The notes under the pieces are model-generated. The model made no database searches. It worked only from the letters and a program-made list of their open reading frames with translations, and was not told where the DNA came from. From NCBI GenBank assembly GCA_030265395.1, contig JARFYF010000119.1, positions 32,349,751 through 32,413,750 on the forward strand: 64,000 nt of DNA. The letters are read 5' to 3'. The stretch is from Rhina ancylostomus. Taxonomy: Eukaryota. The position numbers and the translations under genes are program-made. This document shows, one piece after another, positions 1 through 64,000 of the stretch. The first letter of the stretch is position 1. Each line of letters starts with the position of its first letter.

Positions 1-165
1 AATGCACTTGGCATTTAAGAAACTCTTAGATAAACACATGAATGATAGAAAACTGGAGGGTTATGTAGGAGAGAAGCATTATGTAGATCTTAGAACAGGA
101 TAAGATGTTGGCACAACACTGTGGGCCAAAGGGTCTGTACTGTGCTGTACTATTCTATGTTCTAT
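1..165 (+). mobile_element. CR1-type LINE 3' end
   Basis: Tail gggccaaagggtctgtactgtgctgtactattctatgttcta, near-identical to the tail at ~36080-36120. Confidence 0.75.
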
Positions 166-189
166 ACAAATGTAAAATGACTTCCCACT

Positions 190-1180
190 TTTTGTACTCT
201 ATGCCCCAATAAAGACAAGAGTGCCAAACACAGCCTTCAAAACCTTGTCTCCCTGTGTCACTTTCAGTGAATTATGTACTTGCATCCCTAGGTCTGTGTT
301 CTGCAACACTCTCCAGGGCCTTGGCATTTACTGTGCAAGTCCTGCCCTGATTTAACTTCCCAAAATGCATCAATTAGCATTTGTCTTAGCTTCGTTCCAT
401 CTGCCATTCCTTAGCCACTTTCCTAGTTGATCTAGATTCTGTTGTAATCTTAGACAGCCTTTTTCACTGTCCACCACACCACCAATCTCAGCATCATCTG
501 CAAACTTACTAACCACGCCATGCTAACCCAAATCATTAATGTACATGACAAACAGGGGAACCAGTACCGATTCCTGTGGCACACAACTGGGCACAGGCCT
601 CCAATCTGAAAAACAACTATCCACTAATACCCTAGGATTCCTTCCATCAAGCCAATTTTGTATCCAATTGGCTAGCTCACCCTAGATTCAGTGCGATCTC
701 ACTTTCCGGACCAGCTTACCATGCAGGTCCTTGTCAAAAGCCTTGCTAAAATCCATGTAGACAATGTCTACCACCCTACCCTCATCAATCCTCTAGGCTC
801 CCTATTCAAACAACTCATTTAAGCTTTGCAAGCCACTATTTCCCCATGCACAAAGCTATGTTGACCATCCCTAATCAGTCCTTGCCTTTCCAAACGCAGA
901 TAGATCTGATCTCTCAGAATATCGTCCAATAATTTACCAATCACTGATGCTTGGCTCACTGGCATGTAGTTCCCTGGCTTATCCTCGCAGCTCTTCTTAA
1001 ATAAAGGCAAAACATTAGCCACATTCCAGTCTTGCAGTACCTCACCCATGGGCAAGGAAGATACAAAAATCTCTGCCAGGGCCCAGCAATTTCTTCCCTT
1101 GCTTCAGGCCCTGGGAATTCAATCACCATTAAGAGGTTCAAGACCACCAACAACTCCTCTCCTGTAACGTTGATTTGGTT
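190..1180 (-). mobile_element. Degenerate CR1-type LINE reverse transcriptase fragment
   Basis: ORF 819..1055 DWNVANVLPLFKK...KPGNYMPVS...GLIRDGQHSF resembles CR1 RT; frameshifts and stops. Confidence 0.85.
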
Positions 1181-1504
1181 CAAGAATGCTAAAACTAAGG
1201 AATTGACATTAGAGCTCTTAGAAAATAAATAGGACTGTGGAGAGTAAAATGAATTATAATGTACTTCATGTAAGTTCAGATATTGTAAATGGTCTATTCC
1301 CTCCAGGATATCTGTAAGGCTTGACTACGAAAAACAATTTTTTTTGTTGGGATTTTGAGATCCAGGATATTGATCTTGTCACAGTATTTCTGTTGCAGCC
1401 ATTGATTTGGGCCTGGATGATGGAAATAGGATTATGTGGGTGGTCAGTGCAGCAGTAATAGATATTCGTCATGGCCAGCACAATGCCAATATCCTTGCGG
1501 TCTC

Positions 1505-1770
1505 TCTTAGCAACACAGCAGTTGGTGCTGCTGCCACCTCACAGCACCCGAGACTTGGGTTAGATTCTGACCTTGGATACTGTCTATGTGGAGTATGCAC
1601 AACTGCCATGATGTGGTTTTCATCCCAGTACTCTAGTTTCCTCCCAACATGCCAGTTAATGGGAATGCAAAAGAATAAATATGATTGGTGTAGAAAGGTG
1701 TTCAATGGTCAGTGCATTCATGTTGGGCCAAAGGGCATGTTTCCACGCTGTCTGTCTCTCTCTATAATCT
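1505..1770 (+). mobile_element. tRNA-derived SINE (HE1-like)
   Basis: tRNA-like head (gctgctgccacctcacagcacc...gggttagattctgacc), core tttcctcccaacat and LINE-derived tail gggccaaagggcatgtttcc; similar copies elsewhere in the window. Confidence 0.7.
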
Positions 1771-1904
1771 AACAAGTACCAGTGTATATATTGAGGGTAT
1801 TGCAATGAAATTCTGTACTTGTCCCCTATTAGAAACAGAAGCCCATTACAACTTCAAAGCACTCATGTGATAAAATAATCTGCATGGCATTTAAATTTAA
1901 TTTA

Positions 1905-2222
1905 CAGCGTGAACCGGCCCAACAAGTCCACACCGCCCATTTTAAACCCCAAATTAACCTACCCGTACGTCTTTGGAATGTGGGAGGAAACCNNNNNNNN
2001 NNNNNNNNNNNNNNNNNNNNNNNNNNNNNNNNNNNNNNNNNNNNNNNNNNNNNNNNNNNNNNNNNNNNNNNNNNNNNNNNNNNNNNNNNNNNCATTTTAA
2101 ACCCATGTTAACCTACCCGTACGTCTTTGGAATGTGGGAGGAAACCAGAGCACCCGGAGGAAACCCACGCAGACATGGGAGAACGTACAAACTCCTTACA
2201 GGCAGCGGTGGGAATCGAACTG
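1905..2222 (-). mobile_element. SINE, split by a 100-N gap with duplicated flanks
   Basis: gtctttggaatgtgggaggaaaccagagcacccggaggaaacccacgcag is the reverse complement of the SINE core. Confidence 0.75.
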
Positions 2223-2589
2223 CAAAAAGTTTTTCACTGTACCTCAGTACATGTGACAATGAAACACCAATTTACCAACCCTAGAAATGAAGATGCCCAG
2301 GAAAAATATTTCCTTCTCTCTGAGGCATGGGCCTGGGTTTTCAAGGACAGAGTAAAAATTCCCTTTGGCCTCATCCAAAGCTTCCAGGATTGGGACATAT
2401 GCACCAATGACAAGTGACACAGGTCCCACTTTAAACTGAGCTAGAGGGTCATGAGATATTCACTTATCCCACAGGGGAAAAACAGCTAAGACATTACTTC
2501 TGATGACAAAACCCACACCCTGAAGATGGTGTTCATCATTCAGTTTGTTCTTTCAGAAAGTGAGTATTGTGCCAGTATTCACCAAGGAG

Positions 2590-2830
2590 AAGGACAGAGG
2601 ATAGTGAGGAGTGTGGAGCATGTTAATGTACTAGGGCAATTTGAGATCATGATGGTGCTGGGTCTCTTGAAGAGCATCAAGATGAATTCCCGCAAGGCCT
2701 AATAGGATGTATCCCAGATTACTGAAAGAGGCAAAAGAAGAAATTGCTGGGGTCTTGAAGATTTTTGTATACTCACTAGCAACAGACGAGGTCCCAGAGG
2801 ACTGGAGAGTAGCCAATTTTGTTCCTTTGT
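2590..2830 (+). mobile_element. CR1-type LINE ORF2 fragment
   Basis: Encodes RMYPRLLKEAKEEIAGVL...EVPEDWRVAN, homologous to the minus-strand copy near 1020-1130. Confidence 0.75.
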
Positions 2831-4114
2831 TCAAACTTATGATTTTCAAAAGGGAGTTAGAGATACTCATTTAAAAAGAAAGCCTATCGGAAAAAGTAGG
2901 AGTGGACTAGCTATATTACTTATAGAACTGACATGGACTTGGGCTGAATAGTCTACTGTGTTACTGCTAAGACTAGCACCAATGTAAAAGGTACTACTGG
3001 ATCTGCCATAACATTGCACAAAGATAACAACTATTTCTCCTTTTCCCATCTTGTACCTTTTCTTCTCTAAATTATACTTTCCTCCTCTTCATCTAGTTTC
3101 CTACTTCAATGTCTATTTGCAAAAGTCCAATCTCATTACTTTCATCATAGTAATCCTGTAATTGTACTTTATTTTGCTTTTAAAATGTTTCTTTCCCTAT
3201 TTCCTAACATTTTTTTCCTTTGAACAAGAACCAGAAAATGCTTGTACTAAAGCCAAGATACAATCATGCCAAATTTCAAGAATAGAATAAATAGACAGAA
3301 CACCAAAAAACACATGATATTTAAACACAAGATGCAGTTTACAGCAAGCCTCTCAGGCTAATGTTTGTGTTTTGAGGAACTTTGACCTTCCAAATTGGAA
3401 AGTAGGCAAGCTGATCAAACTGTTTGAAACTGGGTTTGCAACCCTCAGATGGGTCACATGATGTTAAGAGAGAGATGCCAAAATAGGTCAAAGGGGATCC
3501 AATGAGTGCAGATAACTAGTAAGAGGGGGACCAATGGAGCCTGAGAGAGGGAGGTGGTGGCAAGAATATGGGAAATGGGGATCACTGGAAAGGTCCTGCT
3601 CCTGTCCTGGTTACCCTAAACCCACCCATGCTAGCAGCAGGTAACAGTAAAATATACATAAAATATCACTTTATGACTAACTTTTAAAGCTTAACCATCA
3701 TTTACTTGCACCTACAATTATAGTTAGCTAGCCATTACTGGATCTTATAGGATCTCTACTAGGTCACCTGGAAAGAGAACCTAATCAGGTATAGATGTCA
3801 AAGAACAAAATAAAGCTGGGATATAACCCTATTACCAGAATACCATAAGCAGACAAAGGAATTTCTTGATCATGGATTGATCAATAGATGGGATAAACAT
3901 TCAGATACAATAAGGCAAAAATACAAAGCATTTAAATTGCTGTTGTATGGCACAACACAAATTATCTAGCTACCTGAATAAAATTAAGAGAAATAGATAA
4001 CTTTAATGATTATAGAAAGAAAGATCCAGTTAACTCAAGAGACACCAACATTTCTGACTTTCTATGGAAGGATTTATTACAAGTTATCTTACCCTTAGCT
4101 TACAATATTCTATA

Positions 4115-4395
4115 ACTAGTGGGCATAGGTTTAAGATGAGGGGGGAAAGATTTAATGGAGCTGAGGGGCAAGTTTTTAAGAGGGTGGTGGGTATATGGAA
4201 TGAGGTGCCAGAGGAAGTGGTAGAGACAGGTACAATTACAACATTTAAAAGACATTTAGATGGGCACATGAATATGAAAGTTTGAGGGATATAGGCCAAA
4301 CACAGGCAAATGGGATTTGCTCAGGTGGGTAATTTGGTTGGCATGGACAAGTTGGGCAAAAGGGTGTGTTTCTATGCTGTATAACCATGACTCTG
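4115..4395 (+). mobile_element. CR1-type LINE 3' end
   Basis: GHRFKMRGERF...RVVGIWNEVPEEVVETGTITTFKRHLD, typical CR1 ORF2 C-terminus. Confidence 0.85.
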
Positions 4396-4880
4396 ATCAC
4401 ACAACATTCATGCCCATTTGCAACTGCTCAGTAAATAAAGCAGACCACATCTGCATTCAGCAAGATGTTCACAATGTTCAAGTATGGGCTAAGTAGCAAG
4501 TAATTTTCATGCCATGATGGTGTCATACAATGGCCATTTTTGCACGCACACAGTGTAACCCACTACCCTGGAAATGTAATGGCATCACCAGAGTCAGTGG
4601 TCAGGTCACATGGACTAACCACAAACATCATGGCTACAAACCGCCGAATACCATCAAGAATAAAGCAATCCATTTGATTGATACTCCATTCATAATTCTA
4701 AGGGGCCATTCCCTCCACCATCATTGCAGCATAGCTACAGGGTGTATCATTTACAAAAGGCACTGCAGTTATTTGTCTAGACTACTTAGACATCATCTCT
4801 CAAGGAACATGGGAGGATACCATCTGCAAAATAGTCTCAAGAAACACACCATTTTGACTTGGAAATATATTGCTGTTCTT

Positions 4881-4934
4881 TTATCAATGGATCTGAATCC
4901 TGGAAATTTATCAATGGATCTGAATCCTGGAAAT
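4881..4934. repeat. 27-bp tandem duplication inside an old LINE relic (~4440-5040)
   Basis: ttatcaatggatctgaatcctggaaat twice. Confidence 0.9.
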
Positions 4935-7148
4935 CTCTTCCCAACATCATTATGGTAGTACTGGAAGGACTGCAGCTATTCAAAGAGAGAGCTCATCACT
5001 AACCACCCAAAGTAATTCAGGCATGGGCAAAAATGCAAGCAAATGGAGGGAAGGTGCTCCAATAACATGAACAAAGCTAAAAAATATTTCAAGTATCTTA
5101 GGAGGTTCTCACTTAGGACAAGTCCTACCTGGCAAAGCCTTAGTAACACCAGTAAAGGCAGTCCCTGGGTAACATAAGGATTTTGTTCTCACGAACTGTT
5201 TGTAAACTGATTTTTCCATTAATCAGAAACAAAATTTCAAATGGGGGTTGAATAATATTATTTAGCACCTTTTCTTATATGGTTGCAATGGTACAGAATC
5301 AGAACGTTCCACATCCAGTGGCTGGTTTGATAGCCTTAAGGTATGAATGCTGCATTGTTTGATAAAGTATTTTACAAATGTCAATAAGAGATCGCCTTTG
5401 TCAATTTCCAAAGCAAATCTCTTAAGCAGCCTCCAGCAACCTGGGGAGCCCCTGTAGTGCACTCTATGAAAGCAATAAGCAGCACAAATTTTGCAAAAGC
5501 AGGTCAACTGTATACCATGCAATTTAATAATAAGCATTTCTTTCTTATTATGCCAATATGCAAATTCACCTCACACTCAGATTTAAGGAGTGACCTAGAT
5601 AAGGTACAGATGGTTGAAAAATATGATTACAGATGGAGAAAAAAAAACTACTTTCTTCATTTGTGATAGAGAGGGTGGTGGAAGATTCCGAGATAAGGGT
5701 ACATAAGAACACAGATTCAGAAGTTAAGCCCTTGGCCCTATTCACTTGCTCTGCCATTCAATAAAAAAAACATGGTACATGCTGTGCCTTAAATCTACTT
5801 CAGACTTGATTTTCATTTCTTCCAATTACTGCGGTGTCCAAAAATCAACAACCTGGGCCTTGACTACATTCAGCTATGTATCCATAGCCCTCAGATGGAC
5901 AGAAACTCTACAAGCAATCTAGTAAAGAATAAAAGAGACAAGAGACTGCAGATGTTGGAAATCTAGAGCAACTCACAAAAAGCTGGAGCAGCTCAGCAGT
6001 TCAGGCAGATTCTATGGAGGGAAATAGCCAGATGTTGTTTTGGGTCTAATATCAGTAATAGGTCATTAAGAAGAATCAGGTCATCTCACAAATGATAAAG
6101 GAAACCAGTAAATCTCCCTTAAAAGTAGTGGAAGCTTGCTCAATTTAAAAACAATATTAAACAAGCGCTTTTTTATTAAATGAGATTAGTATGGAACAAA
6201 GGTAGATAAATTGAGCTGAGGTAGACTGGCTACATTCAAAGTGATTGGTGAAACAGACAAGTCACTGGACTATTCCTGTTTCTATGTTTAACTGATTTAC
6301 AGTGAAAACAAATACTCCATGTTTATTAGATAGCAATTTGGAATATTTGATAATTTCTCAGTATCATTTCCATTATAAATGAAAACTTTATTGAATAAAG
6401 ATGGTAGAATGCACAAATGAAAAACAGTAGGGACAGAGTATATTGGTCTAGTTCCCTCCCACCCTATTCAAGCTTGGATAACCTGTAAACAGTGTCAAGT
6501 CTTAATGCCTGTTTATTTTATCAAGGAAAATTAAATCATGGGTATAATTAAAATATTCACATTTTCCCCATTCCCAACAGAAAGCATGAAGAATTTGTAA
6601 GATTTAAATATTGCTTGCTCAACTTCAAAAGAATTTTATGCAAGTGAAAAACAAAATCAGACAACTGCATATGCTAGAAATCTAAAATAAAAACAGAAAA
6701 ATCTGTAAGAACTCAGCAGGCTAAGCTGAGTGTTTCTAGAAATTTGTTTTCAATTAAGCAAGCTGTTATTTCCCAATCTCAAGTTTACAGCAATTGTTTT
6801 ATGTTAAACACCTGAGTCAGTAGTTTGAAAGTTCAGGTCATAATCAACATAAGAGTGCATCACCTAGGATGGAGCTTTAGTGAGATTCTAAGGGAACACA
6901 GAACTATCAGAAATGCTCTCAGTTGGACATTATATCAAAGACCATCTATTTTCTCAAACAAAAAATCAAAACATGTTTGTTGGCCAGGGATAAACACTGG
7001 CCAAAACATACAAGGAATGCATTATTCAGCATTTTTTTTTACACAATCTGTTATATGAAAGAATGAAAGAAAAACACAGGAACATAAATCTTAAGATATC
7101 TAATACTTGTAACTATGAACGTGAAGACCTCAAACAATGTTTGCATAC

Positions 7149-9046
7149 CTCTCAGCTCTACATTGTTCTTTAAGTTGACTTTCAATAATTTGCTTTTCTT
7201 GCTCTAGTGCTTGTATTTTTCTTTCACAATCCTCATGTATTTCATTTCTAACCTCTTCTTTTCCCTCCTGGCTTAGTCTGTTGAGCAACTGCTCTTTCTC
7301 CTCCTGAAGACCATGAATAGTAGCTTTATATTTTGTTTCAATTTCAAAGACAAGTTTCTGTTTTTCAGAAACCATTTCCTCCTTTTGTTTATCCATGGCA
7401 CTCAAACATTGTTTTAACTTAGTACTGAGCTCTTCAACCTGTCTCTTTAATGTTACTTCTGCATCAAGCGCTTGTTGCCTCATTGCATCCAGTTTGTCTA
7501 GGTCTGCTTTGAGGGAGGCCATCTCTTTTTCATGTCTATCCATCATTTCAGAAGTGCACTGTTTTCTCTCTATGGCCATTTGTGTTCTTTGTTCTGCAAG
7601 TTCCACTTCATATGCTTGCATTTTTTGCTGCATTTGGTCTTTCAAATCAGTTATCTCTTTGCTGTACTTCTCTGTTTCTTTCATTACCTGACATTTTATA
7701 ATCTCTTCTTGTTGGACTTGGTTCTCTTTTAAAAGCTGCTTTAATTGCTCAGTTTCAGTTTCCTTCAAAGCCAATTCAACTTCCTGTTTACACCTCAAGC
7801 CAGAAAGCTCAGACACTTTAAATTTAAATTCATTGAGTTCTTGCTCTTGCTCCTGGAGCTTCAGGGTAAGGGACTGCTGCACGTTTTCCAACCTTGCTTC
7901 ATTTTCCTTCTGGATTTGTTTTTGCTGATTACAGTGATCAGTCATCAACCTTTCCGTCTCTTGCTGATGCCTAGCTTGGCAATCTTCCAGATCTTTCAAA
8001 TGATTTTGTTCAAGATTCTGAAGCTCTTCACTTAAATGTGCCATCTTCTGATCAGCCTGTTCTTTAAGCATGTTTAATTCTTCCAGTAAACTTTCTTGTG
8101 ACTGAGTGAGTTCTTGGATTTGCATCCCTTGTTTCCTCTTCTCTTCCATTAGATCCTGAATTTCTTTATCTTTACTAATTTGTAAACTTATAAAGGTTTC
8201 ATTTTTAGTCCGTGTCACAGCAATTTCATGATCTTTCTGCTTTATACTATCTTCAAGTTCAAACAATTCCTTTCTCAACTTCTCCACAATCTGCCGAGTG
8301 GCCTCAGCCTCAATATTGCATTTGTTCATTCGGTCTTCATAATCCTTACTTAAAGACTCCAATTTTTGCTGATAATTTTCTTCTGCTTCTGCTTCAACTC
8401 TACATTTTACAGTTTCTATTATGCTTCTTAATTCTTCACTTACACTTTTCATGGAGCTATTAAAATCACACTGCTCTTTCTGGACAAGGGCTCTGAAGTG
8501 GTTAAGATCTTTCCTAATGCTTATAAAATGTGACTGAGACATTTCAGTGATATNNNNNNNNNNNNNNNNATGCAATTTTAAAGTTGCAACTTCATTAGAG
8601 TCTTCCTTTTCACCAGGAGTTGTATCCTGCATACGTCTATTATCAATAGCATTGATAACAGAAGAGTAGAGAGATTCAAGCATCATTTCAGGACTTTGTG
8701 GATCACTGTTTAAATTTGGTGATGCCAAGTTCTCCTCGATCACAAACTCATTTACAGCTGAAACGAAATCAGACTCTGGACTTTCTGCCAATGAATCCAT
8801 ATCCACAGAACCTTGTTTGAGAACTTGTTCCAAACCGGGATGAGGAATAGTTTCAAAATCAAATGTATGGGCATCAATGCTGTCAGGAGATAACTCTTCT
8901 AATGAGGCAGGAACATTTGCAGATGGACAGATTGGTCCCTGAAGGCTAAGAGTGGGTCTGACTCTAGAAGAGGTAGTTTTAGTTTCAGTTGTGCTTTCAA
9001 GCCTGTGTGCTGTTGGTGTTGCTAATGTAGGTTGATCAAGCGAAGC
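7149..9046 (-). CDS. RB1CC1: RB1CC1 large coding exon 13 (1898 nt): disordered linker, LIR-like motif and long coiled coil
   Basis: ORF 7130..9079 contains LEELSPDSIDAHTFDFETIPHP...DSLAESPESDF...PQSPEMMLESLYSSVINAID and RCKQEVELALKETET. Acceptor ttacttttacag, donor AG|gtatgc. The 16-N gap at 8554-8569 keeps the frame. Confidence 0.96.
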
Positions 9047-9114
9047 CTGTAAAAGTAAACAATGTTTTAAAAAAATCAAATAGAAGAACTTGCCAGAAAT
9101 TATGTAAAATAATA

Positions 9115-9500
9115 GAACATTACAGTACAGGCCCTACAGCCCATGATGCTGTGCTGACATTTTATCCTGCTCTAATATCCATCTAACCCTTCCCTCCCAC
9201 ATTTCTCTATCATTCATGTGGCTAAGAGTCTCTTAAATGTCTCTAATGTGTCTGCCCCCACAACCTCAGCTGGCAGCAAGTTCCACGCACCCACCACTGT
9301 GTAAAATAAACTTACCTCTGACATCCCCCTTGTACCTTCTTCCAATCACCATAAAATTTTGCCCACTCGTGTTAGCCATTTTCGCCCTGGGAAAAAGTCT
9401 ACAACTATCCACTCGATCTATGCCTTTTATCATCTTGTACACCTCCATCAAGTCACCTCTCATCATCCTCCTCTCCAAAGAGGAAAGCCCTAACTCATTC
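9115..9500 (-). mobile_element. CR1-type LINE 3' end
   Basis: ORF 9266..9478 ERRMMRGDLMEVYKMIKGIDRVDS. Confidence 0.85.
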
Positions 9501-10744
9501 AGTATAAAAATTTCACTGTGTACTTTATAAGTTGCCCTATTAGTTAAGTTTTTCTCCCCACAACTGTTTGAATGACCAAATATGGAAAAACTTCAAATTA
9601 TTGATCCCAAAACACCAGCATTTCAGCTCAAACCAGTTCTACGATGAAAGCAACAAAATCCAAGTTCCCCATAGTTAAGTCCAATTGAGAAATACCAATA
9701 TCTTTAATTCAAGTGCAGTAATTCCAAATAAGTACTATTTTTGAACATACAAAATATCCTAAGGCCATACTCTTAACAAACTACCCTACAATTACAGTTA
9801 ATCTACCATGCAAAAAAAACCAAAAATTTACTTTCCAGTATAACAATGCAGGAAATTAGAAGAATGGCTATTCAAACCATCTTTACCATACAATAAAAGT
9901 CATGGCTGATCAGAATTTGGCTTCAGTTCCATTGTCCTATGTTTCCCAAGTCTGGATTCACTAAAGACCAAAAATCTATTATCTTGGTCTTCAATATATT
10001 CAATGAATCAGCACCTACACCACTTTAGGGTAAAGAATCCTAAGAATTCAGAAGAAAATTTCCTTTATCTGTCTTAAATAGATAATCCCTTGTTCTAGAT
10101 TCTCCCACAAATGGAAGCATTCTCTCAACATTTACCTTGTCAACTCCCTTAGACTCTTGTAATTCCATGAAATCATCTCTCATTCTTCAAAATTCCAGTT
10201 ACCAATATGTACAACTTCTCTTCATAAAACAACTCCTTCAGCCCAGGAATCTATCTAGTGAACTTTCTCAGAACTGCCTTCAGTGTAATATCTCCTTTAA
10301 AAATGGAGAGCAAAACTCCTAATGCGGTACAGTTATAGTTTTACACTCCATCTCCTTTGCAATAAAAGCCAAAATTTCATTTCTTTCCCAATTACCTGCT
10401 GTACTTGCATGTTTCATGTATGATGACATTCAGATCCCTCTGTTGTAGTATTCTGTAGCCTTGCTCTCTCCCCATTTAAACAATATTCTTCTTTCCTTTA
10501 CACTATTCCAAATAACCAGATTTCTCCATGAAATACTCCAACTACCTATCCTCCTTTAAACGACGTGTCTTCCTCAAACTGTTCTGACATCATGATCAAA
10601 TTTGGCTATAATATAGTTGCCCCTTCATCTAAGTCATTATTATAGATTATTAATAGTTGAAGCCCTAGCATAGATTCCTGTGGCAACACACGTTATACCT
10701 TAGCTACAAGTAATTTGTTAATGTTCTCCCTTTAAGTATATTTT

Positions 10745-12270
10745 GGATCAGCACAGCGGAATAGCTGCTGCCTCACTTTTTAACGATCAGGGTTCAATCT
10801 TAACCTCTGGTGCAGCCTATGTGGAGTTTGCATGTTCTCCCCATGACTGTGTGGATTTCCTTAAAGTGCTCCAGGTTCCTCCCACATCCCAACTGGCTGG
10901 TAGTGTAATCGGCCACTGCGAATTGCCTCTAGTCTTTAGGTGAGTGGTAGAATCTGAGTGAGTTGAGGGGAATCTGGAGAATAAAGTGAGATGAATGCAT
11001 GACTAGTTGTATTGTGAAGGGTCACGACTGTCACTTGACACAATGGACCACCTGGTCAAAAAAGTCATATCACTGTCAATCAAGGTCTGGCTCCACCTAC
11101 CCATTAGACCACACTTGACCACTGGCCTCTGTAGCCAGTGGGCTTGTTTGAATTATCTGGGCTGGACCACCCAGCCCTCCAGTACTATAAAGAATGCCAC
11201 ACGTGTGGTTTGCTCTCTTTCTGATTGCTCCAGGAATCGTGAAACAATGCTGAAGAGACCATTGGTAAGAGTGTGCACTTCCACAAGGGTTACGAGCATC
11301 CTAAGTAGATTCCAAGTAACAGAGCCGATGCTTGCACTGAGTCACAGTGTGGCAGGCACTGTATTGTTTCNNNNNNNNNNNNNNNNNNNNNNNNNNNNNN
11401 NNNNNNNNNNNNNNNNNNNNNNNNNNNNNNNNNNNNNNNNNNNNNNNNNNNNNNNNNNNNNNNNNNNNNNACAGAGCCGATGCTTGCACTGAGTCACAGT
11501 GTGGCAGGCACTGTATTGTTTCTTCCTTGATTTGTTTGTAGCCAGTTTTTGGGGTGGGGTGTGGGGTGGGGTGGGGTGTGACCCCTTGTTGTGATTTCCC
11601 CCACATTCGCGATCACCTGTGTATGAGTGCGTTCACTCCCATTCAATCTGTCCCACGTTTGTCTTTGCAAATAAATTATTTTAACTCCAAAGACTGTCTA
11701 GAGTCCTTACCCTTTGAGACCTTACAAACTTGTCTTACAACCCTAGTACAAGATGGGTGTTTAATGAACAGCATAAAGCATAGAAGCAGAATTAGGCTAT
11801 TCAGCCCAGAGTCTGCTCCACCATTAAATCATGGCCCTAAACCCCATTCTCCCACCTTCTCCCCATAACCCTTAAACCCCTTACATCAAGAACCTTTCAA
11901 TCTCTGCTTTAAATACACCCAATGACTTGGTTTCCACTGCCCTTTGTGGCAACAAATTCCATGAATTAACCACCCTCTGGCTTAAGAAATTCTTCCTTAT
12001 CTCAGTTTCAAAGGAGCATCCCTTTATTCTAAGGCTGTCTCCTCAGATCTTAGATTCTCCTACTAATGGAAACATCCTCTCAATGTCTACTTAATCCATG
12101 CCTTTCAGAATTTGGTAGGTTTCAATGAGCTTTCCTGCTGTGGGGGGGGNNNNNNNNNNGTAGGGTTCAATGTGATTTCCTCCTTTCCCCCCCCCCCCCC
12201 CAACCTTCTGATGGGCATCAGTGGGCATAGACTGTTTAAAAGGGCCTGCTTTCATAGTGCACGATTATTA
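10745..12270 (+). mobile_element. SINE interrupted by an LTR-like insert and a minus-strand CR1 3' fragment (~11775-12130)
   Basis: SINE head and core at 10745-11007 resume at ~11748; tail-like sequence at ~12210-12270. Confidence 0.6.
11008..11742 (+). mobile_element. Solo LTR-like element
   Basis: Flanked by direct repeat ctagt (11003-11007, 11743-11747); starts TG, ends tacaacc; tataaag near 11186, aataaa near 11670. Confidence 0.55.
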
Positions 12271-12899
12271 CATTATTCAGCACTTTAAGAATAACAACAG
12301 AAATTTCAGTTTGTCATGTGTGCAGATGAGATGGTTGCACAATGACCCAGCTTCTCTCCCAGCAACCCTGAAAAATTTTATCCCCACCTCCCATTCCACA
12401 AGGAAAGATGTCCTTGTCATGTTCAAGGAGAAAAAAAAAGTGCCAATCATGTGCTGGATGATGTCCAAAAAGATGCAAGTACAAGAACAAGAAAATGGAT
12501 TGAACTTGATGTCAAAGATGTGCATAGTTAATATTTAGATAGAAGTGCACTCATTAAGAGTCAAAGAATTGATATCTCAAGGTCGGTGGTGGTATAAATG
12601 CAGTACAGGAAAGATGAATTACAGAGAGAAAGAACAGCATGCATTTGTCTCAGATTTTCCAGCTGCATAGGTTAGGAAAAGGATAAAAGTGCAACAAGGT
12701 GAATATTGGATGTATTCTAAACATATTGATTCTGCACACTTTTGACATCATGACAGTAGGCATTTTCTGCATTTTGATCAACTAGTCCATAAAAGAATTA
12801 AGCACTTTACTCAGTTTTGCAGCTACAATTAAACCATCATACTTCTTTTTAAACCAGATTCTGTAATTATACCAATAATGAGGTAATTTACATCAGGAA

Positions 12900-12968
12900 A
12901 GGACAAACAGGGGATTTTTACCCAAATCAGAGCTCAGGACAAACAGGGGATTTTTACCCAAATCAGAG
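12900..12968. repeat. Tandem duplication, period 36 bp
   Basis: aggacaaacaggggatttttacccaaatcagag twice. Confidence 0.9.
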
Positions 12969-13129
12969 GTCACTGTTTTATTCTCACATATTGATAAGCA
13001 CCAGATGAACTGAGAAAAGATTAACTGACTTTACATTAAGAAAATTGGACCAACATTTCAACACGATTCAGAAAGACACCTTTTACTCAGATTTCAAATT
13101 TTTGGCTAACTACCACCTTATTTAAGAAT

Positions 13130-13320
13130 AAGGGTGGCATAGTGGCACAGAGATGACTATGTGGGTTTCTCCAGGTGCTTCAGTTTTCTCCGTCGCCCCA
13201 AAGATACGAGTGTTGATAGGTTAAATTGCCCTTCACATGTTGTTGAATGAACACTAGGGGAGAATAATTGCAAAGGGTTCTTGGTCAGCTTGGTGGGCCA
13301 AAGGGCTTGTTTCCATGCTT
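13130..13320 (+). mobile_element. Internally deleted SINE
   Basis: gggtggcatagtggcacag head, gggtttctccaggtgcttcagttttctcc core, gggccaaagggcttgtttcc tail. Confidence 0.7.
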
Positions 13321-13368
13321 TTTTTTTAAAGCTCTAATAAACCCTACAAATTGAAGTGAAAGATTTAC

Positions 13369-13495
13369 CTTTTGCTCGGTGAGCAAGTCTGTGATTGTTT
13401 GTGACATTTCATCAAAACTCTGAGCCGTTTTGACCAAATTACGAAGAATTTGTATATGCTGATGTAATGGCTCAAAGTCACAAATTGTAGGAACC
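13369..13495 (-). CDS. RB1CC1: RB1CC1 coding exon 12 (127 nt)
   Basis: VPTICDFEPLHQHIQILRNLVKTAQSFDEMSQTITDLLTEQK; ttttcctgaaag / AAG|gtaaat. Confidence 0.96.
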
Positions 13496-14040
13496 CTTTC
13501 AGGAAAAAATCAGAAACAAAAATTAGCTCAACCAGAATGATTTTTCTCATATTTAAATCAAATAGAGCAGCTAAACTCTACAAAAATAAAACAGATCTTT
13601 GCATTTTTATTTAACAAATCATAGTCTTGACTCAAATGCCAACCCTGCTAAGAGGGCATTTCTGTGAAAGCAACTGGAAAATACTGAAAATAACATCAGA
13701 AGATGCAAAAAAATAGTATAATATAAAAAAGCTTCACCTGACCTGTTGACATATCAACATATTGCATAATACCTGCAATTTCTACATGGTGGTTCTCCAA
13801 AGTCAATTACTTTACAGGGGAAAAAAGGATGATCCTCCTTTCCACAGGAACAAAGACAATTTAAGATGCGGAATGAGTCAACCTACTTTCTTTTAAAAAA
13901 AAGCTACATCTAGTAACAACAAGGAGGAGCAAAAACAAAATGAGTTGCTAACCAGCTCACTTTTCAACTGATACATGGCTGTTGAACTAAAATAATACAA
14001 TTAAAAGTTCGAAGCTTTTTTTAAAAAAAAAGTTACTTAC

Positions 14041-14058
14041 CTTTGTAAACAGTTGTCA
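14041..14058 (-). other. RB1CC1: Candidate 18-nt in-frame microexon TGACAACTGTTTACAAAG
   Basis: Consensus donor AAG|gtaagt at 14040, weak acceptor tccctgaag, open in phase 2. Confidence 0.3.
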
Positions 14059-14506
14059 CTTCAGGGACCAAGATATCCTCAACATACCATGGTTAAGGTC
14101 AGCATAATGGCAATAGAAAATAAAAACAAAACTCTAAGACCTTCAGCCAGAACTGCACAACAATATTAGAGAGGTAAAGTGTGTCCCCTTGTGGTCATCT
14201 TAGTATTTTCAGCCAGAGAGGGTAATGTAACAGAAATTCCATCCCCCAATTGGCAGAAAAATTTGACAAGATTTAAGCAAGTGTTAACTGTTCAGACTGA
14301 TTATTTGAAATTTTAATCTAATTACATTTTGCAATGCAATACTATTGCAAAGTCAAAGTTTTAAGTGTATGAAACTGAAGGCACAAAATGTAAAACTCTA
14401 AAGTACAAAACAATAAAAAGATGGAAAATTTGGTATGTGGTTAACTTCATTTGAAGAATGAGAATTACGGCACCTCAAGGCGAGTAAATCTACCTTTCTT
14501 CATTTG

Positions 14507-15464
14507 TTATCCTCCACATACCACGAAAAACATTGCAAAATACTTATAGTAGAAAAAAAACTATTTATAATAAGTAGTTTGTGAAGTGGATCAGATACAT
14601 TGCCTGAATTTAATGGTATAGAAGATGCATAATCTCTTTTGAATGTAGGAATCTCTGAATATGGCCATTGCCTGCAATTGCTAAAATATTTCATCATTTC
14701 TACATGCTTGGGGTGAATGGCCATTCAGTTTTGCAGATGTTAGATGGTTACTATTCAGAAAGATAAGATTAGCTGTTATTTTTGGTCAGTTTTAAGCAAT
14801 TTCAAGAGGTTGCCAATAACAGGGAAGTTAATTTAGAATAAGACCCAATTTTCAACATGTTTTGATCTTCAAACTGGGACTTGGCTCAACTTGTCCCTGA
14901 GCATTGCATTAAATGACTCTTCTTTCACTCCAAGGCTAATAGCATCTTTCAGGATTTGAATTCATATGGAGAAATTAGTATTGTTTCAGGAAGTATAGGA
15001 AAACCAGTTTTTAAGCCATGCCAAATGGCAATTCAGATGAGCCAAATCTTCTACTCCTGTATTTTTTTTTGGAAGGGCTTGGCTGTACAAAATTTACTGA
15101 AAAAGATACATTTCAGAAACTTTCTGACCAAACATAAAAAGAGCCAATTACAAAAAAAATTCCAGCAGTCAAAAGATAACTTTGATGAATGCATATAGTA
15201 TGGATCCCATTTTTAATCCACTTTATTGACTCAAATATTCATCAGTAAAGCACCAAAGACATTATTTTTCCCTTCAAACAAAAACGAAGTATGATGTCTT
15301 GTTCATAGAAAGCATTTAAAAAAAAATCACAGAAGAGTAAACCACAGTTGACAGATTATATTGTAGAATATGAAAGGAAACTTGGTTGGTTCTGGCTGAA
15401 AAATGTCTTTAAAAGAACATTTGTCCCCATTATGCTGATTTTACCTGTGGTATGTGGAGGATAA
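14507..15464. repeat. Perfect 18-bp inverted repeat (14507-14524 / 15447-15464)
   Basis: ttatcctccacataccac and gtggtatgtggaggataa are exact reverse complements. Confidence 0.9.
15222..15444 (-). other. RB1CC1: Candidate stop-containing alternative exon (poison or alternative terminal); 3' end uncertain
   Basis: Acceptor ctatctctctttttcattatcctccacataccacag with an 88-nt AG-free zone; gives AG|G TAA; AATAAA at 15227-15222. Confidence 0.4.
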
Positions 15465-15546
15465 TGAAAAAGAGAGATAGTTCATCAAGTTTAAAAATTT
15501 TGTACCATTCCAAAATTTGTATTTGTATGAAGCACTTTGCACTTAC

Positions 15547-15555
15547 CTTTTCCTC
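15547..15555 (-). other. RB1CC1: Candidate 9-nt in-frame microexon GAGGAAAAG
   Basis: ttctaat branch motif at -19, aaacag acceptor, consensus AAG|gtaagt donor; frame-preserving in phase 2. Confidence 0.5.
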
Positions 15556-18500
15556 CTGTTTAAATACATCCCATTAGAAATTATGAAAGTCATGGAACAG
15601 ATTGCCTTTTAGCAACTTGACCAATGAAGTGATATTTTATCTTTCACACAGTGATAACTTGGGACTACTTGCTATTCCAATTTTAATTAGCCCTTGTAGC
15701 CTTTCCTTCCAACATGTCTACCCATCTTTAGGCAAGTTCCAAGATACCCACTGTTCCATTTTGACTGAACTTTGGGCACACACCAAGAGCAAAATCTATA
15801 ATTGAATATTAGCATCGATAAGGCTATTGTAAAGAATTAAAGGTAAAAGTATATGGAATTTACTTGGCACAAGAATGAGGAAATCTATTCTTGCAGTTTC
15901 TTCAACTGTTAAATCTTAAAGGGCAAACAAGAATTTAACAAAGCTATCTAACATAACTGAATATGAATTTCTATTGATCTGACATTATCCCTACATCAAA
16001 GATGAAAAGATATACAGAAAAGAACATCTTAAATGTCACTACTGGCAACAATTGCACTAATGATAGTACAAGTGGTAGCCTCAAACAAAACCAGTAAGTG
16101 TAAGGTGTTCATTTCTGTTTAAGTTATTTGAGATCATTTATCTGAAATTTCAGTTAGCAATTACTAGGTCAAGGGTTCCTTCAATTCCCTACTTCTATAC
16201 CTGAAATAAAAATGTTAACTAATGCAAAAGTATTAAGTGCATAAATAAGAACCACATCCATGATTCTTTCAACATGGGCCCAAGTCTACTTGTAAGGATC
16301 ACCCTTCTGAAATATGTCAACAACCTACCTGCTTTATTCTCATGGTTTAGATGAATTAAGGTTTTTACAGGAAGTTCAATATTATCTTTACAAGTTTTGC
16401 GGGTGAAGTTGGACGAGATAATCCCAGTCTTTAAGGAAACCACATCCTCAGGGCACGTAACCTGAAGTTACAAGAGTGCTTCCTTAATGCCTAGAGAAAT
16501 TGTGGATGGATATTTGTCTCATCAAGATTTCAGGAGAACTAGGAGTAAACTCCACATTTTGGTATCAACTATTCAAATCAGTCCTCATATTTTCACTGTG
16601 TTGACTAAATGCATCAACTCCAGCTATCAACATAATTTAGTTACCAAATTTCAAGTCAATCAGAGGTAGATGTTTAATAAAGTAGTGCACAGAAGGTAGC
16701 AAAAAAAAAACAAAGAAGAATAATGTGCAAATCTACAGCTTCCAAGATATTTAACTTTCAGGTAAAAAAAACTGAGGGCACTTCAAACAAGAGCTGATGT
16801 TTACAATAGAAGAAAACTGCACCTTCATGCCAAAAGACTTAACCAAATTATCTAGCTAAGAAAATAATCTAGTACTGAAGTGGTGCTGCACTGTCAAAGA
16901 TCTTGAAACTAACATAACGTAATTGAACAGAAAGGGATTCTTGCAAGGGAATGACCTTAACCTTTCCTCATTAAATGCCAACAACTGTTTGTGGCTTCTT
17001 GCCAAGCACAATAGTTACCATATTTATTATGGAGTACACAGAACAATACAGCACAAGCACAGGCCCTTCAGCCCACGACGTTGTGCTGAACAAAATAGAT
17101 CCTCACTACTACAAGTGTACCAGTCGTCAATGTTCAGGGTACGCAGTTTCTGCCAGCAGGTCCCAGTACACAGTCTTCCATTGGGAAACTGGCTCCCAGC
17201 ACATCAGCAAAGAGCAAAACAGCTTGCAATCTTCCCAACACTTGTGGCTAGCTATAGTAACAAGAATGCCATCAACACTGATCAACCTCACTGCCAGCTG
17301 TCAAACCTGTTGTTTAAAACTTCAGTCAGCTATCACTTTGTGTTTCAATAAATCATTGAAAGCACAAACTTCTAAGACAACTAAAACATTTAAGCTAATT
17401 TAAAATCAAATATCTTTCTCCTCTCAGCCAATGCTCACTATACTTGTGTCAGGATAACCTGGTTCAGGTTCAACGGGTGGATTTCCCAGCCAGACAGCAG
17501 AGAAATCTCAAAACANNNNNNNNNNCTATGACACTACAAGAAGAATCCAACGAAAAGCAATGCAGAAGTCCCGTGCACTATAACCTCATCTCAGGAATTG
17601 ACCACTAATAAGCATATTTGTTGATAGATCTGTCACTGAAATAATCTCAGAAATTACAGCATAGCACATGAGCTTCAGTCCTTGCTCTTCAACACGATGT
17701 AAAGCTAAGCAAGTGGTCCTTAACCTACATTAACTTTAAGGGAACTGTTCTCCATGTTCAATTCCTTCTCCAAACAGATGAAAAGATGCTTACTTAGTAT
17801 CTTGTTCATTTTCAATCCCAAGTAGCAGAGGAAAAATTAGAACAATATATCAATTTGATTAAATAAAAGGATGATAAAAATGCAAGCACAGATCAGATGT
17901 GTTGAATTATCCATTTGTGTTTAAATTCTATACAAAATGCTTCCACTGCACCAGGATCCAGTACAAAGGGAGATGTTTTATTACTACCACTACATTAAAC
18001 CAATCGTATAAAAGTTAGGTGTTTGCTTTCCTAGTTTTTGCCATAAAATATTTTACTAAATTTAATGCTAAGTGGTTTAACACACTATGTGAACTAATTT
18101 CTAGTAAAACATTGCATCAAGGCACTGCAATTTGAATCCCTCCAGAAATAATAAACGCATACAAAGGACAGCTCATTGAAGCAAGATTGCCATTAAGAAT
18201 ATTTGACATATAAATTTATATGCGCTAGTCTCATATTTAAAATTATATTTTTGTTTTCCTTTCAACTGTTAGATTCATCATGCTCCATGGATTGCTGTGA
18301 TTTATTCACCTTAAAACTTCTTGTAGCATAATGCTTCACATTCTAATAAACTTTTGCATGAAGCCTTGCTTTGTCCATGCAGCAGCAAACTTAAGTTATA
18401 AGAGATAATGGGACTAGAAGTTTAAATTTTCAACCATTTTTTATTGGGAGACATTGAAGAGTTTAAGTAGCAGTTAAACAAAATCAGAAGGTTTACCCAA

Positions 18501-19425
18501 GCAAAAGGAAGGAAATTTTCCCTATCATAAAATTCTTAATGGTTTTAGTTTGGCAAAAGATGCCTTTTTTTTAAAAAAACAAAAACTTATTTACTGAGCA
18601 ATGTATTTTTACATTGAGCATAGAGTGAAGATAGAACAAAAATTAATGTTTAAAACTGAATGCCAAAGAATAAATACCACTATTGAAGTTGTGGCATAAT
18701 CCTCACCCCCTAACTAATAATAGTTCATATATTTCAAAATTATGCTGTATGGTCAAAATGAAATCACTTCATAACCGCCTGCATCCAAATAAATCACAAT
18801 GCAGGCAAAACACTCCTCTCTCATCCTGGGGAGCAGGGTATCAGGGCACAGAGGCATGTCTAAAACCAGGACATTACTTCCTTGGTACTAGACAGGAAAT
18901 AGTCCAAATTGAAAGTTCAGATACTGTTATGTTCAAATACAAAACCTCACTGGAAGATTACTACATCGTTTTTCCTTTTTAAAAACAAAACTGGCATTTA
19001 AATTATATCCACTCTCAAAATACATATCAGCCTTAAGAACACAAGCATAACTTAAATACCCAAGGCTCAGGATACTTAAATAGGCCTGTGATATTTAGCA
19101 GATAATGCTTTGCGCTTTTTTGCTACAGACTAAAAGTCACATTTCAGTCAAGCCAAAAATGACCACATTCTTCATTGCCTTGAGTTACAAAAAATTTTTA
19201 ATAAAAAGAGGAAATTTCCATTTTTGGAAAACTATTAAGGTAATTTCAGATGATTCAAGCATCTTGAACACTATAAAAGTATAAAACTAGTGCATCAATC
19301 AACAGAGTACTGATACTTAAATAATATATTTTGTTTCCAGTTTTATACAAAGGATCAACATCCTAGGTCTTCATATTTGGATGGTTTTGCAACAAGCTTG
19401 TGTGGCACTTAACTGTGTAAGTTAC

Positions 19426-19529
19426 CTGAGAAATGGCTGAACTTCTGAAGGACAACAGGACTGCAGAAACTGCAAATCAGCTAAGGATACATCAGGAAGT
19501 TCAAAGTCAAACTTCCGAGGCTTGTGTGT
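19426..19529 (-). CDS. RB1CC1: RB1CC1 coding exon 11 (104 nt), contains KPRK and LQFL motifs
   Basis: THKPRKFDFELPDVSLADLQFLQSCCPSEVQPFL(R); ttgttgcag / AG|gtaact; ends in phase 2. Confidence 0.96.
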
Positions 19530-20530
19530 CTGCAACAATTAAAAGTTAATAATTTAAATTAATATTTTAATGCTGTTAACAAATCATGACCTAATGTGAC
19601 AGTTTCTCACATATGTAGTTGTTTAAGTGGAAGAAATGAATATCTTAATTAAGTCCTAAAATGGCTGTAATTATATTTTTGTAAATTACACTTTTCAGAA
19701 GGCAAATAACTTGTAATTTCTAGTATGTGATAAAAGACCAAAAGCAAAGCTGCCATTGAAATAGCAACATTTAAAGACTTACTAGTGAGGGGCTCTCATA
19801 CTTTGACTTTTTAAATAATTGTAAGCATGCTCCCCGCAAGTGAAGAGATGACTATCCTCCACTAACACTGGTAATCAGAGGCTGGTCCTCATGGCCTGCA
19901 AGATGTATGCAGAAAGATCTTCCTTTGTTAGGGAAAAGGCACAGTGGCCATGGGGAATCAAGTATCACTTGCTCACAACGCAAACAAGGATGATTCTGGA
20001 ATTAAGACCAGTGCCAGCAGTTGCAAGAATGAACACCATTACAAATGTTCAATCCCACAACAAATTAACACCTCAAAAAGTGATACTTTAGTAACAGTAG
20101 CTTAGGAAGAAAATATAGCCCAAGGAGGGCATAGTAGGTATAATAAGCACTGCTAGAGTATAGCAGGGCTGAGAATTCAAAGTAATATTTAATTTAAAAG
20201 AAAAACACAGGTTATCATTTTCACAGGGTCCATGACAAGTGAAGAAACTGCTTCTCAACTCTCAACCAAATTGATAAGCTCAAATGCTCATTTAGGACCT
20301 ACATAACTCATTGGTTATACATGACAGAATGAATAACTAAACATACATTATTTAAAAAAACTCATCTTGCAAGTTAAACAGATGAGGGAAAAAACCTTAA
20401 TATTCCTTCAAATTAGAACATTAAGAGGGTATTGAAAACGTTACAAATACAAAAATCATATAATCACTGAAATTCTGCAAATGTTAGCAAATGTAATATT
20501 TTAATTATTCAAACAAAAATGTATACGTAC

Positions 20531-20595
20531 ACAAAACGATGATGGTAGCCAAGAGTCAAGTCCCTTAAACAAGCGATTTCTAAGAAATGATCTTC
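20531..20595 (-). CDS. RB1CC1: RB1CC1 coding exon 10 (65 nt)
   Basis: (R)RSFLRNRLFKGLDSWLPSSFC; cttctctctatag / TGT|gtacgt. Confidence 0.95.
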
Positions 20596-22689
20596 CTATA
20601 GAGAGAAGCCCAAATATAAATATACAGTTTAAGGACAATAACTCTTCAAAGCTGCACATGATACTTTACATAACACAAATTATCCCTCTGGAGTGAAAAT
20701 TCAGAGTGCTTCACTAAGCATTATCAAACCAAGTTTTTAATATTGTGACCAAGGAAGATGACCAAAGTTTTTTTTTAAGTAAAAAAGCATCCTAAAGGAG
20801 GAATGAAACAGAGAAGCAGACGTTTAAAGAAGAGAATAATCAGAGATCAGAGCTTTGTTAGTTGAAGATACTATCAACATAAAGCAACTAAGTAGGACGT
20901 TCAAAGAGCCCGATTAAAAGATATGCCAATATCTTAAAGAAGCAATTACAAAGCCAGAGAATATTGATGCACCATTCAAAAAGGGAGATTACTTCAAGTT
21001 TCAGAATGTCAGAAAAAATAGAGAAGTTATAAACAAGCTAAAATTGAAATAGTGAGTTTATGGGACATGTGGATACAATTAAGTAAAGAGAGAACATGAT
21101 AAAATAAGGAAAGAAATAAAGAAATGCAAAGAAAGGCAAGGAGGTAGTTTGAAAGAATCTCAATAATATGAAGAACAGTTTCCTATTGTTATTATCAGTG
21201 AAAAACAATAAAATGTGAGATAAGTTTCTGAGAGGAGGATAATATTTAGTTAACAAAATTATGAGGAATACTCCATAAATGCATCATATCAGTATGAAAT
21301 AGGAAACAGAAATATTATAAAATGTAAATGATTAGAGAAATTAGATGTGTCATAATCCAATTGAATATTGTAAAGGATCAGGAGGGAAATGAGAGAATAA
21401 CCAGCACAGGCCTAAGGAATGAAATTTCATGATCCTATGAACAGTGAGAAATGCAAAACTCTTTCACAGTTTAATTCCGTATTTAAAATGAACTGCCTGA
21501 ACATCATGAATTTTCAGTTAGAAGCTGCTTCCAAAAAAAGTTAATAACCTGTGTAAAATATAAGAAACATTTTTTATGAAGATGATGATTGTATTAAAGG
21601 GGGGAAAAGCAGAGAATGATAGGAAACTACTGGAGAAGATTAAATTAATTGGATTTAAGGGAAGGGTAACAACTTAAAATTTGGTTTGAGGGAGTGTACA
21701 AAACTGATATATGTATGTAGCAAATTGCAGCTCATCACTGCATTTGTGACTTCACAGAGGATCTCTACTTGGGGAGAAGAGAACTCACCACTTGGAGAAG
21801 AAAGCATCAGCTAATGTGGTTATGTGGATTTGGCCAGATTCTGTGCTTGCTGAGACCACAGAAATGTAACGTTAGGGTGAAACTTTGAATGTCTCATCTG
21901 TGTAAACGCCACAAGTGTGTGACCACCAAAAGCAGGTCTTATTTGTCATATGGTTCCTTCATTCTGAGGCAGTCTGCTCTGCCTGCCAAATTTCACCCAC
22001 ATGCCAAACCAATCATTTTCCCTTGCCAATCAAAGGCAGGGCCATTGCCCAATCCATTGTGTTCATTTTCTTTCCATTAATCACTTACCTAAAAACTTTG
22101 GAATTTTTTTTTATCCCATTGGTGTGGTGATGCTAACATATATAAAGACTATTTAATAACTATAAAATTATAAGGGAATGATTTATACCATACTTTTCTC
22201 TCTTATCAAATGCCAAAAACGATTTTAGATAGCTAAGTGAAAATTGCAGTGTTTGCAAATGTTGGATTCAAGGATTTAGACCTCAAATTATAAGAACCAA
22301 GTCTGCTTCAATGTACATGTGTATAATTAAAGTCCAACATTCTCAAACACCAAAGAACACTAAATGTAATATTTTTATATTCCAAAAATTGGAGATTGTA
22401 AGGAGGCACTGAACTTTGATTTGAAATGACATTATTTATTCACGAGCATGGGATTACTGATACTGAAAACACCAAAGCCTAGTCTAATGTTCTTCAGGAC
22501 AGGAAATCTGCCTGTCATACCCATTCTGGCCTACGTGTGACCTGAAGCAATCTAAATGGCTCTTAACTGCCCTCTGAAATGGTTTAATAAGCTGCATAAA
22601 CACAACAATTTCACACCAGATCAGTCAAACTTGCAAAGTCCCCCAATGAACATTTGGAGACAGGTGTCTAAATTGAAGGAGCTCTCCCA

Positions 22690-23670
22690 GAGCTAAGCAA
22701 TCCTATAACTAACAGATCAGATCAAAGGTCTATGGTCTTGCCTTTTCAAGGCTTGGATGGTGATGGGCAATTAAACAAATGGGAGGAGGAGGCTCCATCC
22801 ATCTCCCCATCATTAACGTTGGTTTGACCTAGCATGCGAGTGCCAAAGGTAAATGTTTAAATAGATGCTCAGATTGAAGTGATATCCTGAGATCACCATG
22901 ATTACGAAGTTCAGTCATCAGCCAGTCTGATTCCCTCTATGTGATAGAGGGATCCAGTAAGAGCACTGGATACAACAAAAGCATGAGCAAGCAGTATTCA
23001 ACTGCAGCACCAAAGATTTGTTTGAATCCATTATGCCTTCAGCCAATCTGTTTCAATGCAATTACAACTGCCATAATAATGAAAATCAAGAAAATTTGCT
23101 CACGTGTGTCCTGTTCACAAAAACAGGGCAAATCCAACGGACTAATTAGTGGCCAATAAACTTACCCTCAATCATCAGTAAAATGATGTAAGCATCACTT
23201 ATTCATCAGTGCTATGAGTTTGCCAGGACCAATCAGCTCCAGACCATATAAAAGCCCTGGTCCAAGCAAAGACCAAGGAGTTGAAATCTAGAGATGAGGT
23301 GAAAGAAGTTCATCGCCATGGTGATGTGTACTTTCACAGAAACAGTGGTTCAAGCACTGGTCCATGGCCAGAGATTTACCTGCACACTTTATAAGTGTTG
23401 GTGTCCAAGTATATTGCTCTTCTGGCCAGTTGAGTTAGGATTGTTGCCCTTGGAACAGTCTGGGAGGGCAAGCTGTCCTGGCCAGACATTTTCCTCCTCG
23501 TTCCACTGGCAAGGATACTTTGACTTCACATCTCTTCCTCCTGATAAAATAGCACCATAATCCAATTTTTGAGCTGTTAATGTGCCACTCAGTTTGGGAT
23601 TGCACAGAAAATAAATCGCTTGTTACCCAAAAGGCAAGAAGCAAATGAAGTGTTTCACTTCTATGATGCA
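22690..23670. mobile_element. Old non-LTR retrotransposon RT fragments in both orientations
   Basis: 23115-23190 resembles a degenerate KQDKSNPANYRPISLLSIISKVME RT motif. Confidence 0.5.
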
Positions 23671-23749
23671 CCTGTTACAGTTTAGATTTCTTTACCCACA
23701 CCACACCCAAAATTTTCCTCACACTACCAGCTGGACTATCCTATCCTGA

Positions 23750-23895
23750 AACAAAACACTTGGTCCTACTGCAGGGTCTCGACCTGAAACGTTAACAGGT
23801 CCTTTTCCTCCACAGATGCTGCCTGATGCGCTGAGTTCCTCCAGCAGATTGTTTTTTGCTCCAGATTACAGCATCTGTCATCTCTTGTGTCTCAA
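23750..23895 (-). repeat. Dispersed short repeat (gactgcagatgctggaatct...ctcagc family)
   Basis: Related copies at ~5935-6050, 6655-6725, 24760-24800 and 33310-33480. Confidence 0.65.
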
Positions 23896-26236
23896 TTCAA
23901 ATTACTGATGGCATAACACCATAAGACACAGGAGCAGAATTAGGCCATTCAGCCCATCGAATCTTCACCTATCTCTATTTTCTGCTAAGTATGGATTGGC
24001 ATATCCAAGTCTAATAGTGTAGTCTCAGTTCATGCAAAATTGTTTTTGAAGAATAAATAATATTTTCATCAATCTTCCAGTACCTCAGGAGAGGTGAAAG
24101 TAAAATGTAACAGCTGGGCCACTCTGTGCATGATCACAATAACTTGTCCAGAAGAATATAGAAACAAAAGCACAAACAGTTCAAGAACTAAATCAGTCAG
24201 ACAATTCACAATCCACAAAGGGCTTACCAGGATTGCTCAGGTGGGGTGAGCTGAAGGCTACCAGATCTTGCGATAGCAGTCTTTCTCATTCAGAAGGTCG
24301 TCAACTGTAAATTGGGAATAGGCTTTTGCTGGGTTGGCTGTGTAAAGGATTGCTACTTATCTTTGAAATGGAACAACATCATGTGCTGAAACAAAAATCC
24401 CTTGCTGGCAAAATAACTGGACAATGTAAACAATACACATTATACCAGAAAAAAATAAGAGTACCCCAGAACAGTTGAGGGAGGTAATTGTAATAAGTAA
24501 TTCCAATATGGAGTGAACATAGACACAATAGTCTTCACTTATGCTGAAATTGTACTGATTCTATCAAAAGGAGTTTCACTGAGGCTTCATTTACTCTAAT
24601 GTTGCAATCTTAATAGATTCTTGCTGGAAACCCTATTTACACAGGCACAGACCTACCTTCAAACTTCCACCAAAGCTGCAGCTACATAGCACAAGAAGCC
24701 CCGAGGAAAACAATCTTAACTGTATTTGGTAACACAAATTCTTAAATATAAAATGGAGATAGAAGAGACTGTAAATGCTGGAATCTGGAGTAACAAACTG
24801 AATTGTCTACAAGATTATTGCTCTTAAATTTAAAACTTGAATTTAAATGGAAAAATGGGTAAATTATTTGATGAATATATTTACCATGGCAGCAAACATC
24901 AACATCACNNNNNNNNNNNNNNNNNNNNNNNNNNNNNNNNNNNNNNNNNNNNNNNNNNNNNNNNNNNNNNNNNNNNNNNNNNNNNNNNNNNNNNNNNNNN
25001 NNNNNNNNAGAAAGGTGGTGGGAAGGTGGTTACAGGATAAAAAAGTTAGAAATAGGTGAAAAAGCCAACTAATATTTCTGTTTTATTATTAATCAGCAAT
25101 ACTTGGTGGAAGCAGTCTATAAACATTCTCCGAGTTCACACCTGCACAATAACCACTTGACATGGTAACATAGGGTAAACGGTGTTCATTTCTGCACCAT
25201 TTACCCTACCTCCTACTGCCTCTTGTCCACAACCTTTTAAAGGGTTGTTCACACCACCATCACCACCTGTAATGTTATTCTGAGAAATGTGATATTGCCG
25301 CCACATTTCCTCCTCAGGCAGCAAGTTTGTCATTTCCATGCACGTATGTGCAAGTAGAAAAACCTGAACATCTTGACAGCCGTTCTCAGCTATAATGCTG
25401 AATATATTCCATTAATGGAATCCAGCAATGGAGTAAATAGTTCCTGTAGTTCCGTAGCACTTGCACAAGAGAATCAACACACAGAATCCACGTCAAATTG
25501 GATGCAATGCAAGAACAACACACGACTGATTTCAAGGGAGTGGTATAATTGCAAGAGACTATGAATTAGACAATCAATATTTTTCCTTGAGTTGTGATTT
25601 AGTCAAGCATTGTAGTTCTTTGCAAAGTAATAATTAAAAGTTAATGGTCTGCTTTAAAATACTATGCATTAATATTCTGACATTTAGAGACAATCAAAAC
25701 ATTGTTTAGACAACTAACATGACTTGTCAACTATCAATTTTTTTTCCCCAGCTTTTACATAAACAATCTCAGGTAAGGAAGTCCTGCCACAGTGCAAATT
25801 TTTAACAATGGAGATTAGCGTCTACTTAGGTAAGGAACTTGCAAAAAGAGATTTGTCACCAATAAGTACATCTCACCTACTGGCAGAAAATTATGGGTTA
25901 TTGTCTGCAGGAAAGGAAAATAAACATTTATGGGCTGAATCTTCTCTGGGCAAATAGCAGCAAAAGCCACAAACTGCTTAGCTTTCAATTAAAAATCTCC
26001 ATTACTGCTCTGAAGTCGTACCACTCCAATAACAGTAAAGCTTACTTAAAAGATACCACTGTAGTGCTCTGCATGAATACGTTTAACTTCAGGAGATTNN
26101 NNNNNNNNNNNNNNNNNNNNNNNNNNNNNNNNNNNNNNNNNNNNNNNNNNNNNNNNNNNNNNNNNNNNNNNNNNNNNNNNNNNNNNNNNNNNNNNNNNNN
26201 NNNNNNNNNNNNNNNNNNNNNNNNNNNNNNNNNNNA

Positions 26237-26650
26237 AATTTGAAGACATTTGGAGTCCATTTATCCAATATTTTCACATGATGTAGATCCCCCTTCAATA
26301 ACTTTTTAACTTGGAGGAACTGAGTTGTCGACATAATATTGCACTGTTTCTATAGAGAAATTTTGGCCCAGTTTTTCTTTGTTGCTTTTTTAAATTTTTG
26401 TTTGCTTAGTTTACATTGTTTATAATTTTTTTTATATATTGATTTGGGTTTTTTCCTTTTTTTAAAATTTTATATAATAAACCTTTTGTTCCTTTTTTAC
26501 TCTTTTCATTAACTAAGGGATCAGTGGACTTTTTTTAATATTTTATTGTATGATTATCTAAGATTTGAGTGACACCCAGGTCTCTTTGTAGCACATGTAT
26601 GAATTTTGATGCCCTATACCAATTTGTATTGATTTGAAAACTAAAAATTG
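26237..26650 (+). mobile_element. L1/Tx1-like LINE 3' end
   Basis: KFEDIWSPFIQYF resembles an L1 ORF2 C-terminus and is followed by a T-rich 3'UTR. Confidence 0.55.
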
Positions 26651-27290
26651 ATATCATAATAAGCTGTTGGGTCAGGTGACCAAAAGCTTGATTAAAGAGG
26701 AGCTTTTAGGGAAGTCTTAAATGAAGAAATGTTAAAAAAAATCAAGGAGACCAAGTGAATTCCAAAGGTCACAGCCTATGCAACTGTAGCCACAGAAGAT
26801 CAATGAAAATTGGGGATGCTGAGGGGCAGATTCGAAAAAGTGTGAAGATCTTGGATGACTGTGGAACTGGAGATTACAGCAGTAGGGAGGAAAGAACTCA
26901 TTAAGGCACTGGAAAAAGAAACATTTAAAAATCAATGCAATGGCATGTCAGAAATTAATTAATATATGTCAGAAAGCACAGGAGATCAATCCATTTAGAG
27001 GGGTACACTGTAAAGCAAGATTTCAGTTGCAAACATATGCAATTTATTTTTTTCTGCAGAATATTGCAGAAAAGTTTAAAAGTGTCGAGTTGCATTTGTC
27101 AAGCTGTAAGTGCAACATATTAAAGCTACACAAAATGAATATTCAGAAATAGAAGGTCAGCAAAGTTGCATTCAAAATTGTAAATAAGTTTGAGGTCACA
27201 TAAATTAAAAATCATCATTGATGTTAATTATTGGGCATAAGTTCTTCCTATAAGCTTCTTCAATTAATCTGGATAATAACAAAAACTTAC

Positions 27291-27372
27291 TAAATAGTTT
27301 TCCAAATGATTCCCGCTTAGCTCGCTCCGCTTCATAAAGTTGTTTTCCTTCTTTTACAAGAGCACCAGCCCA
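27291..27372 (-). CDS. RB1CC1: RB1CC1 coding exon 9 (82 nt), after a 94-nt intron
   Basis: WAGALVKEGKQLYEAERAKRESFGKLF; tttctttgaaag / A|gtaagt. Confidence 0.96.
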
Positions 27373-27466
27373 CTTTCAAAGAAAAACAAAAATTATATCA
27401 TTTCTAAATTCTGGATGTGCCTGGCAATATTACCTGGAAATTGAAACTTGGAATTGGTCAACATAC

Positions 27467-27653
27467 CTCCCTGTAATGTTTAGTGAACATTTTCCGCCTT
27501 ACTACTTCTACAACAGCTAGGCAGTACATTTGAGGAACAGTGCTAAGTGCCTCAACGATCCGCACTCTCTCTTGCAGTTCTGTCAGAAGCCGTAGTAAAG
27601 CTTGGAGCTTTTCACCATTTTGATCTGCATGTAGCATCACATAACAGCACCAC
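27467..27653 (-). CDS. RB1CC1: RB1CC1 coding exon 8 (187 nt)
   Basis: WCCYVMLHADQNGEKLQALLRLLTELQERVRIVEALSTVPQMYCLAVVEVVRRKMFTKHYRE; tttgtcag / GAG|gtatgt. Confidence 0.97.
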
Positions 27654-30600
27654 CTGACAAAGATATTAACAGAATCAGAGTTAGTCACTATGCACTCATT
27701 TTAAAAAATTTAAAAAGGAGACAGGCAAGTTGGCAACAAGAATGAATTCAACAAACACTTTTGGAATGGAATTTCAAACCTATAACTAAAATCATAAATT
27801 GGTTATTCATTTTTGCAGCTATCTCAGCCACTGTACCTTCTCCTGCGTTTTCTTGGTTTTAAAATTATTTTTGAAGGGTAAACAGCTGAAGTGCAGATTG
27901 ATAACATTGCAACAAGCAAAAGAAAACATCCAATGCTTTGTGAACAGAACAAGTATTTCTTTATTTTGAAGACTGGTAAAATCAAGTGAAAATGATTTAG
28001 AATTATAAATAAGANNNNNNNNNNNNNNNNNNNNNNNNNNAATTACCAACAATTAGATTCTGCACAAAGGGTTTCACACTGTAATGGTCAAGTTTCAGCA
28101 GCAGGAGGGGATGTGATTACTGGTAGTAATTAACACTGTTGATAAAGGTACTCGACTGAACAAGATATCTTGCTGTGTAAAATTTTATAATTGTGTAAAT
28201 ACAAGAATTCCAAATGAAAACAAAATGTTCAGTTATAGCCAGCAGGTCACACAACTGTTGTGGGGAGAAATACAGTTAATGCTTCAGGTCACTGACCTTT
28301 CATCAGAACCAAAGTTTGTCAATTAACAAATTTAAGGGCTAGAAAAAGGGAAGTATGACAGGTATTAAGTGACAAATTAAATGACACATCCATGTTATTC
28401 CCTTCATTTTGTATTTGGTTCAGATGAAAAGGTCAACAATTGAAACAATACTGTCTAATTTATAAAGTATTTCTAACATTGTGTATTCCAGATTGCTAGC
28501 ATTTGTAGTATTGTGCTTTTGGGCAAAACTTTGTTTTGTGCAAAACTATTTTAAACTTACAATACAGGCAGTCACCACTCAAGTTGAAAAAATACACTAA
28601 AAAGAAATCACTCGATATGGTAACCATATCTCTATAACATTGTAATGAATGGTATCATAAGCACACAAGACTGATAAAAACAAATCAGAATCAGGTTTTA
28701 TCACCACTGTGGAGAGCAAAAAGNNNNNNNNNNTTCTGACATTCATAAGAATAAACAGATGTACATAGGTCAGACTTTTGAATTTAATATTATGGGAGCT
28801 CATTTGTATGTCGGGGTTGTCCATAAGTCACTTTTGAACACTATGCTGATTTGAACATCCACAAATGCTAGAAGTAGCTATATGGTTTGCACATGAATAA
28901 CAGTGCGCTGTTAGTCCTGTTACTCTGACAGCAAATCGTTGCTCACTATAAGAAACATATCTGAAGACATTAGTTTATGGGAAATTTCAACTCAAAACAA
29001 ATGAATTTTAAAAATCTATTTCACAACCAATTCCATAAAATTTTCAGATTNNNNNNNNNNNNNNNNNNNNNNNNNNNNNNNNNNNNNNNNNNNNNNNNNN
29101 NNNNNNNNNNNNNNNNNNNNNNNNNNNNNNNNNNNNNNNNNNNNNNNNNNTTAAAAATCTATTTCACAACAAATTCCATAAAATTTTCAGATTATGTGAT
29201 CAGTATTCACAGAAGTACAATAGTTTCCCTAATAATGATCAACTGACATACCAGTGAGAAAAATAAGTTATTGCAGCAGGTTATTCAAAATATTTTGGAT
29301 AAGAAACAACTTCCTGTCATGCAAAGAGGGAAAATCAATAGTAGTGCAATTTTGAACCAAAGACACAATCAAGAGCATTACCACCTTGAGCCATTCAATC
29401 ACCTGGTGTCCAACCTTGCAGACATTCCTTTCATTTTCTCCACCCTTCTCATTTCATGATGAAAGGCCATTGACCTGAAATGTTAATTCTGTTTCTCTTT
29501 CCACTGTAATTGAATCACATACCTAGCTAATTTGTAGCTAGCACAATAAATATTCCATGATCTTATCTATAAACCAATTTTCAGTTTGCAATTAGTAATA
29601 GAATCAAAGCATAGAAACATGCATTTGGCCTATCAAGTCTACACAGGCCATTAGGCACCTATTTACATTAATCTTAACTAATCCTAGTATATATATTCCT
29701 ATCGATCAAATTTTGCCACTTACCAACACACTAGGGACAATTTATAATGGCCAATTAAACAACCAACCCACATATCTGGAATGTGGAAAGAAATCTACAT
29801 GATCACAAGCAGATCATGCAAACTTCACACAGACAGGACCAGACATCAGGACTGAACTTGAGGTGGAAGGTCTCAACTACAGTACTGTAAGAATGAATGT
29901 ACTGTACACCTCCACACCCACCATCTGCCAGACAAGTGAATGCTCCTGTAAATAATTATGCAATGGAACTAATAATTATACAATGCTGCTTACACGATGC
30001 TATGTGCCTGTGATGGTGCTGCAAGCATTTCACTGTACCTGTGCATACACATACTTGCACATATGACAAACTACTGTTCCCTGCAAAAATATTAACATTC
30101 TTTCCATAGATACCAAGTTCTTCCATTGCCTTGAATGCAGCAGAGCCTGCACCAGACCATTTCTAACTATGGCATCCAACGTGACCTGTTCCAACCTCAC
30201 CGTTACAGATCACCAACCACCACCCACACAGGATCACTCCTCTCTGCCTCCTCCTCCTCCTGCAGAAATTCTCAACGGCTTTGATAACATAAAACTTCAC
30301 CATCTTAATAGTCTTCTAGCCTACTTCCCAGAATCTAATCTCCAATATCTGAATTACAGTCTGGCATCATTTCAAATTTGCTCTGCAGCAAGGTTCTTGC
30401 TCACACAGTCAGCTTATCTAACTCCGAAGCCTCCCTATAATTCCACCTAATTTTGCATCATCAGCAAATTTGGAAATAGGACATTTGGCCCCTCAGCTAA
30501 ACCATTGATATATATCATGAACAGCTGGAATCCAAGCACTAAAACCTGTAATACTTGACAAGTTAGAGAACCTGTCAAATTAAGAAAGATCCATTTATCA

Positions 30601-32338
30601 CCATTCTTTGCTTTTTATTTGATAACCATTTCTCAATCCATATCACTATATTACCTCCATTCCATATGCTGTAATCTTATTGATCAACCTCCCATGCAGA
30701 GCCTCAAATGCATTTTAAAAATCCAAAAACACCATATTCACCGATCCCCCTTTTGTTCTCAAAGTCATATCCTCAAAGAACTCCAGCAGATTCATTAAAT
30801 ATGATCATTCTTTTCATGAATTCATCCTGGCTTTGCTCAGCATTGGCAAAGGTAATGGATCTTATTGCTGTCAGTCAGAAACCTATTGGTAACATTGCAA
30901 CTTCATCTTAAAAAAAATACTCCCCCCCCATTGTCAGTGGGATTGTATTGTGCACAAAGCACATACTGCCTTTGCCTCACTAGCATCAGTTACTTGAATA
31001 TTACAAGTAGACAACTTCCAAAAAACAATTAAGTTTAGATGGATTACCCTTTATATAGCAATACATCCTTGTGTGAAATGCAACCTGAAGATCTCTTGCA
31101 TTTCAGAGATACAATCTGGAATATCCATATTGAACAATACTTTGTCCTGTTTGCTGCTCAGCATTATTCAAACTTGTAATCGTGTTGCTTGCCCTTCTCT
31201 CCCATGCTGAAATATTTGCCCTCCGCTAATAATTCAAATTAGTTCCTAGTGGTCTAATTAACTGTAGGTACTAATTTAGTTTAGATGCCCCAAAGCAATA
31301 TTATATGTCAGTGATGAGCTTCGTCTATTTCAATCTTGTCTAGCAACTGCACAGGAAGGAAACCAGAAATTATTGCTATGTACAACCAGCTTGTGTTTTT
31401 AAAAATTCAAAATACAGGTAGATTCCATTGTACTTCAGTAGATAATAATCACATCTCAGAATCAGAAAATTGTGGATTCAAATCATCCTCCAGAGATCTA
31501 AGCCCAGTTTTTGTGATAATGTGATAAAAGAGTGTATATTATTGGACAAATATCTAGAGGGCTAAACTAATGATCTGAAGACTCAAGTGTGAATCTCATT
31601 ATTGAATTTAAATTCTTAACTTTTATAATTAAACAACAATGAGGCTGAGCTAGAGTAATTAGGAAGGGTCTATTTTCCTTAGCAGAGGAATTCAAAAACC
31701 AAGGACAGACTTACAAGTAATTATTATAAAGATTAGAATGGAAGTCAAGTAACATTTTTCACCCAGGTGGCAAAGAAGCCACCATGTTAAAAGATGGGAG
31801 TGGCTAAGTCAAATTTAATTCCTTTATCTGCAGGACCGTGCACCTTGTGTTGATTTGTGGAATTAGGCTATTTAAGGAAAGAACATACATGTCGGTCACG
31901 TAACTGCTTTTTTTTTTAAATCCCTCTGTAAGCAAATCTATAAAAGGTCCAGAATAATACATTTCCTGCCCTGGATACTAAGCAGAGAAAGGCTCTGTTG
32001 CAAGGTCATTGACCTGAAGTGGCAGCAGCTTCCTTCTCCATAGATGCACTCTAACTTGCTCAGAGTTTTTGTATTTTGCATCTTTTAGTCAAATTAGATG
32101 TGATACACTGGTGAGAAATAGCTGTTTTGCACCTTTACCTTCAGGCTAAATTCTTCTGCTCCCTTTAGCCTCCAGCGGAACTAAAACATATCTTCATAAC
32201 TAAAAAAGTACAACTCTACCCTAAAATCACATGCTTCTAATTTTCTAGAATAACCTCACTTTCATGTTATTACACTCGCAGACTTTTTCAGAATATCTAC
32301 CAAAAAGGTATAATCACCTGCAGTATAATTGAACTTAC

Positions 32339-32523
32339 TTTAATCGGACTTGCAAATTGTTTGCAAGTTCCTGCTTAGCAGTAGTGCATTTCTGTTTAAT
32401 ATCCAGCAGCTTCTTGTGGTTTGTTAACATGATCATTAACTGATTTGCATGACTCAGACATAAATCAGGAAGAACAGATGGGTCTTTCAGGTTTTCAGCT
32501 CTCTTCTGATTAGCTAAAAATCC
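32339..32523 (-). CDS. RB1CC1: RB1CC1 coding exon 7 (185 nt)
   Basis: GFLANQKRAENLKDPSVLPDLCLSHANQLMIMLTNHKKLLDIKQKCTTAKQELANNLQVRL(K); ccaacag / AA|gtaagt. Confidence 0.97.
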
Positions 32524-33854
32524 CTGTTGGCATATAAAAAAACATTAATGAAAAAACACAATGACGTTGAGCTTCAAATTTTTTGGGGGGGGATTATTGG
32601 TTTTGGTTCAATTTGGAAATGTATTTTTGATTAAAATACTTCTAGAGACATCAACTTTTTAAATCTCTATAAAGTAGGGTGGGGGAGTTTTCCAGATAGA
32701 AAAATCACCTTGAGACCCTATTATAAATACTGAGTTTAATAACCCTGCTCTAAATTTACACAGCAAGAGACTGCAATAAAACTGATGTGAAATTTAACCA
32801 CAGTAGGGGGCTTTTGAAAAAGTTAACAGTTCTAGCTTAGAACTCAGATCAAATGTAACACAAGATTGCCGTAATTTGCCATCTAAAAAAAATCCTGATC
32901 AAACTCTCATTCACACTTCAGCAAGTTAAATACAACTTTTTCTGTTTGCTCAAAATGAAGAGACAACATGCAAATCAGCAATAAGATTAACAATTGTTAA
33001 AGGAAACTCGTTCAATGGTTAGGGCATTGATTATATGTGATCAAGAACCTGCAGTCAGGTTCATTTGTTATGGGCAGGCTCTTCAGTATTTAGTTCAGTC
33101 CTGTCATCCACTAAGTTGGGAGGTTTGGGGACATTGGGGTAGTGAAGGAAGTGGTTGTTTCACCTCAAAACAAAAAAAAGTTTAAAAATTCTAGCTAGAA
33201 ATTTGTCTAATAAAATATCTTTAATGCAGTGATTACCCAGTGATCCAAGACAGCCTAAGTAAAATGCAAGTAGCAATCAGTAGGCCAAGGACCATCTATG
33301 GGAAGAAAAGGCAGTTAACATTTCAGTTTGAAAACTCTGCCAGTTGGTCTTCATCTAATGAAAGGTTTCTGCCCAAAACATTAACTCAGTTTCTCTTTTC
33401 ACAGTTGCTGCATGACCTGCTGGGTGTGTCTCACATTGTGTTTTTATTTTAGGTTTCCAACATCTGCAGTATTTTTTGTTCTAAGTTTTATAAAACATTT
33501 TGCCTAGCAAAAGCTAAGAGCAAATAATATCACTGACTTCCAGTACTGCTAGGGCTTTTTTTCTAAAGGTACATTCCCAACTCCTAATTTGAATACATCA
33601 ATCCAAAAAGTTCTTCAACAATATGGTAAAATTCCACTTGGCAAGAAATAAGAATTCAGATTTTTATAGTAACTGTCTGCAAGCCTGGGGAAAACTGCAT
33701 ATTTGCAGTTATATGCAAGTCCCAAATTTATTTACAATTTGTGCTGTATTTTTCAAAATGCTCAGGTACTGTATCTCCCATGAAGTCGAAAAGGCAGAGC
33801 TTAATCTTGCCAAAACCCCACAGATACTTACACTGAGAAAACTGCCTCTCTGCA

Positions 33855-34025
33855 CCAGGATACACCTAACACAAACTTTGCAAGCTTGTCGATTTCAATG
33901 GAGTTAATAGGTCTGCAGGAAAAAATGAATGTTCCCTTTTTGTCTAAACTCACCCCCAGGATACACCTAACACAAACTTTGCAAGCTTGTTGATTTCAAT
34001 GGAGTTAATAGGTCTGCAGGAAAAA
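33855..34025. repeat. ~70-bp direct duplication, period 101 bp
   Basis: ccaggatacacctaacacaaactttgcaagcttgt(c/t)gatttcaatggagttaataggtctgcaggaaaaa at 33855 and 33956. Confidence 0.9.
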
Positions 34026-34915
34026 TGCAATTTTGGATTATTTAGCCAGCTCACTTTGGATCCCATGTGCCTTGGCTTCCTGAACCAGCTATAAAGGACC
34101 TTGTCAAAAGCCCAACTAAGGTCCACATAAACAACATCTATTATCCTGCCTTCACCTATCTCCTGTTACCTCCTCTGAAAACAGAATCAAATTAGTGGGA
34201 TAGGATTGCTCCCTCACAAAGCCATACTACCATAATTAATCCTTATTTTTCCTAATGCACATAAATCCTGCCTCTTAGAATTTTATTTGAGGGCAGCAGG
34301 GATAAGGAACATTAACCATTCTCCAGACTTCTAGAATCTAGCCAATGGCTACTAAAAATGCAAAAATCTCTACCCTTAATTCCCATCATGTTCTGGGACA
34401 GATCTTACTCGGCCCTGGTGATTTAGTCAGAGTAATACAAGAAACAAGCTCTTCAGCTGAAGAAGTCCATGCCAAGCACAGCGCCCATCAAGCAAGTCCC
34501 ATTTGCCAGTGTTTGGCCCACATCCCCCTAAACCTCTCCTGTCCAAATTTATTCACGAGTATTTTTTAAATCTGCTTGGTTAACAGCCAAGTACTTAATG
34601 TGAATGGTTGTTCATTAGACATTGAGTATTAATGCTCTTAGCAACTGATGTCAGAAAAAGGAAATTCTTCAAGCACAGAGCTTCCCTGATCTACGTATGT
34701 CACTTTCTAACTCAGCACCAAGTGACATTGGCTCAGATTTCATAAACAGAGAAATAACGTCCTATATATTAGCAGACTTGATACAAACACAGGCTGGCAG
34801 TAATATCTGTTTAAAATGACATCAATAATTAGCTCAAACTTTACATCTCAATCCTCTTAAACACTCTACACAATGTGTTATCCTATATTAACCTATATTT
34901 GTGATGAAGACTTAC

Positions 34916-35086
34916 CTGGGCTAATTCTTTTTGTTCATTCACCAGTCTATTACAACTGGCTATCATTTGATCTAGTGCATACAATCGGTCCTCAAGCCCT
35001 TTAATTGCCTTCATGTTCTGATTATCAAGTTTCACAATGGTTTCATGACACTCTGTCAGAAATGGCTGAAGGATTTCTGGATCAAG
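34916..35086 (-). CDS. RB1CC1: RB1CC1 coding exon 6 (171 nt)
   Basis: LDPEILQPFLTECHETIVKLDNQNMKAIKGLEDRLYALDQMIASCNRLVNEQKELAQ; tcttctttcag / CAG|gtaagt. Confidence 0.97.
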
Positions 35087-35399
35087 CTGAAAGAAGAAGA
35101 CAAATTTTTGATGTTTTCTCTTCCAACATCTACTTTCTGTAGACAAAAATTTTTGTGCAATTATCTGTACATGATAATACCAAACATTTTTTGTACTTGT
35201 ACAAATATGCCACAAAATGAGAATCAACCAACTGTGAGAAATAACTATCAGAAAAAAAATTGTTTTTTATTCTCTCTCTCTATATGTGTGAAAACCATCT
35301 ACTTTGGCCTCATTAGGCAAATTGCTGCACCTTTTGAACTTTCAAACACTTATTTAAAATTGTTCTATTCCTTAAGTATAATGACTGAATTTATTATCG

Positions 35400-36122
35400 G
35401 ACCTTGGATACCAATATTCAAGTCCATAGCTCCCTGAAAGTGGCCACACAAGGGTGGTAAAGAAGGCATATGGCATGCTTGCCTTTATTAGGCGAGGCAG
35501 AGTTCAAAAGTCAGGAAGTTGAAACTTTATAAAACTCTGGTTAGGCCACACCTGTATTCAATTCTGGTCACCCCATTACAGGGAGGATGTGGAGGCAATG
35601 GAGACGATACAGAAGAGGTTTACTAGGATGCTCCCTCAATTAGAGGGCATATGCTACAAGGAGAGGTTGGACAAACAAGGGTTATTTTCTCTGGAGCAGC
35701 AGAGGCAGAGGGGAGACTAGACCTGATGCAAGTTTAAGATTATGAGGGACATAGACTGAGTAGACAGCGGTACCTTCACACCACCCACAGCCCCACTGCC
35801 CTGCCCCCCAGCCGGAGTTGAAATGTCTAATGGTGGAGGGCATGTATTCAAGCAGAGAGGAAAAAAGTCAAAAGAAAATGTGCAGGGCACCTTTTTTTCT
35901 TAAACACAGAGTGGTGGGTGCCTGGAATGTGCTGCCATGAGTGGTGGTGGATGCAGATACGTTAGAGGCACGTAAGACACTCTTAGCCACATGAAAATGC
36001 AAAGAATAATAGAATATGGACCATGTGCAAGTAGAAGGGATTAGATGTCACTAGTTTAATACTTTTGGCACAACATCATGGGCCAAAGGGCCTGTTCCTG
36101 TGCTGTACTCTATGTTCTATGT
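35400..36122 (+). mobile_element. 5'-truncated CR1-type LINE
   Basis: Degenerate LYKTLVRPHL...QFWSPHY...QKRFTRML motifs and the standard tail. Confidence 0.85.
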
Positions 36123-36461
36123 AATATTCTATAGCTGGCACATGTAGTTTTGTGAAATGCATCAGATTCAAAACAAGAGAACACTAGAGTTGGCACTCCT
36201 AGCTCAAAACCAAGAAATAGGAGTCTGAAGGACCAATGAATATTAAACTTCTAATGAAAAACAAACTGTTTGCAAATAGGTAGACAATATGATAAATGCA
36301 GTTTCAATTCATTTTCAAAACACTTGATGGGTCAGAAATGTTGAAGAGCCCATATTTCACTTTGCAACTCAAATCATAACTTGAACATGTCTATTCATAA
36401 TATCCTGTATTACAACTCCCAAGCACAATGTTCTTTTCAATTTAATCTTGAAAACACTTAC

Positions 36462-36882
36462 TCGGCTCATTGAATCAAAACATTTTCGGACCAGTGATTC
36501 CACATCATTTGGTCTATCTTGCACATTAATCCAGTCCAGTAAGGAGACATTAAAGAAAGCTTGGTCAGTCATTTCTTCATTTAATTCATTTTCTGCTATG
36601 GTCCTCTGAGTGCTCCCCAAGCTGTTCTCAATGTCTTTTTCTTCTTGCAGAACACTATTCTGTGCAGAATGTCCAAATGACATAGAACTAGAGGGTGACT
36701 TCCTGCAAACTGCAGGTTTAACAGAACAAAGTACTGAATTGTTGGACTTATCATCAGTCTCCTCTTCTACATTTTCTCTTTCTGCAGGGAACTTGAGTCT
36801 CTCCTGACACTCTCGGTAACTATGTCTGGTCAGGCATTCCAATAGTGGCATTTTAGCCATAACTGAGACAGCTGTGCCTAGG
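36462..36882 (-). CDS. RB1CC1: RB1CC1 coding exon 5 (421 nt)
   Basis: LGTAVSVMAKMPLLECLTRHSYREC...FFNVSLLDWINVQDRPNDVESLVRKCFDSMSR; aattaag / CGA|gtaagt. Confidence 0.96.
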
Positions 36883-38249
36883 CTTAATTCATAAAGAAAA
36901 TGCATTAGTTCAATTTGAAGTAGTTGAACAGATCATCACTGAACAGCTTATCACTAAACAGCTTGGAACATTTACAATTTTTCCTGATGGCAAAAGATTC
37001 AGCTTTAAATAACAAATATTAAATAGGTTCTGAAGACAAGTGCCATTTTGGCCGTATAATCAAGATGTGGCAGGAAAGTTTCTGCAACTGCATGTAGGAC
37101 ACTTGCTGTGCTAAAACTTTGCTCTGCACCTTGAAGAACACATTAGATTCAAGCAAGCAGTACTCCCATGATTGTTCACTCGTACAAATACCATACCTAT
37201 GTGGGTTTCTTTATTTTTCCTTTCAATTAAAATAATTCCAACAGTTACTTTGACCACGGATTCCAGCCATCAGCTTTGAGATTTCTTGTTTTAAGATTTC
37301 AAATTCTATTTGTTTTTTTTTACAAAATATTTCACCACATTAAGAATACTGTCTAATAACTGTTATACTACATAGATAAACATGCATTTTATGCAAATTA
37401 TTAAAATAATAATACTTACAACCAATGCAAAATTAGATACATTAATTACTTCAAAACTACCAAATACAGAAAGTACAGCAAGCCCTATGGGTGCAAAGGA
37501 TCAGAACATCAGTTTGACAGAAAGGACCAGAAATCAGGATCACAAAACAAAGTCAAGAAATATAAAGGAGCAAGCCTCAAAATGAGGGTCAAAGGATGAT
37601 TTCATGCATGACTGAACCACACTGAACAACTTAAAATACTTCCTTGCAGGAAATTAATGTAATAAGGACAATTTAGAAGAAATAGCAGTGCCAGCTAGTG
37701 CAAAAACTAACCATTGTTTTTAGAATGGATGTTTAAATCTAAATTATTATTACTCATGACCAGGCATTGCCCAGATGGATACGAGAAAGCATGGCAAACA
37801 CTTCAACAAGCATGATAGGGCAATAGAAAATGCAGTTAGAAACCTTTAAATATCTCAAATTATTTAATATATTAGTCAACCTTCTAGGATAATAACAGAC
37901 AGAATAAAAGATGGTCTTGAGGTAGGAATGATTGGGAGAGTAAACACATAACAGAGCACGAAGATTAAATCCCAGTTCCAATCAGGGGTCTTTTCTTTTT
38001 CATACATGCATTATGTTCCTCTGTTCATGATTATAAATGGTACATTTCACATTACATTACTCTCCTGATTAGTAACCACAATACAATTCATCCACTGGGC
38101 ATTTTAATAGAAACAATGAGCTTCATTTGCTGTCTCCAATACAAATGTGATTATAGAAATTTATAATAGAAAACAAAGTACATGATGATGCAAATTATAA
38201 AAATAGCCAAGTTAAAAAAATGTTAAACAGCATTTGGAAAATGTTTCAT

Positions 38250-38582
38250 ATTCTCATGATACAAGAGGGCATTCAATCCATTGAGCCTATGCCAGTTCTC
38301 AAAGCAATCCCATCAATTCCAGACCCCAAGTTGCTCCCCTGTAACTTATTCTTTCTCACACGCCCATCAATTCCACCCTTATTCTCCTATACTTGGGGTA
38401 AATTACTGTAGCCAATTAACCTACCAGCTGATCTTGGAATGTGGAAGGAAACAAGAGCACCCAGGGAAACCCACAGAGTCACAGAAAGAACTTGCAAACT
38501 CCAGCGAGCACTAGGAGGTCCAGATTAAACCTGGGTTGACCTATGATGCAAAAGCACTACTTGTAGGCTCACTGTGCCACCC
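38250..38582 (-). mobile_element. SINE
   Basis: ttggaatgtggaaggaaacaagagcacccagggaaacccac core, ends actgtgccaccc; similar copy at ~29600-29890. Confidence 0.7.
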
Positions 38583-39254
38583 CTTTTCACTGGCTGACCA
38601 CTTAATTTAGATGTTCTACAATTTGTCTTAAATGCAGTCCAGTCCATCTTCAAAGGGCTGTTAATGTATCTTCTTATTAGCTACGACTTTATCTATTCTG
38701 AAAACATGAGTACAAACCACAAGCAGGTACAATCAACAGTAAGCAAAAGTACACAAAAGATTTTCTATTTGCAAATAAATTGTATGGCAAGGGTTTAAGG
38801 GATAGAACAAATAATCAATAAATGTGCAAAACAGGCATTCAGTTCCTTGACTATTCAAGTCTAACAAGGTGTCTGGAATGCACTGGCAGGGGAGGTGACA
38901 GAAGTAGACTTGACAGGAACATTAGACTGGCGCATGAACAGGTAGGGGATGGAGGGATATAAACCACATGCAAGCAGAGGTGATTAGTATAAATTGGCAT
39001 CATGGTCTGCACAGGAACAGGCCGGGAGGTCTGTTCTTGAGCAGTACTGGTCTATGTTCACCAATCCAAATAACGCCTAAACATTAAATTGCAAATATTT
39101 TACATCTATATAGATGTCTAAACACAACAGCTCAGAATTTGTACACCATTTCCTTGATTCTGAAGCACAACGACATCTGCCTGATAACCCGGTGAAGCTT
39201 CCAAATCAAGACTCAGATCATAACATTATGAAAGCCAGTAAGTTCAACTTTGTA

Positions 39255-40295
39255 AGTTTAAATTTATTGTCATAGGCATATATACACAGGGTATAAATGC
39301 CATGAAAATCAGCAGTTTGCAGCAGCACAGTACATTATATAAACTTAAATTAATATATTATACATAACACAATAAACAAAACAATGACATTAGTGCCAGT
39401 TGAGAAAAATGTCATCCAAGCTAATATTAGTTTTAAGTTGGTTCCAAGAACCTGATGGCAGTGGTGAAGCAGCTGTTGCGAGCATGCTATGTTGGCACCA
39501 GAAGAGTGGTGACACTTGCGGGATGCCCCAGTACATTCTCAGTATCGCAAAAAGATGCATTTCATTGTGTTTTGATATACATGTGACTAATAAATAAATT
39601 CCTTGTTGAACCTCAAGNNNNNNNNNNNNNNNNNNNNNNNNNNNNNNNNNNNNNNNNNNNNNNNNNNNNNNNNNNNNNNNNNNNNNNNNNNNNNNNNNNN
39701 NNNNNNNNNNNNNNNNNGTGTTTTGATATACATGTGACTAATAAATAAATTCCTTGTTGAACCTCAAGATGTTTGTCTTCTGGCTCCTGTACCTCCTGCC
39801 TGATGACAGCAATGAGAAGAAGGCATGGCCCGGATGGTGGGAGTCCTTAATGATGGATGTCACCTTCCTGAAACATCATCTCTTGTAGATGCCCTTGATG
39901 GTGGGGAGAGTTTTACCCATGATAGAACTGGCTGAGTCCACTTCTCTCTGTAGCCCCTGGCTCCTTGCTTTCCTGTGCATTGGACTTCCCATACCAGGCT
40001 GTGATGCAACCAGTCAGAATGCTTTCCACTATACATCTGCAAAAGGTTGTTAGTCTTTGATAACATGCTGAATCTCCTTAAACACTTAAGTAGAGACACT
40101 AGCGCACCTTCTCTATGGGTGTACCTATATGCTGGACCCAGGATAGATCCTCCGAGATGTGGACAGCGAGGAATTTGAACCTGCTCACCTTTCCACCACA
40201 GAATCTTCAAATGAGGACTGGTGCTAGTTCATCAACTTCCCTTTCCTAAAGTCACAATCAGTTCCTTGGTTTAGTTGACATTGAATGCAAAGTTG
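39255..40295 (-). mobile_element. Rex1/Babar-like LINE 3' portion with a small nested insert
   Basis: Minus strand gives degenerate NNNFAFNV..TKELIV.FRKG and LRRFSMLSKT, homologous to the plus-strand copy at 41255-41611. Confidence 0.7.
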
Positions 40296-40299
40296 TTGT

Positions 40300-41611
40300 T
40301 ATGACATTAACACTTTACATGCCATTACTTCCTACAAGGCAAAACCCAACAGCATAAATAACAGTAATGCTTCATTCCCCAGTAAGTTCAATGCCTTTTA
40401 TGCATGCTTTGAAAAGGAGAACAACATTACACCTATGCAAATCCCCACAGCATCAGGCAACCCTGTGATCGGTGTTTCTGAGGACGACATCAAAGCATCC
40501 TTTGAGAGGGGGGATCCCTCGCAAGGCATCAGGCCCCGACAGTATACCTGCCAAGATACTGAAACTCTGTACTGACCAACTGGTTGGAGTGTTCAAGGAC
40601 ATCTTCAACCTCTCACCGCTGAAGCAGGTGAGAACCTCCAACTGCAAAAGGGGCATCAATCAACCGGTGCCCAAGAACAGAGCAGGGTGAGCTGCCTCAA
40701 TGACCATCACCTGGTAGCACTCACATCTATTGTGATAAAGTGCTTTGAGAGGTTGGTTATGGCTAGAATTAACTCCTGCCTGAGCAAAGACCTGGACCCG
40801 CTGCAATTTGCCTACTGCCACAACAGGTCTACAGCAGATGCAATCTCATTGGCTCTCCACTCCGCTTTGAAACACCTAGACAACAGCAAAACGTCAGGTG
40901 GCTATTATCGATTACAGCTCGGTGTTCAACACCATCATCCACTCATTACTAATCAACAAGCTCCAAAACCTGGGCCTTTGTACCTCCCTCTGCAACTGGA
41001 TCCTCAACTTACTTTTCGGAGACCAGTCAGTGCGGATCAGTAGTAACGTCTCTTCCTTGCTAACAAAGAATGCAGGCACATCTCAAGGATGTGTGCTTAG
41101 CCCACTGCTCTACTCTCTCTGCATTTATTATTGTGTGGCTAGGTACAGCTCGAATTCCATCTATAAATTCACCAATGACATCACTGTTGTTGGCAGAATC
41201 TCAGATGGCGATGAGGTAGTGTACAGGAGTGAGAGAGATTGGCTGGATGAGTGGTGTTGCAATGGCAACCTCACACTCAACATCAGCAAGACTAAAGGAT
41301 TTGATTGTGGACTTCAGGAAGGAGAGGTTGGGAAAACACAAACCAGTATTCATTGAGGGGTCAGCGGTGGCAAGGGTGAACACCTTCAAGTTCCTGGGTG
41401 TCAACATCTCAGAAGATCTGAGCTACAAGTTATAAAAATAAATAGTGCAAAAGAGGAATAAAAATGCAACACATTGATGCAATCATGAAGGCAGCACACC
41501 AGCAGCTCTACTTCATTTGGAGTTTGAGGAGATTTGGCATGTCACCAAAGACTCTTGCAAATTTCTACAGATGTAAAATGGAGACCATTCTGACTGGTTG
41601 CATCACTGCCT
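40300..41611 (+). mobile_element. Rex1/Babar-like LINE reverse transcriptase pseudogene
   Basis: Overlapping ORFs: [53 protein letters not shown]...[18 protein letters not shown]...[15 protein letters not shown]...[15 protein letters not shown]...FKFLGVNISEDLS; frameshifted. Confidence 0.9.
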
Positions 41612-44099
41612 NNNNNNNNNNNNNNNNNNNNNNNNNNNNNNNNNNNNNNNNNNNNNNNNNNNNNNNNNNNNNNNNNNNNNNNNNNNNNNNNNNNNNNNNN
41701 NNNNNNNNNNNNNNNNNNNNNNNNNNNNNNNNNNNNNNNNNNNNNNNNNNNNNNNNNNNNNNNNNNNNNNNNNNNNNNNNNNNNNNNNNNNNNNNNNNNN
41801 NNNNNNNNNNNNNNNNNNNNNNNNNNNNNNNNNNNNNNNNNNNNNNNNNNNNNNNNNNNNNNNNNNNNNNNNNNNNNNNNNNNNNNNNNNNNNNNNNNNN
41901 NNNNNNNNNNNNNNNNNNNNNNNNNNNNNNNNNNNNNNNNNNNNNNNNNNNNNNNNNNNNNNNNNNNNNNNNNNNNNNNNNNNNNNNNNNNNNNNNNNNN
42001 NNNNNNNNNNNNNNNNNNNNNNNNNNNNNNNNNNNNNNNNNNNNNNNNNNNNNNNNNNNNNNNNNNNNNNNNNNNNNNNNNNNNNNNNNNNNNNNNNNNN
42101 NNNNNNNNNNNNNNNNNNNNNNNNNNNNNNNNNNNNNNNNNNNNNNNNNNNNNNNNNNNNNNNNNNNNNNNNNNNNNNNNNNNNNNNNNNNNNNNNNNNN
42201 NNNNNNNNNNNNNNNNNNNNNNNNNNNNNNNNNNNNNNNNNNNNNNNNNNNNNNNNNNNNNNNNNNNNNNNNNNNNNNNNNNNNNNNNNNNNNNNNNNNN
42301 NNNNNNNNNNNNNNNNNNNNNNNNNNNNNNNNNNNNNNNNNNNNNNNNNNNNNNNNNNNNNNNNNNNNNNNNNNNNNNNNNNNNNNNNNNNNNNNNNNNN
42401 NNNNNNNNNNNNNNNNNNNNNNNNNNNNNNNNNNNNNNNNNNNNNNNNNNNNNNNNNNNNNNNNNNNNNNNNNNNNNNNNNNNNNNNNNNNNNNNNNNNN
42501 NNNNNNNNNNNNNNNNNNNNNNNNNNNNNNNNNNNNNTTAACAAATGGTTTACTATTCCTCTCTCTCATTCTCACACACCAAGCTATGCTCCAGCATCCA
42601 ATTCCTGATCCTGGCCACAAGCTGCATTCTGCCCATGCTCCTGCCCCACAGCACTCCATCCACACACTCAACTGATTTCCACCATGCTCCATCTACACAC
42701 ATGGCCCCATTGTCATAAACTTCTCCAGCTCCCAAAGGTATTTGCCTTCTCTTGACTTTGTAGGTAGCCTACTTCAACAGTTCAATTTGCAGACCTCCTT
42801 AAGCTGGCAAGGCCCTAAGGTCTGAAATTCCCTCCCTAAGCTTCTATTTCTCCAACATCTATTCCCCCTTTAAAACCTACCTCCTAGATCAAGTTCTTTG
42901 TCATCTGTCTCCATATGTCCAAATGATTTTGTATCAAATTATATTTGACATTACTTCTGTGAAATACCTTGGGGAATTGTTTCATTGGACATTAAAATGT
43001 CATTTCTACTGATTTACAGGTTTGTATTTCAACCAGGCTATCAAATTAATACAAAAAACTTAGCAGGCAATGCAACCAAAGGTCAGGTTTCATGCTCCTT
43101 GATAATGTTTCACAATTCACTTAAAAGCCAAGTCACCTTCCCTTTAATTTTATAACTACATTTAATTAATTGCTCCCAGCAGTGTGACAAGTTAAATACA
43201 TAAACCCTCACTCTCTGAATCAATGTCAATATACCCTTCTCTGTCAGACAATAACTAGGACTAGAGTTTACCATTTTCTCTCTTCCATGGGCACTTTTCA
43301 CAGCACCTCCAGCTCAGTTTATTCCTCAGTATCTAAAACTTCTGAGGAGGCTTAACAAAATAGATGCTGAAAGGCCATATTTCCCAGCTGAAGAATCTGG
43401 ATCTAGGAATCATTGTGACAGGATAGAGAATCACTATTAAAAGCTGAAATACAAAGAAATATCTTCACCAAGCAGTTTACAAACCTTTGGAATTCTCCAT
43501 TCCATAAGGCTGCAGATTATCACTGACGAGATTTTTGGATGCAGAATTATTCAAAGGATACAGGATAGAGTGAGAAATTGATGTTGAATTCAAATTTCAT
43601 GCATGTTCTGACTGATCAAGAGGACAAGTTAAAGGATTTAATATGGCCTACCTCTTCCTATTACTCAGGTCTTTGTCATGTTCCAAAACAAGTAAATTTT
43701 ATGTTTGCATGCCTATGTTGGTATTAACCACTATTGTCTATTACCACTCAATTCTGATTCAGACTTCACTTCAGTCCAATTCATTCAACTGCCTTCCCTT
43801 TTTGTGTTCTTCACATGCATATTGTTGGCTTTTTAAGTCTCAGGCAACTGGTGGCAAGGCCAGAGACAAAGAAAACACATTCATTTGCCTCGATAGCTGC
43901 TAAAATTATGGAATGTCCTGGAAACAAATCTTTCCAGCTGGCCTCCCATCACCAAAAGATACAAGAACAGCACGACAGGAAAATTCAACTTCAGTCTCAT
44001 GGCCAATTGCATAAAACAGTAGTAACATCTACAATAGCTGGTGAATTCAGCAAAGTCACCAAATACCTAAAAATGAGGTGGCAACCCAGCACAGCTGCA

Positions 44100-45100
44100 A
44101 TACAGGACAACTTCTTCCTAGGCAATCTCTTGGGAATGACAACGACTCACTTTCACTCTGGTTTTGAGAGTTTTGAAGTGGCTAACAGGGCCAATGTGGG
44201 AATGACAGACGTTTTCACAGATGGGGCAGGTGATGGTGGTCAGAGCAGTTCCATGGATAATTTGAGGCGGCACACCCCTTCCATCATTTACACAGGACAT
44301 CTAAGTTTTCAATGCCATCCTGAAACCTTGTTCTCTACTTTGAACAGTCTTGGGAGTCAGTGAAGATGCTGCAATTCTTCAAGGAAGCTTTAAGCACCTC
44401 CTTAAACCTTTACCTCTACCCACCCGGTAGCATCTTCCCTTGACAGAGGTCAGAACAGAGCATCTCCTTTAGGAATCTGGAGTCAGACATGCAAACCTCA
44501 TGGCCTGCCTGATGTGGTCCACTGATGACAACCAAGATCTCAATATTTGGTGTGTGTTGGTCTGGAAGAGGACAGACTTCAGTTTGCTTGTCCTTCCAGT
44601 GAACTGAGGATTTTGAAGAGGGCGTGCTGGTGGTATTTTTCCAGTACCTTAAAATGCCTCTTGTAGGTAGTCCAGGTCTCTGAAGCAAATTGGAGGTTTT
44701 GCTGGTAACTACAAATTTCTGCCAGATCCGAAGTCTTGATCTTCAAACACCCTTTCCCTCAATTAACCAAAAGCTGTGCTGGTGCATAGAGAGCCGTGGT
44801 AAATTTCAACCTCAATGTCTGCCTTTGCTGAGATATGAGAAATGATCCACATTTTCCAGGGTTTTACTGTTAACATTTATCATCTTACTGTAGTCTGCTA
44901 CAACAGTGCACTAGGTAGAGTTGGTAGAGGTCCCCTATCTTGCAGATGTGGAGTGCAAGGTCTGTACTTTTGTATGCTGCAGTGAAAGTGCCAATAACTT
45001 AGAACTCAACCATTCAGTAGCTTAACTACTGAGGTTTGAAACTTTGGTTCTAGAGTGCCACCACTACAAGTTGAACAGCTTCTTATTAGTTCTGAAGGTT
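44100..45100 (-). mobile_element. RTE-clade (BovB-like) LINE 3' part
   Basis: SDSRFLKEMLCSDLCQGKMLPGG and CPICENVCHSHIGPVSHFKTL resemble the RTE C-terminus. Confidence 0.7.
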
Positions 45101-46181
45101 AGCTCTACTGCTGGAAGAGGTTTCTTGAAGCCACTTTGAAGCATCACACTACCCTGCTCCAGAAATATATCAGTTGTCATTCATTGTCATTGGGTCCAAT
45201 TCCCTGAAACTCTCCACACTGTGCAAGTTCCTTCATTGGAAGGTCTGCAGTAGTTCAAAGTGCTGGCTCACCACCGCATTCTAAAGGGCAATTAACAAAG
45301 TGTAATAAATGCTGGCCTTGTCAGCAACTCACTCCCAAATCCCACCAAAAATCAATCTTAAAAATGATAGCTTGGTACTGGATTTACAATACAAAATATT
45401 TTTATACTTTAACANNNNNNNNNNNNNNNNNNNNNNNNNNNNNNNNNNNNNNNNNNNNNNNNNNNNNNNNNNNNNNNNNNNNNNNNNNNNNNNNNNNNNN
45501 NNNNNNNNNNNNNNATTTTTATACTTTAACAGCACTTTTCCTGTTTCATTTGTAGAAATTAGTAAATCTCAAATTCAAAAATTTAGAAATTGGCAGACTG
45601 CTGCAGAATGTCAAGGGTTTGATTATAATGTTCCTCCAAATTGTGCAACTGCAGTATTTAACTGATTCTGTACAACACAAAAAGCTTATTATATACAGTA
45701 ATAGTCAATCCAATGACTATTCATAAACTAGTTTGATGATTCTGGGATGCAGAATCAATTACAAAATACAGTTTTTAATCTCAGCTACACTTGCAGAAAT
45801 ACACATGGTAGAAGTTTCACTAGTGGTTAGCTGGCAGCAAGCAGCTATTAGTGAATAGAGAGGGCTTAGTGGAGAAAAGAAATGAAGGATTCATACAAAA
45901 ACAAAACAGGGCCATGTATGCCACATTGCTTAGCTTGCATCATACTCCTTGTACAAATAATGTTACAGTAGCTTCAGGAAAGAAATGGTTATTGTATATT
46001 TTCCCCCAACAGAATTAATGCAATTCAACAAAACACTTCACAAAAAGACAGCAACCCACTATATGCCTAAATAAATGTTATAAATGAAGGAATTTTACAT
46101 GAACTTTAGTGCTGCCCAGGAAACAAATCTAAGCTCCAACAGTATTTATTGTGAAATTGGCAAACATTCACCCAAACCTAC

Positions 46182-46384
46182 TTTGTGAGTTTTTGCTTAA
46201 TATCTTCCACCGAATGTTCATAATTGCTGTATGCATTTTCAAACTTTGTCAGCAGCCTTTGAAAAGAATGGGTACAGTCCTCCAAATTGGCCATAATGGC
46301 AGCCCAACCTTGATGCTGAAGGTGTTCATCATGAACTAGTCTTTCACAGAATGAGCAGAGTTTCTTTGCAACTTCATACATCTC
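46182..46384 (-). CDS. RB1CC1: RB1CC1 coding exon 4 (203 nt)
   Basis: EMYEVAKKLCSFCERLVHDEHLQHQGWAAIMANLEDC...IKQKLT; ttttctttgatag / AA|gtaggt; ORF track 46178..46381. Confidence 0.97.
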
Positions 46385-47689
46385 CTATCAAAGAAAACAA
46401 AAAGGACAAATAGCAGAAGTGAATTTATCTCTGACAATCCAATCAAACCAGAAGGTTTTGTAATGGTTCATTCCCCAAATATTTCCACTAATACACTGCC
46501 AGTATATCAGATACATATTACTGATAGTGGAAAAACATTGAACAAAAGTGAAGATTTCATAATAGGTTCTCATAATAAAAAACAATAACATGACCTAAAC
46601 CATTGATCTAATCTGAAACCCCATTAGATTTGTATCTGTAAAGGCTTATAAAATGGCAAATTCAGCCTCATACTTTTAATAACATTTGAGTTTTCAAGAA
46701 TACAATATACAAAAGTGCTTCAGATCTAATAAATTAGTTTTGGAATGCAAGGACTGTTTTGTAGATAATATACATGGCCCAGTTCATCAGTTTTTGACCA
46801 TGTTAAGGACAAACCCTGTTCTTAAAGTATTACCAGAGATCATCCACCACTCACCCAAACCCAGGAAGGCCCTTATCCAATTCACATCTCAAAAGCCTAG
46901 TCCAGGAATCTAGAATGCCCTTAGTGCAGAAATAAACTTTCAGCCAACATCATGTGTTGTGTGTCTTGGAGCACGGCATGATCCATTATCTGATCACCAT
47001 CTTTATTCTTAATTGTTCACACCCTTTTCTTTACTACCTGCTTACTAATTATACATTTATAGAAGACTTTTAGGTTGCCTTGATGTTAACTGCAATTCTA
47101 TTTTCACATTCTTTGCTAATCTTATTTTCCTTTCATTTTCCATCTCAGTTTATTCTATTCAGTCTGCTTCTCACTAGAATTATTCACCTCAAGTGCATAC
47201 TACACCTCCTTTCTTTGTTGCATAACATTCTCCATCTCCTTTGTCATCAAAGCTTTGGCACATTTCTCAAAATCAGACTGGGTAATAACTCCTTTGGTCA
47301 AAAACATACTGATTAAAGCAGCTCTCCAGAACATTTCAGAAATTCCAACCTATCATGACCCTTTATTCTAACCTTATACAAATCAGTATTACTGTCAATA
47401 AAATCCCCTGACCTCGCCACTACATTTCTTGCACAGTAATTTTCAGGCAGACCTATTCCTTTAACTCTTTGAGCATCTGGTAGCCAACAGAATATCCCCT
47501 GCAATGTTAAAGCACCCTAATCATAGTTCAACTCAAAGTGGATTAAAAACATCTTGCTCTTCAACATTACCAAGTCTTCTTTAACCAATAATGGCAGCCC
47601 TCTATTATCTTTTTCCACTCTCTTTTCTTATGTCCAATATTACTTCTCGGTCTTTCTCATTTTTGAGCAATGTTTCCATTATTACTGTT

Positions 47690-48545
47690 ATAAGACCATA
47701 AGATATAGGAGCAGAATTAGACCATTCAGCCCATTGAGTCTGCTCTGCCATTCAATCATAACTGATTTTGTTAAGAAAATCCATTCTCCTGTCTTTCCTC
47801 TATAACCCTTAACCCCCTTAGCAATCAAGAACCTATCAATCTGCCTTAAATACACCCAATGACTTGGCTCTGTGGCAACGAATTCCACAAATTCAGCACT
47901 TTCTGGCATCACTCATCCTCTCCACATCCACTCAATCTAATATTCAATAGGTTTCAATGAAATTTCACCCCCCCCCCACCCCTCATCCTTCTGAACTCCA
48001 TCAAGTATAGGCCCAGAGACATCAAATGCTCCTCAGATGTTAAGCCTTTCATTCCTGGAATCATTCTTGTGAATTTCCTCTGGACCCTCTCCAGGGCCAG
48101 CACATGCTTCCTTAGATGCAGGGCCCAAAATATTCCAAATGTGGTCTTACAAAGCCTCATCCTTGCTTTTATATTCTAGTCATCTTGAAATGAATGCTCA
48201 CAATGCATTTGCTTTCTTTACTATTGACTCAACCTGCATGTTAACCTTGGGGGAATCCTGAACGAGGACTCCCAAATCACTTTGTACTTCTGATTTCTGG
48301 ATTTGCTCCCCATTTACAAAAGAGTTTACACCTTTATTCTTCCTACAAAAGTGCATAATCCCACACTCTCCAATGCTGTATTCAATCTGCCATTTCTTTG
48401 CCCACTCTCCCAACCTGTCTGAGCCCTTCTGCAGACTCCCTGCCTCTGTGACACTACCTGTTCCTCCACCTATCTTGGTATTGTCTCCAAACTTAGCCAC
48501 AATGCCATCAGTTCTTTCATCCAGATCATTAATGTATAATTTATA
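47690..48545 (-). mobile_element. 5'-truncated CR1-type LINE
   Basis: LYINDLDERTDGIVAKFGDNTKIGG...LGEWAKKWQIEY, LERVQRKFTRMIPGMKGL. Confidence 0.9.
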
Positions 48546-49228
48546 GTTCCATGTGGCTGTGTTTTCCATTCACCCACCATACTTGCCACATTTCGCAAAT
48601 GTATTCATATACAGTCTACACTGGTGTCATTCCTACATTCTCACTTAGAAGACTGGTAAAGGATGACTACTATGCACTGAAGTGCTACCTGCCATTTTGC
48701 CTCCTTTGAGTGCTTTATTCTGCTCTTCAGCTGCTGGTTGGTTCCCACCTTTTGCCAATTCAGTTTAAATCCTCCCCAACCACTTGGCTTTAGGTTGAGA
48801 AGGACAAAGTTACAACTAATCTGTATGAGAGCAAGACAATTCACTTCTCTAAAATGGTCAAAGAGCACAATTATTATGCTGGGGCAGTTATGACATCACC
48901 TGGTAAAACAAGTACCAACCAGACAGAAGCACATCAAAATAAACTATGGTGATAAAATAGTAGATGTTATTGCTATAAAAATGTATTTCAAGAATAAGTA
49001 TATAGGACCACAATCACATGCTGTAGTAAAGGTTGTTGGAAAAAAGTTCTGTAAATTGGACAATAATGGAGAAAGCACAAGAATCCAAGTTGGATGAGAG
49101 AGAGCGCGCTAACATTAACTTCAAAATTCGATTATGACCATTTACAATCCAAGGTGGCATCTTAAAAGAAACTAATAGTCAAGGAAGAAAGTTCATTAGC
49201 TTTCAGTAACAAATATTATTAATCTTAC

Positions 49229-49399
49229 CACAGCAAGTTGAGTTCGAGAGGCCACTGTGTGAAAGACAGCTGGCATCATAAGAGACTCCTCCACCTTCAA
49301 TCCCATTTCATTTTCTGCAGAGAATGTTGTCTTGGGAATTGTTGGTGCACGGTCACACAGAATCATCTCTTTGTTGTATAGAAATATGGGATTTGTATC
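49229..49399 (-). CDS. RB1CC1: RB1CC1 coding exon 3 (171 nt)
   Basis: DTNPIFLYNKEMILCDRAPTIPKTTFSAENEMGLKVEESLMMPAVFHTVASRTQLAV; ccatag / GTG|gtaaga. Confidence 0.97.
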
Positions 49400-49841
49400 C
49401 TATGGTTTTAAAATTTAAAAATAGTGAAGTTTGAAACATAGCTAAATTCAATCAAAGCACCTTCCTAGAGCAGCAGCAGCAGTTAGGTTTGAAAACTTAT
49501 CAGAACACCCCACTATTCTCAAAGCACACAAATAGAACCTCAAAAGCCTTTGTATTTTTAATTGATGTTCAACAATTAAAAGAGAAAATACAGATCACAT
49601 TTCACCTTAATATACATTCAGTCCCTGGATCCACAGTTTACTGTTCTAAATACTGAAATATAGTTGCAATTTAGGATGTGAAGGCAACAAGAATAGTGCT
49701 ATAAGCAACCAATATTAAAGATGGTGTAATGTATATTTTGGAAAAGTACTTTTTATTTTAAGAAATGCATTGAAGTAGTAGCGAGCTCTCAACCAGAAGC
49801 CTTTAAGATTAATTTATCTATATAGATTTTAGGTCACTTAC

Positions 49842-49968
49842 CGTTCCAGCACTGTAGCTACAAACACGCCTGTCTGCCACCATACATTCACCTCCATTGA
49901 CAACCAATACTTGATGCTGAGTTGCAATCTTATATTTAGCTTGGATAGCATGTTTAAGGTCTGCAACA
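49842..49968 (-). CDS. RB1CC1: RB1CC1 coding exon 2 (127 nt), ubiquitin-like domain
   Basis: VADLKHAIQAKYKIATQHQVLVVNGGECMVADRRVCSYSAGT; cttcag acceptor, ACG|gtaagt donor; phase fits. Confidence 0.97.
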
Positions 49969-51011
49969 CTGAAGTTATAATTACCACACTTAACTACATA
50001 TCTCCATTTATATTATACTACTTGAATTCAATGCAAACTATAATGTATTAATTTTAAATGTTCTCAGCAGAAGATTAGGAAAAAACCTTAGCCCATTGCA
50101 TAGTTCCAAAAATTGTAATGGAGAAGAGCCTAGCTACCCAACCCTAAAAGATTCCAAATACAATCATCACAGGCCTATTCTTGTGTTTTTCTGGATCTCA
50201 AGCACAAAGGAACTACTAATCATCGGAAATACTGGTTAATACAATTAGGCTAAAATAAAACTCATGCAATTTAACAGATGCTGAAAAAAGTGCATTAAAA
50301 AGTCATTCAGATCATTATCATTACTCTAGCTCAGACTTCAATGAAATTATTCTAAAGTTTCCCCATTTTAAAGAAAAAGCACCTGTGACAGAATGTACAG
50401 AAAATTGACTTAAGTAATGGCAAATACTGAAACAAGCAAAGATAAAGTGCTTCATCTAGATTAGTAGAAAATCTTCCTGGCAATGACAATTCAAGCTAGA
50501 AACTAATTTTGAAAACATTTTCTTCTGCAAAAGGCTGTACTGTCAAGTATTGTGAAAATGAGTAAAGAATTGGTCTCTTGAAAAGTCTTCCTTCAATATA
50601 GATGGGGTAGCTTAGGGAGGGCAAGGGTGGATTAGAGAGTTTAGTTAAGCTGCAATTCTCAATGCAAGAGAACCCATTGATTGCTCAGAACAAGAATCAT
50701 AAAATATACACATACAGAACTATGATAGCAATAAAGATTAAGGAAAGCTTTTACTACAATTTTTTTTACTCCATTTCCAAACCATTGCTAGGTGCAAATC
50801 CCTGGGTGTATTTGCTGATTTATTTCTGTAACCAATAAATTTTTGTTCCTTTTATTGTTTAGTAAATATATAACCAATTAAAATCAATTCTTCTGTACAT
50901 TGTTACCAAGGCAGCATTAAAAAAAAGCTAGATATGCTTTTTAGGTTATCAAACAAGTCAGAGACAATGAAGATGGAAACCACAGTAAGCATTCTGAACA
51001 TTTGTACTTAC

Positions 51012-51082
51012 GTCTGTACAGCAAGTTCTGTGTCAAATGTAAGGGTAGTTCCAGTATTTACCAAAAATACGTACAACTTCAT
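51012..51082 (-). CDS. RB1CC1: RB1CC1/FIP200 first coding exon (exon 51012-51130, 48 nt 5'UTR + 71 nt CDS)
   Basis: Translates MKLYVFLVNTGTTLTFDTELAVQ(T), matching the FIP200 N-terminus. Start context gcaacATGa, acceptor ttttttgttgatag, donor AC|gtaagt. Confidence 0.97.
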
Positions 51083-51123
51083 GTTGCCACCACTACTTTC
51101 ATCACTTTTTTCACTTCAGTCAT
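51079..51123 (-). other. Upstream ORF MTEVKKVMKVVVAT* whose TGA overlaps the main ATG (ATGA)
   Basis: Read directly: atg act gaa gtg aaa aaa gtg atg aaa gta gtg gtg gca aca tga. Whether it is translated is unknown. Confidence 0.6.
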
Positions 51124-53689
51124 TTATCACCTATCAACAAAAAAAGTTCATAAATTTGAAAGTAGTGCATTAGGTAAAGGTAATATACATACAAGTGAGC
51201 TGCAAGTGATTCAAATGCAGAAATATTATTTAATCTGCTGCAAAATCAAAACTTCAGTACAAGTCGCCCCCATAAAATTGTTCTGCCATCTACCTAGTGA
51301 CCTTTTGTTCATTGGCACACTTCCACTGCAACTTTCTGTCTATTCCACATCTTTCACTATAACCTCCAAATTCTCTCCCATTCAGAAAATATTTCCCAGC
51401 ATGTAGCCCCTAGCACCATACACTGCCTGCCCATCGAGCCCTACACCATTCCACAAGTTCAGTCCTTGCACTGTCTCATCTCCTATTATAGGCTCGTTGA
51501 ATTCACCTTATCCATGAAACCTCACTTGCAATTACACCTCAAACATACTTCAATGGATTAGCTTTGGGACACCCTTAACATATGAAGAAAACCTCTCTTT
51601 GCAGCTCATCATATATGTATTAGCCATATGCATCACAAGTCATTTGCTCCACACTTCCACATTACATTTTGCATATTATCTCAGCTTTAATTTCTAATTT
51701 ATCTTTCAGTATCTGCTGAATTTACATATTTCACATACAGATTTTAAAGTCAAATCTTAAAACTAAATTTTATACTTTCCCCCTCCAAACTTGCTGCTCC
51801 TATTTTTATTTCTCCTCTTTGCTAATGTAACTATTAATGCACTAATTCACCTTCATGAGAAGCTCTCTCATTTTTGTTCCTTAATGCTTTTTTTCTCCAA
51901 AGTAATACTGTTGGATGCCCTGATCCAATGTCAAGCCCCATCAGCATGTGTTTCCAGCAAGTTACATTGCAAAAGTCTTTTAACATGTAGACAGGTTCAA
52001 CAGAACAAGCCATGAGGTATCCTCTGACAACAAGATCAACATCCATGTTTCTGTGGCACTCTCATCTTACCCTCCACCTGCCCAAAGACATGCATAGCAG
52101 AAACAAAATTGCTGCCGCATTTAACATTCCCTGTTGTATCACTAATAACTGCACATTACCTTATCGTTCACACTTCATTCGTTGCAAAGACTTTAGTGCA
52201 ATGGTGCACAATCTTTTTGCCAAACAACCCAGGTCATTTCTGAAGGCAACTCCACAAAACTGGTTTTATTTGAGATCATACAGATCCAGATGTAAATATT
52301 TTAGCTCTGTAAACTGATACACAAATTGTAAAGTTTTAAAGCAGTGAAGTTTCTTTTCATATTGCTACTAAACAAGACAATAACAGTTTCCTAATTTAAA
52401 ATGTAAAGGAAGTATGGCCAGTGTTTGTGTGTAAGCAACAATTGAGCCATCTTTCCTGACCTATTTTTGTACCAACCAGGAAAGAATAACTATTGTAATT
52501 CATACATACTTTAAATATTATTATTACCTACCCACCATCAACCCATTTTGTAAATTTCCTCCCATCACTTACAACTCACCACCCCCCCCCCCCCATACCT
52601 TTGTAGTTGCAGATTCAGGACTTTAGTTTCTGTTCCTACTATTTCAGTCTCCAGCCCAAATGAGGAATTCTACAGATTCTGGTGACTCTTAATGGACGGC
52701 ACACAGGAGTAGTGTTAATTATTCCTTTCACATTACACCTAGACCGAGATAGCCTTTTCTCTAGTTTGTTCCTCAACATGTTGGCCTAAAAATCGATAAT
52801 GTTTCACACTCCTAGAATTCTTTCTCAGTGGTGGTATGGCTAATTTGGTCGTCAGCGAAATATGGATTGAAGTTGCCATGTTTACAATTGCATAATCTCT
52901 CACTTCCAGTTCAATTCCATCCATTAGATCACTACTACGACGGCCTATATACAACCCTCACTGACTTTTGTCCCCCAGCATTTCCTAGACCCACCAATAC
53001 AGATTCCGCATTATGATTTTCATAGCCAAAATCTTTCATTGCTGTTGCACTGATTTCCTCCTTCACCAACATCACTCCACCTCCTGTCCCTTTTTGCCTG
53101 TCTTAAATATTGACTGCCTCTGGATATTCATTTTTCATCCCTGGTCACCCTCCAGGCTGGACTCTTGCAGTAATATGATCTCTCGCCTTCACTAGTCTAT
53201 CCATATGCACCCTAGTCCCTTCATTTTTAAAAACTTCAAATCTCACTGCAGCTGCTACTTCTGTAAAGGAGATCCAGCTTTTAATTCACACAGACAACAT
53301 GCATATGTTTAGCATAATATCACTCTTTTGGCTCTTTTTATTATAAAAGATATTGACATGCATATTTTTCTTTAGTCTCGGCATTCATATCATGTATTGT
53401 ATTAGTTTGGAATTTTATCACAAGTTTCCCATACTTACAAACAATTGTTATTAATGTTATAGCAACTCAAATATTTTCAAACATCAATTTTAATATAACA
53501 TTTAAATCAACTACTTTTATACCAATACCATGATTCAGATATTATGCTACACTTTGCATTTGGCAGAATGGATCTTGTACTCCACATCTGCAAGATGAAA
53601 GTCCACAATGAACCTCCTGCACAATAGCCATCTCTGACAATAAAGAGTCAGAGCAGGATTTTGGAAGATATGGACTACTTACCATACCC

Positions 53690-54205
53690 GAGACATCACA
53701 ACACAATAGCAGGCATAGATGATAAAATTCACCTACACCTTTGGTCAATCAAAAGAAAGTCTTTAGATCAAGACCTCAAACCTGACACAAAATTCAAGCC
53801 ACCAAGCAACTGTAATCCCTGCCTTCAGGTACCCAAGTCCCATCCTCTTGCCCCTGCTTCCAGGTTTCCAAAACAGCTCTATTCCAAGCTCTGTTACAGG
53901 AAGAGATTACCAGGCAAACAGAGGAATGGATTTAAAGATGTGCTCAAAGCCTCCTTGGGGAAAAAAAAGGAACATCCCCATTGACTCCTGGCAAACTCTG
54001 GTCCATGTGTATACAAAGTAACATTCAGGACTGCATTAAGAATTGAGGTCAGGCATCAGAAGCCCAGCAAAAATATCAGAAGGTGAGCATCACCTTTTAA
54101 ACTATCCACTTATCTGCCTTGTCAAGCATCCCCCTGCCCATCTGCGGAAGGGTCTGTCACCTCAAAAGCTACAGAAATAAGTCATGCACTATCCCAAGGG
54201 ACTGC
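53690..54205 (+). mobile_element. RTE-clade LINE fragment
   Basis: SRFPKQLYSKLCYRKRLPGKQRNGFKDVLKASL; same family as 44100-45100. Confidence 0.7.
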
Positions 54206-55599
54206 TAAAATATGATAATACAATAAAGCATCTGCTAGTTCTTTTTAATTGTTCCTCCTTGCCTTGTGGGATGATGCAAATTGTTCCTCCTTATCTTGCA
54301 GGTAAATTGGTTAACCACAACAGAAATAGAATATTTTCTAAAAAGAACAGGCCTCTTAAAATAAATCCTTCCAGGTCCACTCAGTCAGGTCCCACAAAAA
54401 CAAACCAGAACACAATTTTCCATCTACGCTTTAAATAATGTCATGGAACCTTTCACATTTATCTGAAGACCAAGTGAGCAACTCATCTAATAACACCATC
54501 TCTTACATTGCAGTACCCTCTGACATCTATGAAATGGAATATGTACCCACAACTTTTAGTCCTTGGCAGGGGCTACAACAGAACCAATGGTGTTATACAA
54601 AAATTAAGCGAACTTAAAGATGGAAAAATATTCCAAGAAGCATTTTTAAAGACTGCTGTCCATTAACAGCTAATGTTCGAACTTGGTATGGAATATCATA
54701 TCTTAACAATACATGCTGAAACTCTCTGGTCCAACATGTTTTGAATCTGTAGTACAGATCTGTACTAATTATCTAATTCTAATTAAGACTTAAGATTTAT
54801 TACGTGTTTTCTTATGAAAATTGTGTATAATTTATGTTTATTTTGTTTTTCTTGTGAATGCTGCTTATGATGCTATATGTCTGTGATGCTGCTGCAAGTT
54901 TTTCATTGCACCTGTGCATACATGTACTTGTGCATATGACAATACACTCAACTTTGAAATCCAACTAAGATCTAAAAATAACTAAGATTTGCACTAATCT
55001 GCAGTCAATGAACCTACCGTGCAACTTCTGCAATCTCAACTGTCAGCCATCTCAGCATCTCCAATTTAAGGCAACTTTGGGTTGTGGACAGTTCTTGAAA
55101 CAATTACATAACCCAGGGAGTGTCTATACTTAAAAAGAACAATTCTCCTGCACAAAGGAAGCTTTTCAGAGGAAACTTCTGCGGTTCAGCACCAGTCAAG
55201 ATCAAGGGCGCCGGACTAGAGAGTTTCAACCTGTAGCTACTTTCAAACACTCATGAATCAGTCTAGGTCTACGCGTTCTTCAGTATTTATTTGGAAACTA
55301 GAGTACTGTTATGTAGAATTACATACATGAAGAGTTATATCCATTTCAATCAACATTTTTACCAGATGAATATTCAAAAAAACTATTACATCCTACTCAA
55401 ATTCAGTACACAGTCTTTCAGTATTGCTTGTACTCTTATTAAACTTTGTACGAAATGTGCTGTCAGATTTATATATAAATGTCACCTGTACATCAACATT
55501 CTCAATGTTGATACGCAGATGACCTTGCCACCAAATAACGTTTCATGTGCTGTTTTTATTATGCAAACTGGCAAGCAAATTCACAAGGTCAGAGATACA

Positions 55600-57830
55600 C
55601 TGTGAACAAAAGAAAATAGGAGTTGACCCCTCTAGCCTATCCCACCATTGAATATGACCATGGACTACTTGCTCCAGGTCTCAACTCTTCTGCACCAATT
55701 CCCTAATCTTTCATGGAATTATTTATCTCCTCTTTAAATACCTCCAATAATCCAGCTTNNNNNNNNNNNNNNNNNNNNNNNNNNNNNCATCCTCTGGGAT
55801 AGCAAATTCCAGATATACATAACACCAATTTCTACAAAAAGAAATTCTTATGCAACCCCATTTTAACTATGTCCCCTCATTCAAGATTCTCCCACTACTG
55901 GAAATCCTCATGTGCCCCCTCAGTATCTTATACTTTAATAGGATTACTACTCATTCTTCCAAATAACACAAATCCAACTTCTTCAGCCACTCATGACAGG
56001 ACCTTTCTATTCTCCATTTTTAAACTCCAACCCTCTCACAATAAAGGCCAAAATACCATTTGTCTTAATTACTTGCTGTACCTGCCTGCTAATGTTTTCT
56101 GATTAATGCACAAAAACACCTAGATCACTCTGTACTTCACTCATTTTAGATAAGTCTACTTCTCAATTCCTCTTACAGAATTGCACTACCTCACATTTCC
56201 CTACATTAAATTCCATTTGCCAAGTTTTTATCCACTCACTCAACTTACTTATACAGATCTTCCCCAGCTCACAAATGCTCAACTCATGTACAGCCTGTAC
56301 ATATGAACAAACATTTGGGAGACCAGCAGTACAGATTTGCCAGCTGCTGCAAGGCTGCAGGTATCTTCTGCCACCTGGAAACTCAGTCCACAGCCACATT
56401 TCCAATTTGCAAACTGTTCGAGTCACAAACAGTGCACAGGAACAGAACCCAACCATAACCTGTGGACAACCTGTATCTTGTTGCAGGGGCTAAAGATCCT
56501 CATTGCAACGTACACACCTACCAATTTTTGCATCATTGGCAAACATAAATACCTTACCACTAGCCCCTCCTCTAGATCATTAATATCAATAGCACATATT
56601 ATTTGAATTAAGAATTCCCAGGAACTTGGTCATTTTATGCTGCTCTGGACAAATGGCATGTTATAATTCTACTTCTAAGAATTTGCTGGATTTGTACATT
56701 TAACAGAATTAGCTTTCTATGGTATGAACACAAGAAAATAGGAGCAGGAGAAGTCCACTAGATCCATCAAGCCTGCACCACCAGTTAATATAACCAAGTN
56801 NNNNNNNNNNNNNNNNNNNNNNNNNNNNNNNNNNNNNNNNNNNNNNNNNNNNNNNNNNNNNNNNNNNNNNNNNNNNNNNNNNNNNNNNNNNNNNNNNNNT
56901 ATCTACTTCAAATACTTCTAATGATCCAACTTCCACCACCCACTGGGGCAGAGAATTCCAGAGATTCAGCTTTTTGTCTATGGGAAAAAAATTTCAACAT
57001 ACTTCCGTTTTAACTGACTGTCCCAAATCCTGTAGTTATATCCCCTTGTTCAAGACTCTTCCACTATTGAAAACATCCCAAGAACTACCCTGTCAAGCCC
57101 ACTTAGGATGTTATATGTTTGAATAAGGTCACCACTCATTCTTCTAACTTCCAAGGAATACAGGCCCAAACTATTGAATGTCTATTGGAAGGGCAATCTA
57201 CTCATCCTAGGATTGAGCCTGGTGAATCTCCTTTGTACTGCCTCCAATGTTACTATATCTTTTCAATGGCAAAGGGGACCATTACTGTACAGAGTATTTG
57301 AGGCGAGGACTCACCAAATCCTGTACAACTGCAACAAAACCACATTTTTGAAACACCAACCCCATTGCAATTAAGTACTGTTTGCCTTCTTGTTGGACCA
57401 ACTTGCTAGCTTTTTGTGATCCCTTTGCACTTCACTCACTTACAGTCCCTCTCCATTTAGATAATAATCTGCCTTTTGATTTCATGACTTCACACTTTCT
57501 CAAATTAAACTTCATTTGCCAGTTAGTTTGCCCTCTCACTCAGTCTATATCCTGTTNNNNNNNNNNNNNNNNNNNNNNNNNNNNNNNNNNNNNNNNNNNN
57601 NNNNNNNNNNNNNNNNNNNNNNNNNNNNNNNNNNNNNNNNNNNNNNNNNNNNNNNNGTTTGCCCTCTCACTCAGTCTATATCCTGTTGCAGAATCACTAT
57701 CTTTATCACAACCTGCCCTCCTATTTTTGTATCATTGGCAAATTTGGAAAACTAATACTGTTCCTTCCTCCAGGTCATTAAAGTTTAAATGATTATATGG
57801 CTCATCATTGAGAATTATTAATGCAGTTCC
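55600..57830 (-). mobile_element. Cluster of old CR1-type LINE fragments
   Basis: KLSEWIKTWQMEFNVGKCEVVQF and two LINE-type tails (near 55610 and 56725). Confidence 0.7.
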
Positions 57831-57889
57831 AATACTGATTATTTTGAACTGCCTCATGAATTCAATTTTAAATTATCTACCCACCTATA

Positions 57890-58360
57890 TTATCATTCTT
57901 CTTTCTGGCAACAAATAGCTTGAAATTTGAAACACCACCAATACAGTTGCCAATGTACCAGAAAGAGAGAATTGAGGTTGAGGTCAGAGGAGGACTGAAA
58001 CAAGGACCATTATATGCATTGGTTGGGCCCATGTTAGTTCTTACAGCAATACTTTTGATCTGGAGAATGTGAGTGGAGTTGAAGGAGAAATTGATCAATG
58101 TGAGAACATTCAGCCTGATGAATGAGTGTGTTCGGAGAGAGGAACTGGCTGGGCCTCATTTCAAGGAAGAAGTGAAAGGTCCTCAGAACATTTTTTGGTG
58201 GAAATGAAAGAGCAGACCAAGGAACTGTGAATGGATTAGTCCCTTTAGAATGCTGAAAAATGAGGGAAGGGGAAGACATGTCTGATGGCAAAAACTCAAT
58301 GCAAGCTGCAGAAACTGAAGAATGATACATTGGTGAGTGATGATTCACTTGCACTTCTTC
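57890..58360 (-). mobile_element. Penelope-like element RT relic
   Basis: NFSFNSTHILQIKSIAVRTNMGP...FWYIGNCIG resembles the PLE RT motifs (LQ.KG.AMG..MGP / RYIDDC). Confidence 0.65.
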
Positions 58361-59099
58361 CAATCTATTTTACTACATATTAGGGAGTAGCAAGCCATAG
58401 TGAAAGAGTTTATAGTTAATATAGGAACTACAGTACTGATATAAGCAAGTACAAGCCTTCAAAGAACTTCTGAATGTAACTTAAGTAACTTACAAGTTGT
58501 AATTGATTTTGAAATTACAAGGTACAGCTGTATAAACAAACAGGCTGCAGGATCATAGCAGGAAGGGACTTGACATAAGAACTTGAGAACTAATCATTGT
58601 ATTGCCAGTTTCCACAATGTATGTATGTATATAGATACTTTGTTAAAATGGGATATTGCAAATGTGACACAACCATGAAGCATTCTGGCACAAGTTGGCT
58701 AAATGCACAATGGATAACCTCAAGACAGATGAGACAAAGGGATCAAGTAAATTCCAATTACTACTTTACAGAAAGACCTCAGAACTCCAAGTCATGACAC
58801 ATTGATAAGGATAAGAACAACGTATTGTAGAGATACGTGACATGTCCAGGTAGTTGAGAACAGACAATGTTACTGGGAAACAGTAGATGAAAAGTCATTG
58901 GAACCAGGTGTTAAAGTGAGACAATTTGTAATTAATGTATTTGCACCACTGAAACACAGATGAGGGAATACAACAGACAAAGGGAGTCCTGTCTCCAATT
59001 CATGCACGAGATCAGGGAGATTCCAGACTGACTACTAAAGCACACTGAAAATGGTCACAGTCACATATGAAGACTGCCAATCACATGTCACATATTGTC

Positions 59100-59600
59100 A
59101 TAGCATCTGAAAAATATAAAAACAATGCATTGGAGTTTCAGGGAGACTTTTCCGCCTGATGTCCCTTGTGTGGCTGCCTGCTCAGATCTACACCCTGNNN
59201 NNNNNNNNNNNNNNNNNNNNNNNNNNNNNNNNNNNNNNNNNNNNNNNNNNNNNNNNNNNNNNNNNNNNNNNNNNNNNNNNNNNNNNNNNNNNNNNNNCTT
59301 GTTTGTCTTCCTGCTCAGATCTACAACCTGGATTCCAAGTGGCTTTTTAATCACAATACTGTATTCAGTATTTATAATGTGGTCTTCATCACGTTGGAAA
59401 AACCACAAAGATTTGGTGACCATTTTGTGGAGCACCTGCTTTCGATCCACAAGAACAATCCCGCACTTCCTATGCATGGTTGAGGATTGTCATATCATTT
59501 TCCTTCATAGCAAACTGCAACTTAATTTTTTTTCTCTCCCAGTTCGAGCAAGGGATTTCAATTGAAACATTCACTCCATCTCTCTGCTGAGTTTGCAGCA
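59100..59600 (+). mobile_element. Penelope-like element GIY-YIG endonuclease relic
   Basis: Degenerate ...RFGDHFVEHLLSI... matches the GIY-YIG 'RL..RF.EH' segment. Confidence 0.55.
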
Positions 59601-61268
59601 TTTTCTCCTTTTTTCTAAATGCTCAAACCTTATCTCAATTATATTCAGAAGTATTTTCCCATACCAACAATAAATTAACTTGCCTCCAATGTCAGCCCAT
59701 TCTCTTAAGTAAAACTGTTGGAACAAAATCCCTGTACAATCTACTTATCCAATGAAAACAAAAAACATTTTGCCAAAGTCATTGTTATCTCATCTCTAAC
59801 CTTTCAGCAGATTAAAGTTCACGGCAGCAGGCCACATTTACTTTTCCACTGTGATCTACTATTTTGTTCCAAACTATTTTCCTATCTACGGTAACTATCA
59901 GTACTTTAGCTTTTAGTGAGAAGAGTTGATTACGATTTTCAGTGCTATAAAACACCAGGTTGTTACTGATGTGGGAAATTTAACTAAAATAATCACCTTG
60001 CTGCAGTTACCTCAAGGCATTTGGTATCTATTGTAAAAATCTAGCCTCACACCAGCAAGCACTCAATTTTGTCAGATCTCAAGCTCAATAAGAACAAAGT
60101 ACATTGCTAACAGAAACAAGAAATTATTATACAATTTTGTATTTAAACCTTATAAATATGTTCCAGTTTATATTAAATAGTTACAGTGACACGACTATAA
60201 AAGACGTGCTTTTTTTTTGCAGTTCAGTAAAATTAAGGCTGATCCTGTGCCTCAACATTTTCTTGCCAAACCCCTATAAACTTTTATTCCACAAGTGACC
60301 AAGTCTATTAACTTCATCCTTGATTACACACAACAACTGAGCAATTACAACATTCTTTTAAAGGGAATCCAAAAGATTTAGAACTTTCTGGACAAGGAAA
60401 TTTCTCACATCAGACCAAACTGTCCAGCATGGAACTGGGCTTTCTAGTTCTAAACTTGGTAGCCTAACAAAATAGCCTGTCAGCATCCAATCTGTATATC
60501 CCAAAGAGATCATCTGTTATTATTCTAAACTCCAATGAACATAGGCCACTATTTCTCAATCTCATAGGATAAACACTCAATATAAGGAATCTTCAAGGCA
60601 AGTATAGTGTTCATAGGTATGGAAACCAAAATTGTCATGTGCATTTACAGAAAATCTCCCTTATTCCTGTATTCCAGTTTCCTTGCAGTAAAAACTATAC
60701 CATCTTCCTTCCTTGTTGTTTGCTGAACTGCACATTGACTTAGTTAGTGCATTTTATGAACCAACAGAATAGATTCGTCTTTACATCACTTACAAATGTA
60801 TTCTGTTCTTCCTACTAAACTGATAACTACAGCATGGGGAACTGTGAGGTTATAAGCCAATTTCTTACCCACTTGCTTAACCTCTCTTTCAGTTTGTGCA
60901 CTCATCATAGTTCACTTTCCTACAAAGCTTAGTTTCATCTGCAAAGTTAGATGAAAGATGACTGTTAAGTATCCATTTAATACAGAAATTACATATACTA
61001 AGAAAAGTTGGAAAAAATAACATGCTCCTGTGTTATAAAGCACAGATGCGTGGAAAAAAGGATCACTATCATCATCCAACCTTTTCACAATACATGCAGA
61101 GAGCTAAGCATCAGGCCTCAAAAAAGACTTTTTGCCTGGAAAAGAACAGCAGCTTCATTTTCTTACTCAAGTAGTTACGCAGAATCTAATCAGGAAGATA
61201 AATACAACCTGCTATAACATTTAAATACACAAACATTTTGTTGAAAACATTGATTTTTAAATGCTTAC

Positions 61269-61331
61269 CTACTTCAGAATTGTGTATGGCCAAGGACTCA
61301 GTAACTATTTCTGTTGCACCTCACTTACACA
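61269..61331 (-). other. RB1CC1: Candidate non-coding 5'UTR exon of RB1CC1 (63 nt)
   Basis: Strong acceptor tttcattctttttgcag and donor TAG|gtaagc in non-repetitive sequence upstream of the ATG exon; no ATG inside. No transcript evidence. Confidence 0.6.
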
Positions 61332-62689
61332 CTGCAAAAAGAATGAAACCAGTTTATTCTTTATTTCTTCCTATCTTTTAATCAAGTTGATATGCTATTC
61401 AAAGCCTGTGAACTCTACTTTTATGTAATGACCTTTGAGCAGCACCATAGCAAAACTTTGAAAGTCAACTAGTTCTATTGAAAGTTTTAAGTCTCAAGTG
61501 GATGTTTAACTAACATTACAATACACATAAACATTAGAGCTTTTTTTTACTATATTAAGCATTATAAATGTACAGCTTCAGATACTACTGCAAAGTGCTG
61601 CATCAACTGAATGACATTTTCAATTTCCACTTTAAATGCTACTACAAAAGTTTACACATCAGCTTCAAATTATCTGTGTTGCTTAAGCACCATTTCTCAA
61701 ATTAAAGACAAAATCTGGTTCCACAAAATTGTTAAACTTGATTTGCAGAAGTAATGAAATATGAAAGGTTGGATAGCATACTTGTGCATAGTCAAAACCA
61801 GTTTAAGAGTTGGAGACGTCAAGGAAACAATTTTTAACTATGAAGAGAAAGTGAAAAGAATATGAACATTAGGCTGTTCTTGTTATCCCCACAGAACAGC
61901 AAGGCTCTGGAATACATTGGCAGCTTCCTACTTGAGAGGGTGCTGGAATGCTCCTTGGGAGAGGCAGTGGCAAAGGATGAAGTGTATTTTCATATATTGC
62001 ATTGGCATGTAGAAGAGTGCTGGATGCTTAGAGTTGGAGGGAAATTTTTTCAGTCTTTCTTTCTGTACTGGCCCTAGATCTTTACTTTACCAACACTTTA
62101 CATGGCTGCAAAGTTATAGGAACATACGGGAGTCGGGGTAGACAATAAATCAGAAGCTCTTTTCCTAACCATTTTTGTACATATGTTCATAAAGTTTTTA
62201 CATGTATCCTTAAAATTCATATCATACAATTACTGACACGACAAAGTCACAGAAAAGAGCCTTCCCTTGGTAATCAAAAATTTAGTTACCAAAAAGCCAA
62301 AGGCTAATGTAACTTCTAAGCTTGACACTCGACCCTAAACAGCATCCACATTGTTACTGGCAACATACCTGTTAATCTTCCAGATCACATTTCTTGCATG
62401 CACATTATTCAAATATAATTTAAGGCTACAAATTAACACTTTTAAAATCTATAAATATTTAGAACCTAAAAATTTCATCTACACTAAAAAGGACACTGTT
62501 TGTCATAACTGAAGGCTTGACACAAACAGCCGTAGGGACGTACCATCTCTTCCCATGGCTGGCTATTGTTTTTCTTTTTTAAGGAAAGGAAGCTCTTGCT
62601 GTATAATCAAACTGACCTCTACACAGTAACAAGTGAAATAGGGCAAATCACCAACAGGTTTTTATACTAATAATGTGAGACCAAAAGAA

Positions 62690-63027
62690 AAAAAAATATC
62701 GAAGTGTTAGTTAATGTTTAATTCGTGCCAAGCTATAACCTGCACTCGCACAGGCAACATCACCACGAAATAATTGGCTGATTACGAGAAACTCATTTCT
62801 GTTAAACACCACAAACCACAACCGTAAGATTGAACCCCATCCATTCCCCAGCTCAGGTGACAAACTTTTGACTGTTTCTGAAGGGTGGGGATACGACCCA
62901 CTCAGAGGCTGAGTCATTCCCGCCCCGGACAGATCTCATGACTAAAGCGGCCCCACTGCTCTCCCAGACCAGGAGGGTCGGGACACCTCCGCGTCTCCAT
63001 TCATTCAACAGGCCGACCACCGTGCCG
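62690..63027. promoter_or_regulatory. CpG-enriched region, probably the edge of the RB1CC1 promoter CpG island / start of intron 1
   Basis: CpG and GC content rise sharply before the ~960-N gap; GC-box cccgcccc near 62920; lies 5' of the minus-strand gene. Confidence 0.6.
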
Positions 63028-64000
63028 NNNNNNNNNNNNNNNNNNNNNNNNNNNNNNNNNNNNNNNNNNNNNNNNNNNNNNNNNNNNNNNNNNNNNNNNN
63101 NNNNNNNNNNNNNNNNNNNNNNNNNNNNNNNNNNNNNNNNNNNNNNNNNNNNNNNNNNNNNNNNNNNNNNNNNNNNNNNNNNNNNNNNNNNNNNNNNNNN
63201 NNNNNNNNNNNNNNNNNNNNNNNNNNNNNNNNNNNNNNNNNNNNNNNNNNNNNNNNNNNNNNNNNNNNNNNNNNNNNNNNNNNNNNNNNNNNNNNNNNNN
63301 NNNNNNNNNNNNNNNNNNNNNNNNNNNNNNNNNNNNNNNNNNNNNNNNNNNNNNNNNNNNNNNNNNNNNNNNNNNNNNNNNNNNNNNNNNNNNNNNNNNN
63401 NNNNNNNNNNNNNNNNNNNNNNNNNNNNNNNNNNNNNNNNNNNNNNNNNNNNNNNNNNNNNNNNNNNNNNNNNNNNNNNNNNNNNNNNNNNNNNNNNNNN
63501 NNNNNNNNNNNNNNNNNNNNNNNNNNNNNNNNNNNNNNNNNNNNNNNNNNNNNNNNNNNNNNNNNNNNNNNNNNNNNNNNNNNNNNNNNNNNNNNNNNNN
63601 NNNNNNNNNNNNNNNNNNNNNNNNNNNNNNNNNNNNNNNNNNNNNNNNNNNNNNNNNNNNNNNNNNNNNNNNNNNNNNNNNNNNNNNNNNNNNNNNNNNN
63701 NNNNNNNNNNNNNNNNNNNNNNNNNNNNNNNNNNNNNNNNNNNNNNNNNNNNNNNNNNNNNNNNNNNNNNNNNNNNNNNNNNNNNNNNNNNNNNNNNNNN
63801 NNNNNNNNNNNNNNNNNNNNNNNNNNNNNNNNNNNNNNNNNNNNNNNNNNNNNNNNNNNNNNNNNNNNNNNNNNNNNNNNNNNNNNNNNNNNNNNNNNNN
63901 NNNNNNNNNNNNNNNNNNNNNNNNNNNNNNNNNNNNNNNNNNNNNNNNNNNNNNNNNNNNNNNNNNNNNNNNNNNNNNNNNNNNATTCTCCTCTCACCTC

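What the first reader, a model, noticed from the sequence alone, without database searches (positions are those of the whole stretch)
14507..15464. Perfect 18-bp long-range RNA duplex that would mask a stop-introducing 3' splice site in RB1CC1
Seen: 15447-15464 and 14507-14524 are exact reverse complements about 920 nt apart, in sequence that does not resemble the window's repeats. In the pre-mRNA the upstream arm (uuauccuccacauaccac) is precisely the pyrimidine tract directly before AG|GUAAAA at 15445. The helix may extend past a bulge (uuuuuca with ugaagaa). Established: long-range intronic pairing can block splice sites. Inference: a structural switch, possibly sensitive to elongation rate, that decides between full-length FIP200 and a truncated or NMD product. 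I do not know of this being described for RB1CC1.
Basis: partly seen in the sequence, partly recalled or inferred. Interest (0 to 1): 0.8.

Follow-up and report, generated by a model that had tools for sequence, protein, structure and literature searches.

The report
Competing RNA helices in RB1CC1 intron
In a ray's autophagy gene RB1CC1, one intron stretch next to a possible stop-causing splice site has two distant complementary partners, so the RNA is predicted to swap from one helix to the other while it is being made, which would likely keep that site hidden; whether the site is ever used is untested.

Summary
The 18-nt inverted repeat is real, and the 18-mer occurs only at these two places in the 2.2-Gb genome. 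It is one piece of a four-arm set in the intron between RB1CC1 coding exons 11 and 12. S1 can instead fold back on D' (14458-14431). Both states bury the tract before AG|GU, which scores as a donor as well as an acceptor; either use gives a premature stop. Function is unproven: no RNA run, no arms in one bird-like and one teleost orthologous intron, conservation in a close relative inconclusive, no strand preference in folding, and no in-frame insert in 244 of 244 readable proteins. Best reading: an ATE1/BRD2-like splicing structure restricted to a lineage (0.45). Main rival: a relic of local inverted duplications (0.35).

The parts
19426..19529 (-). RB1CC1 coding exon 11 (upstream exon; ends in phase 2)
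   Evidence: tblastn with ray and shark RB1CC1, residues 563-597; sequence
15547..15555 (-). Candidate 9-nt microexon with a full-consensus donor at 15546; in frame alone (adds RRK), stop if extended to 15445
   Evidence: sequence; joint top donor score in the intron; translations; no insert in 244 of 244 readable proteins
15447..15464 (-).
15439..15446 (-). AG|GUAAAA dual site (possible acceptor and possible donor); A15440 and A15439 (donor +5, +6) face two C in the D:S2 helix
   Evidence: use untested
15340..15438 (-). Arm D, inner part: 12-bp perfect block 15438-15427 (predicted toehold), 13-bp block 15401-15389 and weaker blocks; pairs only with S2
14507..14524 (-).
14431..14458 (-). Arm D': partial second copy of D that folds back on S1 as a local hairpin (-33.6 kcal/mol, z -3.8)
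14111..14197 (-). Arm S2, inner part, partner of 15426-15340
   Evidence: -43.8 kcal/mol, 0 of 300 shuffles as low
14074..14110 (-). Arm S2, outer part: 37-nt, 84% partner of D that spans the AG|GU site; late partner
   Evidence: no listed change in relative X2
14035..14043 (-). Second full-consensus donor (G at 14040), 34 nt beyond the outer end of D:S2
   Evidence: use untested
13369..13495 (-). RB1CC1 coding exon 12 (downstream exon, AAG acceptor)

Best explanation
The 18-nt repeat is one helix of a four-arm set (D, S1, D', S2) in an RB1CC1 intron that likely acts on the pre-mRNA as competing structures keeping a stop-causing AG|GU site at 15445/15444 buried. Shown: the four arms, their uniqueness in the genome, and the stop that any use of the site gives. 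Predicted: D pairs with S1 as soon as S1 is made; about 400 nt later S2 docks on the inner part of D, takes over the shared 16 nt, and the freed S1 folds back on D'. Inferred: both states hide the pyrimidine tract, so the default is productive exon 11 to 12 splicing; the hand-over, or a delay in either helix, would be the window in which the site is recognised and the message sent to nonsense-mediated decay. The long D:S2 stem would also loop out 1.1 kb and bring the two consensus donors (15546, 14040) close together.
For: The 4 strongest of 18,336 tile-pair duplexes in the 5.9-kb intron all involve D. One 16-mer with two separate partners: 0 of 150 shuffles and 0 of 67 tiles of the window, none of which spans all three arms. 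D:S2 88 bp, -86.8 against -38.2 +/- 5.0, lowest of 200 shuffles -51. The order of states holds at 37 and 20 C and with two 5' starts. The arms overlap an AG that scores like the true acceptors (4.85 against 4.57 and 3.78) and a GU close to the true donors (4.26 against 5.2 and 5.66); the two best donors of the intron bracket the stem (home-made matrix). No listed substitution or indel in 14024-14157 in a ~97% relative. Precedent: ATE1 competing pairings (PMC7797038), BRD2/BRD3 poison exons (PMC10789245), paired regions enriched over cryptic sites (PMC8052449).
Against: The arms are absent from a bird-like (2.5 kb) and a teleost (0.74 kb) orthologous intron: no blastn hit, 7 of 8 local-alignment tests at shuffle level, the eighth a 13-nt purine-rich match outside the arm's core. 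The antisense strand folds as well or better (-94.8 against -86.8; -46.6 against -46.3; -34.4 against -33.6) and only 6 of 88 pairs are G-U, so no sign of selection on the sense RNA. Low divergence in the relative is not significant (P 0.15-0.28); of its changes in the inner stem one keeps a pair (15350), one breaks a pair (14165) and one is a deletion (14158). No compensatory change was seen. 244 of 244 readable proteins have no insert at this junction. Consensus donors also occur at 2 unrelated intronic places in the window (22088, 9315). Nested folding forbids the pseudoknot in which D:S1 and the inner D:S2 coexist; rough sums put the two end states only some 4-8 kcal/mol apart before a pseudoknot penalty.
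Confidence: 0.45

Rival explanations
1. The arms are a functionless relic of local DNA events: an old inverted duplication of about 130 nt (D and S2), then short template switches that copied the same hairpin-prone segment again (S1, D'). The RNA may fold, but nothing depends on it, and the splice-like motifs are chance.
For: No strand preference and few G-U pairs; absent in bird-like and teleost introns; perfect blocks of 12-13 bp are not far above what a 70-75% decayed copy would keep (inference); AGs scoring like 15445 are common, it ranks 10th in 13400-19600.
Against: Three copies converge on the same 16 nt while the 80-nt flanks show no homology in 6 of 6 alignment tests (p 0.06-0.84); the shared segment sits on a dual splice site between two consensus donors; no listed change across outer S2 in the relative (not significant).
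Confidence: 0.35
2. D:S2 is mainly an ADAR substrate. Editing of the two A facing C at donor +5/+6 would turn GUAAAA into a consensus-like donor and extend the microexon into a stop; editing of the A of the AG would remove the acceptor. S1 would delay formation of the editable stem.
For: Long imperfect stem with tandem A-C mismatches at 15440/15439 in both registers; the teleost intron has a genomic CAG|GTAAGA about 75 nt after a microexon-like segment; paired regions are enriched in editing sites (PMC8052449, passages); ADAR2 blocks U2AF65 on a tract paired with a GA-rich arm in RELL2 (PMC7005744, section 9). ADAR's liking for A opposite C is recalled.
Against: A-C and G-U arise equally from transitions in a decaying DNA repeat (inference); the teleost likeness has no significant alignment; no paper found for RB1CC1 with A-to-I editing and ADAR.
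Confidence: 0.12
3. The stem is an RNA bridge for exon definition or back-splicing: it brings the branch region before 15445 next to the donor at 14040, defining a 1404-nt poison exon or a circle of that length.
For: The outer end of D:S2 (15463:14074) lies 34 nt from the best donor of the intron and about 20 nt from possible branch adenosines; the 1404-nt exon starts with a stop.
Against: The helix covers the tract and the AG that such splicing needs; circle-promoting repeats normally lie outside the circularised exon (PMC8052449, figure legend passage).
Confidence: 0.08

Closest known systems
Competing pairings R1/R4:R3 in human ATE1 (PMC7797038; abstract and section 14 read)
   Same: Two similar intronic segments complementary to one shared segment; outcome tied to co-transcriptional folding.
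   Different: ATE1 elements are conserved across vertebrates, control mutually exclusive exons and were tested by compensatory mutation. Here one upstream arm has two downstream partners plus a sink for the displaced one, no duplicated exon pair was found, and nothing is tested.
Poison exons of BRD2 and BRD3 controlled by paired conserved complementary regions (PMC10789245; abstract read)
   Same: Long-range intronic pairing next to a stop-causing splice choice, sensitive to elongation rate.
   Different: There the exon is shown by RNA-seq and minigenes and the pair flanks it; here the helix covers the splice site itself and use of the site is not shown.
PCCR catalogue (PMC8052449; abstract and passages read, 5 supplementary files searched)
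   Same: Intronic long-range helices that obstruct cryptic or inactive splice sites.
   Different: PCCRs are defined by vertebrate conservation, which was not met in the two distant orthologues tested.
RELL2 tract:GA-rich duplex bound by ADAR2 (PMC7005744; abstract and section 9 read)
   Same: A pyrimidine tract paired to a purine-rich arm, with a second arm able to replace the first.
   Different: RELL2 pairing is local (intron to next exon) and ADAR2-dependent; here it spans 0.9-1.4 kb and no protein factor is known.
Conserved hairpin in RB1CC1 of Shepard and Hertel 2008 (seen only as one sentence and a reference in PMC9198270)
   Same: Same gene, RNA structure linked to alternative splicing.
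   Different: Its position could not be read. It is described as a conserved hairpin; the arms here are long-range and missing from the bird-like and teleost introns, so it is probably another element, but this is unchecked.

Membership tests
Competing long-range RNA structures controlling splicing (ATE1, Dscam docking/selector type) | One segment complementary to two or more mutually exclusive partners | tested here: met
   D pairs with S1 or S2 over the same 16 nt; S1 with D or D'
Competing long-range RNA structures controlling splicing (ATE1, Dscam docking/selector type) | Each partner tied to one of several mutually exclusive exons | tested here: inconclusive
   Each partner is followed by a donor-like site (14493 weak, 14040 strong), but flanks show no duplication and no insert is seen in proteins
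Competing long-range RNA structures controlling splicing (ATE1, Dscam docking/selector type) | Splicing changes on disruption and is rescued by compensatory mutation | not testable with these tools
   needs a minigene
PCCR (paired conserved complementary regions) | Both arms conserved across vertebrates | tested here: not met
   absent in 2 of 2 distant orthologous introns, bird-like L004 and teleost L005
PCCR (paired conserved complementary regions) | Conservation or covariation within the lineage | tested here: inconclusive
   one ~97% relative covers S2 and part of inner D only; P 0.15-0.28
PCCR (paired conserved complementary regions) | Stable intronic helix overlapping a cryptic or inactive splice site | tested here: met
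   predicted only
Poison exon / unproductive splicing | Use of the site introduces a premature stop upstream of further introns | tested here: met
   all 5 non-microexon candidate forms stop within 14 codons of exon 11; further exons follow
Poison exon / unproductive splicing | Junction reads exist and rise when decay is blocked | not testable with these tools
   needs RNA reads from this lineage
Site-selective ADAR substrate | Imperfect stem with A opposite C at the target | tested here: met
   A15440 and A15439 opposite C14097 and C14098
Site-selective ADAR substrate | A-to-G differences between RNA and DNA | not testable with these tools
   needs RNA reads with matched DNA
Dispersed repeat or MITE ends | Further copies in the genome | tested here: not met
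   very old, diverged copies could escape these searches
Box C/D snoRNA in the loop (14697-14591) | Rfam match, or a guide of 10 nt or more directly before box D or D' | tested here: not met
   no Rfam hit there; best rRNA match 10 nt, ending 9 nt before box D, with only 18S and part of 28S tested

The most novel reading that the evidence does not exclude
A natural toehold-driven strand-displacement timer in a vertebrate pre-mRNA: S1 holds the splice tract for about 400 nt of transcription, S2 docks on the inner blocks of D and strips it off, D' traps the released S1, and the hand-over (perhaps with A-to-I editing of the donor's +5/+6 positions in the final stem) sets how much RB1CC1 message goes to decay in rays.
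Probability: 0.12. Interest if true: 0.8.

Novelty: new member of a known kind. Interest (0 to 1): 0.45.

Why it matters
RB1CC1/FIP200 is the scaffold of the autophagy-initiating ULK1 complex (recalled), and a stop after residue 597 of about 1590 would remove the whole coiled-coil and C-terminal part. A structure-based switch on its dose would be a new case of unproductive splicing, and a lineage-restricted one, which catalogues built on conservation to human cannot see. The four-arm layout, with a docking block and a sink for the displaced arm, makes co-transcriptional strand exchange directly testable in a 2-kb minigene. If the arms prove neutral, the case is a warning that a unique, highly significant set of inverted repeats can arise at the DNA level.

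Tried and rejected
No RNA holder listed, so expression, junction use and editing are open. Run X2 has no cover over D (15430-15491) or S1 and D' (14341-14950); a hole proves nothing. Dispersed repeat or MITE: rejected. Assembly artefact: the X1 contig agrees, though it may be the source sample. Rfam family: 5 weak hits at E 0.27-4.6, none on the arms. C/D snoRNA in the loop: rejected. In-frame microexon: none in 244 of 260 proteins whose junction could be read, 16 not matched; one search listed only the best 120 of 604 hits, which biases against inserts. Truncated isoforms: 8 shorter proteins found, 5 read; one ends at the exon 11 boundary but starts in intron-like sequence, so it is uninformative; four 598-599 aa proteins were fragments of the large exon. 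Tandem duplication of S1 and S2 flanks: not found. L006 (50% match) gave no tblastn or blastn hit and was dropped. Shepard and Hertel 2008 not held. RB1CC1 not in the 5 held supplements of PMC8052449, but the full catalogue lies outside them; supplements of PMC10573301 could not be read; both may bear on novelty. Literature searches for this element found nothing specific. Earlier scan notes: none on this DNA.

Full report
Observation. The two 18-mers are exact reverse complements with 922 nt between them. A DNA contig of run X1 matches 13565-17088 without a difference. An 18-nt inverted repeat within 2 kb appeared in 2 of 150 shuffles of the window. The exact 18-mer occurs twice in the 2.2-Gb genome, both here; the degenerate 16-nt core six times, three here; the other hits and those of three further patterns do not extend. 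So the repeat is real, local and not a dispersed family.

Setting. The gene is RB1CC1 on the minus strand. Among the six named proteins laid on the window, the sawfish one is closest (94% over the large exon, against 77-84%). The arms lie in the 5.9-kb intron between coding exon 11 (19529-19426) and exon 12 (13495-13369). Exon 11 ends in phase 2, so splicing to 15444 gives a stop at once; the 9-nt microexon candidate alone is in frame, and extended to 15445 it stops after four codons.

The upstream arm D has a second partner, S2: 14074-14110 pairs with 15463-15427 over 37 nt at 84%, across the AG|GU. The duplex runs on inward to 15340:14197, 88 pairs, -86.8 kcal/mol against -38.2 +/- 5.0 in 200 shuffles; the inner part alone beats 300 of 300 shuffles. 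The four strongest of 18,336 tile pairs in the intron all involve D, and a 16-mer with two partners arose in 0 of 150 shuffles.

Predicted order. On transcripts ending between 14480 and 14120, D:S1 has probability about 1.0. When the 12-bp block of S2 is present (end 14095) D:S1 falls to 0.001 and S1:D' rises to 0.998; on the full stretch D:S2 is 0.97 and S1:D' 0.999, at 37 and 20 C. Forcing D:S1 costs 12.8 kcal/mol. This is a nested model: D:S1 and the inner D:S2 cross each other, so a pseudoknotted state is excluded by the program. Rough sums of the parts put it only some 4-8 kcal/mol above the nested end state before its own penalty, so the swap may be partial. The docking block is also only about 40% unpaired in the early state.

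Splice signals. With a simple matrix built from recalled frequencies, the AG at 15445 scores 4.85 (true acceptors 4.57 and 3.78) and ranks 10th in 13400-19600; the GU at 15444 scores 4.26 (true donors 5.2 and 5.66). The two best donors of the intron, at 15546 and 14040, bracket the stem. The same 8-mer occurs at three other sense-strand places: one true donor and two that look like chance. Both helices bury the tract; only D:S2 spans the GU, and there the +5 and +6 adenosines face two C.

Conservation. A metagenome scan gave 3 loci from 158 candidates. L004 is bird-like (its exon 12 peptide equals that of a bird protein) and L005 is teleost-like; both hold the whole intron. Neither has the arms, and their best inverted repeats are a simple A/T run and a local palindrome. 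The teleost intron has a microexon-like segment followed by CAG|GTAAGA, a loose likeness without significant alignment. In a ~97% relative (X2) no change is listed in 14024-14157 (at most one unlisted in that piece), which is not significant (P 0.15-0.28). No compensatory change was seen. The antisense strand folds as well as the sense strand. All 244 proteins, of 260 held, whose junction could be read lack an insert.

Reading. The most likely function is to keep a stop-causing dual site hidden through two successive helices, with the hand-over as a possible point of regulation (0.45). A neutral relic of local inverted duplications explains the lack of strand bias and of deep conservation and is nearly as likely (0.35). 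An ADAR substrate (0.12) and an exon-defining or back-splicing bridge (0.08) remain open and are not exclusive of the first.

Known work. It works like the competing pairings of ATE1 (PMC7797038, abstract and section 14) and the structure-controlled poison exons of BRD2 and BRD3 (PMC10789245, abstract); paired regions are enriched over cryptic sites (PMC8052449, abstract and passages); RELL2 has a tract paired by two alternative GA-rich arms (PMC7005744, abstract and section 9). It fails the conservation test that defines PCCRs. A review mentions a conserved RB1CC1 hairpin from Shepard and Hertel 2008 (PMC9198270, section 11 and reference); that paper was not held, so its position is unknown to me. 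Eight searches found no description of this element. PMC10573301 was seen as a search listing only.

Verdict. Observation confirmed and larger than reported; interpretation partly supported; function predicted, not shown. Interest 0.45.

Noticed in passing
window 15555-15547 (-): 9-nt microexon candidate with a full-consensus donor; would add three basic residues in frame, but is seen in none of 244 readable proteins.
   Followed up: partly
L005 2397-2506: The teleost RB1CC1 intron has a UGC-preceded AG, a 12- or 17-nt segment and a donor, then CAG|GTAAGA about 75 nt further: a possible unannotated microexon (the UGC motif as a neural microexon mark is recalled).
   Followed up: partly
L005 2679-2707: Near-perfect 29-nt palindrome in the teleost intron (score 36 against shuffle mean 27, highest shuffle 40).
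   Followed up: no
window 14697-14591 (-): Box C-like and box D-like motifs 107 nt apart in the loop between D and S1; no Rfam hit and no properly placed rRNA guide.
   Followed up: yes
window 14724-14503 (-): 74-codon open frame from ATG that ends inside arm S1; probably chance.
   Followed up: no
window 12900-12971: 36-nt tandem duplication (97%); a contig of relative X2 skips one unit.
   Followed up: no
window 15990-15547 (-): The second-best acceptor of the intron (15991) with the 15546 donor would define a 444-nt stop-containing exon, an alternative to the microexon reading.
   Followed up: partly
window 39996-40095 and 41506-41611: Inverted pair of repeat fragments (106 nt, 77%) holding an exact 21-nt inverted repeat 1.6 kb apart in another RB1CC1 intron.
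   Followed up: partly
window 17036-17091: Short very high-copy repeat fragment (thousands of contigs laid) in the same intron.
   Followed up: no
G000:C7:38232420-38238298: An 18S and partial 28S rRNA unit is assembled on contig 7.
   Followed up: no

Follow-up and report, generated by a model that had tools for sequence, protein, structure and literature searches.

The window, a 64,000-nucleotide stretch of a Rhina ancylostomus contig, carries the ray RB1CC1/FIP200 gene on its minus strand. The closest matches of one exon in a protein search were ray proteins (Pristis, 93%; Mobula, 92%), and a search of genome contigs for an orthologous locus found none. Fitting the exon borders to the protein P0001 gives 11 coding exons, amounting to 1787 nt, up to position 19426. 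The 11th (minus strand, 19426..19529) ends ...EVQPFLR in phase 2 with the donor CAG|GTAACT, and the true next exon (minus strand, 13369..13495) begins VPTICDFEPL.... The phase 2 intron between 19426 and 13495 is 5930 nt long (~5.9 kb) and hosts the sequence CAG|GTAAAA (minus strand, 15439..15447), which resembles either an acceptor followed by an immediate stop or a donor matching 7/9 consensus positions.

GTAAAA comes directly after the CAG (15447-15445), and the preceding AG ends at 15535, leaving an 88-nt AG-free zone (minus strand, 15445..15534 with the CAG included). An AATAAA with U-rich sequence downstream of it lies at 15222..15227 on the same strand. The sequence-only reading had drawn attention to these three signals, all of which are present, and had deduced proteins of 596 or 599 residues by arithmetic that proves right. 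Joined to the 1787 nt of the 11 exons, the acceptor reads AG|G TAA and gives 596 aa, and a 9-nt candidate microexon adds three residues to give 599 aa (junction translation, with the spliced microexon-to-15444 product read from the sequence). A retained intron also reads AG|G TAA, with the identical R-stop and 596 aa.

The site was ranked among the 1120 intronic YAGs of positions 9100-51000. An AG-free zone of at least 88 nt precedes 10 of them, and an equal or higher pyrimidine content at -4..-40 is found at 23; CAG|GTAAAA alone combines both and ranks first on the joint measure, with thresholds taken post hoc from the site itself. Over -4..-23, U makes up a fraction of 0.30, less than at any of the 12 true acceptors (0.40-0.70). 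The long pyrimidine tract previously described is indeed pyrimidine-rich and AG-free, but it is U-poor and, as shown below, also an arm of an inverted repeat. Of the 1120 YAGs, 202 (18%) have an AATAAA no more than 230 nt away; among the seven AATAAA of the intron, the one at 15227-15222 is followed by the sequence richest in U (0.46; next 0.43). Among the 16 listed YAG|GT[AG]A sites, the AG|GT at 15444 has the best upstream tract. An acceptor, a poly(A) signal and a downstream U/GU element follow one another with no donor between them: splice-site strength, expressed as plain consensus counts and U1 duplex energies, revealed no good donor within 350 nt downstream of 15444, the best of 19 GT sites matching 6/9 consensus positions. 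Used as an acceptor, 15444 could for this reason open only a last exon, neither a cassette nor an RS-exon, and the earlier suggestion of a poison cassette, which needs such a donor, finds no support over that distance.

The N-terminal domain of FIP200 is described as an organizing hub (PMC7337493). Within the core structure of ULK1C, the dimerization domain of FIP200 comprises residues 496-599, with nothing resolved past 599 (PMC12440827), and the chain in PDB 8soi is 600 aa long. Since the ordered dimer ends where the stop at 596-599 falls, a decoy protein would be plausible on structural grounds, provided that it is made, and the predicted 596/599-aa product could fold and bind ATG13/ULK1.

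Two short exons can be proposed from the sequence nearby, the 9-nt in-frame microexon (minus strand, 15547..15555) and a 37-nt stop-containing exon (minus strand, 14041..14077), each with the strong donor AAG|GTAAGT, that of the latter at 14040. No other AAGGTAAGT donor occurs in 9050-51000; the two match the consensus at 9/9 positions and flank CAG|GTAAAA. The 37-nt candidate has an alternative form, an 18-nt in-frame exon starting at 14058, and the GAG and AAG acceptors of the candidate short exons have weak tracts. As a donor, CAG|GTAAAA would lengthen the microexon to 111 nt (15555-15445), the stop after 599 aa being unchanged; its calculated U1 pairing is -8.3, versus -8.0 and -6.8 for the neighbouring true donors. 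Further donor-like sites in the intron lie at 18309 and 16328 (8/9 consensus each). A U12-like donor motif, GTATCCTT, occurs in the upstream exon at ~19490 and a U12-like branch motif, CCTTAAC, at 14098-14092; a U12-type reading was dropped because the exonic GTATCCTT motif is not kept in the bird-like (L002) or teleost-like (L003) ortholog.

Overlooked in the earlier reading is that the tract and the CAG belong to an inverted repeat. A shared arm (minus strand, 15427..15485), made up of the pyrimidine tract, CAG|GTAAAA and 12 more nucleotides, is the reverse complement of two segments on the same strand, so that what looks like a long pyrimidine tract is at once complementary to purine-rich sequence lying 900 nt farther downstream. 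Partner A (minus strand, 14485..14543) contains an 18-nt perfect core (14524-14507) and forms a predicted duplex of -47.8 kcal/mol. Partner B (minus strand, 14045..14114) has a 37-nt core (14110-14074) that is 84% complementary, with a predicted duplex of -48.1 kcal/mol; it includes the CCTTAAC motif, spans both CTGACCTTAAC, which resembles a branch point, and the AG at 14079-14078, and covers the acceptor of the 37-nt candidate exon. The two pairings, of about -48 kcal/mol each, are mutually exclusive. Partner A also has a local competitor (minus strand, 14430..14462), with which it can form a hairpin (14530-14425) of -33.3 kcal/mol. Within partner A, 14511-14494 resembles an 18-nt in-frame exon with a GAG acceptor and a weak donor, AAG|GTAGAT; as a GAG acceptor stands at the equivalent motif position in A and B, the two may be duplicated exon-like units.

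Partition-function calculations predict that in partial transcripts the shared arm pairs with partner A (0.96-0.99), and that in the full stretch it pairs with partner B (0.81) while A is held in its own hairpin (0.68). Both predicted states cover the tract adjoining the AG. In the predicted B state the first two letters of the CAG are unpaired, and the +5 and +6 adenosines of CAG|GUAAAA stand opposite cytosines.

In a scan of 9.2-30 kb, A and B accounted for the top 4 of 560 windows for the shared arm. The score of B (44) was reached by 0/200 shuffles and that of A by 3/200, and the 18-nt perfect repeat appeared in 1/500. Natural 5.9-kb blocks (nine, two of them overlapping) reached inverted-repeat scores of 39, 42 and 88, as against 44 here, and of four such natural cases checked, three proved to be repeats recurring in the window. 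The strongest inverted repeat among the scanned blocks lies at 39896-41611, a retroelement-like region with reverse-transcriptase fragments and inverted copies. An energy scan with 60-nt windows found one equally stable duplex in 1/6 shuffles and a value of -42.6 in the bird-like intron. The B core pairs more strongly when read as antisense (-50.5, against -41.7 for the sense strand) and therefore gives no sign of selection for sense-strand pairing.

The 1.57-kb unit at 14030-15600 had a single genome match, a lower bound because the DNA search skips very common words. Three of at least 10 genome matches of a 15-nt core fall in the FIP200 intron (control, 5), as do two of at least three matches of a second core. 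A transposon or MITE with terminal inverted repeats was rejected, since by these lower-bound counts the unit is not multicopy. Rfam returned five matches in 13300-19600, all under the gathering score and none at the elements described here. Elsewhere in the intron (minus strand, 16170..16195), a 16-nt core at 16186-16171 is 94% complementary to 13498-13483, which holds the acceptor and the start of the true next exon; this pairing (-26 kcal/mol) is better on the sense strand and may be due to chance. In the bird-like L002, intronic 3846-3868 likewise matches 5969-5991, just before the same acceptor, in an A/T-rich pairing.

Use of the site was sought in transcripts and proteins. Two RNA-like contig sets from a relative, X1 and X2, each contain one contig that joins 13495 straight to the upstream exon. 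The junctions to the upstream exon were read from loose contig ends, because the alignments of the four runs were limited to 13335-16300; no run reached 14341-14950 or 15430-15788 (the CAG, microexon and partner A), gaps that speak neither for nor against use, and the run X7 gave no alignment. Apart from short chance pieces, of which two came from other contigs and fell on 15444-15222, X1 and X2 had no contig on the candidate exons. Both sets stem from one study, their RNA status is a guess, and contigs drop rare isoforms and show no ends; what they demonstrate is consequently limited to the dominance of the canonical form in that material.

Among proteins, 382 were fetched and 327 could be scored, the other 55 being fragments, genomic exon calls or variant motifs; 0/327 carry an insert at the canonical junction, where the spacing is invariant in all 327. 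No isoform ending at the junction was present among the 28 shorter matches or the cluster members listed, and the sole protein with PFLR at its end, 91 aa long, is a genomic exon call. Cichlid and rockfish proteins of 625-627 aa were considered as N-terminal isoforms and rejected as exon-14-like fragments. The annotated chondrichthyan FIP200 isoforms P0121-P0163 differ near the C-terminus, outside the window, where two residues are inserted after LDLK and 16 residues are skipped near residue 1465.

Comparison with DNA of a close relative (X6) gave 28 substitutions in 1273 covered intronic nucleotides, the coverage being taken from the gaps listed and excluding partner A, the CAG and the greater part of the shared arm. 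The segment 14024-14340 has 1 substitution in 317 nt, versus 27 in 956 elsewhere (Fisher 0.003 post hoc, 0.07 after scan correction); in its core of partner B plus donor (14033-14114) there are none in 82 nt, which is not significant (p 0.15). The proposed terminal exon (15222-15429) has 7 substitutions in 208 nt vs 4.1 expected, none of them listed in the AATAAA. In this one comparison it diverges at or above background and displays no constraint.

The orthologous introns L002 and L003 share only the exons with the ray gene; the arm, its partners and the candidate exons were not found there. Of 14 element-by-intron tests, one gave p 0.005, partner A against the bird-like intron, without a convincing partner stem, and the rest gave p 0.18 or above. 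At 2400-2510 of L003 there is a ttaacag, a short purine-rich stretch, AAG|GTAAAT and, ~77 nt on, CAG|GTAAGA. The layout is like that of the ray microexon and second donor, but as a counterpart it was rejected, since shuffles were not beaten (p 0.34).

The reading that best accommodates these data, to which we give a probability of about 0.45, is that CAG|GTAAAA is a silent decoy, used seldom if at all, whose tract the predicted RNA stems would mask. Partner A, once transcribed, is predicted to pair first with the shared arm; in the complete intron, partner B together with the local hairpin of A is predicted to replace that pairing. U2AF and U1 would have little access to the masked site, and the normal 19426>13495 junction would dominate and give full-length FIP200. 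Presumably the arms arose through local inverted duplication, which would explain much of the pyrimidine-rich, AG-free appearance. Because the acceptor look-alike lies within the predicted stems, it is likely kept silent and would not yield a shortened protein. In favor of this interpretation are the canonical junction as the only one in X1 and X2, the absence of inserts from the scorable proteins, a U content below that of true acceptors, the single-copy unit with its two strong predicted duplexes, the divergence of the terminal-exon stretch and the lack of a counterpart in two distant introns. Against it stand the first rank of the site among the YAGs, the U-rich AATAAA context, the flanking AAGGTAAGT donors, the low divergence of 14024-14340, the weakness of the RNA evidence and the unpaired C and A of the CAG in the predicted B state. 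The masking is itself a prediction, and a neutral origin of a four-part, two-state arrangement needs several duplications.

An N-terminal-only FIP200, as the sequence-only reading had proposed, would result from a regulated alternative last exon, with splicing to 15444 and cleavage before partner A is made. The acceptor and AATAAA are transcribed ~700-900 nt before A, a lead that such a mechanism would exploit, the stems otherwise closing to leave full-length mRNA. The site ranks first among the acceptor-like YAGs, and the U-rich sequence past the AATAAA and the lack of a donor within 350 nt are as expected of a last exon; the tract is covered by both predicted stems, and the stop meets the end of the ordered dimer at residue 599 (PMC12440827; the PDB 8soi chain is of nearly the same length). 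What survives of the proposal is thus the set of signals and the position of the stop. Its use does not emerge: X1 and X2 offer two chance pieces on 15444-15222 and otherwise the canonical junction, no annotated isoform among those inspected ends here, the substitutions in the terminal exon exceed expectation, and an AATAAA is equally near at 18% of intronic YAGs. Such a last exon is unlikely.

Comparably unlikely is a competing-stem switch of the ATE1 or BRD2/BRD3 type that serves the other short exons, its output being an NMD-tuned FIP200 dosage. The arm would alternate between A and B, with B concealing the branch point and AG of the 37-nt exon that ends at the 14040 donor, and CAG|GTAAAA would act as a donor that turns the microexon into the 111-nt stop exon. 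Two mutually exclusive duplexes of equal energy with an arm-freeing hairpin, 9/9 donors on both sides of the unit, a U1 pairing about equal to that of neighbouring true donors and low divergence around B and its donor are consistent with such a switch. Opposed to it are the lack of inclusion in the X1 and X2 contigs and the 327 scorable proteins, the weak tracts of the GAG and AAG acceptors, the non-significance of the unsubstituted 14033-14114, the failure to find the elements in two distant orthologous introns, and the energy scan, in which one of six shuffles equalled one duplex and the bird-like intron came close.

It is rather improbable that the site is chance intronic sequence, ignored for lack of exon definition, with stems that do not form or are irrelevant in vivo. 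The scores of natural blocks and the stronger antisense pairing of B argue for this view, but the high natural scores come largely from repeats recurring in the window, whereas the FIP200 unit is single-copy, and shuffles reached neither the score of B nor, save once in 500, the 18-nt perfect repeat.

We give similarly little weight to a four-element, transcription-timed RNA switch that would choose between full-length FIP200 and the 596/599-aa product, the acceptor and poly(A) signal being exposed only until partner A is transcribed. ADARs favour A-C mismatches, and in such a switch A-to-I editing at +5/+6 would strengthen the CAG|GUAAAA donor, with U1 pairing going from -8.3 to -11.0. One case of an A-C mismatch left unedited is described (PMC3479170), and editing at this site may be regarded as a lead only.

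A recursive splice site, also raised by the sequence-only reading, in which the donor at 19426 would be joined to 15444 and the regenerated CAG|GTAAAA then spliced on to 13495 to leave the mature mRNA unmarked, has in common with vertebrate recursive sites an AG|GT after the best tract of its class but is very improbable, because the intron measures 5.9 kb whereas those described exceed 10 kb and need a downstream RS-exon (PMC8758631), for which no donor lies within 350 nt, and the site is predicted to be masked.

Vertebrate introns contain cryptic (decoy) splice sites and pseudo-exons. The FIP200 site resembles them in that its acceptor and donors come close to consensus while their use was not detected; unlike ordinary decoys, it coincides with a long two-partner inverted repeat. 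Closer in design are the competing intronic RNA structures of human ATE1 (PMC7797038), where one element likewise has two competing partners and the order of transcription permits kinetic control. As described there, the ATE1 elements are conserved, validated by compensatory mutations and govern two real coding exons, whereas the FIP200 arms are known from sequence and prediction and overlap splice signals. Poison exons of BRD2 and BRD3 are controlled by paired conserved complementary regions (PMC10789245). The likeness is an intronic complementary pair beside candidate stop-containing cryptic exons, but the BRD2/BRD3 exons are described as expressed and conserved, whereas the FIP200 candidates were neither observed in use nor present in two distant orthologous introns.

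For RB1CC1 itself, PMC9198270 mentions a conserved hairpin credited to Shepard and Hertel 2008, which resembles the present case in gene and in tying RNA structure to splicing. As the bird-like and teleost-like introns lack the ray element, a mammal-conserved hairpin is unlikely to be the same. Among the papers listed in the literature search, none pointed to an RB1CC1 poison-exon, microexon or cryptic-exon event in this intron; genome-wide tables of complementary regions or cryptic exons could list RB1CC1.

CAG|GTAAAA is therefore probably a new example of a cryptic splice site masked by structure, its function unproven. If it is used, the product would be a naturally occurring FIP200 limited to the N-terminal part, retaining the scaffold for ATG13/ULK1 without the coiled coil and Claw, and ULK assembly could be uncoupled from cargo, with transcription speed in control. 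If, as in the preferred reading, it is silent, it would be a neat but ordinary case of a splice-site decoy hidden within an intronic duplex. The FIP200 intron then offers a caution, in that a pyrimidine tract may be half of an inverted repeat.
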